Of a stretch of 64,000 nucleotides of DNA, positions 1 through 64,000 are shown piece by piece. The stretch is taken from NCBI GenBank assembly GCA_024679065.1, contig JAGIQG010000011.1, positions 46,872,001 through 46,936,000 of the forward strand, in the 5' to 3' direction. The DNA comes from Sphyrna mokarran (Eukaryota). The translations under genes were made by a program, and so were the position numbers. The notes under the pieces were generated by a model. That model saw only the letters and a program-made list of their open reading frames with translations. It was not told the origin of the DNA and made no database searches. Position 1 is the first letter of the stretch. Each line of letters opens with the position of its first letter.

Positions 1-1509
1 CACCTGTATGGCAGAGGAGGTTGTTGAGGTCACCCATCTCAATGGCAGCAGACAGGTGCTGAAGGATGAGAAGCGTTTGTTACCATGATTACAGTCATCT
101 AAGATGTCATTTGTTACTTTAAGGATGGTTTTGGTGCTCCAATGGGGATGGAAATATAATTGGAGACGTGATACTTTGAGTAATGGGAAAGGTAGACATA
201 ATAATAATATTGTTATTATTAGGCAACAATATATTCCATGACTTGGGAAAATAAAGTGAAGTCCAGGATGAGGCAGTAATTTGCAAGAACCAAGGGACAG
301 AGGATGAGTGATACTGACAGATTTCAATGAAATTTTCAGATACAAAAAGTATCTGAGACGTGGGAACTATAAACAGTATCAGATAATGTGGGGCCGGGAA
401 GGAAAGATAAGTGGTCAGCAGTTTGCTGGTAATAGGGTCAGGAATGCAATTGGTGGATTTCAAATTATGCAATTCAATTTTTATTCCGGGAACAATGAAG
501 CTACTTTGGTAGAATCTTCTCATATTGCATGAAAATAAATTGAGACCAAAAATGCATGTTTCATTTCAATCCAGGGAAAAAGAGGTTGAAAGATATTTCA
601 TCCCATCTATTTGGATTTGATTTTAATCCAAGTGTGAAAGAACAGAAATCCCCTAATCCTTGGATTATAGTTTTGCAATTTTTTTCTTAAGTTGCCTAAT
701 AATGCCAGTTTTGGTAGATATTTTCTTAGTTTACCAGAAATGAAGAAGTTTCCTTGCAACTTGAATTAGATCTGCAGTTTTGTCAGTGTTTATGATGATG
801 CATGATTTTAATTAGAATATTGATGAGTAACACATTCCCCTTCAATTTTAAAAATAATACATTTCAAATTGACACTTGCAAGCAGGTTGTGGATGTTTTC
901 CCATGTTTTTTGCTGTCTTTGTGTTTTAACTTTCATCTGATCACTTATTTTACAAAACTGGGTCCACATTGATTCATAAAGAACCAAAGCATCTGAATAG
1001 ACTACCTTGGGCTTTTGCATAACTGGTTTTATTCTACTTTAGTTTGAGAAACTGAATCCTCAATAGCAATTTTGGAGAGCATCTAAGCAGAAAGTTATGA
1101 AATAATCAGGGTATAAACTTCCATGTTAAGGCAATTTGATAAATCATTGCTTTTTTGAGTTTGTGTCTGACCTGGTCAGAGTTCATTTATATCATACTTG
1201 GGAACCATTACAAAACTGCTAATGCGTTACAATATACAGAGATTTCACTGTATATTTGACAACAAAGGAATCTTTGTCTTGGCTTGAAGATGTGTAAATC
1301 CCTGAAAATAGAGAAGTTCATTACTACTGTACTGTCTCTGATTTTTTTTCTGAGATTGTGGGCCTCCTGAATCTGTTTTTGTTATCAAGATTGATTGTTG
1401 ATATCACATGTTCAAGTCCAAGGAACCAATTATAGCTGCAGTTCCTGCATTTTTAACATGGTATAACTCCTCTATCAATTAGCAACAAAGACAAAAATTC
1501 TTCCCAAAA

Positions 1510-2470
1510 AATTCAGTGTTGAATTCCGCGTAAAATCTGGAGTAAATCCCGCTGTTTTTTTCAGTGGATGTTTCAATCTCCCACCCTCTATGCTCTGCAG
1601 ATTGCACAAGTGTAAATCAATCCAAAAGTCAATGGTGGGCTTATTCCCTTGGGAGAGGCTGGCAGCATTGTGCTGAGCGGGTCTCCGATAGCTGCTCAGT
1701 TTACTATCAAAAAACCTGTTGGACTTCAACCTGGTATTGTGAGACTTCTTACTGTGTTTACTCCAATACTACGCCCGCATCTCCACATCACAGTTCATAC
1801 GGTGGCCAGCCCTGCAATCCCCCCCCACATTGTTGGCCATGCGACCCCCCCCCCCCTCTCCCCCCACCCACCGCCATGATCCAATTGCTAACCCCCCTCC
1901 CCCTTCTGTGTCCATGCCAGCCCTGGCCTTGCCTGCCATGTACTCCCCCTTCCAGCAGGCTGACACACCTCCCACTCTGATCGTTGGTTTCCCTCCCTCT
2001 GTCAATCAGCTCAAGTGTAGTGGCACTGCCCTGTGTCTGGTGGATAGTTCCAAGGTGTCCCCTGAACATTGGCACATCCCCTTTTGGCATTGTCAGACTG
2101 GCATTGCCAAGCTGGCAGTGCCCAAGAGGCACCTCTGTCCTAGCACTTCCCCCTCGGGTGGTTTCAATTGCCCCCCCCTTCACTCACAGTGGGGTCAGGC
2201 TCCCTGCAAGTGGGAAGCTACTGTAAACCCCACTGGAGTCAACCAGTCCTGGCGGGCTGGGGAGGGTGGGGGAGCAAGGTGACAGGAGCAAGGAGCAGCG
2301 GGCCAGGAGACTTCAGTCCCAGGTCCATTAATGAAATATAAAATAGATGGTAATGAACATTTTTGTATAATTTATTTAGCTCCATGCCAATTCCCAGTGC
2401 AAGATGACAGCACTGGAAATCAGGCCGCCAGAAACATGTAGAGGCCATGGCGCCAAGTGGAGAGCCTGCG
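1510..2470. mobile_element. GC-rich non-autonomous DNA-transposon-like repeat (probably Harbinger-derived)
   Basis: Abrupt GC-rich island with poly-C runs, repeated TGGCA/TGCCA motifs and an aaaatc...aaatcccgc motif resembling shark Harbinger MITE ends. No coherent ORF. Confidence 0.35.
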
Positions 2471-3101
2471 AAATGGCCTCACTCGAGTTTCTTGCTTTTG
2501 TAGCATTGCTTTTATAGCATAGTAGGATGGGAAAATTACTCCAAAAGTGTGCAGTAGGTTTCATATATCTCCAGAATTATGAATAATTATAAGAACCCTT
2601 GTTTGAATTATACCACAAGATCTTTAATGATTTAACACCTCATCTGAAGCACTTACTTTGCAATATAGCACAGTGCACCCCCTTGGTGCATTGTAACATC
2701 AGTCTAGATTATGAGCTCATGCATCTTTAGAGATCTAACAAACAAAACAGGCGCAAAGTAGGCCATTTGGCCCTTGAGCTTACTCTGTCATTCAATAAGA
2801 TCATGGCTGAACTGTTTGATGAGCTTAACAGCCGATTAATTGGAGGTGAGTAGGTTGTCAGCATCCCCACCACCTTCCCTTTAAAAATTCCAGCACGTTT
2901 CAGAAGTGCCAGAAGGCTGAGATGCTGTTTAAATGCATAATTTTCAAAATGGCACCTGCACCTGATGGCGGCACTTTATTGAAAATCTAGTTCCAAGATT
3001 GAGCAGTGGTGGATTGAAGAAAATTAAACAAAGCACAACCGTAATCTGAGTAAAAGGCTATTTGCTTTGTTTTAATAATTTTAATTGAATTTTGGTTTCA
3101 G

Positions 3102-3221
3102 AAAATTCTGCACCATTGAAAAGTGATCAGAAGAAATTAACAAATCCAGAGTCAAAAAGATCTTCTGAGAAACCTCAGAACACAGATGTAAAAAAAGAGC
3201 GTGTTGAATCCAAGATGAATG
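3102..3221 (+). CDS. ERICH2: ERICH2 internal coding exon (120 bp, phase 1-1): xNSAPLKSDQKKLTNPESKRSSEKPQNTDVKKERVESKMN
   Basis: Acceptor ttttggtttcag at 3090-3101 and donor G|gtaatt at 3221/3222. The frame is open and its phase joins the 8598 exon (G|AT = Asp). The peptide is low-complexity, so homology could not be confirmed by eye. Confidence 0.65.
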
Positions 3222-3231
3222 GTAATTATAT

Positions 3232-3512
3232 TTTGTTTGTATGTTCATGGAATGTAGGCATCACCAGCTGAACCAGAACCTATTGTGCATCTCTAACTTC
3301 CCTTGAAAAGGTAATGGTTAGCTGCTTCCCTGAACTACTGCATTCTATGTGGTGTAGGTACACCCGCTATGCTGTTGGATTTGAAGTTCCAGGATTTTGA
3401 CCCAGCAACAGTGAAGGAATGACAGTATATTTCCAAGTCAGAATGGTGTATGGTTTGGAGGGGAACTTCCATACAGTGGTGTTCCCATGCATCTGTTGCC
3501 TTCGTCCTCCTA
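3232..3512 (-). mobile_element. 3' end fragment of a CR1/L2-type LINE (family B)
   Basis: Reverse complement matches the 3' ends of the copies at 31550-31795 and 46400-46670. Confidence 0.65.
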
Positions 3513-3629
3513 GATCAGCGTTCTTCAAAGTGGAGGTCACGACTCGCAGTGGGTCACGGGATGCTGAAAATGGGTTACCAATTAAATTATCACTGCTCTA
3601 TAAACTGATCTTGTTTTAAAAAAAAAGTA

Positions 3630-3753
3630 GGATTTTCTGTGATCCCATTCAAAGAACACCGGATTTTCTGTGATCCTGTTCAAAAAAGCATGTGATTTTC
3701 CATGATCTGTTCAAAAAATGCAGTATTTTCTGTGGTCCTGTTTAAACAAAAAC
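3630..3753 (+). repeat. Minisatellite, 4 units of about 31 bp (GGATTTTCTGTGATCCTGTTCAAAAAA...), inside a probable hAT-like element starting at 3516
   Basis: Units start at about 3630, 3661, 3693 and 3723. The upstream CAGCGTTCTTCAAAGTG resembles a hAT/Charlie-type terminus. Confidence 0.6.
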
Positions 3754-5285
3754 AGGAGGTTGTGTTTATGCTGCACATTTTGTAGAAGACAGCATGATAA
3801 TGACAACCTCCCGGATGATGGCATAATCAGTATTAGGACTTTTGATGAGGGGGAAAAGCTTAGTTACCTGATACAATTCAAGTTATGTGCACTTTATGAA
3901 AGGGAAAGATAAGTAATAGGAGAGAGGTGTTTTTAAAGTGTACAGTAAATCCCAATTAGATTGCGACTGTGGCAGTGGTACTGCAGCTTACCTGGTCAGT
4001 AGTCTCTTGTCTCAGTCTAGAATTTCCCGCCATGAAGGCAGGCTTTAACTTCAGAGTATGACGTGGACAATCAGTATCTTATAATCCAACTCATTATTTT
4101 TCCTGTGTGGATAAAAAAAATTATACTGAATCAACTTCAAAATGAGATGACATCTGAAAACCATTGAGATGTTTTTTTTTAATTTGATATATGTGGGAAA
4201 GCATAATCGACACATAACCACAGACTTCAATGGTTGCAGCAAAATATAGTTTATTGATGTGACATATCCACTTACCAGGAAGGTTTACTAATAGGATGGT
4301 GCAGATAGAGATAATTGAAGCCTGCCTTATTAAGTTTCCACTTAAAAGCAGAACATTGATCTGATGAGTTCTGTATTTCAAAGGTGTATCTTAAACAAGA
4401 AATCTGTCTCAAATAAACAGCAATCAACTTACTGGCTCATGCACGATGGAGCTATGGACTTTAATTTGAATGCATACCTGGACATGGTTACCAGGATCAT
4501 ATTGGTGAACTCTTTTACACTTGGATCACTCAAGTCCTGATAACACAGAATCCCCAGAGATTCCCTTCTCTGATCACTTTAAATGGTATGGTGAACGCTG
4601 GCATCACTGCAATGGTAGCAATCCTGGCCTTCAATGAGGCCTGGCCTCATCTGCGGCCTGGCCTCATCTGCAGCCTGACAGTCAGCTGTCTGCCTAAAAT
4701 AGGCAAGAAGCAGCAGCTTGGTGGTGGGCAGGAGTGGTTAGTAGCAGAAGGCCACCAGGAGACAACAAATTGCTGACAACAAGATGTGTTTTTTGGAGGG
4801 GGTAAGGGGAGGTTGATGCAGGGAATGCCTAAATTTTCCTTGTGGAACACTCCTGGCCCCGAAGGAAAGATTTAAAAACGTTCCAAACTTATCTCCTTCA
4901 GACTCTTCTGATTCCAGACCTCCTCACAAGTGACTTTCGTTGCTCGGAAAACTGGAAGAACACAATGGCTTTCCTGTTTAGACCTTGGTTCAAGTTGAAG
5001 TCGTTATATTCTAAGTTTTGATTTAACGAAGAACCTTGTTGACGTCAGGCAAATGTCTTTGTTGTCTGCTCAGTAGAGCATGTTAAAATAGAAAAATAGG
5101 ACTGGTCTGGCACACTGGCAAATAAATAACTTGGATGATTTTCACCATACGTTTACCCAGTTTTCATCAGATTAAAATGCAGTTTGAGTCTGTCATCTTA
5201 TGGAGAAAATAAGTTAACAACTTTGAAAGTATACTGGATGTCATTTGATAGCACAGAACTTTGGGTGTTGCTGAAAAATGAGAAA

Positions 5286-5630
5286 TGCTATTGAATTTTT
5301 TCATCTTGCACTCATCGGGACAGTTATATAATAATTTATGGTGCATGAGAAGAGAGTGTTGATTGTTGGCAGTTGGATTCTTGTAGTGATGTTGCCATAG
5401 AGAATGTAGTAAGGAACTGATAATTGCCTAGCTATTGTTTCAAATTCAAACCTGGCAGGTCAATTCTTAAGAGGACCACCGTTAATTGCCTATGGCAATG
5501 ACGACCATTCAGAGTCCACATGCCAACCAATTAGTGCGCTCATCTCAAGCAGTATAAATTGTTATTCTCTTTACTGTGGCTTATATTCTGTAGCTGTCCT
5601 AATGAGGGCAAGGTGAAAAGCTTCAGCAGT
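5286..5630. mobile_element. Short Penelope-type element with inverted ends, each a degenerate minimal hammerhead motif (family H1)
   Basis: 5286-5322 reverse complement (ctgtcccgatgagtgcaagatgaaaaaattcaatagc) aligns with 5594-5629 (ctgtcctaatgagggcaaggtgaaaagcttcagcag). Confidence 0.5.
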
Positions 5631-8597
5631 TTTTTTTTATTCAGCAGTACCCAAGTTATGTTGTGGATATATTAAACTTACTTACCTTACACACTTGCAG
5701 CATTCAACAATATTCCAGTTCCCTGTAGGATTGTATAATTATTAAGAAAAAATAGTTGAATACTTCTAATAAAGTAGATCAATGGTTGGTGATCTAACGA
5801 AGCTCATACCACTTAAACTTCTGAGTCAGTGTAATAAGTTGATTGCCTTGCTTTCGTCTGGAATGCTCTTATAAATTTTCTTGAATATCAGAGCAATGAA
5901 CCTTATCTTACAGATGTGATTTCTGTTCCTCTTGGATTATCTGATCCTCCTAGGTCCATCTACCATGAATACAAGTAGCTATATTAAGACTCACTTCCCT
6001 TAGTTTTGGGGAAAATTCTTATATATTCTGGTGGCACAATTAAACTTTTTCCTGACTCTTGCTTAGGTTCTCCCTCAGGTTCAAAACTTCTGTAATCATT
6101 CTCTGTTACCTCTTTGAGAAGACACGTCATGCTATCTCTGTGTGTCAAAACCATCTTTTATACTTTTAAATTTCATCAAAAACTTCCTTCATTTTGTTAA
6201 CTAATCTTTTCAGATGTTTAACCAATTTCCTTGTCTTTGTACATTAAATATACAAGGGTTCTAAATTGTGATCTTAATCACTTAGATCTGCCAAGATCAC
6301 AGTCAGAGTGCTATATCTTTTTTGAGCATCCGCAAGTTATATTATTAGCTGTTTCCATTTCCCAGAGTTTAGCCAGGCTGCCGAATATTCCATTTTGCCC
6401 TTGAGGCTATTTGATAGGGTCTTTTCATTCCAGAAGGCAGGAGATCAGAATTGGAAGAGCATAAAATATACTTTTCCTGTTAGGTAGAAAGTTGGTTACA
6501 GTTAAGGTCATGTGAGGACATATAAATATTTAATATACAAGGACAAAGAAATGGGTTAAACATCTGAAAAGATGGTAGCCAGTTGCATATAGGTCAATGC
6601 ATTTGTGCTATTTTAATTATTATTCTATTTAGTTTAGATGCATTTATAGTTACAATGAAAGTTCTGTTATGCAAATGCAGAGCACCAAGGAATTCTATGA
6701 CAGTATGCTATTCCACTACCAGAGCACCAACATGTGACAGTCTTGATGAAAACTGAATGGTTGAAATATATTGGAATAGGATATTTTTGTATACAGTTAC
6801 AATTTTGGTGACATGAGCATAACAGAAGAAAGAGTATATGTTTGAAGTCACATGAAAGATGTGCGAATATACAGTCACTGGGAAGATGCTGAAGATTTTC
6901 AGAAAAACTCAGCATCCTTTACAAAAACCTCCTTACAAGCCTATATCCCAGTCTCTGTGCTGACTGCATCTGGTCACAGCCAAGACTGATTTTAAAAACT
7001 TCCCAATTCAATGAAAATGTTGTGTCATTTGATAGCCAAGACAAGATCATTTATTGTTTTCAGAGCAAACATCACAGCCTGCTACAACTACCTTTTGCCT
7101 CTGCCTCCTTTTTTAAAATATGCATGAATACACTTTTTTGTTATAGACAGAATTTATGTTCTCTTACTTGTGTTTGGTATATTTTGTATTGAAAGATTTT
7201 TTTTACCCTTTGAGTCTGCATGCCAATTAAATAACTCAGCAGCAAGATTTGAGAGTGTAAAATGAATCAGCTTTCATATCCCAACTTTTTTAAAGTAAAT
7301 GTATTAGTGTCACAAGTTGGCTTACATTAGCACTGCAATGAAGTTACTGTGAAAATCCACTAATTTATTAATTAATTAAACATAATGTCACATTTACTTG
7401 GTCTCACTCACACTGCAGTTTTATAGATTATAATTATCACTGTCTCTAATTTATGATTATCAGTCTCCCAGTGGTCTTTTGAATGGATTTGATAATTTAA
7501 AGTTGAAATGAGCATTTTGTAAAGTAAAGGGTTCACAGCAGATATGAGGTTTTTGTAATTAAATAGCTGTGAGGTTGCTTCTTAGATGAACTTTAAACTG
7601 CAGCAGATTATATATTCTTGCAGTCTGATGATTTGCAGCTTATTTGAGAGTCTGGTTCTGAAATTGGCTGAACTGATATTTCTGAGGGCTTTATAAGAAT
7701 GGTTTGCACACACACAAAACCCATATTTTAAACAGACGATGAAAACTTGGCACTCTCTACCTTTTCATAAATTCCACGTGTTTTGCAAATCTCGTGTGAT
7801 GTTCATATTGATTCTACATCTTGTGTTGTGATTAACACCACTGAGGCCCACCCAGACCAAATTGGATGAGGAAATCCATTATGATACAAAGGGAAGTTGA
7901 TAGTGGCCATTCACTTCCATCTGCTACAAATTGAGTTTCAATTTTTGCTTTTATCCAGTGGTGAGGTAGTCAGTTGTTTTGGCCCATCCTTAAAGACATG
8001 TGTGAATTCTGTGATGGCTGTGGATGTCCACACATAGTTAGAGTTTCAATGGAAGACATGCCCAAATGTCCAAAGTCACATGATTTGTAGCAGCCATTTT
8101 TACAGCTAATTTGTGCTCAATTTTTAAAAGTATCTGAAGGCTCGCAATATGATATGCCAGTGCTGGGTATGGCATTTTCCTTTGAGTGTCAACACTATCA
8201 CATTTCTAAAAATGAAGTTAGAATATAACCTAAGTTGGCTAAATTGTTCCTGAGCACTGAGGCCAATCAACAAGCTCATGCTCCTGATTGCTACATGGCC
8301 ATCTGCTTGAAAGTAAGCCCATGAGGATGGTGGTAGCTTCAGGGCTGACCGTACTACCTGAACAATGGAATTGCTTGCAACAACTGTCTACACAATTACA
8401 TGAAGATCAGCTGCTTCACCACTGGAGGTCACCTTTGCAAACATACAGGACAGAAGCAAGAGAAGAGATCATTTGTAAAATATGTAACTGGTAGTTACCA
8501 TAATAAATTATAACATTAAAAATATTTTAATAATTAATCTTTTAAAAATTGAGCTAGACTTGTAATTAGTTAACTTCTTTCTTTTCTGTTTTTGTAG

Positions 8598-8824
8598 ATG
8601 CACAGAGTTATTTAAATTCTTCCTATGCTAAAGAAGCAAAAACATTGACAATCCTGGCAACCAGCAATGAATCACAAAATGTAGCTACCACCAGTGCAGC
8701 TAACAGAATTTCAGAAGATTCTGATGGGGATGATGATGCAACTGAAAATGAAGAGGGGGATGATGTTGATAATGAAGACAGTGAAAAGGAAGAAAGAGAG
8801 GCACCAATAGAGTTGATGGGAGAG
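8598..8824 (+). CDS. ERICH2: ERICH2 coding exon: DAQSYLNSSYAKEAKTLTILATSNESQNVATTSAANRISEDSDGDDDATENEEGDDVDNEDSEKEEREAPIELMGE
   Basis: Long polypyrimidine tract plus tttgtag acceptor at 8597; donor GAG|gtaaaa at 8824/8825. An acidic stretch is followed by the APIELMGE motif. Confidence 0.88.
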
Positions 8825-9564
8825 GTAAAATTATCGCTTAAAAATAGTTTTTGTACCACATATGGGTACATAACCTGATGAGAAAACAGCAACAATGCAG
8901 TAGTGTGAAGCAGCAAAGCTCCAGTAGTGAAATATGAGGAGCAACATGGTTTAAGTTTTCAATCCAGAGACCTCTGCATTTGTTCAACAGGTGAGAGTCG
9001 TGCAGGGCAGTGCTAGTGCACAAACGTACCTTGTTAGCAGATCAAATTGGGCTGCCAGCTTATGAGAAAAACCTGGAAGATGTGTGTATTCAAGCATTAT
9101 CCTAGAATTCCAGCACTCGTTAATTTTTTTTCCTATATCTATCTTCTATTTTCATGAATTATGCAGTTCCTGTGATTATAAATAACCTTTGCTTGAGAGA
9201 GGCAGTTGAGCAGTATGACTGGTGGGTGATTGTGTAACTGAACAACCTTTCTGATGTGAATTTAAGATGCAAAGTTGCAGATGCCCTCTTTGAGTTCCAG
9301 CAAACCGTGAAGGATTTTTTTGGTCTGACTTGTACAGCTAATGTCTGTATTTCAAGTTTAGTCAATGCTTCTTCTGAATATATATTAGGAGATATACTCA
9401 AATTGTTTCCTTTAATTCAAGCTTATTGTAACTGAAGGAAATATTCCAATCAACTGATGACAACATACTTTACAATTTGTTATACTTTACCTTTTCGATC
9501 AAAAAAGATTAACTATCCCAATACAATTGAAATATTACTTATAATATTGCCAGTTCCGAGAATA

Positions 9565-10080
9565 TCACAGTCATAGAGTAATAGAGGTTTACAGCATTGG
9601 AATAGACTCTTTGGCCCAACTTATCCACGCCACCCTTTTTTTAAAACCCCTAAGCTAGTCCCAATTGCCTGCATTTGGCCCATATCCCTCAATACCCATC
9701 TTATCCATGTAACTGTCTAAACACTTTTTTCTTGATCCTATAGATACTTTTTCTAAACACTTTTTAAGAAAAAATCGTACCCACCTCTACTACTACTACT
9801 GGCAGACCCTCGACTTCCTGTGTGAAAAAATTGCCCTTCTGGACGTTTGTATCTTTTCCCCTCTCACTTTAAACCTATGACCTCTAGTTTTAGGCTCCCC
9901 TACCTTTGGGAAAAGATATTGATTTTCTAGCTGATCAATGCCCCTCATTATTTTATAGACCTATATAAAATTACCTCTTCTACATGCCAGAGAAAAAAGT
10001 CCCAGTCTCTCTAACCTCTCCTTTATAAGTCAAGCCATCAAGTCCCAGCAGCATCCCAGTAAACTCTTTCTAGTTTAATA
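9565..10080 (-). mobile_element. CR1 LINE 3' fragment
   Basis: Reverse complement resembles the CR1 ORF2 end and 3'UTR at 20200-20585 (ggtcataggtttaaagtgagagggg...; tail ctctatgactgtga). Confidence 0.7.
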
Positions 10081-10089
10081 ATAGAAATT

Positions 10090-10330
10090 AAAAGACAGAA
10101 ATGATGGCATGGGAACAAAATAGTGAGTTAAAATGGTAAGAGACAGGTATGTCAGGATCATGCTTGCAGACTGAGCAAATGTGTCCTGCAAAATGGTCAC
10201 CCAGTCTACTTTTAGTCTCCTCAATAAAGAAGAGACCACATTATGAGCAGTGAATTCAGTGGACTAAAATGAAGGCAATGCAAGTGAGATATTTCTTTAT
10301 CAGAAAGAACTTTGGGCCTGGGACAGTGAC
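10090..10330 (-). mobile_element. Penelope-like GIY-YIG fragment, inverted relative to the adjacent element
   Basis: Reverse complement aligns by eye with 11843-12085. Confidence 0.65.
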
Positions 10331-10334
10331 GTAC

Positions 10335-12620
10335 AACATTTCTCAGATTGCTGTTCTCACTAGGTATTCACTATCCCTTCTTATCTTCCCCTGTCTGATG
10401 CTGAATGTCTGTGCTCAGCAAAGGACTCAATTTTATACCCTTACACCTTCATCTCCGTGAACTTACAGCTCAGCATCATGCTGAACTCTTCTGTTGCCTC
10501 CATCTCTGTGCTCATTTTGAGCAGCATTCTCCTGCTACCTGACCCCGCCTCCTCTCCCTACCATCCCCATCCCCACCACCACCACCAAACATCAAACCAT
10601 AGGTTCCAGGACTGTCACTGACCTTGCCCTCTCTGAGCACCTTTCTTTCCACTGCTTCCAACCTCACAGTCCCCCAACCCTGCTCAGTCTGCTTCCAAAC
10701 TTCTTTCTAAAACCCACAAACAGGAGGTAGTAGATCCACCACTCCTTTCCTGCCCCACTGAATTCATTTCTTCCTATCTTGACTCCACCCTCTCTCCCCT
10801 CGTCCAGTATCTTCCCACATACTTCTGTGATTCCTGTGACATCCTATGTCATATCAATAGTTTCCAGTTTCCTGATCCTAATGGCCATATCTTCACAATG
10901 GACATCGAATCCCTCTACGTCCCCCATTCTCACCAGGATAGTCTTGAGGATCTCCATGTCAGGGATCTGATCAAGTCCATTCATAATATTCTCCTTTGTC
11001 TAACTGAACTTATTTTTGCACTCAACAATTTCCCCTTTAACTTGTCTTACTGGTTGAAAATGAAAGGTGTTATTATGGGTACCCACATGGGCCCCAGTTA
11101 TACCTGTCTTTTTGTGGGATGTGTGGAACATTCCATGTTCCAGTCCTACTCAGGCCCTCTTTCACAAATCTTTTACTAATATATTGATAACTGTATCAGT
11201 GCCACTTCATGTTCTTGTGTCTGGACTTACAAACATTTATCCATTTTCCTTCCAATTTCCACACTTCTCTTGCCTTCACATTTCTGAAACTTCCCTTTCC
11301 TCTGTTTCCACTTCTGGTGTTAGATTGTCTACCAATATTCATTTTCAAGTCCACTGATTCCCACAGCTATTTTGACTACAACTCCTCACTTCATGCTTCC
11401 TGTAAAAACTCCACCCCATTCTCCCAGTATCTGTGCTTTGGTTGCATTTGTTTCACTTGTGTCACCTTACAAAACGGTACATACTCTTGCAACTTCTGAC
11501 ATATCTTCTGTTTTCCTGAATCAAGCTGCCGTAGTAATTCCGCCCCCACCTGTGTTTGACAGGTCCCTCAACTGTGTCTGACCATCTCTTGTCCTTCTGC
11601 CCTCGCCTGTCTCTCCCAGAATCATGATAGGATTCTCTTTGTCTTCACTTTATATTCCACCAGCCTCCATATTCAATGGATTATCCTCCACCAATTCCAA
11701 CATGATGCCACCACCCAAGCAAATCTTTCTCTCCCTTCCCTGTCTGCATTCTGTAGGGACAGTTCCCTCCATGATACTCTGGTCACATCCCCTTCCCATG
11801 CAACCGCGGAAGGTATAATGTGTGTTCTATTACCTCCTCCCTCTTCACTAAAGGCTTGAAACACACCTTTCAGGCGAAGCAGCAATTCGCTTGCACTTCT
11901 TTTAATTTTCTTCACTGGATTCACTGCTCGCAATGCAGTCTCCTCTGCATCAGGGAGACTAAACACAGGCTGGATAACTACTTTGTGGAACGCCTTCACT
12001 CAGTTCACAAAGATGACCTCTATCTCCCTGTCACTTGCCATTTTAACCCACCATCGTGCTCCCAAACCCACATTTTTGTTCTTGGCCTACTGCAAAGTTC
12101 CAGTGAAGCCATCTCAACCTGGAGGAACAGTATGTCAACTCCTGATTTGGCACTTTACAGCCTTTTGGACTTAACATGAAGATGATGAACTTCAGACCAC
12201 GAACTCTGTCCTCCATTTTGATCTTTTTTTCCCCCAACCCTATTCCTTACATGACTATCTGTCACTTGCTTTGCATTCACAGACTGCTGACCCTTGTTCT
12301 GCTAGTAACACATTCTGCCCCCTTTCATTCCATTATTAAGACCTTCTTTTGTCTTCACCACTAACATTAACACTCTTTGTTTTGTGTCCATGACATCTTT
12401 GTCAATTTCTCCTGAACTCCCACGTATACCCGACCGTCTATTCTGCTAGACCTTTTCCATTCCCTTCTCCAATTATATAATCCCCCCCCCCTTCAGCTCT
12501 GAAGAAGAATCACACGGACTTGAAACATTAACTCTCCACGATGCTGCCGGACCTATTGAATCTTGCCATCATTTTCTGTTTTAAGTTCTGATTTCCAGTA
12601 TTTGCAGTATTTTGCTTTTA
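10335..12620 (+). mobile_element. Degenerate Penelope-like retroelement (RT plus GIY-YIG endonuclease, frameshifted)
   Basis: RT motifs MDIESLY, LTELIFALNNF and GVIMGTHMGPSYTCLFVG; GIY-YIG region CTSFNFLHWIHCSQCSLLCIRETKHRL..YFVERLHSV and CHFN; 3' pLTR-like tail containing CTGAAGA...GAAA. Confidence 0.85.
12495..12533 (+). ncRNA. Minimal type-I hammerhead ribozyme motif (degenerate) in the Penelope pLTR (family H2)
   Basis: agct-CTGAAGA(12499-12505)-agaatcacacggactt-GAAA(12522-12525)-cat-t-aact. The inferred consensus stem III palindrome ACGT has decayed to ACAT. Confidence 0.55.
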
Positions 12621-13647
12621 TTATCCAAGCGTATAAATTTTGATAATGGTTTTCTATGATGTGAAAGCCAAAATCACACTTACTCCAGTGACATGTTTCA
12701 TGGTCACCATATGTGATCACCATGTATGCTTGATTGACAAGGTTGGCTCTTGCAATTGACCTCTAATAATAGGCCATCTGCTGAATGTGTCTTGGGCTGT
12801 GCCTGGAGTTAGCTATCACCTGCAAGCATAGTTGAGACCAAGACAAGTTTATGGGTTATACCAAGCACAACTCAGTATTGTGCTACTTTATAATTCCATA
12901 CAACTGAATTCTATAGCATAGTATCACCTACCAGCTGATCAATCTAATATATCTAATAATCTGATAAATATAATCTGCAGATTATATTTTATAATTGACC
13001 TTTCTCTACCTCAGATATTTCTGTAACTGCTATTTGCAGACATTAATTCAGTTATGCTATTCATCAGCTCTTCAGCAGTTCCATTGTTCACTAACTTAGT
13101 AATGTTGTTTTATGTGTGCAAGCATCCTAATATGAATAACACAGTGGCATTATGCTATTCTAACCGAACAGTGGGTGGATCATACTTTCACTCATGTTGA
13201 TTTGCTCTGGATTTCAAACATGTATCATATCTACTGGAGAGATTATGCCAGCCTCATAAATCTAAGGAATGTTAGGCATAGGCATGTTCAGTAGATTTAG
13301 TATTCAGTGGGAGAAGTATTGTCCAGATATAAAGTTGAGAAAATATACAATACATATTTTATAATACAGAAACAAGTTGTTTTTATTCAGTCAACTATTG
13401 TTCCAAGCGGAACAGGCAGTTTGAAATAATAAGTGCTGCTGTATCATCATTTAGTAATTAATACTTTATTAAAGTTGAAGTAAGAATTTAAAAATTATTC
13501 TGATATGAACTGGACATAAGTATAGGTGGTGCAGAATGAGATTTACAAATAACTTCTATGTTCAACATCAAAAGAATCTGTATCCCACTGCAAAATTAAT
13601 AAGGGAAAGCTGCACAGTTTCTTCAACTTGGACAGCTAATTCCATGG

Positions 13648-13984
13648 CATAGAGAATCATAGAAACCCTACAGTAGGCCATACAGCAATTGAGTCTGCAC
13701 CAACCACAATCCCACCAGGCCCTACCCCCATATCCCTACATATTTTACCCACCAATCTCTCAAACCTATGCATCTCAGGACACTAAGGGGCAATTTTAGC
13801 ATGACCAATCAACCTAACCCACCCACCTTTGGACTGTAGAAGGAAACTGACGCACCGGGAGAAAACCCATGCAGACACAAGGAGAACATGCAAATTCCAC
13901 ACAGACAGTGACCCAAGCTGGAAATCAACCAGGTCCCTGGAGCTGTGAAGCAGCAGTGTTAACCACTGTGCTACCATGCTGCCC
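13648..13984 (-). mobile_element. HE1-like tRNA-derived V-SINE
   Basis: Minus strand begins GGGCAGCATGGTAGCACAGTGGTTAACACTGCTGC (A box), continues with the V-domain gtgtggaatttgcatgttctccttgtgtctgcatgggttttctcc, and ends in a CR1-like tail ...ttctatgattctctatg. Confidence 0.85.
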
Positions 13985-14879
13985 TAGCCCATCATATTTG
14001 TAAATTGGTATTCAGAAAATAAGGATTACCTTTCTTACCTTGTCATTTGCTGCATTTGTTAAATATTTATTAAATCATTACGTTAATGCTACAATTGCTG
14101 CAGTATTTCAAATCCCTGATATAGTTAATGGAAATGTTGACTTTGACTTTAGAATTGTACATGTCCTCGATTTATCGTTGCATAAAGATACTGAATACCA
14201 GATAATAATGAATATGTGGGTAGTCCTGGTTATACACCCGACTGAGCACAAGTATTGCACACTGCTCGGTAGGAACAGTCATGTGCAATGCAAGACCAGT
14301 CCCCATGTGAGTGATTGAATTTCTAGGCCGCTGTATTCTTTGGTTTGATTAACTGTTGCTATAAGTTAAAATTGAAAATCATTTAGCTGTACAGTTAGAC
14401 AATTGGATTTTTTTTTAATTAGTTCAACACATTGGTTAGAGGATCTGATGATATTGATGAAATTAGAGGTGTGAATATGCTAGGCTTAATACTATGTCAA
14501 TACTAGTTTTCCTATTCAACTCTGACAGCAGCCATCATTGACACCAACCCCCATTCCAATCCTGAATTAGTCTCAGATTTGTCTGTGATTCTGTGCTGAT
14601 CCTGGATTACTTTCTGACTTGTGCACTTACACTGAATAATCCGGCAATTTTGGTGTTAACTATGGATTATTCTCTGTCCTCTATGTTGACAGTAGATTAT
14701 GCTTTTTCTCTGTGCCAATTCTACACTAATCTAACTTGCTTTGCTTTACTCTGACTTCCATGTTGATCCTGAACTTCTCTCCAATCCCAATACTGACTTG
14801 ATCTCTCTAGTCTTAACATTAATTCTGAATTTCTGCAATATTCTCACTGCCAGAAGCCTGTTTTGTCCTCCATACTGCA

Positions 14880-15150
14880 GAGACGATAGCACAGTGGCAT
14901 TGTCACTGACTTAATAAACCAAAAGCCCAGGATAATATTCTAGATTCAAATCCCACCATGGCAAAAGGTGAAATTTGAATTCAATAAAATTCTGGAATTA
15001 AACCATTGTCAATTGTTGTAAAAACTCAGAAGAAAATCGCCATTCTTGCGTGGTCTAGCCTACTAGTCATTCTAGATCCACTGCAATGTGTTTGATTCTT
15101 AAAATGTCCTCTGTCAAGCCACCCAGAACAATTGGGGATGGGCAATAAAA
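14880..15150 (+). mobile_element. Deu-domain tRNA-derived SINE (SacSINE1-like), degenerate
   Basis: Homologous to the 26678-27040 copy, with a B-box-like gattcaaatccc and the tail ggggatgggcaataaa. Confidence 0.65.
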
Positions 15151-18049
15151 AACAAAATCTATAAATCATCCACAATACCTAAATACTGCTTCCTGGGTAT
15201 TGCCCCGTTTTTATCAAGCATCACCTTCGTATTTAGGATCCCTTTACCATTTCCAGCCATCCAAACTGTTTGACTTCAGGTTCCCTGAATCCTACCTGTG
15301 CTTTTTTCCCTGATGGTATAATAGACCACCCTCTTTTTATGTGGTTTAATTGCTGCTCTCAATCTTTATAGTCATTATTGTGACTGTCATTTTACTGAGT
15401 GAATTGAAGTAACAGCCATGGGAGAGAAAGGCATAGAGTTGGTGACTGAGTTGTTCTTTGTTTTGCCAGTGCTTGAGGCAATGAGGAAGTTCTTCATTCT
15501 GGAGAATTGTAAAAAAAAAATGCCATCCTACCAAATCAAGCAAGCATGGATTAAGCTTGCTGAGACTATTGACAGATGAAATGTAGTGAGGAGGAACTGA
15601 GTTGAATACTGAAAAAAGGTTCAATGATCTTGCTTTTGTAAAATGATTGCAACACCAGACTTGCATCACAGCCGCTGGAATATTCAAACTCCAACAGATA
15701 GACAAACTGAGGAGTTGATGGTATTGAATATGGGTGGAATGTGTGCTCAGGCTGCTTACAGACCTCTCGTGCTCATAGCCCCAGAGCAGTTGAGGAATTG
15801 CCAGAATTGGTACATGCAGTGACCTATGACATTGACCATAGAGGCTTTCTCTATAGCTTTTGCAGAAAAATAGGGCACATTATGCCCATGAAAGGGTGTT
15901 GACAAGAGGAAAAGAGCTCTATTTGTGCATTGTGACCACCATAAAGGAAGCAACAATGGAATGTCCCCAGGAGCAAGTCAGGGAAGCAAAATTTGCATCC
16001 CTAGTGGAGTGGGTGCAAATATTTAAATCAGTAAGTGGAAGGGATGGTGAGCACTCTTTCCCTTCTGACAGACTCCACTAAATTGGGAAGCCTCAGAACT
16101 GCAAAGGCTTCTGTTCTCTAAGACTAGTTCTCCATCTTTTCCTGTTGTTATATTGAGGATAGGCTCAATTGCTTTCCTTCCCTTTGAACTTTATTGCCCT
16201 CAACATGCCCAGAGTTTTTCCTCTCTTGCAGACAATGGTACTCTTCATTTCCACCAGACTCAAAATCTGAGAGTCGTGCTCCCATTACCAGCTGCTGCCT
16301 CTATTGCATTAAGCTGACTCAGAATCTAGAAGCCTTATCTCCCCCCTCATACTCCCACAATATCACAAGGATGACAACCCTCTGCAATGCCTGAGTGCAT
16401 ATAAAACATTCTCCCCACAATATGTGTACACCTGATGGCACTTGTATACAATTTGCTGAGTTCCTCTCTCAGCCATTCTCCCTGTTGTAGGCTCACCTAA
16501 TTTCAGGGAGCAGCCATGATTGGGTCTCCACTGTACTTCCATCTCCATACCCAGGATCTGCTCCTGACACAACTTGCAACTGTGTACACAAATATCAAAC
16601 TGGCCCTCTTTGAACTTTCAGTGAGCCCCTTGTCTAGCTTAACTGACTATTGCCAGATTGGGCAAGCTTCTAGGGCCATTCTTTCCCCATTCTCCCAAAA
16701 GTTGCCAGTGGCAGAAATGGCAAAGAGAAACTAGCTATTTTCAGTACTTAGCCATTTTCATTATTCCCCCAGTAGGATTTAAATATCCTTCCCCTCTTCT
16801 CAGTATTGTTATTAGAGGCTAAAAATTACTTTTCCCCCTGACCCCATTCCATAAATGAGGAACACAGCAGTAGCCTATCTTGGGCTCACCTCCTGTGTTT
16901 GTTATTGCTGTCGCTCTTGTCTCAGCAACAGAGAAAATAATTTGATGCAGAATCTAGCCAAAGTTTGAGTAGACTGATTGTGAAGGCCAAAGATATTAAA
17001 GAAGTTTTCAAAAGATTTATCCTTTTCAATATGCTCCTTTCCCATTGGCAATTATTAATAATTCTGTCATTGGTTGCTGCAGAAAAGTAGTCCTTTGTTA
17101 CATTTTCAGTGATCTCTTTGTTGAATCAGGCCCTGACTTAATGCAGACATATTTTGTTTCAGGATGGAATGATAAAGCCTGGCAGAGATTACAATGGATA
17201 ATATCATTGCCCAGTCCACTTTTTCCATGACATCTGCAAGGAAGCAGGTTGATCCTAGCTTCCAATGGAAATCTAATTGTATTCAAATGGGTGATATATT
17301 CATGCTATTTATTCTTCATAAATTCATCTTGCACAACAAATTTTAAAATGTTAACAAACATAAGGCAGCTATTGAACAGCCAGCAGGAACATCATACCTC
17401 AAGTATGTTGTGGGGAAACCAATCCCAGTTATTTTTCATCTTGGGTAATTTATGAGTTCAGATTCATTTGTATTTCAAAGACGGCTAGGTACTCCCCATA
17501 AAAATGAGACCTCAAAGCAATGCTATAGAGGCAGTAACCCGACATTTCTCCATTTACCTAGAAAATGGAGTTCCCCAAGAACCGGAAAGAAAATCAGCCC
17601 TTTTTATAGTTATTTTGTGAACTACGTTCAGGTGATACGCACTTAGCTATCATCATCCCCATGAGGTAACATAGGCAGCATTTAAGTCTCACAATATTGT
17701 TTGGATTGTTGTTGAAGAAATAGTATGTTGCAGGGGTTAATATTTTCCTTATAAGCAGCAAGATTGTTGTGTTGTAGTAACCCTTTTATTCACTAAGCAC
17801 TTGGCAGTTGAGGAGCTGTGATGCAGTGTCACCTGCTGGCCTGAAGGTTGCACTTTTTGTTAAGTTTCTTTTCCTTGTATTATTAAGATGACGTATATAA
17901 CATGTAGTTGTCATTTCAGACTAGAAACATGATATGGTATTCTTGGTCAAGGCAAACATTTTAGCTGATACAGATCTTCTGAAGATATATTAAATTGTAT
18001 CCTGTAACGCATGATCTGGTGCAGCCTTGTTGGAAACGTATTAAAAAAA

Positions 18050-18220
18050 GAACCAGCACATTGGTCTCGTGCCCATTTGACCGTGTCATTATCTGTTCTT
18101 GGTCGACTGCAATGCTCCAGTGAAGCCTGGTACAAGTTGAAGGAGCAGCATCCCATGTTCTGGAAGATTAGGCATGTTACAGCCCTCAGGACTTGACACT
18201 GAGTTCAACAACTTTACATT
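18050..18220 (+). mobile_element. Penelope-like endonuclease C-terminal fragment
   Basis: HWSRAHLTVSLSVLGRLQCSSEAWYKLKEQH, homologous to 12050-12195. Confidence 0.55.
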
Positions 18221-18289
18221 TTGAGCTTTCTCCTCAATCTTAATCCCTCATTTCTTTCTTTTTAATATTCCAAACATATATTTATTGTT

Positions 18290-18895
18290 TGTGGTGTTGA
18301 TAGTAAGGAGGATAGTTTTGGGCTACGGACTGATATTGATCAGCTGATAAGTTGGATAGTGCAATTATAGATGGAATTTAATCCTATTAAGTGTGAGATG
18401 ATGTATTTTGGAAGGTCTAAGAAGGTAGAGTATACACAATGAACAATAGATCTCTAGTGTACAAGTCCATAAATCCCTGAATGTGGCAGCACAAGTAGAT
18501 AGTGTGGTAAAAAAGGCACGTGGAATATTTGCTTTCATTAAACAGGACATAGAATGTAGAAGCAGGGAGGTCTTGGTACAACTTTATAAAATATTGGTAA
18601 GAGCATGGATGGAATATTGTGTGCAATTCTGGTCACCACACTATTGGAAGGATGTAGTACACTGGAGGGGATGCAGAGGAGATTCATCAGGATGTTGCCT
18701 GTGGTGCATCAGCTGTGAGGAGAGACTGGTGGTTTTCCCTGGAGGCTGAAGGGGATCTGATCAGAAGTGTACAAAATTCGAGAGGCATACATATGGTACA
18801 TCATAAGAATCTTTTCCCTAGGGCAGAGGTGTCTAAGACCAAATGGCATAGGTCATAGGTTTAAAGTGAGAAATAAGTGATTTAGAGGGGAGTCT
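18290..18895 (+). mobile_element. CR1 LINE ORF2 fragment
   Basis: AQVDSVVKKARGIFAFIKQDIECRSREVLVQLYKILVRAWMEYCVQFWSPHYWKD. Confidence 0.85.
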
Positions 18896-18944
18896 ATGAC
18901 TTGAAATGTAAACACTGTTTCTCTCCTCATAGATACAACAACAA

Positions 18945-19422
18945 TGATGTAAGAAAGGGAATTCCAAGATTTTGACCCAACATCAGCAAAGGAACATTGA
19001 TTTTGTCTTTTTGCAAATTAGGATGGTGTGTAGTTTGGTGTTTCCTTGTGTCTGCTCCCCTTGTTCCTCTAGGTGGTAGGGGTTGCATGCTTAGAAAATG
19101 TTGTTAAAGGATGCTTTGAGAGTTTTGCAGTGCATCTTGTAGATAGATAGCATACACTGCTGCCAGTCTGCCTAGATGTTGGAGGGAGTGAATTTTTAAA
19201 GGTGGGGTCCTTTTCAAATGGACTCCTTTGCCCTGAATGGTATTGAGTTTTGAGTGTTGTTAGGCATGCAGACACAGTCTTAGCTTGTGCCTTCCAGATG
19301 CTGGGCAGGCTTTGGTGAATCAACAGCTGAGTTACTCGTACAGAATTCCCAGGCTTCCTGACCTGCTCCTGGAGCCACAGTATTTATATGGCTGGCCCAG
19401 CTAAGTTTCTGGTTGGTGGTAA
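18945..19422 (-). mobile_element. CR1/L2-type LINE (family B) fragment
   Basis: Reverse complement is similar to 31200-31680 and 49700-50300. Confidence 0.6.
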
Positions 19423-19489
19423 TCCCTAGGGGTCTAAGACCAGATGGCGTATGTCATAGATTTAAAGCGAGGAGTAAGTGGTTTAGAGG

Positions 19490-19615
19490 GGAGTCTATGA
19501 CTCGAAACGTTAACTCTGTTTCCCTCCTCATGGATACTGGCAGACCTGTTGAGTTTTTCCAGCATCCTCTGTTCTTATTTCAGATTCCAGCATCTGCAGT
19601 ATATTGCTTATTTTA
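19490..19615 (+). mobile_element. Penelope pLTR tail (family H2), with the 3' half of the hammerhead motif intact (GACTC-GAAA-CGT-T-AACT)
   Basis: Homologous to 12510-12620. Confidence 0.6.
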
Positions 19616-19985
19616 GGCAAAGAATGTAATGTGAAAGAAGAGTTGCAATTGATCAGGTTTTGAGATCATTTCCCCATCACACTTTAGAGGTGAAAGAAAA
19701 GGTGTACTATCAAGTTTAAATAGCAGTTAATTACAATTTTAACCTGTTAATATTGTAAAAGTAAGAAACTCTGTGAAATTGGATTTTTTTTCTTTCTGTG
19801 ATGGGTTGTGAACATCACTGGCAAGGCCAAAATTTGTTGGTTCGTGTTGCTTTTGAGAAATTAGTGATGAGCCATCTTCTTGAACCTCTGCAGGCATGGG
19901 TAGTGTTAAAAGTATTAGTTATAAAAAGCTAGGAACTAATTGTTCAGTGAATATGTTTCACCACATTCATTATCACTGCATGATT

Positions 19986-20585
19986 TTATTGGTGGGGGGA
20001 TTGAATTTCGGAGCCGCAACGTCATGTTGCAACTGTACAAAACTCTAGTGTGGCCGCACTTGGAGTATTGTGTACAGTTCTGGTCCCAACATTATAAGAA
20101 AGATGTGGAGGCATTGGAGAGGGCACAGAGGAGGTTTACCAGGATGTTGCCTGGTATGGAGGGCAGGTCTTATGAAGAGAGGCTGAGGGATTTGAGGTTG
20201 TTTTCGTTAGAAAGAAGGCGGCTAAGAGGAGACCTTATTGAAACATATAAGATGATTAGAGGTTTAGATAGGGTGGACAGTGATAGCCTTTTTCCTAGGA
20301 TGGAGAAAGCTAGCACGAGGGGACATAGCTTTAAATTAAGGGGTGGTAGTTATAGGACGGATGTCAGAGGTAGGTTCTTTACCCAGAGGGTGGTAAGGGT
20401 ATGGAATGCCCTGCCTGCTGCAGTTGTAGATGCGCCAAGTTTGGTGGCGTTTAAGAGGTTAGTAGATAAGCTTATGGATGAAAAGGGAATGGTTTAGGTT
20501 AGAGGGTCATTGCTTTTTCTTAATTGGTCAGCGCAACATCGAAAGCCGAAGGGCCTGTTCTGCACTGTAATGTTCTATGTTCTAT
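19986..20585 (+). mobile_element. Young 5'-truncated CR1 LINE: uninterrupted ORF2 C-terminus, 3'UTR and (TATGTTC)n tail
   Basis: About 170 open codons (FRSRNVMLQLYKTLVWPHLEYCVQFWS...FFTQRVVRVWNALP) to the stop at 20497; tail taatgttctatgttctatg; possible TSD ATGATT at 19980-19985 and 20584-20589. Confidence 0.92.
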
Positions 20586-20589
20586 GATT

Positions 20590-22330
20590 GGCCATCGTCC
20601 AATTCTCAGTCATGTTCTTTTGTGCTAGACCTGACTCCAATCAGTGGAGAGTTTCCCCTGATTCCCATAGACTTCAATTTTGTCATGTCTCCTCAATGCC
20701 ACTGATGAGATGCTGCCTTGAAATCATGGGCAGTACTCTTACCTCATCTCTTGAATTCAGCTCTTTTCTCCTTTCTTTGGACCAAGGCCATAATGAGGTT
20801 TGGAGCCGAGTCAACCTGGTAGATCCCAAACTGAGCATTAGTGACAGGGTTTTACTGACAGAGTTCTTCCCAAAAATGCTGTCAATGACACCTTCCATCA
20901 ATTTGCTATTGATTGAGAAGAGACTGGTAGAGTGGCAGTTGTCTGGATTGGAATATGCTGGAATGTATTGGAAAAGCTCAGCATGTATGGCAGCATCTAT
21001 GGAGAGAGAAATAGAAATAATGTTTGGAGTCTGATATAATTCCTCTTCGGAACAGACTGGATTTGTGCTTTCAATGATCAGGACATACCTGGGTGATTGT
21101 CAGATAGGTACTAATGCTTATCTGTATAGGAACACTTGGCAGAAGTGTGGCTAGTTCTAGGCCAAATTCTTTAGTCCTGTGAATAGGTTGCTGTTACGGC
21201 TGATGGCTTCTGCCATTTATTGATATCACATGGAGTCAATCAAATTGATGAAGGATGAAATGCTGAGGATCTCAAAGAAGCAAAGGTCGATCATTCACTT
21301 GGTATTTCTAGTGAAAATTGATTGCGAACGCTTCAGTCTTGACTTTTGCACTGCTATGCTGGATTCTGCCTCACTGAGGAAGGAAATGTATCTGCAGCCT
21401 TCTCCTTGGTTTGTTGTTAATTGTCCATTACCAATTGCAAATGGCAGGACTGCAGAGGCTTGATCTAATCTGTCTATGCAAGCTGCTACTCCTGTTTTAG
21501 AATGCATTTTTAGGTCCATCTGGTATTGCTTTTGGCATACTGGATTGGTGCCCTGGCTTGCTGGTAGAGTGAGAGATATGCTGAGCCAAGTGTTGCCTGT
21601 GTGTTTGAATATAATTCTGCTGTTATTGATATCCCACAGTGCCTTATGATGTCCAGTTTTGAATTGCTAGATCTGTTCTCAATCTATCCTATTTTGCATG
21701 CGGAAATGCCACAACATGGTGGGTATTCTTGGTCTGAAAGTAGTGGACAATGTCATGAATCAAATGAACCTGTGACACGTACATTGGTGAGGACGAATTC
21801 AAATAGGATTTTTCCTTCATCATTCACTGCTTTTTGTATGCCCAATCTAACAGATATGTTCTTCAGAACTCAGCGAACTTGGTTAGTAGTGATGTTACTG
21901 AGTCACTTATGAGCATTGAAGCTCCCCAGCTAGAGCGCATTCAGCATCCTTGCTATTGTCAGTGGTTCGTCCAAGTGGTATTCAACATGGAAGCATACTG
22001 AGGGAGAACTAATAGATGTTAATAAGGGATTTTCTTGTCTTTGTTTGACCTGATGCCATGAGACTTCATGGGATAGGAGCACCAAATTCAGGTTGGATAA
22101 GCCCTGGGAGTCCTTAACATCAACTCAGAGTCGATGTTGAGGATTCCCACGGCTTATCCAACCTGAATTTGGTGCTCCTGTCCTTGCAATGGAACCGAAG
22201 ATTTGGGAGGAGTTTAGATTACTAGTGAATATAACAACATCAGGATGTTGTTTAACAACTCTCCCAATTTTAGCACAAGCTCCCCCCTCAGATGTTAGTT
22301 GATGAGGTCTTTGCATTGGTAGGATATGCC
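20590..22330 (-). mobile_element. Old CR1/L2-type LINE (family B) internal region, interrupted by a Penelope tail at about 20955-21055
   Basis: Decayed ORF2-like stretches on the minus strand (LSLGSTRLTRLQTSLWPWSKE..ELNSRDEVRVLPM), homologous to the start of the 30680 copy. Confidence 0.6.
22071..22183. repeat. 113-bp near-perfect palindrome (56-bp arms, 1-nt spacer)
   Basis: 22071-22126 is the reverse complement of 22128-22183, with 5 mismatches. Confidence 0.95.
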
Positions 22331-24974
22331 TTGGTTGTTTTAATTTGGGTCAATGTCTATTGGTGATTTATCCTGATTTATTCTTCTTCAACTTTTCTGC
22401 AGTGATTTGATGATACTGAGTGGCATGCTAGGCATTTCAGAGGGCAATTAAGAGTCAACCACATTGCTGTGAGTCTGAAGTTAGTATAGGCCTTCCCTAA
22501 ACAGCATTACGTAACTAGATGTGTGTTTACCATAAACTAATTTTTTCATGATTGCCATTACTGAATCAAGAATTAATTAATTGAATTTAAATTCCATGGT
22601 GGTGAGATTTAACATCTGTCTCTGGAATATTGAAATGCGTTTTACAGAGCACAGTGATCCCCAATTGACCAGCTGAGAAGTTGGTAATGAGCTGGCCAAC
22701 GTACTGATTTACAGTTAAGCAATTTTGCACTGGGAGCAGCATTAATTATTTTAAGACCACTCTCAGGAGGAAGTCCTGCCTTAGAAATCTGCTGGCCAAT
22801 CAGACAGCCAGCAGCTCTGTTATTCCAGCATTGTCAGGCAGGTGCCGTAGTCAATGCAGGGACTACAGACATCTCTAGTGAAAAGGCGCCTGACTTAAGG
22901 TAAGTGGGGGGTGTCACTGGAGTCAGGCTGATGGGGAATTCAGGTTTGAGAGACCAGATGGGGAAGATAAAAGAGGAAGTATTATCTAGCTGGGGAGTGA
23001 GGAAGCTTCCAATGGAGAGACAACCCACAAAGGAGGTGCTCTCCTTTTGCCTAATATCAGTTTACATAGCTGAAACTGATGACTTCCTGCTTTGCATGGG
23101 TCTTCTCTGAGGCAGGGCTCCCCTGGATAGAACAGTCACTGGATTTTGCAAGCATCCTGCCTTCAAAACCACCAATGGAGCAGTGTAAAATCCTGTCAAT
23201 TATTCTTGGCCTCTAGACTAGTAATCACGCAGTTTCACAATACTATTATTCCTAGGGAAAAGCATACTACAGCCTTGTTTTTCATTCCATAGGTGATGAA
23301 TTTCTTAGCTTTCCTTTCAAGTCATCTGATGAACATATGCTTGTCTTGCAACCTGGCTGATATTACCAAGATCCCCATGGCTGACTGAAACAAATATGTT
23401 CCCATACAATTCGAGTCTTCTTGTAGTCACAGAAAGAACTTTGTGGATCTTTTATGCAGTAGTTAGAGAACTGCACTGTCTTTCTGTGATGATTCTCTCT
23501 GCCCATAGGATCCTTGAATGACTAATTCTGTTTATGAATCCTATGAATGGTTAATATCCATTGGAATACACCCTCCTTTGTGCTACCCAACCTTTCTGTG
23601 TTCTAGTCTGCGCTGTTCTCTCTACACTTCCAGCATAATGCCAGATGAAGGTATACTCCTGAGAAATAACATATCTGTTGCAAAGAACTTTCCATTGAAA
23701 ATGAGAGTGGCATTAATGTCAGAAACAGTGAAAACAAGTCTTGGTATGTTTGAGGAAAATGGTATCAGGTTGTTATATAAAATAATTCCCCAGCACAACA
23801 TGTAACTGAAACTCCCTACAATCTTCAAGCATATTGGCCTTATCTAAGCATACTAGCCTTATCCAAGCCTGTTAACAGCTTTGCTTGTAATTTTTAATTT
23901 GATGCAGTCCAAATATTTTGTTATTGTAAATGCAGGAAATTAGGAACTGCTGAGGCTTGGGCCAGTAATAATTTATTTAAATTATCTCATTTTAAACTCA
24001 ATTATAAAATGACAAGAGTGTACAGCAATTTTGGATTTAATAATGAGATAAAAAGCTGATGGAACATATTTTAAAAAAAGGAGTAGGCCAAACAGTTCCT
24101 CCAGTTTGCTTCCCTTTTAATAAGGCTATGGCTGAAGTCCTAGTGTTAGCGTCCCAGACCAGAACCCCAAGGTATAATGAGGTCAGACTAGACTCTGAAC
24201 TATTTTTTTATTTTAACATAAATGTGGGGATACAGTAGTACAGTGGTTAGCACTGCTGCTTGTCAAGAGGGTTGTCAAGTTCTGAATGTCTTGGGTCAGT
24301 TGGATGAGTGGGGAGAAAGTGATGAAGGGGAGGGAGGGGGAGGATCAGCCAGGCATGAGTGGAAACATTGTTTGTTCCTGTGTGGTCACACCTAAGTTTA
24401 ATTCTGTTTGCCAATAAACAAGGGTCCAATGCCACTCCCAATTAAATACCCTTTTAAAAATCCATACACAGAAAATCTGCTACATTTCTTTTACAAATAC
24501 ACTATCTAATTGCTCAAAAAACTCAGTTAAACTTGTCAAATACAACTGGACTTTTACATATCCATTCTACCCTTAGAGAGGTCAGTGTGATCCTGCCATC
24601 TCACTCTTAGAGAAAGTAGCTCCTGCAAGCTGTGTCAGTCAGCTGCAGTGGTTCATCAAATGCGATGTGAATCAGGGATAAGCAAGGATTTGAGGGCAAC
24701 AGGATGATGAATGAAGCCTACTGCCCCCTTCATACTCTGCCCTCCCCACTCCCTCCCTTTCTCAATCCTCTCCACAGAGAAAAGATGAATTTTGGCATGC
24801 AGCCAGGCCAGCTACCCTTTATGGTATTGTCTCTGCCAAGACAGATAGATGTTGCCTACAGCACCAGGACCATCTCCATGCCTCATCCAGCACCACAGGA
24901 GACAGACCTTGAACATCAGAGGATCGGATGCCAACTGCCCATTACAGTGGAGGGGGTATGATGACGGCCTTTCT

Positions 24975-25765
24975 GCTGTACAGAAAGCTCTGCTCCTTTA
25001 ACGACATGTCGGACAACATTTGCCGCCAAAGACTGCGCCTTCATAGATAGATGGTGTGACATCTGTGCCAGGTTTCAACTCACCTGGCACCTAGAGGAGG
25101 AAAAGGAGGACACCTTCTCATGGTGGCCATGAAGGTCGCAGCTGCTTTGACTTTTTTTTATGCATCTGGATCATTTCAGGGCTCAAGTGGGGACTTGTGC
25201 AGAATTTCTCAAACCTTTGCGCGAGTGCATCCACAAAATGACTGATGCCTTGTATGCCCCGGCATCTGATCCATCATCTTCTACCTAGACCAGGTCCATC
25301 AGGATGTCAAGGTTGAAGGATTCTCTGCCGTTGCCAGGATGCACCAGGTCCAGGGGACAATAGATGGCACTCGTGTCGTCCTTTGAGCTCCGTCTCAACA
25401 TGGGGTGCCCTTCATTAACCGAAACAGATACCACTCCCACAAACGTCCAGCTGGTGTGCGACCGTCTTGTGAATATTATGCACATCTGTGGATGTTACTT
25501 TGGGAGCACTCATGATTTCTACATCCTGGCACAGTTGGAGATAACTGACATGTTTGAGGGTCATCCTCGGCTGACCAGTTGATGAGTGGGGGGACAGGTA
25601 ATAACTGCTAAGATAATGGCTGATGATGCTTGTGTGAAGATCCCAGACCGAGGGGAAAACCCATTACAATGTGGCCCACTTTGCCACCAGGAGCATCATT
25701 AAGCAGTGCATAGAGCTCCTCAAGATGTGATTCTACTGTTTGGACAGCTCTGGCAAGGCATTACC
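24975..25765 (+). pseudogene. PIF/Harbinger (DDE_Tnp_4, HARBI1-like) transposase relic
   Basis: Across frameshifts and stops: SFNDMSDNICRQRLRL, KVAAALTF.YASGSFQGSSGDLCRISQ, QVQGTIDGT, FINRNRYHS.NVQLVCD, GSTHDFYIL, YNVAHFATRSIIKQCIELLKM*FYCLD. Confidence 0.9.
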
Positions 25766-25853
25766 ATTAGAGGAAGAGCTGAAACCAATATAGAGAAGAG
25801 CTATGGATGAGGAACTAGCATCTGAAAAAACGGTAGCACTTAAAACTAGAAAC

Positions 25854-26053
25854 TACCAAAATAAGTGAAATAGGAAATAGAGTGGGATTTTCAGCTCCTT
25901 CGGCATCCTGCTTTTCTGCGCCATCCTGGTCCTCTGCCTCCTCTTTCCATGTCATCCTGTTGCTGTGCGAGATTGTGGAGCTATCTGTGCCAAGGAGGAT
26001 GCCGAAGGAGCTGAAAATCCCACCCTTTATATTCTATTTCACTTATTTTGGTA
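25854..26053. repeat. Inverted repeat (56/58-bp arms, 86-bp spacer) containing an inverted Harbinger transposase tail
   Basis: 25854-25909 pairs with 25996-26053. The spacer read on the minus strand gives LHNLAQQQDD / EEAEDQDGAEKQDAEGAENP. Confidence 0.85.
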
Positions 26054-26677
26054 TTATAGGATATATGATACGAGTGCCTGATGCCTTTTCTGGTTTTAAG
26101 TGCTACCATTTTTTCACGCTAGTTCCTTATCCACAGCTCTTCTATATATTGGTTTCAACTCTTCCTGCTATAGCCTATCACTGGCACAACAGCAGTCTTT
26201 TGTGAAAACTAAGCCAATTCTTTCATTCCCTGTAAGATTTCTCTTTTTATTTCTAACCTCTCATAACCTTACTTTATATGTGTTTATAAAATTCTTTACC
26301 GATTCTCTTTTTTACTTACCAGTTTTGTATCATACCTTCAAGTACCACTCTTTCTTTGTCTTTGCTTTCCTCAATATTTCTGTATTTTGACTTGTTTCCT
26401 TTTCTGTATTTCTATATTGTATATCAGTTTTTAGATCTTAATTTTAGGTTCTCAGCTTATTCAAGAAACTCCAGTTTTCCCTTGTCTTCCTGTTTGTAAA
26501 AAAATGTCTAATCTGCCCCTAAATATTCCCTTTTTAAACTTTTCCCATTATTTTCACAATGACATTTTAGTCCCCACAATCGAGAGAGCCAATGTAATTG
26601 GAGGAAACTGTTCAGAAATTGGAGAACAAGCTGAGCGAAATACCTAAGTGGCCAGAAAAATATCAGGTGAAGTTTGA

Positions 26678-27040
26678 GGGGAAGCAATGGCCTAGTGTAT
26701 TATTGCTAAACTATTAATTCAGAAACTGGACTAATACCCTGGGGACCCAGGTTCGAATCCTGCCACAGCAGATGGTGGAATCTGAATTCAATGAAAGATA
26801 TTTGGAATTAAGAATCTACTAATGACCATGAAACCGTTGTTGATTGTCAGAAAACCCTATCTAGTTCACTAATGTCCTTTTAGGGAAGGAAATCTGCTAT
26901 CGTTTCTTGGTCTGGCTTATATGTTACTCCAGAGCCATAGCAATATGGTTGACTCTCAACTGCCTCCAAGGGCAACTAGGGATGGCAATAAATGCTTGCC
27001 AGCCAGTGATGCCTATGTCCCATGAATGAGTAAGAAAAAA
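26678..27040 (+). mobile_element. Deu-domain tRNA-derived SINE (SacSINE1-like), near full length
   Basis: A box TGGCCTAGTG (26688) and B box GGTTCGAATCC (26750-26760); central ggttcactaatgtccttt-agggaaggaaatctgc-type segment; 3' tail gggcaactagggatggcaataaatg...catgaatga shared with LINE family B. Confidence 0.8.
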
Positions 27041-27190
27041 TAGTCAAATATAAAATAATGCACAGTGATATATTCAGAAAGGACCAGTTTCACCATCTAT
27101 CACTAAAGTACCTGAAAAGAGAAATTTCATCCTTCTGCCCATAGCAAATAGATTGTCTACACAGCCAACATCTTTGCTGTGCTAAATGAA

Positions 27191-27307
27191 GTGGAGATGC
27201 CGTCGTTGGACTGGGGTAAACACAGTAAGAAGTCTGACAACACCAGGTTTAAGATTTATAATAAATCGGTGGAACTTAAACCTAGTGTTGTCAGACTTCT
27301 TACTGTG
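27191..27307. mobile_element. Fold-back Penelope-type mini-element (family H3) with a 16-bp flanking direct repeat
   Basis: Arms 27221-27253 and 27275-27307 (32/33 complementary); CTGTGCTAAATGAAGT at 27177-27192 and 27303-27318. Confidence 0.75.
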
Positions 27308-28697
27308 CTAAATGAAGTACAGGTGTAAGCGTCTCTAAAATGTACTAATTGACCCTATTGTCTGGCATTCCATGTTGGAAACACAATTCAATTAGTCACT
27401 TTTTGTTCTCAGCTAATGAAACCAATCAACATCCCCAAATTTGTAGACTGAATTGAACTTATTAGCAACATCGTGGTGTAAATTAACCGACATTAATCCA
27501 AATCCCTTCTAGGTAACAATTTCAAAATATGACTGTTTTGGAACAATTGTAATATAATCAATGTATCTGTAACTGACTGTGAACAATATCATTGGTAATC
27601 TGCTAAATCATCAACTTTGATGTATATATTATATATATTTATAAAGCCAATTGACTGTGTGATAGTTAAAGTAAGTCAACCACAGTGTGATTATAAAAGT
27701 CTGTTGTAAAATATTCTTGGAATTAAGTATTAGAAGATAAAAGATGTGTTATTTTAATCCTTAACTAGATCCCTTGCAAACATTGGTAATGCTGTACTAG
27801 AGAACTTGCAGTTTTTAAGAATAAGGTGTTCACTTAAGGAATTATACTAGATTCACTAATTTACAATGCAGACTTGTAGATCCTTTTTACCTTTACTCTT
27901 CAGAATTTCAAAGCCATTTGTGAGACATCTGTGTGATTTCTCCTTCCTGTGTGAATTATTTTATAATACAGTACAGTAAAATTAATGTATCATTGTTCTT
28001 GCATATGTATTTTGACAAACTTATAAATTTCTTGGCTGTCTTTTGCATTCCATTGCTCTTCCTAGAATAGTATTATCTGCAAAGCTGACTAATTTATTTT
28101 GGAGTTATGAATTCTAATCATTGATATAAATTACAATCAATGTTGATCCCCAATAAGGCACCCCATTCAATAAACTTCTGACAAATATTGGTTGTTTTCT
28201 ACCCTTTAGCTTTTCTTGTCCATTCCCAAGCTTTATCCCAGTCCCCAAAACTTTATGTTTAACTAATCTCCTTTGTGTGGAATTTTGTCAAATGTCTCTT
28301 GGAAACAGACATTTTGTAGGATTTTCGTTCAGGCTATCATTTCCTTAACAAAGTCAAATAATTTTTCTTTTTCCTTTCCAATCCTAGCTAACTGCGTTTT
28401 GCAAAATCATTGTTGTAAAAATGATAAAATTTACTCCTGATCATTTAATTTTTTTGAGATTTGAAGTAATGTTCATAGGTTTGTAATGTCATTTAATGCT
28501 TTTTAACCTTTTTGAATACTTCCTGCTACTGCTCATCTTATTAGCACTTCAAAATTATGTGGAAAATCTAATTGTGGTGGTTGATATAATTGAAAGGACT
28601 AATAATTAAATGGAACAGTTGTATTACCTTAAATAGCAAATGTCATTAAATTTCTTCACAAAAATTTAATGCTTTTATTGTGTTTTTGTTTTCACAG

Positions 28698-28755
28698 TTC
28701 TTAAAGGCAATAATGGATCGAGACTACAAATTGTCAAGAAAGCTTTGTGAAATGA
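28698..28755 (+). CDS. ERICH2: ERICH2 coding exon (58 bp): FLKAIMDRDYKLSRKLCEM
   Basis: Acceptor tgtttttgttttcacag and consensus donor A|gtaagt; conserved ERICH2 core peptide. Too short to appear in the ORF track. Confidence 0.9.
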
Positions 28756-29749
28756 GTAAGTACAAAAATTGCTTTTGAGTATTTTTCATGTTAGAATGTT
28801 TGATCATGTTTTCTTTGTGGAATGAATTGTGTTCAAGTTATGTTTAGGCTTTTTAAAAACAAAATATATTCACATCAATTTAAAATGAAAGGCATGAATT
28901 GAAATTGTTTATTGAAGTCAGATTTTATAGAATCACAACGGCCAAAATGTTATTCCACCCCTCTCTCTCCGCTGGGAATGGGATGGCAGGAGAGGGGAGC
29001 TATAAAATAGGGTGCTACGGTGGTAGGACACTGCTTGCCATCTACCCATTTCCACTTTCTGTGATTTTGGTGGAGGAAGGAAGCATTGCGTCATGGGCTA
29101 ATTGAGGCTATTAAATGGCCAACTAATGATCATTTAAAGGGCTCCTCCAGAGCTGCCGCTGGAATTTTATCTGCAGTGGAAAAGGCTGGCACCAGATATC
29201 CAGCCCACCAGGTTTCAGCTGGTGACCAGGCAAAGAGTGGAGCGCTTCCTTTTTGTGCCAATCATCGGATTAACCCCCACCACAATATTCCATGCTTTCC
29301 ATCAGTCTAGTCCAAGCCACCCAACTCACCCGGGCCTGTAGCCTGTTCCGGCAGGATCCAGGACTCATCCTTCATCCCAACTCAATTAAAAATGCCTGCT
29401 GGGAATAGTGAGCTAGTGGCTGTTTGATTGGCTGGCAGTTCTCAGAGGTGGGATGCCCTCCCCAATGTGTTGGGAAGTGCGTGGGAGAAAGGGGGCAAGT
29501 TGGGGGAGGACTTATCTCAAGCCAGTTCATGGTCCAAAGGCTGTAAAATGGGTGCCCTGAGCCATATAGCTAGGAAAAGGCTCACCCCTAAATCTATTAT
29601 GGAGTGGCTGAGCCCAGCCTTCAGTGTAAAATTCAGCTCAGTAGGGCACACTTCTTTTATGAAACTGTTTGACAAAGATTGCCTGTATTTTTCTGGAAAA
29701 TAACAAGCTATTTCTTCTTTGAACCCATACCCCAAATGGGAAGAAAAAG

Positions 29750-30013
29750 TGCTAAGTGTTCTTGTTGTATTTTGGTTCCACATGTTGCTGGTAATCACAA
29801 CTTAAATTTGAAGAATTTAGACTTTGTTACCTTTGTTCCCAAGCTACTTCGTACACCAAAAGGACTGGATTAAACTGGCTCTGTTATAAATTGTATCAGT
29901 CTTCAGTATAGCCATGAAATGTGGCACCGTGGAATACCTATACATAAAAATTAGTTTCTAGCTAGTTTGTAGCTCTGTAGAGATATTGATAGATAATATG
30001 ATAATATATTACA
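29750..30013 (-). repeat. Gypsy 3' LTR
   Basis: Shares blocks gtgttcttgttgta.tt..gttcc, aaggac..aatt.aa.tgg.tctgtt and gaaatgt...c.tggaa.ac.tatacat...ctagcta..tagctct.ta.agatatt with 35736-35985. Confidence 0.7.
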
Positions 30014-30679
30014 TCCCGCTTTGTTTAAATTTAATAGTTGTTCCAGGCATTAACCAATAAATGAAAGGAGATTATTAATCAACTTTTGAAAATACAGTGA
30101 ACTTCTTGGATTATTTGTAGCACAGATTATTTCCTAAAAATACTGCAGAACAGTACTATTTAATTGGTAAGATATTTTGTATCCATCTTGTAGACTTAGC
30201 ATTCCTTGCTTTTAGTGCTGAGTTGGCATGCTGCACAGATGTTGTGCATGTTATCTCTGGTGTTGCAGAAATCGTTTGCTGTTTCTAATGTTGTTTCATT
30301 TTCTGGTGACATTAATGTTGTCTCTGATGGTACTGATGTTTTTGTTGTTGCTGATGGTCTTTTCTGTTTGTCCAGCTCTGGTGTTGGCCAAATATGAGCT
30401 CTGCTTTTCATTTGTTACACATTTTGGTCTCAATTGTATATAACTTAGGTGTCTCGACTTCAGCAACAACCTTTGCTGGGCTTCCAGTTTTCAAAAGCTC
30501 ATGTAGGAATTTAGTATGTTCAGTGAATCTCCTGGTCACTTGGAGGATGTGCTTTGTTTGGCTGAGTAGTCATATTTTTTCCATTCAGCAACGTTACATG
30601 TCACTTCATTCAACCTTGTGGTGTGTAGATTGGAGTGATAATATAACAAGGTTGGGTCTTCCTTTATTGCTTGGCATTT

Positions 30680-31797
30680 GGTGATGTGAGAGTGACAACC
30701 CGTGACATCAAGGCTGTGTTTGACTGAATGTGGCATCAAGGAGCCGCAAAACTGGAATCAATGGATATGAGGAGATAAACTCTCCACTAGTTGGAGTCAT
30801 ACCTGGCATATAGGAAGATGTTTGTAGTTGTGGAAGGTCAGTTATCTTGGTTCCAGGACATCTCAACAGGAGTCCCTCAAGGTAGTGTCATAGGCCCAAC
30901 CATCTTCAGCTGCTTTATCAATGATCTTCCCTCCGTCACAAGGTCAGAAGTGAACATGTTCACGATGATTGCAGAATGTTCAGCACCATTTGCAATGTTT
31001 CGTGAATGGTGCATGTTCAAATGCAACAAGATCTGGACAATATCGAGGCTTGAGCTGACAAGTGGCAAGTAATATTTGCGCAATGCAAACGCTAGGCAAT
31101 AATCATCGCCAATAAGAGACACTTTCACCGTCATTCCTTGACATTCAGTGGTGTCACATCCCCAAATGTCCACATCCTTGGAGTTATCATTGAAACTCAA
31201 CTGGACTTACCACATAAACACGGTGGCTACAAGAGCAGGTCAGTGACTAGGAATACTGTGGCACGTAATTTATCTCCTGACTCTCCAAAGTCTGTCCACC
31301 ATCTACAAGGGTGATGAAATACTCCCCACGTGCCTGGGTGGATGAAGCTTCAATAACACTGAAGAAGCTTGACACCATCTAGGACAAAGTAGCTCACTTG
31401 ATTGGCATCACATCCACAAACATATATTCCCTCCATCACCGACACTCAGTACACACTGCTGTTACTATCTACAAGATGCACTTCAGCAATTCACCAAAAG
31501 TCCTTAAACAGCGTCTTCCAAACCCATAACCAGTCTCGTCTAGAAGGATGAGGGCAGCAAATACATGGGAACACCACCACCTGCAAGTTCCCTTCCAAGC
31601 CACTCACCCTTCTGACTTAGAAATATATACCATTCCTTCGCAGTCACTGGATCAACATCCTGGAATTCCCTCTCTAACGACATTGTAGATTAACCCAAAG
31701 CACGTGTTCTGCCGCGATTCAAGAAGGTAGCTCACCACTGTCTTCTCGAGGGCAACCAGAGATGGGCCTTGAATGAATAGAATAGAAAAAAAAAATC
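30680..31797 (+). mobile_element. CR1/L2-type LINE (family B), 5'-truncated RT and 3' end, nested in the Gypsy integrase
   Basis: DIKAVFD.MWHQG and ESYLAYRKMFVVVEGQ...GVPQGSVIGPTIFSCFINDLP; tail gaatgaatagaatagaaaaaaaa. Confidence 0.85.
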
Positions 31798-32389
31798 ACT
31801 GGACTCTCTTGACTATTTGAACATATCTTTCTGTAAATCTGTCTCCTCAAGTATATTGTGGTGATATGGTGATGATGTTGAACCAGCAAACTCCTTAACC
31901 TCTTTGGATATGAACTGGTTGATATTATAACATGTTAATTTTTTAGGAATTCCTAGCTCAGCAAACAGAAATTGTGCTGTTGAGATAATAATTGTGGTTC
32001 TCAAGTTTTTCATCTTTGGACCAAAAGAAACTTTGAATCTTCACCTGCAATTATGAGTTACCATTCTTGTTTGTGTGTGAATAAATCAGCTCCAACAGTA
32101 TGCCATGGTTTGGTTTTATGTTCAGTGTTTCTGTACTTCTGGAAGACACTACCGGACAAATTCTGCAGCTTTGTCAGACAGCCCGCGGAAATCCTAATGC
32201 CCCATTGAAATGGAGCATTGGCCAAAAATTGGAATTCTTGCCAGACATGAGGGCAATGATATTCAATCTGTCCTTCCAGCCCCGATCGGGTTCCTGCCAA
32301 TAGCAGGTGGCACTGGTGAGATACTAATGTGGAACACAGATGGCAGAGGCATTGAACTAATATTTTGGCTTTGTCTTCACAATAAAAAA

Positions 32390-33990
32390 TAATGAAGGCA
32401 GTTAAGTCTCTGAAACTTGATGGCCTGCATCATAGGATATTAAAGGAGGTGTAAGCAGGGATTGTGGATGCATTAGTTGTGAGTTCAAAATTCGTTACAT
32501 TCTGGTAAGGTCCTGGTAGATTGGAAATACTCTGTGATGCCTTATTCAAAAAGGTGAGAGCAAAAAGTAGAAAACTATAGTGATGAGTAAGTTGCTGGAA
32601 TCGGTCATTAAGGAGGAGATGAATGAGCATTTGGAAAGGCAAAGCTCAATCCACCATTGTCAGCATGGTTTTATGAAGGATAAGTCATTCTTGACAAACT
32701 TGCTTGAGTTCTTTGAGGATGTAACCAGCAAGGTGGATAGTGGGGAACCTATGGATGTGGTACATCTGGACTTTCAGAAGCATTTGACAAAGTGCCGTAG
32801 AAAGTCTGATCCAGACGGTCAGATCACAGGATTGGGAGTAGAGTATTGGATTGGATTTAGGATCAGCTCACTGACAGAAAGCAGAGGGTCGGAATAGATG
32901 TGTCATAGAAACTAGAAGGTGTAGGCCATTTGGCCCTTTGAGCCTGCTTTTGTGGCTGGTGAAATGTAACTAGTAGAGTGCTGCAGGGGTCTGTCCTAGG
33001 ATCTCAACTGTTTACAATCTACAGAAATGATCTACAAGCAGGAACAGAGTGTAACGTAGCAAAATTTGTAGATGAAATTTAAAATAGGTAGGAAAGCAGG
33101 CAGTGAAGAGGAATAGATAGGCTAGGAGAATGGACCAAAATTTGGCAGTTGGCATTTAATGTGGATAAATGTGAGGTTGTCCATTTTGGCAGAAAAAATA
33201 GGCAAATTATTTACCTAAATGGAAAGCAGGTTAAAAATGCATCTGGGCAGAGGGATCTTGCTGTTCATTTGCTCAGTTGCTCTGGCTTTGCTGCCTAATC
33301 TATCACCTTCTATGGTTGTTCTGCACATCTTTCGCCAATGTTTGGCTTTTCCATAAACTCTGCATATCATGAATCACAGAAGGTCAGAACACAGATGCAG
33401 CATGTAATATAGGCAAATGGGATGTTGGCATTTATTGCAAAGGAACTGGGATATAGAGAAGTGTTGTTGCAATCATATAAGGTGTTGGTGAGACCACATC
33501 TGGAGTATTGTGTTCAGTTATGGTCTCCTTATTTGAGGAAGGATGTGGTGGCACTGGAGCAGTTCAGAGAAGATTCACCAGATTGATTCTGGGGATAAAA
33601 CAGTTGACATATGAGGAGAGATTAAACGTTTTGGGCTCATGCTCACTGGAGTTTGGCAAGGGAAACTGATTTGAAATATATAAAATTTTAAAACAGATTG
33701 ATAAAGTAGAAGCAGACCAAATGCTTCCTCTTATATGGCAATCTAGAACAAAAGGTCTGAGGGTAAAAGGTTGAGAGGTGGCAGATTTAAAACTTCTTGC
33801 AGAGAATGTTGAATTTGTATTACTCGCTGCCTCATAGTTGAATAGTTTCAAGGGGGCAGATATATTTCTAATAAAAAAGAAGAAGAGGTGGGGAGGTAGA
33901 TCTGAGACCATGGAGAGATCAGCCATGATCTGATTGAATAGCGGAGCAGGCACAAAGGGCTGAATTTGCCTGTATCTACTCCTAATTCCT
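32390..33990 (+). mobile_element. CR1 LINE (RT to 3' end), nested in the Gypsy pol region
   Basis: KLLESVIKEEMNEHLE...QHGFMKDKSFLTNLLEFFEDVTSKVDSGEPMDVVHLDFQK, followed by a CR1 3'UTR. Confidence 0.9.
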
Positions 33991-35735
33991 ATATATGTTG
34001 AATGTGATCGATAATGAAGAAGGTTTGGTTTCACATTCAATCACTTCTGACATTGAGTTACTTTTGTCTTTTGTCCTTGCCAGTGCTGGTGTGATTTCTT
34101 CCAATATTGCAATGAGGTAATGATACCTCCTTATGGTGTGATTACGATCTTTAGGATCCAGGCAAATTCTTAGCCATCCATTTGTCTTCTCTTTCACCAT
34201 TTTTACCCAAAGTGGAATTTATCCAATCTGGTGATCACCTTTTCTTCTATATCTTACAAGTTTTCCTTTTAATTCTTCTGGTACTTTCTGTGGGGATGAA
34301 TCAATGGTAATGTGACATTCAAAATTTTCAAACCATCCAATCATTCCAAAACCCTCTGTTTGCAACAGAACTTTTCTGATTGGAGGATGCTTTCCAGTGA
34401 GTGTCACCTTTTTTACCTCATTGTTTACTGAGAAATCTGCAGCTGTTTGTAACTGCTCAAGCCAGGATGACAGGGCCAGCTGTTTCAGTAATATACTTAA
34501 TAGGTTTGTCTCTCTGCATCCCTCTGATTTTGGTTGTTCATAGGTGTCAAATCTGTTTCCCTGTATGCTGTTAGCATGACATTGCTCAGCTTCAGAACAC
34601 CTTTCTTTGGATAATGTCTTTATTCCAAATTTTCAGGTAAGATCTTCTGGTATTATCTGAATGGGATGATATTACTCTTTGCTCAGGTGTCACCTTCCGA
34701 TTTATCAATGTAGACTTTTCTCTTACCCTCTTCCTAATTGGAATAGTTGTGAGAATTTATTTTCTCTGGGACTGTCGCATCCAACCATTTTGTGCAGTAG
34801 TATGTTCTCAAATTCATATGTTCCAGTGTATTGGATGTATCCTGTCCATTGGCCCTGTTGCTCTGGTTCTGCTGCCTTATCTATCACATTCTATATTTGT
34901 TCTGCACATCTTTTGCCAATGATTGGCTTTTCCATAAACTCTGCAGATTGACCTAAGTGTGGGTATTTCCTTCCATCTGTGAATTCATGTTGTCTTCACA
35001 GATGCATGTTTTTCTCCCCGTTTGATGTGCATTCTTTTGATTATGCTGCACTGCATCAGTCTTGTTACCTTTCTCTTGGTTTATCTGAAGGCTCGTCATT
35101 TGGATAGTCAGTAGCTTCACCTGTCTGCTCACAACCTTGTGCAGTGTTTATAGCTTAGGTTATTGTTAACTTTTTCCTAAGTAGCACTTTCTGTACTATT
35201 TCAGAACCACAAATTAGTTGATCTATCAGCCTTTCATCTTTGTCCTTAAATTTACATTATCTAGCTGCATTTTGAAAATTATTTTCTAAAGTTCTCAGTA
35301 GTATTGTCTAATCCTTATCTGACGGTTTCAAATTCATACTGGTAAATTCAATTATTTGATTTTGGCTAGAGATGGGTGCTGAATTTTTGTTTTAAATTGT
35401 TTGGATCTTCACTGAACTCTTCAGTAAGCTCCCAGTTGTCAAATTAATGTATTCCTACATCTCCTTCCCACAGAAAGCTACAGCTGACCCCCTCTCCATT
35501 GTTAATGCCTTTTAGGAAAATGCTGAATGTCAACCTGCACTCAAATGCCTCAGCGATGATTAGCTTCACAATTTATTGAGTAGATTTCATTCATTGCTGT
35601 GCTGATTTGATATTTCCTTTTTTTCCCATTTCTGCACTAAACTTTTCTTCTGGCATTAATGTTGGTTGGTTTTCCAAATCAGCCCTAAATTAATTTTAAA
35701 TGCTTCAAGTTTACTCACAGAATTTTTTGCCACTA

Positions 35736-35985
35736 TTCTATGTGTTCTTGTTGTACTTTAGTTCCCAGATATTGGTAATCATTTCACTTTGGGCTTGGAA
35801 AGATCAGAATTAAATAATAGCATACTGCCCTGTGCACGAGAAGGACAGAATTGAATTGGTTCTGTTCAACATCACATCCTTGTCCAGTGCAACTGTGAAA
35901 TGTCGTACTCTGGAACACTTATACATGGCAACCAGTTCCTAGCTAATTAATTTCTAGCTCTTTACAGATATTTGCAGATAATACA
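35736..35985 (-). repeat. Gypsy 5' LTR
   Basis: Diverged direct-repeat partner of 29750-30013; begins TGT on the minus strand at 35985. Confidence 0.7.
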
Positions 35986-36022
35986 GCAGCACCTAAAAAT
36001 AAGATAACTTGTTTTATTTGAG

Positions 36023-36207
36023 TCATGATGTGGAGATGCCGGCGTTGGGATAAAACACAAAAAAATCCCACAACACCAGTTTATCAGTTTATTTGTAGCA
36101 AACACTGCAAGCTTTCAGAACAGCCTGTCCCTTCGTCAGGAGGCTGGGAGTTTGCTACAAATAAACCTGTTTTTGGACTTTAAATTGGTGTTATAGGATT
36201 TCTTTGA
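36023..36207. mobile_element. Fold-back Penelope-type mini-element (family H3) with a hammerhead core on the minus strand
   Basis: Starts catgatgtggagatgccggcgttgg. Minus strand 36105-36143 reads CTGACGA-agggacaggctgttct-GAAA-gct-t. Inverted arm gtttatttgtagcaaac / gtttgctacaaataaac. Confidence 0.7.
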
Positions 36208-36269
36208 ATAAGCCTGCCAGTTTGATGTGTGGAGAGAAAGCCTGGCTGGTTAAGTAGAAACTAAATCAT

Positions 36270-36520
36270 TTCAAGCTCTGAGCAGATCAGAATCTGATTA
36301 CTGACTAGGCTTGGGTGAAACGAGATACAGAAATCCAAAGAGAAAGGCGAATAGGGACCAGAACAATAATGAATGCACAGCGACAGCCCTCAATGAATTG
36401 GGAAGCTGATCATCATAGAAGCATTTGTGAAATTTAAACAAAAGTGCAAATTGATATTCAGTAGTTCCTAAATGGCACTTATAATAAAGAGAAGGTCAGC
36501 GATATTCTTCTGTGGGAATT
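36270..36520 (+). mobile_element. Second Gypsy gag 5' fragment, opposite in orientation to the main provirus
   Basis: MNAQRQPSMNWEAD..EAFVKFKQKCKLIFS...KEKVSDILLWE, homologous to the reverse complement of 35465-35600. Confidence 0.6.
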
Positions 36521-36559
36521 AAAGTAAAAAACTGAAATTAGTTTCTTTATCTGAATGCA

Positions 36560-37530
36560 TGAAGCATCTGCAAATAAGTTAGATCTATTAATGGCATAAA
36601 TAAAGTAATTAGATTTCATTGTCAGTACAGACATACTTAGAGTGATCAAGGATGGGAAATAAATATTCCAGGGTCCACAGTATTTAGGAATTACAGAATA
36701 GCAAAGTAGGACGGGTAACTCTGATAGTAAAAGTTGACATAAGAACATTAATGAGAAAGGATCTGACCTCAGAAGATCACAAAATAGAATCAATATGGGT
36801 AGAAATTCACACAAACATCATGCAAACCAGCCTCCCATCCATTGACTCTGTCTACATTTCCTGCTGCCTCGGCAAAGCAGCCAGCATAAATAAGAACCCC
36901 ATACATCCTGGATATTCTCTCTCCCACCTTCTTCCATCAGGAAAAAGATACAAAAGTTTGAAGTCACAAAACAACTGACTCAAGAATAGCTTCTTCCCTG
37001 CTGCGGTCAGACTTTTGAATAGACTTATCTTGCATCAAGCTGATCTTTCTGTACACCCTAGCTATGACTGTAACACTACATTCTGCACACTCTTGTTTCC
37101 TCCTGTATGAACAGTATGCTTTGTCTGCATTGCTTGCAAGAAACAATACTTTTCATTGTATGTTAATACATGTGACAATAATAAGTCAAATCAAAATCAA
37201 AATTCAGAATAGCAAAAGTCAAAAACATTGGTAGAGTAATTTATAGGTCCCCAACAGTAGTCATACCTTTGGACAGAACATTAAACTGGAATTTATTGGA
37301 GCTTGTAACAAAGGTGATATAATAATTGTGGGCCTTTAATCTTCACATCGACTGAAACAATCAAATTGGCAAGAGTGGCCTAGAAGATGAATTTATAGGA
37401 TGTTTTCATGACAATTTCTTGGAGCAATACATTGTGGAACTGTCTATAGATAAAACTATCTTAGACCTAGTTTTATGTAATGAAGCAAGGTTAATTGTTA
37501 ATGTCATGGTAAAAGATTCTCTGGGAAACA
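36560..37530 (+). mobile_element. CR1 ORF2 endonuclease region (split by the Rex1 insertion); probably continues at 39110-40230
   Basis: DQGWEINIPGSTVFR...MRKDLTSEDHKIESIWVEI | ...GFMTISWSNTLWN / LDLVLCNE-like segments. Confidence 0.7.
36810..37199 (+). mobile_element. Rex1/Babar LINE 3' end with (AAATC)n tail and 7-bp TSD
   Basis: LPSIDSVYISCCLGKAASINKNPIHPGYSLSHLLPSGKRYKSLK...LKNSFFPAAVRLLN; AAATTCA at 36803-36809 and 37200-37206. Confidence 0.85.
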
Positions 37531-39109
37531 GTGACCAGAACTAGGGCTCAGAACAGAGTAGGTGCATATAGTTATAAATACCCAGGCCCAGGGCTTAGGG
37601 AAATTCTGGCCCAAGTCCTCCTTTGTATACATAAATTCAATGCCGTGCATCATCATTCCAACTCTTATTTCCTGCCACTTCCAGCTTATTTTCTCTGCCA
37701 GTGACAAGCAGGTGTGAAGAACAAAGTGCTGCAAAGAGGGTAGGGGAGCTGTGCTTGATTGATGTGATGTTTCAGCTTTCCATTGGTCCACCAGTCAAAC
37801 ACAAGATTGGTTGGGCTGAGGTGAGAAGGTGCAGACGTGTGCAAGACTGACGGAAGCATCAGAATGTTGAATACAACTGCAAGGACAAATTTTAACCATG
37901 AGACTACAAATCTGATTAGTTACTTTGGACTTTAAATTAACTGCTTTGTGTCAGCCAAGAATTCAGACAGATTCTGGAATTTAAAAAGGGGTCATATTTG
38001 ATTCACTATTTGGCCTTTCAAATTCCTCACTTATTTCAGCCATTAAAATGTAACTTGCTGTTACATCCCTATGGACCCAACACATTCCAAACAGTTCAAA
38101 TTGTAGTTTGAGGTGAAGGAAGATCATTTTAATACCAAGTTGGAGGACACTGTATGGTGCATTTTTAAGTGCCCCTGAACACCCAACATTTGTAGATAAC
38201 TGCTCTTTATGACTTTATGGAATTTAATTCACAATCTGCAACATTGAAAACACTCACTGAAAAAGTTCCCAAACTGAAAAAGAAATAGCTCCTATATTTT
38301 AAAGGTCACAAATAATTCATCCTGAGGTGATAGCTGCTGAGTTTTAATGCATGAGGATGATTTGTGTTATGGGAGCATTTTACTGAACCCAAGCAGTGGA
38401 AACCCAAGCCATTGTTTAATGAACAAATGTGCTTTATATTCCCCTTTGAAACTGTGTTACAGTTAGTCAGAAGATTCATAACATAATTTATCCAATGTAG
38501 TATCAATTAGGCATTTTGTGATGGGAAGCTCAGCTCAGTTGAATACAGCACTGAGATTCAGCTTGGGAAAAGGGAGTGAGATGGAATAGTGCTTTAACAA
38601 TTGGAGGATACTGCAGCTCACTTCAGACTGGATTCCCAATGAGGAAGCTGGCATTACAGAGCAGATGGAAATGTAGTGAGATTTGGTAAAGAGAGTGGAA
38701 TTGGGTGGGTTCAAACAGCAGGAACTGCGTCAAAAATTATAGGAAAATCAAGGCCGGATGTGCACCTCAGTCACAGATCTATGTCATTGCAATTTGGCTA
38801 AATGCTGCGTCAGTGCTGTGGACTATGTTCAACAATGGACCTGCAAGTAAAAATGGCGCTGCTGACAACATATTCAGAGGAAAGGGACATTGAAGAAGCC
38901 TGGTTATATGCAAGCACTGAGGAATTGGGAGTAGTTCTGTTTGAGTTTTGAATGCAGAAAAGACAATACCTGAGGATAGTGAAATTTCTAAATCATTTTA
39001 GCTTGCATGAGGACCAAGAAAAGAATTGGGGTGGACAGCAGTGGGGAGGAACTGAGGTGAATAGAGTGCACAAGTCAGGAAGTTATTCAATACCACCTGG
39101 AATATTCAA

Positions 39110-40230
39110 TTCTGGACACTACCACATCAAATAGTCAAATGTATTTGAATTTAGCAGTTTAATATTGTTACATAATCTGGTCTATGGGCCTAGAAATAAG
39201 CAAGACTCCATTGGGTATATCAACAAAAAAATGCAAAGGTAAATGAACAGTGGGAAACATTTAAAGAAACATTTCAACATCTTCCACAAAAATGCATTCC
39301 ATTGAAAACAAAAGCTCAACGAGAAAGTCCACCTGTAGCTCATTCAAAAAGTATAGTGTTAGATTAAAGGAAGAAGCACACAATGTTGCAAAAAACAGTG
39401 ACTCGTCTGAGAATTGGGATCGTTTTAGAAACCAGCAGAAGGTTATCAAAGTTGATTTTAAAAGATGAAAAGTACAATAGGAGAGTAAACCAGCCAGGCA
39501 TATAAAAACGGATTGGAAGAGCTTTGATGAGCCTACATAAAAGAGAACAGCTAAAGTTCCTTAAATGCAGAAACAGGAGAAATTATCATGGGGTGTGCTT
39601 GTACAAAGAACACAAAGTTAACATGCGTGCAGAAAGCAAATGGGGCATTGGCCTTTATTACAAAGGATTGAGTATAAGAATAGAGAAGTATTGCTAAAGT
39701 TGTGCAGGGTCTTGGTGAGATCATATCTGTGTGTAGCTTTGGTCTCTTCATTTAAGAAAGGATATATCTGCCTCAGAGGCAGTACGGCACAGGTTCACTG
39801 AATTGGGCCCTGGGATGAGGAGATTGTCTGGTATGGTGAGAGGCAAGTAAATTGGGCTCATGTTCTCTGGAGTTTTGAAGAATGAGAGGCAATTTCATTG
39901 AAATCTACTAAACTCTGAGGAAGCTTGATAGTGTAAAAACAGAGATTGTTTCTGCCAGTTGGGAAGTCTAAAACAAAGGTATAGTCTCAGAATAAGAGGC
40001 CAATTATTTAGGACTGAGATGAGGAGAAATTGCATCACTCAGGGTTGTGAATCCTTGGAATTCTCTGGCCAGAGGATTGTGGATGTTGCATCATTGAATA
40101 CATTTAAGATTGGGAGAGACAGGGAAATGAGTAATAGGTGGAAAAAGGGAGTTGAAGCCCATGGTCAGCCATAATTGTATTGAATGGTAGAGCAGACTCA
40201 ATGGACCATGTGGTCCACTACTACATCTAC
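39110..40230 (+). mobile_element. CR1 LINE fragments (ORF2 middle, internally deleted, plus 3' end)
   Basis: YSLRIRGQLFRTEMRRN; 3'UTR cagccataattgtattgaatggtagagcagactc. Confidence 0.7.
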
Positions 40231-40486
40231 TTGTGTAGTTTTAAAAATTGGGGAAAATTAAAATGAAAAAAGTTAAAGTGGGGAGTTGATTAGAGGCAGA
40301 TGGCTAGAGAAATTCTGAGATGCGAATTAGCCTATCAATGGGAAATAAGTATTTTACCTTTGTGTAGTGAGAACTATGGGGCTACAAAAGTGGTAACTTC
40401 AAAGTGAAAAGAAAGCCGACTCCACAGAGAGATGAAATCAGCGGAAAAGAAATGGTGCAACTATACAGCCCTGACCACAAAAAAAA

Positions 40487-40830
40487 CATGTGGAGATGCT
40501 GGCGTTGGACTGGGGTAAACACAGTAAGAAGTCTGATAAGACCAGGTTTAAGCCAACTGATTTATTTGATAGTAAACTCACAAGTTTTGAGGTTTCCCTC
40601 TTCGTCAGGTAATGGAGAGTACTGGCCTCAGACAGAGCATATAACAGCACAGACAATTTACAGATTACTAACTAGAGTGCGAATCTTTACACCTAACCTG
40701 CTATTCAAGTCTTAAAGTGGCCAACAATGTGGCCGGTACTCTCCATTCACTTGACGAAGAGGGAAACCTCAAGTCTACTATCAAATAAATCGGTTGGACT
40801 TAAACCTGGTGTTGTCAGACTTCTCACTAT
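40487..40830. mobile_element. Fold-back Penelope-type element (family H3) with about 100-bp inverted arms, each carrying a hammerhead-like motif
   Basis: Arms 40521-40627 and 40731-40830; CTGACGA-A-GAGG-GAAA-CCTC on the minus strand (40578-40612) and TTGACGA-A-GAGG-GAAA-CCTC on the plus strand (40751-40770). Confidence 0.8.
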
Positions 40831-41589
40831 ACCAAAAAAAAGGAAGACAAGGGAGAGAGATGGTTAAATATCAGAGCTGCAGCAAGTTGCAGCTAAAGTC
40901 TCCTGAGAGAAACTGACCGTTTCCTCCTTGGCTGAACCAAAGAACCATTCCCCAGACATGGCCATCTTTACCTAATGGTGATAATTATTTGCTGAATTTA
41001 GCTCAGAATTACTCAATATTGGATGTTGTTTGGGAAAGGTAGTGTTTGAGTTCGGCCAAATGTAGATAGTTTTGGAGTCAAAAGGATAGTTCCATGTAAA
41101 ATTATGTGCATATAGCCATCAATATCTTTAAGTGTATTAATGTTTGTTGATAATACCAAGCTAAGTGGGGAGATATTATAGTCTTTCTTGTGTGTGTTTT
41201 TGTTTTTCTTTTAAGTTAATAAATATTCTTTATTCATTGTAGTGAAAGAGTGGGGGCTATGTCAAAATCATTTTTTCCCACATCATTAATGAGTATGTAC
41301 GTGCGAAGCTGGTGCTTTCGTGTCAGTTTGGTTATGGAACGTAATGTGCCATTATTTCATCTCTGGAGCTTAGGTTCAAAGGGTGTAATGTTTTTCTTTT
41401 TGCTAGCTAGAATGGCTCTTAGAAGAGTTTCTACGGTCTAGATTTTGTGAATTGTGGATGTGATGGTTGTTTTCCAGTCAACTCCATTGCCAAGCAAATC
41501 CACCCAGGAATTTTGCCATTCTGTATGCCTGTGGTTGGTTTTCACTAGTTGCATGTGAATATCAAATATTCTCTTGCATTTCTTCAAGA

Positions 41590-42910
41590 AATAAACTTTA
41601 CAAACCTGGTCACCAAAATTAGAGCAGATCTACAGCACTGGAATAATTAGCTGGCAGAATGCAATCTAAAAAAAACATTTTGCATAGTTTCATTTTTTTT
41701 CCAAGGTCTTCCTATCATTTTACCAAAATCATATTTTGTTATGGTTAACAAGCTGAAATCAACAGCAGGACTCCTAAATCCTGTAGAGCAAGACTTGAAA
41801 GGAAGCTGGGATGGTGAGCTAGCACTACATAACTTACTGTACTATTACAGAGCAGCCAGTATTCAAAAGGTTTTAAAATGGTGTCATGGCCTGAGTATAA
41901 ATTGGTGTCTTATGGACGTACATTCCTACTGCTCATCCTCTCTTTCTGCCTTAATTTGTGTCCCTCTATCCTTATTCCTTCTAAACCAACATTAACCCCC
42001 CCGTTGTGATTTCTACTTTAAAAATATGGAAACAATTTTGTTAACATTATTAAACTTGCCACTCCTTCTCTATTGAGCCCTATATGTATAACAATCACCT
42101 ATTGTTGCCTTCCAAGCTTGTCTCGGCTTTTGTCTTGTGGAGAGGGGACTCGAACATTTTAATGACTTGACTGTAGATGTGACCTTTGCCAGTTTCAGCA
42201 AGCTTGCAAGAAGATTTAACATGCTTCAATCTTAGTCTTTACTGTTATTTTTAAGCCTGGAGTTTTGTTTCCTTTCAATGCTTATCCTTTCCTTAACTAC
42301 CTCCAAATACATTCTGGAAGGGATTTTGTCGCTGCTCCAAACTTATGGATGTTTTATTTCAAGATTGTATGGTCTCATGCTATCCTCTGGACCCTCTCAT
42401 CTCCATAAAGATAAAAAATGATTGGATCAATCCACATCCTCCAGTACGCTGTTCAGCTTAATTCAGTTTAATGCTTTGCACAGAATTCACTTCAACAAGG
42501 CCAGAATCAGTAAGTTTATTTTTCAAGCACAAACAACAAACGTGACAAGTGTTTACTTGAACCTGCAGACCATATCCACATATTCTGGTTACACTTGAAG
42601 CTGGCTGATTTTTGGTCATCCTTCTTTAACATTCTGTCCAAAACCCTCGGTATTGACTTCCAGCCTTGTCTTTCAATAGCCATATTTGAAGTCTGTCCAA
42701 ACTGACTAGTCTCACTAAGATTGAGGCAGACGTCATTGTATTTGTTTCATTAATAGCTTGCAGGTGGATTCTATTAACTTGGAAGTTTCCCAAACTACCC
42801 AATGTTTCATCCTGGTTGGAAGACTTGATGTATTTTCTTCATTTGGAGAAAATTTAAATATGCCATAAGAGGGTCTACTGAGAATTTTTATCGCAGAGAA
42901 TAGCCATTTG
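41590..42910 (+). mobile_element. L1-clade LINE ORF2 C-terminal relic
   Basis: IRADLQHWNN, FQGLPIILPKSYF, GELALHNLLYYYRAASIQK (compare GGLALPN..YY.AA) and LIQFNALHRIHFNKARISKF, followed by a decayed CCHC region. Confidence 0.8.
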
Positions 42911-44288
42911 TTTCTTTCTTTAGATTTTTCTTTAGATTTTTAATTTAACTTGTATTTTGCATAGATCTTGTTTGTGTCTGTCTGTTAACTGGGGGGGGGG
43001 GTGGCGGCGGCGCGTGGAAGTGGAAATGCTTCATTTTATTGTACTTTATTTATCTGTTCCTTATCTGTTTTTGAAAAACTCTTCTAATTGCGGACATGAG
43101 GCGTCCACAGTAGTTTGGGTCCAAATTGGAAATCTCACCAAGATATTGCAAAGGTGACTTGTATGAAAAATTCTCATCTATGCAAATAAATTCTAGAAGC
43201 TGTATTATTACGAATGGGGAAAAGCATCTTCCTCTGTGATCCACCCTAATCGGGTTCAGCGAGGGCTTCTCTGGCAAATTCTGATGTATCAGAAAACTAA
43301 ATGACAATAACCCTGACATAATTGCTGTGAATGCAGGCTTCTATTTTCAAATCCAACAAAGAGTTCTCAAATCCAAATCTTAAACTTATTTTACATTGTA
43401 TCTTAATTGAAGGAATGCTTGAGATGATGGGCTGTTTTGTGCACATGGAAGCCTCTGGGAGAAGGTGACTTTTATCAGCTTCCCACTTCTACCACTATTA
43501 CATGGGCAGTGTCCCATGCATGTTTTCCATGTGGATGCATGACAGGGAGTGAATGGGAATGTCTTTAATGTGCTGGCAACCTGCAGAGGCAGCATCATCA
43601 CTTGCTTATTTCAGCTACTGGACATAGCCTCACCACAGCTACTAATCAAAAAAAGATAGCAATCCTAATGGCATCAGTAAGATCAATTAAGCCTTCTAAG
43701 GTCTCTATGACAGATCCCCAATTATGTAGTGGCCAGAAGAGAGAACCTCAAGTAAGTGTAGAGAAGCACCTTTATCCTTCGGGCCTCTGACAATGGAGAC
43801 TTTATGGCAGATATTCATGGAGCTGCCACATACTCTAAGGTGAGCCATCACACAAGCTTGTATTTATGTGACCAGTAGACTCTCGTTGAGCTGCATCTGT
43901 CACAGTGTTTGGCTTACTGGTTGTACCAATACAGATGTGCTTTTTAAAGGTGAGTACAGTGAAGGTTTATCAAGCAAGGCAGACACAGACTGGGTAGCAG
44001 CTTAGTTCCCTTTCTGTCCCACAATGAACTGCTTCGGTACATTCATGTTTTGTGACTCTGAATCCACTTCCCCCAACACATTTTCAAAATTCCATCAGGA
44101 TAGAAGTAAGTGATCTGATGGATGAGAGGGAGCGAGTTATTGACCATACACAACTCAGTACTTGATAAGTGCTGAAAAGACCACCTGTCATGGAGCCTAC
44201 TTCTTCCTCTTGTGGTACGTCTAGAGAAAGCTAAAGTGTACTTGTGAATAGAATTCACATATAGCTTTCAGTAGCATTGACATGTTTA

Positions 44289-45006
44289 TGTTGGGGTACA
44301 GGTCAGAAATCCCAAGGTATATTGTGAAGTCAGTCTAGACTCCAATGACTTGCTATTTTAGCATTAATGTAAGGATATGATATTTCACTCCAAGTGCAAT
44401 TCTGCTGACACATTGGGAATCTTCATCAAAACAAATTTTATTTAACAACATAGTTTAACTATAACAAATAAATTAGCTTAACTTTTAATAATCGAACAAT
44501 ATTTGGACAAGACACAAGATACAATTTTTAACTGCTAACCTGAGATCTAATTTGAGTAATATTCCTCTTATAGACTTAAGTTCCCTCTTTAAAATCAGTT
44601 AGCAAAACAAGGCTTACTTGCTTGTACTTAGGTTGTCAGTCTGGGATCACTTAGACACCTTCTGGAGAGAGATACACACCTTGCTTCTTTCAAAACCAGG
44701 CAAAATGAAAGAGAAAATGTGTTTTTCCCCTGCAAGTTTAGCTCCTCCAATCAAGTGCTTGACTCAGTCCCTGTCAATAAACCTATTCAAGACGGTACTC
44801 TAAAATCCCAGAGGAAACTTCAGTTATCACAAATGTATTATCTCAACTTAAAATAAACACCACAAAGTACTCACCCTGTTTCCTAGCTACCAATTTAAAA
44901 TACTTATTGGAAAAATTGGCATTTTGCATACCAGATCCAAGTTTTAAACACATCCCTTACAAAAAAGTGATATACTTCTATTTCTTAAAGGCATAGTATC
45001 ATCACA
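44289..45006. mobile_element. Probable solo LTR (TG...CA, about 720 bp)
   Basis: TGTTGGGG...ATCACA termini with near-identical flanks GTTTA/GTTAA. The first ~90 bp recur at 24144-24230. Confidence 0.45.
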
Positions 45007-46304
45007 GTTAATACTTTTAAAATCTACATAAATACTTAGTGAGGGGAGAAGAAGATGAGGAAAATGAAATACAAAGATTGACCAGGAATCTCATCAGTCT
45101 CTTTCTCAAGCACTCTATTTAGCCTGCCTTCCCAGAATTTTGAGAATTTTTTTCCTGATACCAAGTTAATGGTCTGAAATTAGGAAAATTCTTACAATTG
45201 CTATTGGGTTGTCTTCTCCTGCAATTAAAGAAAAATAAGTGAAAAATTCTAAATGTTGATAATGAAAATAGCAAAGTGGCGATATGAAACCCATAATGAG
45301 TTAGACGACATGCATATGGCTTAGGGTCAGAGCAGAAGTAGCTGACTGCTTACAGGGCATTCATACAAAGGTTTGAAATATTTTTAAGACTGTGAGGAAA
45401 GGTAATTTGCCATATTGGTTAATTACATGGCAAAAGAGGAAGATCATGCTTTAATCTCGGTGGAACTGATAAGGTCTTTGAACTTCTTCTTGTACTTGTA
45501 CTTGTTTCAGATTCACATTATTGTCAAGGAGCCAATAGTACTTGCCTGTGTCTGAAACTTGTCCACAATATTAGAGTTAACTTGACCAGTTTAGACTCGT
45601 GCAATTCAGCTCTGCCCCTCTTCTAATTAGAATTATCTAAAATGGCGCTTGAGACCAGAACCTGGAAGTCCCAGAGCCAGAACGTGAGAACATAGGCAAG
45701 ATGTGATTCACACATGGAGGAAACCCAAACTCAGCAGAACTTGTTGTTGAGTTCAAATAGACTCCTATTTTTGCTAGAGCAAGGGCCTTATTTTGCAGTG
45801 TGTGAGCTGCGAATTTTTAGTGTAAATGTGGATACTCAAAGGGCAGAATAACTTGGCAGCAGGAAAAAGCCTCAAAATTCTGGGAAGGCAGGCTAAATAG
45901 AGTGTTTGAGAAAGAGACTGGTGAGATTCATGACCAATGATTGTATTTCATCTTCCTCATCTTTTTCTCCCATCACTAAATATCAAATATGGCACTGTCA
46001 AGCTGTCAAAGTATTTAAATTGTCTGCCCTTTAAGTTGCTGAAAGTGGGAGGGGCTGAAAAATACAGACCTGAGAACATTTTCTTTTCATTTAATCTCAG
46101 CATAGTGTCTGAGGTGTACCCATGGTGGAATCTGCGTAAATTGACATAGAGGGTGTAAGGGAAGAGAGTGGTTGGTGGGGTGGGATAGATTGGCGTGACT
46201 TAGCTCCAAGTTGGTATGGAGCTATGAAGATGAGTATGTGATCAGTGTGATGATCATGGGTTGGCACTAAGTTGGAATAGGAGTATAATGTTAATTTCCT
46301 GCAC

Positions 46305-46670
46305 CACTGAGCACAGTAGTAGCATGTATATTACCTACAAGATGCACTGCAGCAAGTCACCAAAACTCTTTCAATGGCACCTCCTGAACCCCTGATTTCT
46401 GCCACTTAAAAGGGCAAGGACAGTAGGTACATAGGAACATCCCATTTGCAAGTTCACCTCAAAGTCATGCATCCTCCTGACTTCGAACTCTATGACCGTT
46501 CCTTCACTGTTGCTGGGTAAAAATCCTGGAACTCCCTTTCGAACAGCACCATTGATGATTCTACAACACATAGCTTGCAGGGGTTCAAGAAGGCAGCACA
46601 CTAGCATCCTCAAGGGCAATTAGGGGTAAGCAATTGTGACAACCATATCCCATGAACAAATAAAACAAAA
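46305..46670 (+). mobile_element. CR1/L2-type LINE (family B) 3' end
   Basis: Homologous to 31430-31795. Confidence 0.75.
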
Positions 46671-47365
46671 AGGACCACGGGATAAGTCGAGGAGCGTGTA
46701 AGGTGTGAGAGGCCATTAGTGGGTGAAGGCGCGTGGGTTGGCATGAGTTGTCATGGATGGTGCGTGGAGTATGGGTAAGGTGTGAGGGCCAGAGGGCCTT
46801 AAATTTAACAACAAAACAGTCCCAGAAAATCCAGACCCTGCGATCTTTTAATCAGCTCACTTCGTCACTAGGCAGCCAATGAGACCAACGCTGATCAGCA
46901 TCCAAGGTTGGTAGGCATGAGTCAAATGTACCCAATCCCAATCCCAACCCTACCCCTTACGTGCCCAGTGAAGATCCTCCTGCCTGGGCAGGTGAGGTAA
47001 GCTAGAGCATTTCCCAATTCTCTGCACTGCTTTTGGAGCAAAAATCCAAGCTATGTTGAAATTCTAAATACATGTATTTTTAAACATTATGGTTAATCAA
47101 TTTGAAGTTATGTATCAGGCAAGATGCCATGTCTGATTTTGATTTTAATATATCACGTATTTGCTCCTAAATTTTGTTTTTTTTTTCAATTTTTTTACTC
47201 TGGCTTGTTTAAAAAAAAATGTTTTATGGTTATAGTCCACTGGAGTTTGAAGCAGAAATTGTTTTGTATCGTTGATATAATTAGTATACAATGACTTTCA
47301 GCATCTTCTTTAAAGTAGTAGGAAGATTCATTGCATTTGTTCTTTTTTTGTTATTCTATTTGTAG

Positions 47366-47437
47366 TTCTCATTTATGAGCCTAAAAATCCAGAGGCCCAA
47401 CAGTTCAAGATGCTTCTGGATATGAAAGTACAGTTTG
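47366..47437 (+). CDS. ERICH2: ERICH2 coding exon (72 bp): ILIYEPKNPEAQQFKMLLDMKVQF
   Basis: Acceptor ttctatttgtag and donor G|gtaagc; ILIYEPxNPEA motif; phase 1-1. Confidence 0.9.
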
Positions 47438-48324
47438 GTAAGCAGGCATTTTTTTACCTTGTTGGTTTGATTTGAATCTCTTACAAGAAGTACTGCAGTG
47501 TGTGAAAATAATATAAAAATATATATTTTGTTTCTTTTGATACTGATTTTTCATCTGTAATTCTAATTTTTTGCTTTGTATTAAGTGGCTTGAAAAGAAA
47601 GTAATTTACATTTTTATGAAAAAATGTTACTCCATTAAGTTTCTGCATATTTTAATTATTTTTCAGAAATTGAGGCATTACATTTTACAGTGCAGAATTC
47701 ATAATTGGCTACTGAATTTAAAAACACATTTTTTTCAACTATGAATATCACTCCATTCTTGGCTTCCTGCTTATTTGAAAATATTCTTCAAAAGATAATC
47801 AAATTTAAAAATGGCATTTCATGATGCTAAATTGGATGTTTTAGAAAGGGTAAATGTTGACAAGAAACTGCATATTATTTCCAGAAAAGCAGAATTAAAT
47901 TCCTACAGTGGCTCAGCATAAGATTACTAGAGTAATATTTGGAAAATATTCTGCTCTTAAAAATGGGATAGAGTCTGAACCACTTGTTGGGTGAGATAAT
48001 CTCCTGCAATACAGACTCTAGAGACTGTGTCTTTCCTCCTGCATTCCATCTGATAGCTTGCAAAAAAAATCCACATTGTCCTTTTTGCTTGACCACATCT
48101 TTAAGAGTCCTAACTTCCTGGCTCCACAACACCACATTTGGCACTGGGGAAATTCTTCCTGGAAGTTCACTGGGAAGGGTTTATGTGGTAGTTGTCCAGA
48201 AGCACCAGGTTCCCCTGGACAATTGCTCTAGAACCGTCTGACAAAGAATTTAAATTGCTAACTTTAGATGGTTCTGCCAGTATTGAGGTAATAGTTATTC
48301 TAACAAAACCACTTCTGGCTCCAG

Positions 48325-48512
48325 CATCAAATGCCAGAAAATCTCAGCAGGTCTGATGGCATCTGTAGGGAGAAAATAGAGCCAACATTTCGAATCTAGA
48401 TGATCTTTTGTCAAAGCCTGATGTAAGGTTATCTAGACCCAAAACATTGGCTCTATTCTCCAGCATTTTCTGTTTTTGTTTCACATTCAAACATCCACAG
48501 TATTTTGCTTTT
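48325..48512. mobile_element. Head-to-head pair of Penelope pLTR tails (H2-related) with decayed hammerhead cores
   Basis: gagaaaatagagccaacatttcgaatctagatgatcttttgtca (48370-48413) is inverted against tgatgtaaggttatctagacccaaaacattggctctattctc (48419-48460). Confidence 0.65.
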
Positions 48513-49324
48513 ATCAAACTTCAGCATAAATATTTTAAACACACAAACCATCCCCACACCATCCCTGCCCACTCCTCACCCCACAATGGACTCAACACCC
48601 CTTCCACCTCCTCACTAGTGCAGACTCACCCCCAACCTTGACCTGACCACTTGATCTGAACCAGCTGATATTTCCTTTACCTCCATTCTCAATTCAACGT
48701 GACACCCTGACATGACCCGACTGGACTCCTCCAACCCAAACTAACCTGAACACCCCATCGATCTAAACCAGCTGGACCACCCACCCTCAGTTTCTGAAAC
48801 ACCACCCAATATCCCACTGCCCCACAACCCAAAATCGCATCCACATATCTGAACTATCTCCCTGATCCGTTATGTTCAATGAGGTCTTTAAAATCACCTA
48901 TTTTGCAACAGCAAGTCCCTTCTTTTTAAAAAAAAGAATTTATTTCACTTCTTTTAAACTCTGACTCTGGGCACGGAAACTCTCTGCACTGCCTGGATCT
49001 CATTTGGTCTAAGTCAGGAAGGTCAGACAAGATGAGCACTGAAGAAATTTAGGACAGATAAGTGGGTACAAAGTGTTAATCCAATGGTGATTGCCACACG
49101 AAGGAAGGTATGGTCCAAAGTCTGTTCATAGTCAGTCCAGCTACTCCTGTCTATTTTCAGGTGGAAATATTTTACAGCTTGCTCCCAGTAAGCCCCAGGG
49201 CTCCAATCTCCATGGTGCCCTAATCTCTCAGACTTGTGGGCGGGCAGAACTCTGAGCAGAACACGATTCTCTTCATTAATCAATTTTAATTTGAATTGAA
49301 AGACTATTTAAAACTATCTTCTTA

Positions 49325-50525
49325 AACCTCACATTTGTCAAGTTATTTAGCACAATGGAACATGGATGTGGTTATTGAGAACAATCATCTTAGCCTCAGG
49401 TCATTGCTGTACAAGTTCTTCAGTGTCTTAGGCCTGACTATCATCAAATACTTCATGAATAGTCAGAAGTGTGGATGTTGGCTAATGATTGGACAGTGTT
49501 TCATTCCATTTTTAACTCCTCAGATACTGAAACAGTCTGTTCTACATGTAGCAGGACCTCAACAACATTCAGGCTTGGATTGATAAATTGTAAGTAATAA
49601 TCATGCCACACAGATGCCAGACATTGATCATTTCCGAGAGTCAGTCTAACTACCTCCACTTGACATTCAGTGGTATTACCATCATCAGATCCCCTACCAT
49701 CAACATCCTGGGGGTCACTATTGACCAATAACCTAACTGGAGTAGCCACATAAATACTGTGACTATAAGAACAGACCAGAGGCTATGAATTCTGCAGGGA
49801 GTGACCTCACGTCCTGACCCCACAGAGCCTTTCCACCATCTGCAAGGAACAATTTGTAGCGTAATGAAATACATTCCACTTGCCAAGTTGAGCGCAGCTG
49901 CAACAATCAGGAAGCTTGACATCATCCAGGAAATTGCAGCCACTTAATCGGCACTACATCCACCAAGTTAAATATTCACTCCTTCCATCACAAACATAGG
50001 GTGACAGCAGCTTGTACTAGATACAAGTTGCACTGCAGCAACTCGCCAAGTCACATTCAACACCTTCCAAATGCGCAACCTCGCTCACTTGCCTGTTTGA
50101 GTGCTGCTTCAACAAAAGTCATGAAACTCCATATTATCCAGGACAAAGCAGCCCATTTGATTGGCACTCCATTCGCCGTGTTAAACATTCACTTCGCCTA
50201 TCACAATGCATGGTGTGTACCATCTACAAAGTGCATTGCAGCAACTCACTAAAGCTTCTTACAAAGTCAGGACCTCCTTTGGCTAGAAGTATAAGGACAG
50301 TAGATGAATGAGAATGTTACCATTTCCAAGTTCCCCAGTCAAATCCATCCTGATTTGGAAATATATTGCCGTTTCTTCTTCACTGGGTCAAACTTCTAAA
50401 ATTGCTGCCTGAGAGCATTGTGGGTATACTGATACCACCCGGATTGCAGCAGTTTAAAAACCCAGCTCACTAGCCCTTTCTTGAGAGCATTTAGGGATGG
50501 TAACAAATGCATGAACAATGAAAAA
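49325..50525 (+). mobile_element. CR1/L2-type LINE (family B) RT to 3' end, with an internal ~170-bp repeat
   Basis: Homologous to 30790-31795. The segment at about 49880-50070 recurs at about 50090-50260. Confidence 0.75.
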
Positions 50526-51839
50526 CAATCTGCATTCCAGTTTCAAAGCTAGCCTGATATTGACAACAATGTAACATGAAATAGGGTTACTTGGTCAAAT
50601 TAGTTGAAATGTTTACTTCCTAAGAGTTATATGATTAGTGCCAATTTTCAATGGACAGGTTTTGTGATCTTGCATTCCCAATGGAGTTGTATCCCTGCAT
50701 CATAGATGCACAGTCTACAATTTTCTTCCATTAAAATTTATGGATGGGAAAATCACAGGCTGTTCAGCTGAAATGCACTCCCTGGGGATGCTACATTCTG
50801 TTCAAGCTGGTGAATTGGCCCTTATCGTTATTTGGTAAAGTCAGTCAATTGGACACAAATAGATCTGCGTTGTGTAGATTGCTCACATTCTGAAGATGGT
50901 ACTAATACTTAAATTCTGATTTTGTGAGATTAGAACTTGAGTGGAACATAAAACAGGTGGTTGATCAAATCCTATCAGTTTACAGCTGGGCTAGTTAGGT
51001 TAAAAATACCTGCTCTTGTGTTTTTTTTCTCTCTACCTCTTTCCTTCTCCTGCTTTCTAGCTTAGTTACCCTGTGCCCGAGTAGATGCCAGGTGATCTCC
51101 TTCCTGTTCCTAAGATCTCCTATTATTTCCCGTACCCCCCCCCCCCCCCCCATTCAAGATTCTTATTTCTTTTTTCAGTCTCTGTTTCTCTCCTATCACC
51201 GGTTTCATATACCGAAGTGATCTTGATTTGCTCTTCATTGAAGCCCACACTGCTTCAATGTAAATGAAGTTTGAGGCCCAATATTGGGAGCATCCCTCGT
51301 GTCTCAGGTGTAGGGATCATAGCCTGCATCCCTTGCATATCTAAAAATGAACAAAACAAAATTACTGGGTTTTTTTTAATCATGAGAATGTAAGCTTATC
51401 AAGGACCAAAGTGAGAAATGGAATCAGAGAGTTAGCAGTGCCACCTAGTGTAGAAGAGTTGAAAGCTAAGCACAGCAAAAAATATAGTTGTGGTGATATC
51501 ACCCGTTAAAAGTTATATAATTTGGCATAAAAAACAAAAAAAAGCAACAAACTCTCAGCAGGCCAGGTCATCAGTGGGGAAATAGAGACTAATCAGTCAA
51601 AGTTTTAGGTTTAATGACCAGAAGCACTAAAGATGATCAGCATTGAAAAAGATGCAGAAGAGGGTAGGATTGTAATGAAAAGCATGCACACACACATTGC
51701 TGAATTTTACTGGCCTCTGGAAGGTAGGCTAGGAGGCAGTAAAGCTGTGGGAATTCAAGTCAGGTTAACTCCATGATGTGGTCTCACCATCAGGTCGTTT
51801 TACCAACAGTAGGACAGGAAATCATTTAGGCAGCTTCCA

Positions 51840-51977
51840 GTAAAAGCAAAATACTGCAGATGCTGGTAATCTAAAATAAAAGTAAAAAAATGTTGGAAAA
51901 TCCCAGAGGTCTGACAGCATCTGTGGAGGGAAAAAAAAGTTAGTATTTCGAGTCCAATATGACTTTTCTTCAGAACC
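51840..51977 (-). mobile_element. Penelope pLTR tail (family H2) with hammerhead core
   Basis: Minus strand reads ggtt-CTGAAGA-aaagtcatattggactc-GAAA-tac-t-aact, then ...cacagatgctgtcagacc...ccagcatctgcagtattttgctttt as at 12540-12620. Confidence 0.7.
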
Positions 51978-52984
51978 ATAATTAAAGGCCCAATTAGGGG
52001 CCATTTTAAGAGGGGAAATGACTGTAACCTTCAAGCATGCGGTACTCTGGTGTGGTGTGGGATTAAAGAAGGCCTCATTGGCCTGCTGTCCTGACCTGCC
52101 ATCAGGAAATTGTCTCTATGGAGCTGCCAGGCCTGGCACTCAGTGAGATTATGTTCCACCACAAGCAAGATTCTTGAGGAGCTCTCTCCCTTCTCATTAT
52201 GGCCATAATTGATGACTACTCACCACTGCGCTTGTTAACGTTCACCTACGTGAGCAAGACCCGATACCCTAATAAGCAAGTTTGCTTCTGGACCTTCTTC
52301 CAAACACATCTCCACAGGATTGGAAAGATAATATCATATTTCCCATTGTTGCTCCGCATTCTCCCTATTTGGTGGATGACCCCTGAGGCTCAGCAACCAC
52401 ACCACCCTAAGCAATGACAGGGACTCCATATTGCTATTCCTGTCTTCCGGACCTACTCCTGCTCAAATATGATGTGCATCTCACCATGTGATAATCCAGT
52501 TATCTCTGATGCATTACCCACCAAAGTGGATGGCCCTGCTGTGGTGGAGGTTGCACATGAGTCAAGTGATAGTACATTCTCCAGAATGCTCACCTCAGAT
52601 GAGAACTCAGCATCTGAGTCCTCAGATCACAACTCTATTGTTGTCTTTGATGGATCTTTGAGAAATAAAATGCACATGAATTAGTGCTGACATGGGGAAA
52701 GGGCCAGTGCAAAACATGATATTTCAGTTTATTGTGCTATCAGTTCAGCTTGAGTGATTCTTAAGTGCCAAATTGCATCTCTAATTTTGTTATCACATCT
52801 GTGTAGACAATCTTTGGCTAAATAATATGGGGGATGGGAGCGAACAGCACACTCCTGCAGCCAGTGATGCCCATGTCCCATAAATGAATAAAAATAAATA
52901 AACTGAGTGTGAACTTGCAAGTGACGCACAAGTTTTATAAGTATATATAACAAAAAAGATTAGAGAAGACAAGTTCTTACAGTC

Positions 52985-54175
52985 TGAAACAAGCAAATTC
53001 ATAATAGAGAACAAGGAAATAACACAACAATTAACAACTATTTAGGTTCTGTCATCACAGAAGAAGGCAGAAAAAAAACTTGCCAGAAATGCTAATGAAC
53101 AAAGAAATATGAGGAAGTGAAGGAAATTAGTATTTGTCAAAAAAAAACCTGGAGAAACAAATGGGACTGAAAGCCAATAAATCCCCATGGCCTGATACTA
53201 TACATCCCAATGACCATAGAAGTAGTGGATGAATTGGTTGGCATCTTCTAAAGTTCTGCAGATTCTGAAACACTCTTAGCAGCTTATAGGGTGGCAGATG
53301 TAAATCAGCTATTTAAAAAAGGAGGCAGGGAGAAAACTGGGAATATAGACCTGGTTAACCTAACATCAGTAGTAGGGAAAATACTAGAGAAAATATTACA
53401 ATGGTTGCAATAATAGGATACTTAGAAAATATCAGTGGGATTAGACAAAGTCAAATTGGATTAATGAAGGAGAAACCATGTTTGACAAACCTATTGGCGT
53501 TTTTTTTGAGGATACAGCTAGTATAATAGATGAGGATGAAACAGTAGCTTTTCTGCCTTTGGATTTTCAGGAAACTTTTGACAGAGATTAGTGTGCAAAA
53601 TTTAAAGAGCAGGGGATTGAGGGTAATATATTGGCATGGATTGAGAATTGGTTAGCAAATAGCAAACAGAGTCAGAATAAATGAGTCTTTTTCAAAGGGA
53701 TGGCCAGTGATCAGTGTGGTCCCACAGAAATCAGTAGTTCTGCCCCAGCTATTCACAATATGCACCAAGTTTGATCTAAGTTTGCTGTATGACACAAAAC
53801 TTAGTGAGAATATGAGTGATGCAGAGAATGCTAAGAGGCTTCAAGATTATTTAGACAAATTGAGTGAGTGGGCAAATAAATGACAGGTGCAATATAGCAC
53901 AGATTAATGTGAAGGCATCCATTTCGGATGGAGAAATAGAATATTACAGTATTATTTAAATGGTAATAGATTGGGAAATGTACAAAGGGGTCTGGGTATC
54001 TCATTACATGAGTCACTGAAAGCAGCATGCAGGTACATGAAGCAGTTAGGAAAGCAAATGGTATGTTGGCTTTCATTGCAAGAGTATAGGGGAAAGGATG
54101 TTTGTCCACAGCTGTACAAGGTCTTGGGTGAGATCACACTTGGGGTGTTAGTGCAGTTTTTATCTCCTTGGGAAT
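52985..54175 (+). mobile_element. CR1 LINE ORF2 relic
   Basis: MGLKANKSPWPD.IHP, FKKGGREKTGNIDLV.LTSVVGKILE, GLMKEKPCLTNLL and QLYKVLGEITLGVLVQF. Confidence 0.85.
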
Positions 54176-55829
54176 GGGATGCTCCTGCTGTAGTTGGGTT
54201 TAAAAAAGTAGGGATAATCCACCACCTTTTGATGCAGCTTTGCTCCACAATAGATTGTATCTATTCATATTAATACTTAGCTGACATCTTAGGGTTTTTA
54301 ATAAAACAGACATGACTTCAATTGGAAACAATATTATTAAAAGGTCAGATTTAGAAGCAGTTGTATAACACAATTAACTAAATAATAAAATAACTAAATC
54401 AGAATGAATCTGGCAAATTCATTTTTGGGCATTGCCCAACCCACCCATTTTGAAGCAGTATAAGTTATTATATAAGTGTTCTCTACTAATGCATTTACTG
54501 ATGGCATCCATGTCTTCAGGTAGATATAACCTATCATCACTGACACTCTGTGAAAGCCAACAACAGCATAAAAATGTTGATAAGCGACCAATTTTTTTTC
54601 TACACTTCAGATGAAATAAATGCACCGCTTCTCTAGAACAATATAAATGATCAGTTCCTGTATGTAGAAGGACATAGTACACTGTCAAATATCAAAATTA
54701 TCACCAGCTACGTCAGGTCAGAAACCAGACAGTGCTCAGTTTATGGTAGCAGAAAAAGTCTGAAGCTGTTGGGTCTGTTGTTTGTTAGGTAAGCGATGAG
54801 TGTACTTTTTTTATTAGTGGGTAACTATGGGATAGGTAGGCAGGAATGGCTGGTCAAGGCAAGGATTTCTTTGAAATGATCTTAGTTTCATTTTGTGATT
54901 TTTTACTTAGGCTATAGAAACGAGACAATGATCTTATCCACAAGTGCAACACTGTTCTATTCAAATGTCTTTTCTTGATTTTTGTTCAGTGATTTATTCA
55001 AATATTTCTAATAGTTTTTCTTCAAGACATCTTCTTTTAACTTTACGCCATTGAGTTAACAGGTAGTACGTTCCTTTCTGCCCTACTTTTGTAAGAGCAG
55101 CATATGCATCTGAGATTTATTTCATTCGTATTAATATTATGGAGAGCAGTTAATGTTATATAGCTAGAAATTATATTATTAAGTAATGTTGGGACAACTT
55201 TCACCTATGTGTAGGTTGGAATGGAAGCAAAGCTCTGCTGATAAGTACATTACTTTAGCCACAGAAATGTTCTTTTAATCTGTAGTTTCTATAATTCAGT
55301 TATGATTTTCATTTTATCAAAATGGTGGAAGTATGTACCTAGCACAACTGACCATGTAACTTAGATTTTCTAAGTTCCACTATTCATAGTTGTTTTGCTT
55401 GCCTGCCATGTTGAGTTTTGTGTAGTCCTTCTCCCACTTTTTTAATGTCACTGTTTTTAAGTAAAGGCCAGCTGTTTATTTTTAACTCTTTTTATTGTTT
55501 TAACTATGGATTAATTATTTGTTCTTGGCTCCAGCTATGGTGTTTGTATTCATTTTTGCTGCAAGTCTCAACATTTACTATGAATATAGTCGCTTTTTTA
55601 TGTTTTAGTGTCAATGTCAAAGTTCCTACTTTTAGCCACATCCTTTCTATTTTGTATTATTTTACCAACAATGTAATTTAATGTTTCATGGTCCAAACGG
55701 CTTCCACAGTTCTTGCTTAGAACTGTGACTAAGTTTCAAAAGTACTTAACTGGCTATAAAGTGCTTTGGGACATCTGGTTATCCTAAAAATTTCTAAATC
55801 AATGAAAAACCAGGATTTTATAGCCCCAG

Positions 55830-56020
55830 CCACCTGGCAAGATATTATGGTCAGCCAAAGTTAGCAGCAATTTGGCCAATGGCTAGAGGAAACTGGTTTG
55901 CGAAACCAAGCAGGCTTGGATGGTGTTAGTAGAGGAGGTCAGCAGCTATGAAGTTTCGCTGCCATACCTTGCCGCAGTGCCAAAAGAAGGTTTATGACCT
56001 AATGTGTTCCAGAAAGGCAA
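55830..56020 (+). pseudogene. Myb/SANT-like (trihelix) DNA-binding ORF relic of a Harbinger element
   Basis: ETKQAWMVLVEEVSS ... QCQKKVYDLMCSRK, compared with the trihelix consensus AW..IA..V....R...QCRKKF.DL. Confidence 0.6.
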
Positions 56021-56879
56021 GTGCAGTGCATATATTAAGCTTAAAACTTTAACTGTGACCTAAGTTGCAATGTAGGAACTATTGCTAGCCAGTTTGCAGA
56101 CAACAAGCTCTGACAAACAGTGTTGGAATCATGATCAGATAATATATTTTAGTGATATGACTGAGGGATAAATATTGGCCGGGATAACTGGGGATGTTGA
56201 CAAATAACAAAGGTTATTTAACTAATGGTGCGTGCACTGGAGAAAGGTTGAAAGGGATGTTCCCCAGAAGTCAGTGTTGAGTCTATCTGAAAATAGAAAA
56301 AAATTGGAGGGGTAGTTGGCTTGCCTCTGTGCTTTGGCACTGTCTCCAACATTGAAAAACAAGTAATAAAACAAAAAATAACCCTTCAGCCCTTACCTTT
56401 CCCCACAAACACCCTATGCCCAATTCATGCCAACCTGTGTGCTTCTCTACTTGCCTGTTGGCCCTTTATACCCATCATTCCAACCTACTCTACCCACCCC
56501 TTGAAATTTATAGTCCCTTTGCTAATCAATACCCCTCTACTACCCCCATGGTCCCTTATAGCACCATTGCGAATGCAGTGCCAACTGATGTCAATCCATG
56601 CCCCCTACACTTTTTGTTTACAGCTACCATGCCAACTCACTCAGTATTCATCATGGACAGACCTCAGAACCCATGTTGAGATTAAATAAAATAAAAAATT
56701 TTAAGTGTCTATCAGAAATTTTATTTATTTTAAGTACTCTCATTCACAAAAAGCAGCGTTACAAAAACAAATCTTTCATTCATAGTTACTCAAATTGTGC
56801 CATGTCAGATTTTGTATTTTTCTGTATAACTACCCTTATGATTCCTCATAGGCATAAATCACCATCTCTTTAATGGGCA

Positions 56880-57400
56880 GCCCTAATCGCTCAGTATTCA
56901 TCCTTGAGGATGCATATGGAGACTGAAAATGTCTGATACCTGGGACCACTTTACAATGAAAACATTCTGATATTTTCTAGAGAATCTTGTGTTGATCTGA
57001 AAGATTTATTTGAGATGGCTGCACACTATTGTACAGCAATTATTAACCTTTCCTGTTGATGAAATGTGCTGCCCGGTTTGTGAAAACTTAATGGCCATTT
57101 GTGTGCAGTTGATGATACCTTGTTCCTAGGGGAATCCAGCAATGGCCCCAAATCTTACAGGTCTGCCATCTTCACTGTTCAAATTGGCACAAAATTGGCC
57201 TCTTAATTATGGCATTAGTCACCACTTCAATACAGTTATGCTTTGCAGCTGTCACAGATGACTGAAATGGATCAGAGATGTAGGAATTTTATACCATAAT
57301 AGCCTTTGATGCAACAGGTATTGGGTGCCTGTACCTTCTCATTGGATTTAGCTCATCCTTCATTGTGGAAAAATGTATTCCAGAAAGTTCCCAATGTACT
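56880..57400 (-). pseudogene. Harbinger (HARBI1-like) transposase relic, convergent with the Myb ORF
   Basis: Minus strand: FGAIAGFP*EQGIINCTQMA (compare AGFPxVxGxIDCTH), FINRKG, and P.PVASKAIM. Confidence 0.7.
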
Positions 57401-57889
57401 TCAGAGATCCTCTTTACCACTCCAGCAGCAGTGGCCAGGAAATGGCGAATAACTTTTGAAAACAATATAAACTTCATGTTTGCTCATAAACAGCTGGTCA
57501 CTGTTAGTTAGTTGAAGTGCTAGCAACAAAAATACCGTGCAGCATCTTTACGATTGCTACATGACATTTAAAATGGAAATCAGCTGTTTAACAAATCTCT
57601 GGGAAGTCTTTCTCAGCTTTGGCCTCAACGACTTTCTCAAAATGTTGACTTTCATAAATGTTGAGAGAAACCACCATTTGAGCTTATGATCCTCTCTAGC
57701 CAACTCTTTTTTTTGTGGCAAAATATTCAAAAATCATCCCTTATGTTTCTGGTTTCTTTTGCCTGTTCTTTCTTATTGGTGCGTTGTGATGCTGTCTGTT
57801 TTCCTCCCAGCTTTATAAATATACTCAAAAAGTGAGTTTACAATAAATGTACATTTGACTAATTATCTGAATTAACAATTTACTTTTAG

Positions 57890-58050
57890 ATGAAGCTGCA
57901 TCAACTCATCAAAATGATGAAGAAGACAGTACTGAGAGTGACAGTAGTGATGAAGATGACAGCGAGGATAGCAACAATGAAGACAGTGATAAAAATGAAA
58001 GCTCAGATGAGACATCTGATGATTCATCTGGAAGTGAAGAAAGTACATAA
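57890..58050 (+). CDS. ERICH2: ERICH2 last coding exon: DEAASTHQNDEEDSTESDSSDEDDSEDSNNEDSDKNESSDETSDDSSGSEEST*
   Basis: Acceptor tacttttag at 57881-57889; phase 1 continuation; D/E/S-rich C-terminus; TAA stop at 58048-58050. Confidence 0.87.
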
Positions 58051-58848
58051 TGTTAATTTCCATAAGTATGTCGCGGTACTATTCTCACTTAAAGTAGCAA
58101 ATTTCACAACCAATTTCCTCTTTTAATTTCAGTTACAATAACTCATGTTAAAAAGTAATTATTTCACGTGGATTATGAGAGAATATATAACATTGAACAG
58201 CAAACAAGGATTTGTTACATTTCAACTCTTTTATCATTCTGTCTTGTTAAATATCAAGGCTTTTTACCTTTATATTTTATTCGATTATGTTTACTCTATC
58301 AACTCATCATGTTTAAGATTTTATTCTAATGTACTGTAATTCAAGTATTGCTTCCATCCTAGGCACCCTTACATGTATTATTTGCAGAAATGTAACCAGA
58401 ATTAAAATGAATGCAAGTATACTATGCAAGTTATGTCCACTTCACCAACTACATTAGCTTTCTACAATTAAATATTTTCTCACAATATGCCTTTTTTGGG
58501 GAAGACTATTTGCAACACAGGATGAATCATATTTTGGGTTGTATGATGGTATGTGTAATTTTCTTTCCAATTATCCTCCCTATGTGCAAAACAACAAAAT
58601 ATTCAAAATCCAGTGGAGGCTCAGCAACATTTTGTATCAACAAAAGCAGTTGACAAGATTTTTGTAAAGTTTACAATATACAAACAAAGAATGCTTCATA
58701 ATTTTCCATGATTCATCATAACATTGAATCAAATCTAACCTCCATTACTTATGCAATGCCTCTAATTTGTTAAAAGACATGTCAACGAGGTTATCCTAAT
58801 ATCCATTTCTAAAATGTTCCACAATCTTTAAGTGTAATATGTCACATC

Positions 58849-58854
58849 AATAAA
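58849..58854 (+). promoter_or_regulatory. Candidate polyadenylation signal AATAAA for the ERICH2 3'UTR (alternatives: ATTAAA at 58401, AATAAA near 60185 and 60548)
   Basis: Canonical hexamer downstream of the stop codon, but in AT-rich DNA where chance hits are common. Confidence 0.25.
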
Positions 58855-61800
58855 GTTTCTTACTTGCAGAATTATTTAACTGATAAAACAGTGTAGGAAT
58901 GTTTTGTTCAAGTGGTGAATATGTTAAAGGTCCTAATTTTCAGGTTTTCCCCTTATTCAATTAAACATGTGTATCCTTCCCCAAACACATGCCCTTCATT
59001 GATTAATTATCCTTGCATTCGTCCCTAAATGCACACTTTCACTCTCTCTTCAATCATGTATGAATCACATGCACACACATTTTCTATTATGGATATAGCA
59101 TGGTTGATTTTATTCCTGAAAAAGTAATAATAATCCAATACATAGGTAAATATGGGATCAGATTTGATGTAAGGAAAGTAGAACACTCCTGTTCAATTCA
59201 GCACAGTCATTCTTAGAAAAATTCTTTGTTTTGTCTTGACATTATATTTCAACGATGAAAGCTAATAATGTCAGGGAAACCAACATAGATGAATTATTGA
59301 GGTCAACGAATTCATATCAGCAGAGATATAGTCATTAACCCAAGAAATTTCAGCAATTAATGTCCTGTCAATTGGTTGCATGTTAATTTACCTCCCTTGG
59401 TGAATCTGGCTAAATAAATTCCTTGAGTGGTTTCTCCAATGAGACACTATTAGAATGAAATTCAATATAGAAGGAATGTGTTTAAATATCTATTTGTGTG
59501 ATATCTTTGTGTGTGTGTGTTTTTATTTTTATATATATATAATACACACACAATATGTGTTTGATGTGATAATGCACAAATTAACTAAAAAAATTCTACA
59601 GGCTGGTTATATTTACAAATATGTAATTTGAAAGTTCCATGATTAATTGATTATGATTACCCTTTTAGGAAAGCTGAACTATAAATACCCTTATATCACT
59701 TATAAGGATAAGTGATATCCTTATCACTCTCCAATTAATGTTTTTGAAAGTTGTAACTTAGAAGTTTTAAGTTTAGTCACGGTTACAAACAGAATCAAAT
59801 AATTGTTGATCCAGAGTGAAAACTGAAAATGTTTGTAATAACTGAGAAGTAGTTTGATACAAAGGAACTATGCATATAACTGGCATCATTCATGTTGTTA
59901 ACAACCTTGAAGTAAGTACATTAGTATGTTATAATCTTATTGTGGTATCAGGTACACAGTAGCAATATTGAATTATTTGCATACAAGTTCTATCATGTTG
60001 ATGTCATCTAATTTTTTTTTATTCAGACAAAAACATGCTATCCTAGTGATTTTTGTTTCCAAAAGCTAAAATCTGGTCTTCTGTATGCTAGAGATTATTT
60101 TCTGCTTTATACTCTGGGCAGGAACAAACATTTTCTTTCCTATATTGAAGGCAAAAAGTACGTATCTCAGTCTTGTATGGTGTAAATAAATGCATTTTCA
60201 ACTATCTATGTTGTGTAAATTGCATGTGCTGTACTAAATTCTCGAATTTGTTATTGTCGTTGTAAGTATCAGACAAGCGGATCATATTACTTTCGTAATT
60301 TGAGATGAATTGCTTCTGTGCAAGGAACTTACTTAGCACCAGTAATTACCTAACTGGTTAGTGATGCATACTTTTGCATTGTGAACAGGAATGTTTTAAT
60401 TTATTTGTAAGAAACAGTTAATTGGTAGGAGGAATGGCCCCATCAGGACTACATGGATGAAGTGTTTTTTTCTGAGTGCATTAATTAGTTTCCAGTGAAA
60501 TGTGTCTTGTTGGTGTTATGTGAAAATGATATAAAACTGTTAATATTGAATAAACCACCTGTTATAAACTTTGCCCAATTTCTTTTTCATTAAATAGAGA
60601 GCAATTTGGTCCACATATAGGGAACAGCCAGTCTGATTGGGCCTGTTCTAAGCTGTTGCCAGATTTAAATTATCCCAATTTGTTTTCAACAGAAAAACTG
60701 GATGATATAATAGGACAGCATCATTGAGACCTGGATATAAATGCAATTCAACCTCTTGTGTTGAAGCTATATCTTTCTTCTGCATAAAAGCATCCATCAT
60801 GCAGCACATTTGGGAAGTCATAACACTGCGATGGCAGGTACAGGTCCATAACACATGAATTCATATATTTCAATACAAATTGTAGATGATGTAAAAGTTA
60901 TTGCTATGAGAAATAGGAAAAATCTTGAGTGACTAAAATTGTGAAACATTTTAGTACAAACAAAGGAAGCTTTATACTGCACTTGACCTTCAAACTAACA
61001 CCAGATGCTGTTGCAAAAAAGTGTTCCATTCCAGTACTAATATCATTCACATAAATTTGTACAAAAAAGGTTTTTATTAGTGTAAGCTTTCTTCTGTGCA
61101 TGATTCAGACCAAACTACCGCAGCTATATATAAACAGTGGAATACCAGTTGAAAGCAATAACAGACTACATTTGTTTTAATACTGCTTTGATATTTCTCC
61201 CACTCAAAATGGGTTCAGGGAATTAACAGTAATAAAGATTTTTTTGCTAAAGAGTTGCTGAACAAAGGCCAGGAATTACTAGGAAATACATAAAAGATTG
61301 CTTTGTTTGGGGATCAGTATAATAAAAAGTATGTTTTGAAACCTAAGTCAGAACCACAACAGGGTGGGAGTGCTTACAATTTTTAACTGCCAACTGCCTA
61401 AGTATTGCTTGATAATGGGGTATACTTGATATAAACTCCAAGTTTGTGAACCTCGAAAAATGCACCAAAACGCTGTTGTAAGTTAACCAACCAAAACCAC
61501 ATGACTTATTAGCACAAAGCACTTGTGGACTTCCCACTGTTTGTCTATCTTGGACCATTAAATGACAGGAACTTGTAGGGGAAAGAATCCAGCTTTATAA
61601 GAGGACTGCAATTTTGCAATCTACACTCCGCATAGTCATAGATTGCTATAATTGTAACCTGCCTCCCCGCTATACAAAGTCATTACCTACATAAATCAGA
61701 AAAGCTTTCACTCTTGTTAACAGATCTTAGCACCCGATTATTCAAGCCAGTACTTGTTTCCCAAATAGTTTTAGTAATGCCTTTATGTTAAGGCAATCAC

Positions 61801-62162
61801 TATGCCATCTGTTATGATCTTGAGACCATTCTATTTTAGAAAATAATCGTGAACTCAGTTATTATCTGAAAAAACCATGCCAGAAAATTTCAGATTTGAA
61901 ACAAAAAACATTGCTATATAAGAATTTTATAAAACAAAGACCCGAATGTATGTGCTTTATAAATCTGAGATTTTTGAGTTAAAAATCTAACAGATCACAT
62001 CTTGTTCTGTTTTAATTCCACTCAAGTGTCCCTTATACTTTTCAAGAACTTGAAGGTTATTTAATCTCTCCTGGAATCAAACCAAGGTGCACCATAGTTG
62101 TCCAAAAATCACTTTGATTCCCTTCAGTTCCCATTTCTAGCGCACAGACTTCCAGAGTGATT

Positions 62163-62230
62163 TCTTTCTCTCTCTCCCTCACTCTCTCTTTCTCTCTGTC
62201 TCTTTCTTACTCCCTCTGTCTCTCTCTATC
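62163..62230 (+). repeat. (CT)n-rich microsatellite
   Basis: Imperfect tctctc tract. Confidence 0.8.
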
Positions 62231-62415
62231 TGAGTATTCCACTGCTGACCTCTTCCAGTAGCTTTACCAGGCTGATCTGACAGTTTTAATTTGTCATGAA
62301 TTTAGATGTTTTCTGAGAATGAGCCCCAGTTGCAATTTCTGCTTAGTGAGTCCAACTCAGGAGTTGTTTCTTAATGGTCTCATTGCTCCTTGCTGTGGCT
62401 GCTGGGATATACACA

Positions 62416-62490
62416 ACACAGTAAGAGGTCTGACAACACCAGTTTTAAATCCAACCGATTTATTTGATAGTAGACTCGCAAGCTTTCGGC
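62416..62490 (-). mobile_element. Family H3 Penelope-type fragment retaining the CGAAAGCTTG 3' half of the hammerhead motif
   Basis: acacagtaagaggtctgacaacaccag...tttatttgatagtagactcgcaagctttcg matches 40519-40590. Confidence 0.7.
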
Positions 62491-63199
62491 TTTTTATCTA
62501 CATCATACGTGCACAACTGCCAGTCTCAGTTTCCCAAGCTGACTGTTAGTATAGATAAAGATAAAACAAAAGGGTATCTATCTCCCCTGTAACCTATACC
62601 AATGGCAATTGCCTATACCAATAGCAATATGGTACCCATTGGATATTCCAGATGGAGATTCAAATAAAACACCTTCAGTTACAAAACCTGCCTTTTGATC
62701 TGAAAAGTATATGGATATAAATAACTTCCTGTGTTCATCTGGTGCTTTTTAACCTTTCTTTGATCTAGAGAATTACATGAATAATTTACATCTCTAATGA
62801 AGACAAAAACATTTTCCTTAGACCTACTGTCTACAGTTTCCCATCTAAAAATGCCTACTAGCCATTTCCTGGCCCTCACCATTCTAACCTTGACCTTGTA
62901 AGTACTCAAACTTTTTTTTTCTCATTTATTTTACATCCCCAACCTAAACATTGTATTCCTAAAACATGTTAATTCTGAAATTAAGCATTTTCATAGCACA
63001 TTAATGCAGTGGTCTCTACAAATAGTGGAAAGTGAGACCCTGCCATCAAAAAATTCAGGTTTATAACACCAACTCAAAGGGAAAGAGTGGAAAACACACA
63101 CATCTAAAAGATGTGCTGGTCAGATGTATTGGCCATGCTACCTTCTCCCTCAGTGTACCCAAACAGGTGCTAGAATGTGGCAATTAGAGCATTTTCACA

Positions 63200-63710
63200 G
63201 TACTTTGGGCCCCATATTTAAGGAAGGATGTACTGGCCTTGGAAAAGGTCGAAAGGAGGATCACTAGAATGATTCCTGGAATGAAGAGCTTGTCATATGA
63301 GGAACAATTGAGGACCCTGTACTTGTTTAGAAGAATGAAGAGGGATCTTATTGAAATTTAAAAGAAACTGCAAGGTCTGGATAGAATGGACATGGAGAAG
63401 ATGTCCACTACTTGGGGAAAAAGTAGAACCAGAGGGCACAACCTCAGGCTAAAGGAATGATCCTTTAAAAAGATGAGGAGGAATTTCTTCAGCTAGAAAA
63501 TGTGAATCTGTGGAGCTCTTTGTGACAGAAGGCTGTGGAGGCCAAGCCATTGAGTATCTTTACGATGGAGATAGGTGCTTGAATGATAAGGGGATCAGGA
63601 TTTATTGGGAAAAGGGAGGAGAGTGGGGATGAGAAAAATATCAGCCATGATTGAATGGCAGGGCAGACTCGATGGGCCGAGTGGCCTAATTATGCTCCTG
63701 TGTCTTATGG
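63200..63710 (+). mobile_element. CR1 LINE 3' end, preceded by a SINE fragment at about 63100-63200
   Basis: WAPYLRKDVLALEKVERRITRMIPGMKSLSYEEQLR; 3'UTR atcagccatgattgaatggcagggcagactcgatgggccgagtggcct. Confidence 0.88.
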
Positions 63711-64000
63711 TTTTGTACCTGTGGTACTAATAACTAAAATTAAATTAGAATTAGAGCTAAGGCTGTGAAATTATCAGTAATAAACTACTAACTATACATT
63801 TAAAATATCTAATACACATTATTCAAAGCAATGGGCTTATCAGCTGTACATAGAATCACATCTTAACTATGCAAGCTGACCTTACGTAAACCTTGGATTT
63901 TAAATGCAGTTTCAACTTGCGATAAGTAGGATGCCACTGATGATGAACCACTTCTGTAACATCCATCAGTTAATGCTACTGAATCAAATATCTTGAATTC

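Follow-up and report, generated by a model that had tools for sequence, protein, structure and literature searches.

The fold-back structure at positions 40488-40828 of the window (the whole stretch of 64,000 nucleotides of Sphyrna mokarran contig JAGIQG010000011.1 that was analysed) is almost certainly made of two 5'-truncated 3' ends of an endonuclease-bearing (EN+) Penelope-like retrotransposon (PLE), set head to head. The joint reading, by which the two truncated ends were likely deposited in one insertion event and carry hammerheads that are probably dead, is held to be highly probable. The locus is ordinary retrotransposon debris, of a layout already published for the PLE class (PMC8557442, PMC3846280, PMC4209133). 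Its value is only statistical, in that such pairs constrain how PLEs complete insertion.

Structure of the locus

The features identified at the locus are the following.

40478-40486, no strand: probable decayed target site duplication (TSD), left copy, C plus A8, low complexity
40488-40731, minus strand: left arm with tail, 5'-truncated PLE 3' end (pseudo-LTR, or pLTR), 244 bp, 92% identical to the natural copy L011 over 247 columns
40488-40522, minus strand: PLE tail, 35 nt, extending up to the ORF start in full-length copies
40577-40612, minus strand: damaged minimal hammerhead motif of the left arm, with the GAAA-GCU core changed to AAAA-CU and stem I short of 1 nt
40631-40727, minus strand: pLTR upstream of the hammerhead, within the left arm and collinear in other copies (the spacer of the earlier note)
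40728-40731, no strand: inversion junction, up to 4 nt assignable to either arm (modal overlap against other copies, 4 nt)
40728-40828, plus strand: right arm, 5'-truncated and untailed 3' end of the same PLE, about 100 bp, delimited by alignment to copies
40746-40770, plus strand: hammerhead remnant of the right arm, with C3 changed to U and a 10-nt deletion
40833-40841, no strand: probable decayed TSD, right copy, C plus A8, low complexity

The inverted arms described in the earlier note are real. Residues 40523-40630 align to the reverse complement of 40728-40828, with 97 nt in between, and the two arms are 93% identical over 91 aligned columns. The intervening 100 bp or so, taken in that note for a spacer, are part of the left arm, since the whole 40488-40731 interval aligns in one piece in other genomic copies. 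The element starts at 40488. The left-arm end measures 244 bp and includes the tail, the right-arm end measures 97-101 bp and lacks it, and both are too short to retain any coding sequence. Identity of the left arm to the 5' pLTR of the full-length copy L063 is 79%. The imperfect TSD suspected in the flanks is probable; it is a 9-nt exact match (C plus A8), offset from the arms by 1 and 4 nt, of low complexity and weak taken alone.

The family is an endonuclease-bearing Penelope-like element

The 2.77-Gb genome was searched by similarity with three queries, which yielded 2,136, 8,066 and 1,600 first-look candidates, and 40 of each were scored. The family is a dispersed genomic repeat, the copies of which break off upstream at scattered points. 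Longer copies encode the end of a GIY-YIG domain upstream of the shared end, and copies with the same stem II as the window (L131, L119, L032, L031, L096) run upstream into the GIY-YIG coding region. The Pfam domain RVT_1, absent at the locus itself, has been identified in sister copies (E=1e-10 in L042, 4.2e-10 in L039) together with a YIDD motif. GIY-YIG (PF01541) is found in the same 548-aa frame as RVT_1 with E=2.7e-4 and 21.6 bits, slightly below the Pfam cut-off of 22.6, and a VVY...YIG motif is located at aa 447 of 548. None of the three frameshifted pieces of the older copy L031 matched Pfam. L063 is a partial tandem, in which the ORF is flanked by 709-bp direct repeats, 97.5% identical, its pseudo-LTRs, and the tail leads into the ORF start; L049 is similarly organized. 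The upstream reverse transcriptase (RT) and GIY-YIG ORF with pseudo-LTRs in these copies identifies the family as an EN+ PLE. The Penelope origin put forward in the earlier note is thereby confirmed, as the family does adjoin RT/GIY-YIG ORFs. In the near full-length unit of L063 (2580-5289) one frameshift separates the RT from the endonuclease region, and an ATG is missing where the ORF should start.

A linker of the form CX4CxxC is found between RT and EN at aa 410 of the L042 frame. According to the definition in PMC8557442, a zinc-finger-like CX2-5CxxC linker in this position defines Neptune and is common to Nematis. The linker sequence points to a Neptune-type family, and equally fits Nematis.

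Head-to-head pairs in the genome

Samples were picked by similarity to the queries and junctions were placed by BLAST, hence the counts that follow are not genome-wide rates. Ends of the family are bimodal, the two positions being about 36 nt apart: among 179 distinct ends from 131 loci, 81 are tailed, 94 untailed and 4 unclear. An inverted pair within about 1.5 kb was found for 33 of 85 focal copies. Fifty head-to-head pairs, that of the window included, were retained; there were 52 rows, two of which were occupied by L118 and dropped. In 46 of the 50, one end is tailed and the other untailed; of the other four pairs, one is tailed at both ends, one at neither, and two are unclear. The one-tail rule is thus obeyed by 46 of 48 classifiable pairs (p=4e-12 against 0.5). 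A TSD score of 8 or more was obtained for 37/50 pairs, versus 0.7% of mismatched flanks. The suggestion of the earlier note that the sequence inserts as inverted pairs agrees with these data.

Arms range in length from about 84 to 2,650 bp. In 18/46 pairs the untailed arm surpasses the tailed one on the 5' side by more than 60 nt, and the tailed arm is the longer in only 19/46. Lengths correlate within pairs (Spearman 0.44, n=34), and the element positions at which the two arms stop differ by no more than 40 nt in 16 of 34 pairs, where 5.5 are expected (p=5e-5). Independent arm lengths were rejected, because of this correlation and of the enrichment of near-palindromic junctions. A constant small lead of the untailed arm was similarly unsupported (9 vs 7).

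Arms of a pair are nearer to each other than to other arms, the non-CpG distance being 0.058 vs 0.126 in the 33/50 pairs having both arms of at least 200 bp, and when 65 candidates are ranked for each arm, the partner comes out on top for 26 of 66 arms; gene conversion at a later time may have contributed to this similarity. For the right arm of the locus, a short arm on which the test is uninformative, the partner is surpassed in closeness by at least 12 of 96 other arms (89 columns). Overlaps at the junction, scored for 39 of the 50 junctions and without a control, are positive in 18, zero in 4 and negative in 17, and range from -29 to +19, a mixture that does not demonstrate joining by microhomology. 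Pieces of tail and/or ORF start are found at the inversion junction in L112 (1616-1743), L120 (1604-1765) and L129 (1350-1415), and reach about 86-111 nt past the start codon. They suggest that synthesis jumped onto RNA located downstream of the sites of priming, which agrees with internal initiation.

Hammerhead motifs

The minimal type-I hammerhead deduced in the earlier note exists in the genome in intact form. Its 30-nt sequence has 51 exact matches, and the reversed control none. The consensus from which it was derived, assembled from both arms and the copies at 36105 and 62416, was a mixture of subfamilies, as stem II differs and is longer in the copy near 36105, and the copy at 62416 is cut before CUGANGA. 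The CUGANGA and GAAA core is present in the family along with a remnant of the palindromic stem III, and the core is intact in 17 of 36 parsed motifs from a set picked without the motif in the query. In all, 143 of 162 motifs could be parsed; both window arms are among the 19 that could not. Core conservation is inflated in the parsed set, since the parse tolerated few substitutions. Core changes in the 143 motifs fall at CpG positions (G8 to A in 21, G12 to A in 29, C7 to T in 23), and any other position of CUGANGA/GAAA changed at most 4 times. CpG sites are hypermutable, and a pattern of this sort is as expected of decay after insertion.

Stem II differs greatly even among otherwise close young copies. 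Pairing is nonetheless maintained: in 74 variants 2.70 of 3 pairs are formed vs 2.22 after shuffling (maximum 2.43), relatedness being uncorrected, and the third pair is G-C in 28 and C-G in 28. Stem covariation, the lack of which was named in the earlier note as a refuting outcome, is thus seen in stem II. Stem I shows no excess of pairing (3.16 of 4 pairs vs 3.09 shuffled, again uncorrected for relatedness). The two pLTR hammerheads of the partial tandem L049 (122 and 2509, oriented) have different stem II sequences.

At the locus each arm carries one minimal motif, pointing outwards and on opposite strands. The left motif (minus strand, C3 at 40608) keeps CUGACGA, the bulged A, the GAGG/CCUC stem II and its GAAA loop all intact, and has two lesions in the core GAAA-GCU, which reads AAAA-CU, plus the loss of 1 nt in stem I. 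In the right motif (plus strand), besides the C3 to U change, the 10-nt deletion takes away GAAA together with stem III and the cleavage site, and leaves stem I without its 3' half. The cores are broken in both arms, as the earlier note held, but it had recorded only the GAAA to AAAA change in the left one. No intact catalytic core is left in either arm, and judging from their sequences both hammerheads are probably dead. Rfam hammerhead families, which the earlier note had proposed as a check, gave no match in the window at E up to 5. A transcript of the locus is predicted to fold its arms into one long duplex of about 100 bp (-168 or -159 kcal/mol). The inverted layout provides no dimer partner in cis, because one motif is always antisense and the arms form this duplex.

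Origin of the head-to-head pairs

The explanation slightly favoured for these pairs is priming from both target strands. The GIY-YIG nuclease of the element would make a staggered cut of about 10-14 bp, and both target 3' ends would prime reverse transcription on element RNA, one at the tail end and the other about 36 nt further upstream. Both cDNAs would stop early (at 244 and about 100 nt at the locus), after which joining of their 3' ends and fill-in would follow. Copying of the hammerhead would be due only to its location, some 90 nt from the short end. On the tandem RNA of the parent element it would be active, probably by dimerization or aided by protein, and after insertion motifs would decay, family-wide mostly at CpG sites. 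The one-tail counts and the frequent TSDs accord with one insertion primed in this way. This scheme leans by analogy on work on a PLE protein of Anolis. As described in the parts of PMC11167929 dealing with its activity, the protein cuts and extends both strands, starting at two internal sites that bracket the tail; a dimeric state is predicted for it, and insertion in vitro persists when the ribozyme is mutated. In the same parts no difference between strands is reported in the use of start sites in vitro, which counts against the scheme. A pair found at 27191-27307 of the window, hammerhead-free and with a perfect TSD, counts in its favour.

One insertion may also have acquired its second arm by self-priming, through a fold-back possibly occurring on an antisense template, as proposed for rotifer Penelopes in the pertinent passage of PMC3846280. 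We regard this as a less probable but real alternative, for the near-palindromic pairs and for the locus as well. The excess of near-palindromic junctions fits self-priming too, as do the closeness of partner arms and, at the locus, the inclusion of the whole untailed arm in the tailed one. Yet copying back on the tailed cDNA cannot yield the 18 untailed arms that extend more than 60 nt beyond their tailed partners, an untailed cDNA cannot template a tail, and the tailed arm is too seldom the longer. Two independent side-by-side insertions, or an inverted arm produced by later recombination or repair, appear highly unlikely. The weak TSD of the locus and the right arm that is not closest to its partner would agree with independent events, but these predict about one half of tailed plus untailed pairs, and no shared TSD, against the 46/48 and 37/50 observed.

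The earlier note proposed a non-coding, retrozyme-like element bearing ribozymes, a reading under which the fold-back unit would itself be mobile, as a non-autonomous hairpin that uses its ribozymes. Short pairs are indeed common, PLE proteins can move pLTR-bounded sequences in trans according to the relevant passage of PMC3846280, and retrozymes are proposed as PLE derivatives in the corresponding part of bioRxiv 2026.07.22.740005. A distinct non-coding mini-element is nevertheless very improbable, as the arms are the ends of a coding PLE. The junction is spanned by the window alone, being absent from all other copies among the 40 scored of 633 candidates, and the 46 listed pairs are unlike in arm length and junction sequence. 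Both cores are broken, the motifs are inverted, no head-to-tail direct repeat or tandem array is found in 39500-42000, and the arms of a transcript would pair with each other. It is just as improbable that the hairpin or its ribozymes have been retained for a host function, whether to cut RNA or as a source of double-stranded RNA. In favour is the duplex of about 100 bp expected in every transcript that spans the locus; against are the broken cores, the indels and ordinary decay of the arms, and the many similar pairs.

Priming from both target strands could take place on a single RNA. In this bolder version, held to be rather unlikely, an RT-endonuclease dimer would prime both strands of one staggered cut from start sites 36 nt apart. 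Such twin priming, if true, explains the one-tail rule, the shared source of the arms, the coupled 5' ends and the TSD, as well as the pieces of tail and ORF start at three junctions. The thousands of stumps of this kind would in that case record, across the genome, how the second strand is made in Penelope transposition. A literature search, with limited reach into older literature, found no twin-priming model for PLEs. The near-strict one-tail rule and the pattern of arm lengths yield predictions for the published in-vitro Anolis system.

Comparison with known elements

Complex insertions of EN+ PLEs have been described as inverted 5'-truncated copies, the tail often being confined to one end and a TSD enclosing the whole unit (PMC8557442, PMC3846280, in the passages on such insertions). 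The locus shares the 5' truncation with the insertions reported there (Craig et al. 2021, PMC8557442, Fig. 2 legend; Arkhipova et al. 2013, PMC3846280), and its family shares the partial tandems, the inverted truncated copy, the 30-40-bp tail and the short TSD. Unlike those insertions, as far as the same passages describe them, the arms are here too short for coding sequence. The one-tail rule, counted here, is qualitative in them.

Minimal hammerheads in the pLTRs of PLEs have been published, and the sections of PMC4209133 that describe them report for Schistosoma dual motifs on opposite strands, 100-700 bp apart. Motifs of the family resemble those described there in CUGANGA, the bulged base before stem II, G10.1-C11.1 and GAAA, and also in the palindromic 15.2-16.2, the stem I of 4-5 bp and the highly variable stem II. 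In the subfamily of the window stem II has 4 bp and a GAAA loop, versus the 7-8 bp given for Schistosoma in those sections, and, unlike the motifs they describe, both copies at the locus are broken.

Poseidon of Anolis (PAc; Frangieh et al. 2024), in the parts of PMC11167929 describing the element, similarly has a hammerhead near the pLTR-ORF junction, a tail with two discrete end positions and an ORF start downstream of the tail. It differs in that the ORF here has its start beyond the tail, at about 125 nt downstream of the hammerhead core, instead of inside stem II. The CX4CxxC linker, which points to Neptune or Nematis, also sets the family apart from Poseidon.

Non-LTR retrozymes (Li, Clavereau, Pollet, bioRxiv 10.64898/2026.07.22.740005) are defined in the relevant portion of that text as tandem repeats arranged head to tail, in which successive units each have a complete motif. 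The locus is like them in being non-coding, in its type-I hammerhead and in its pLTR kinship, and unlike them in that its two ends are inverted, its motifs broken and its junction unique. Membership in this group, as characterized there, was rejected, since tandem units with at least two complete hammerheads are missing from 39500-42000. The label of non-autonomous fold-back element was likewise discarded, as no junction or ends shared by several copies were found among the 40 scored of 633 candidates.

Other remnants in the window

The mini head-to-head pair at 27191-27307 belongs to the same PLE family. It has arms of about 63 and 48 bp, one tailed and one untailed end, no hammerhead, and a perfect target duplication of about 15 bp. 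Inspection by eye of the pair at 36028-36204 revealed no clear TSD. This pair apparently joins a tailed and an untailed end of a more distant subfamily in inverted orientation; in one motif CUGACGA and GAAA are intact and enclose a longer stem II. At 1690-1790 and 62415-62491 there are solo fragments of the 3' end, from the same PLE family as the locus, that break off in the hammerhead or beyond it. The hairpin at 25852-26056, with arms of about 50 bp and a sub-threshold MIR839 match, does not match this PLE family. At 10703-11146 there is an old reverse-transcriptase remnant, the alignment of which to the family ORF covers 159 columns with 27% identity (E=5e-13); it is probably from another PLE family.
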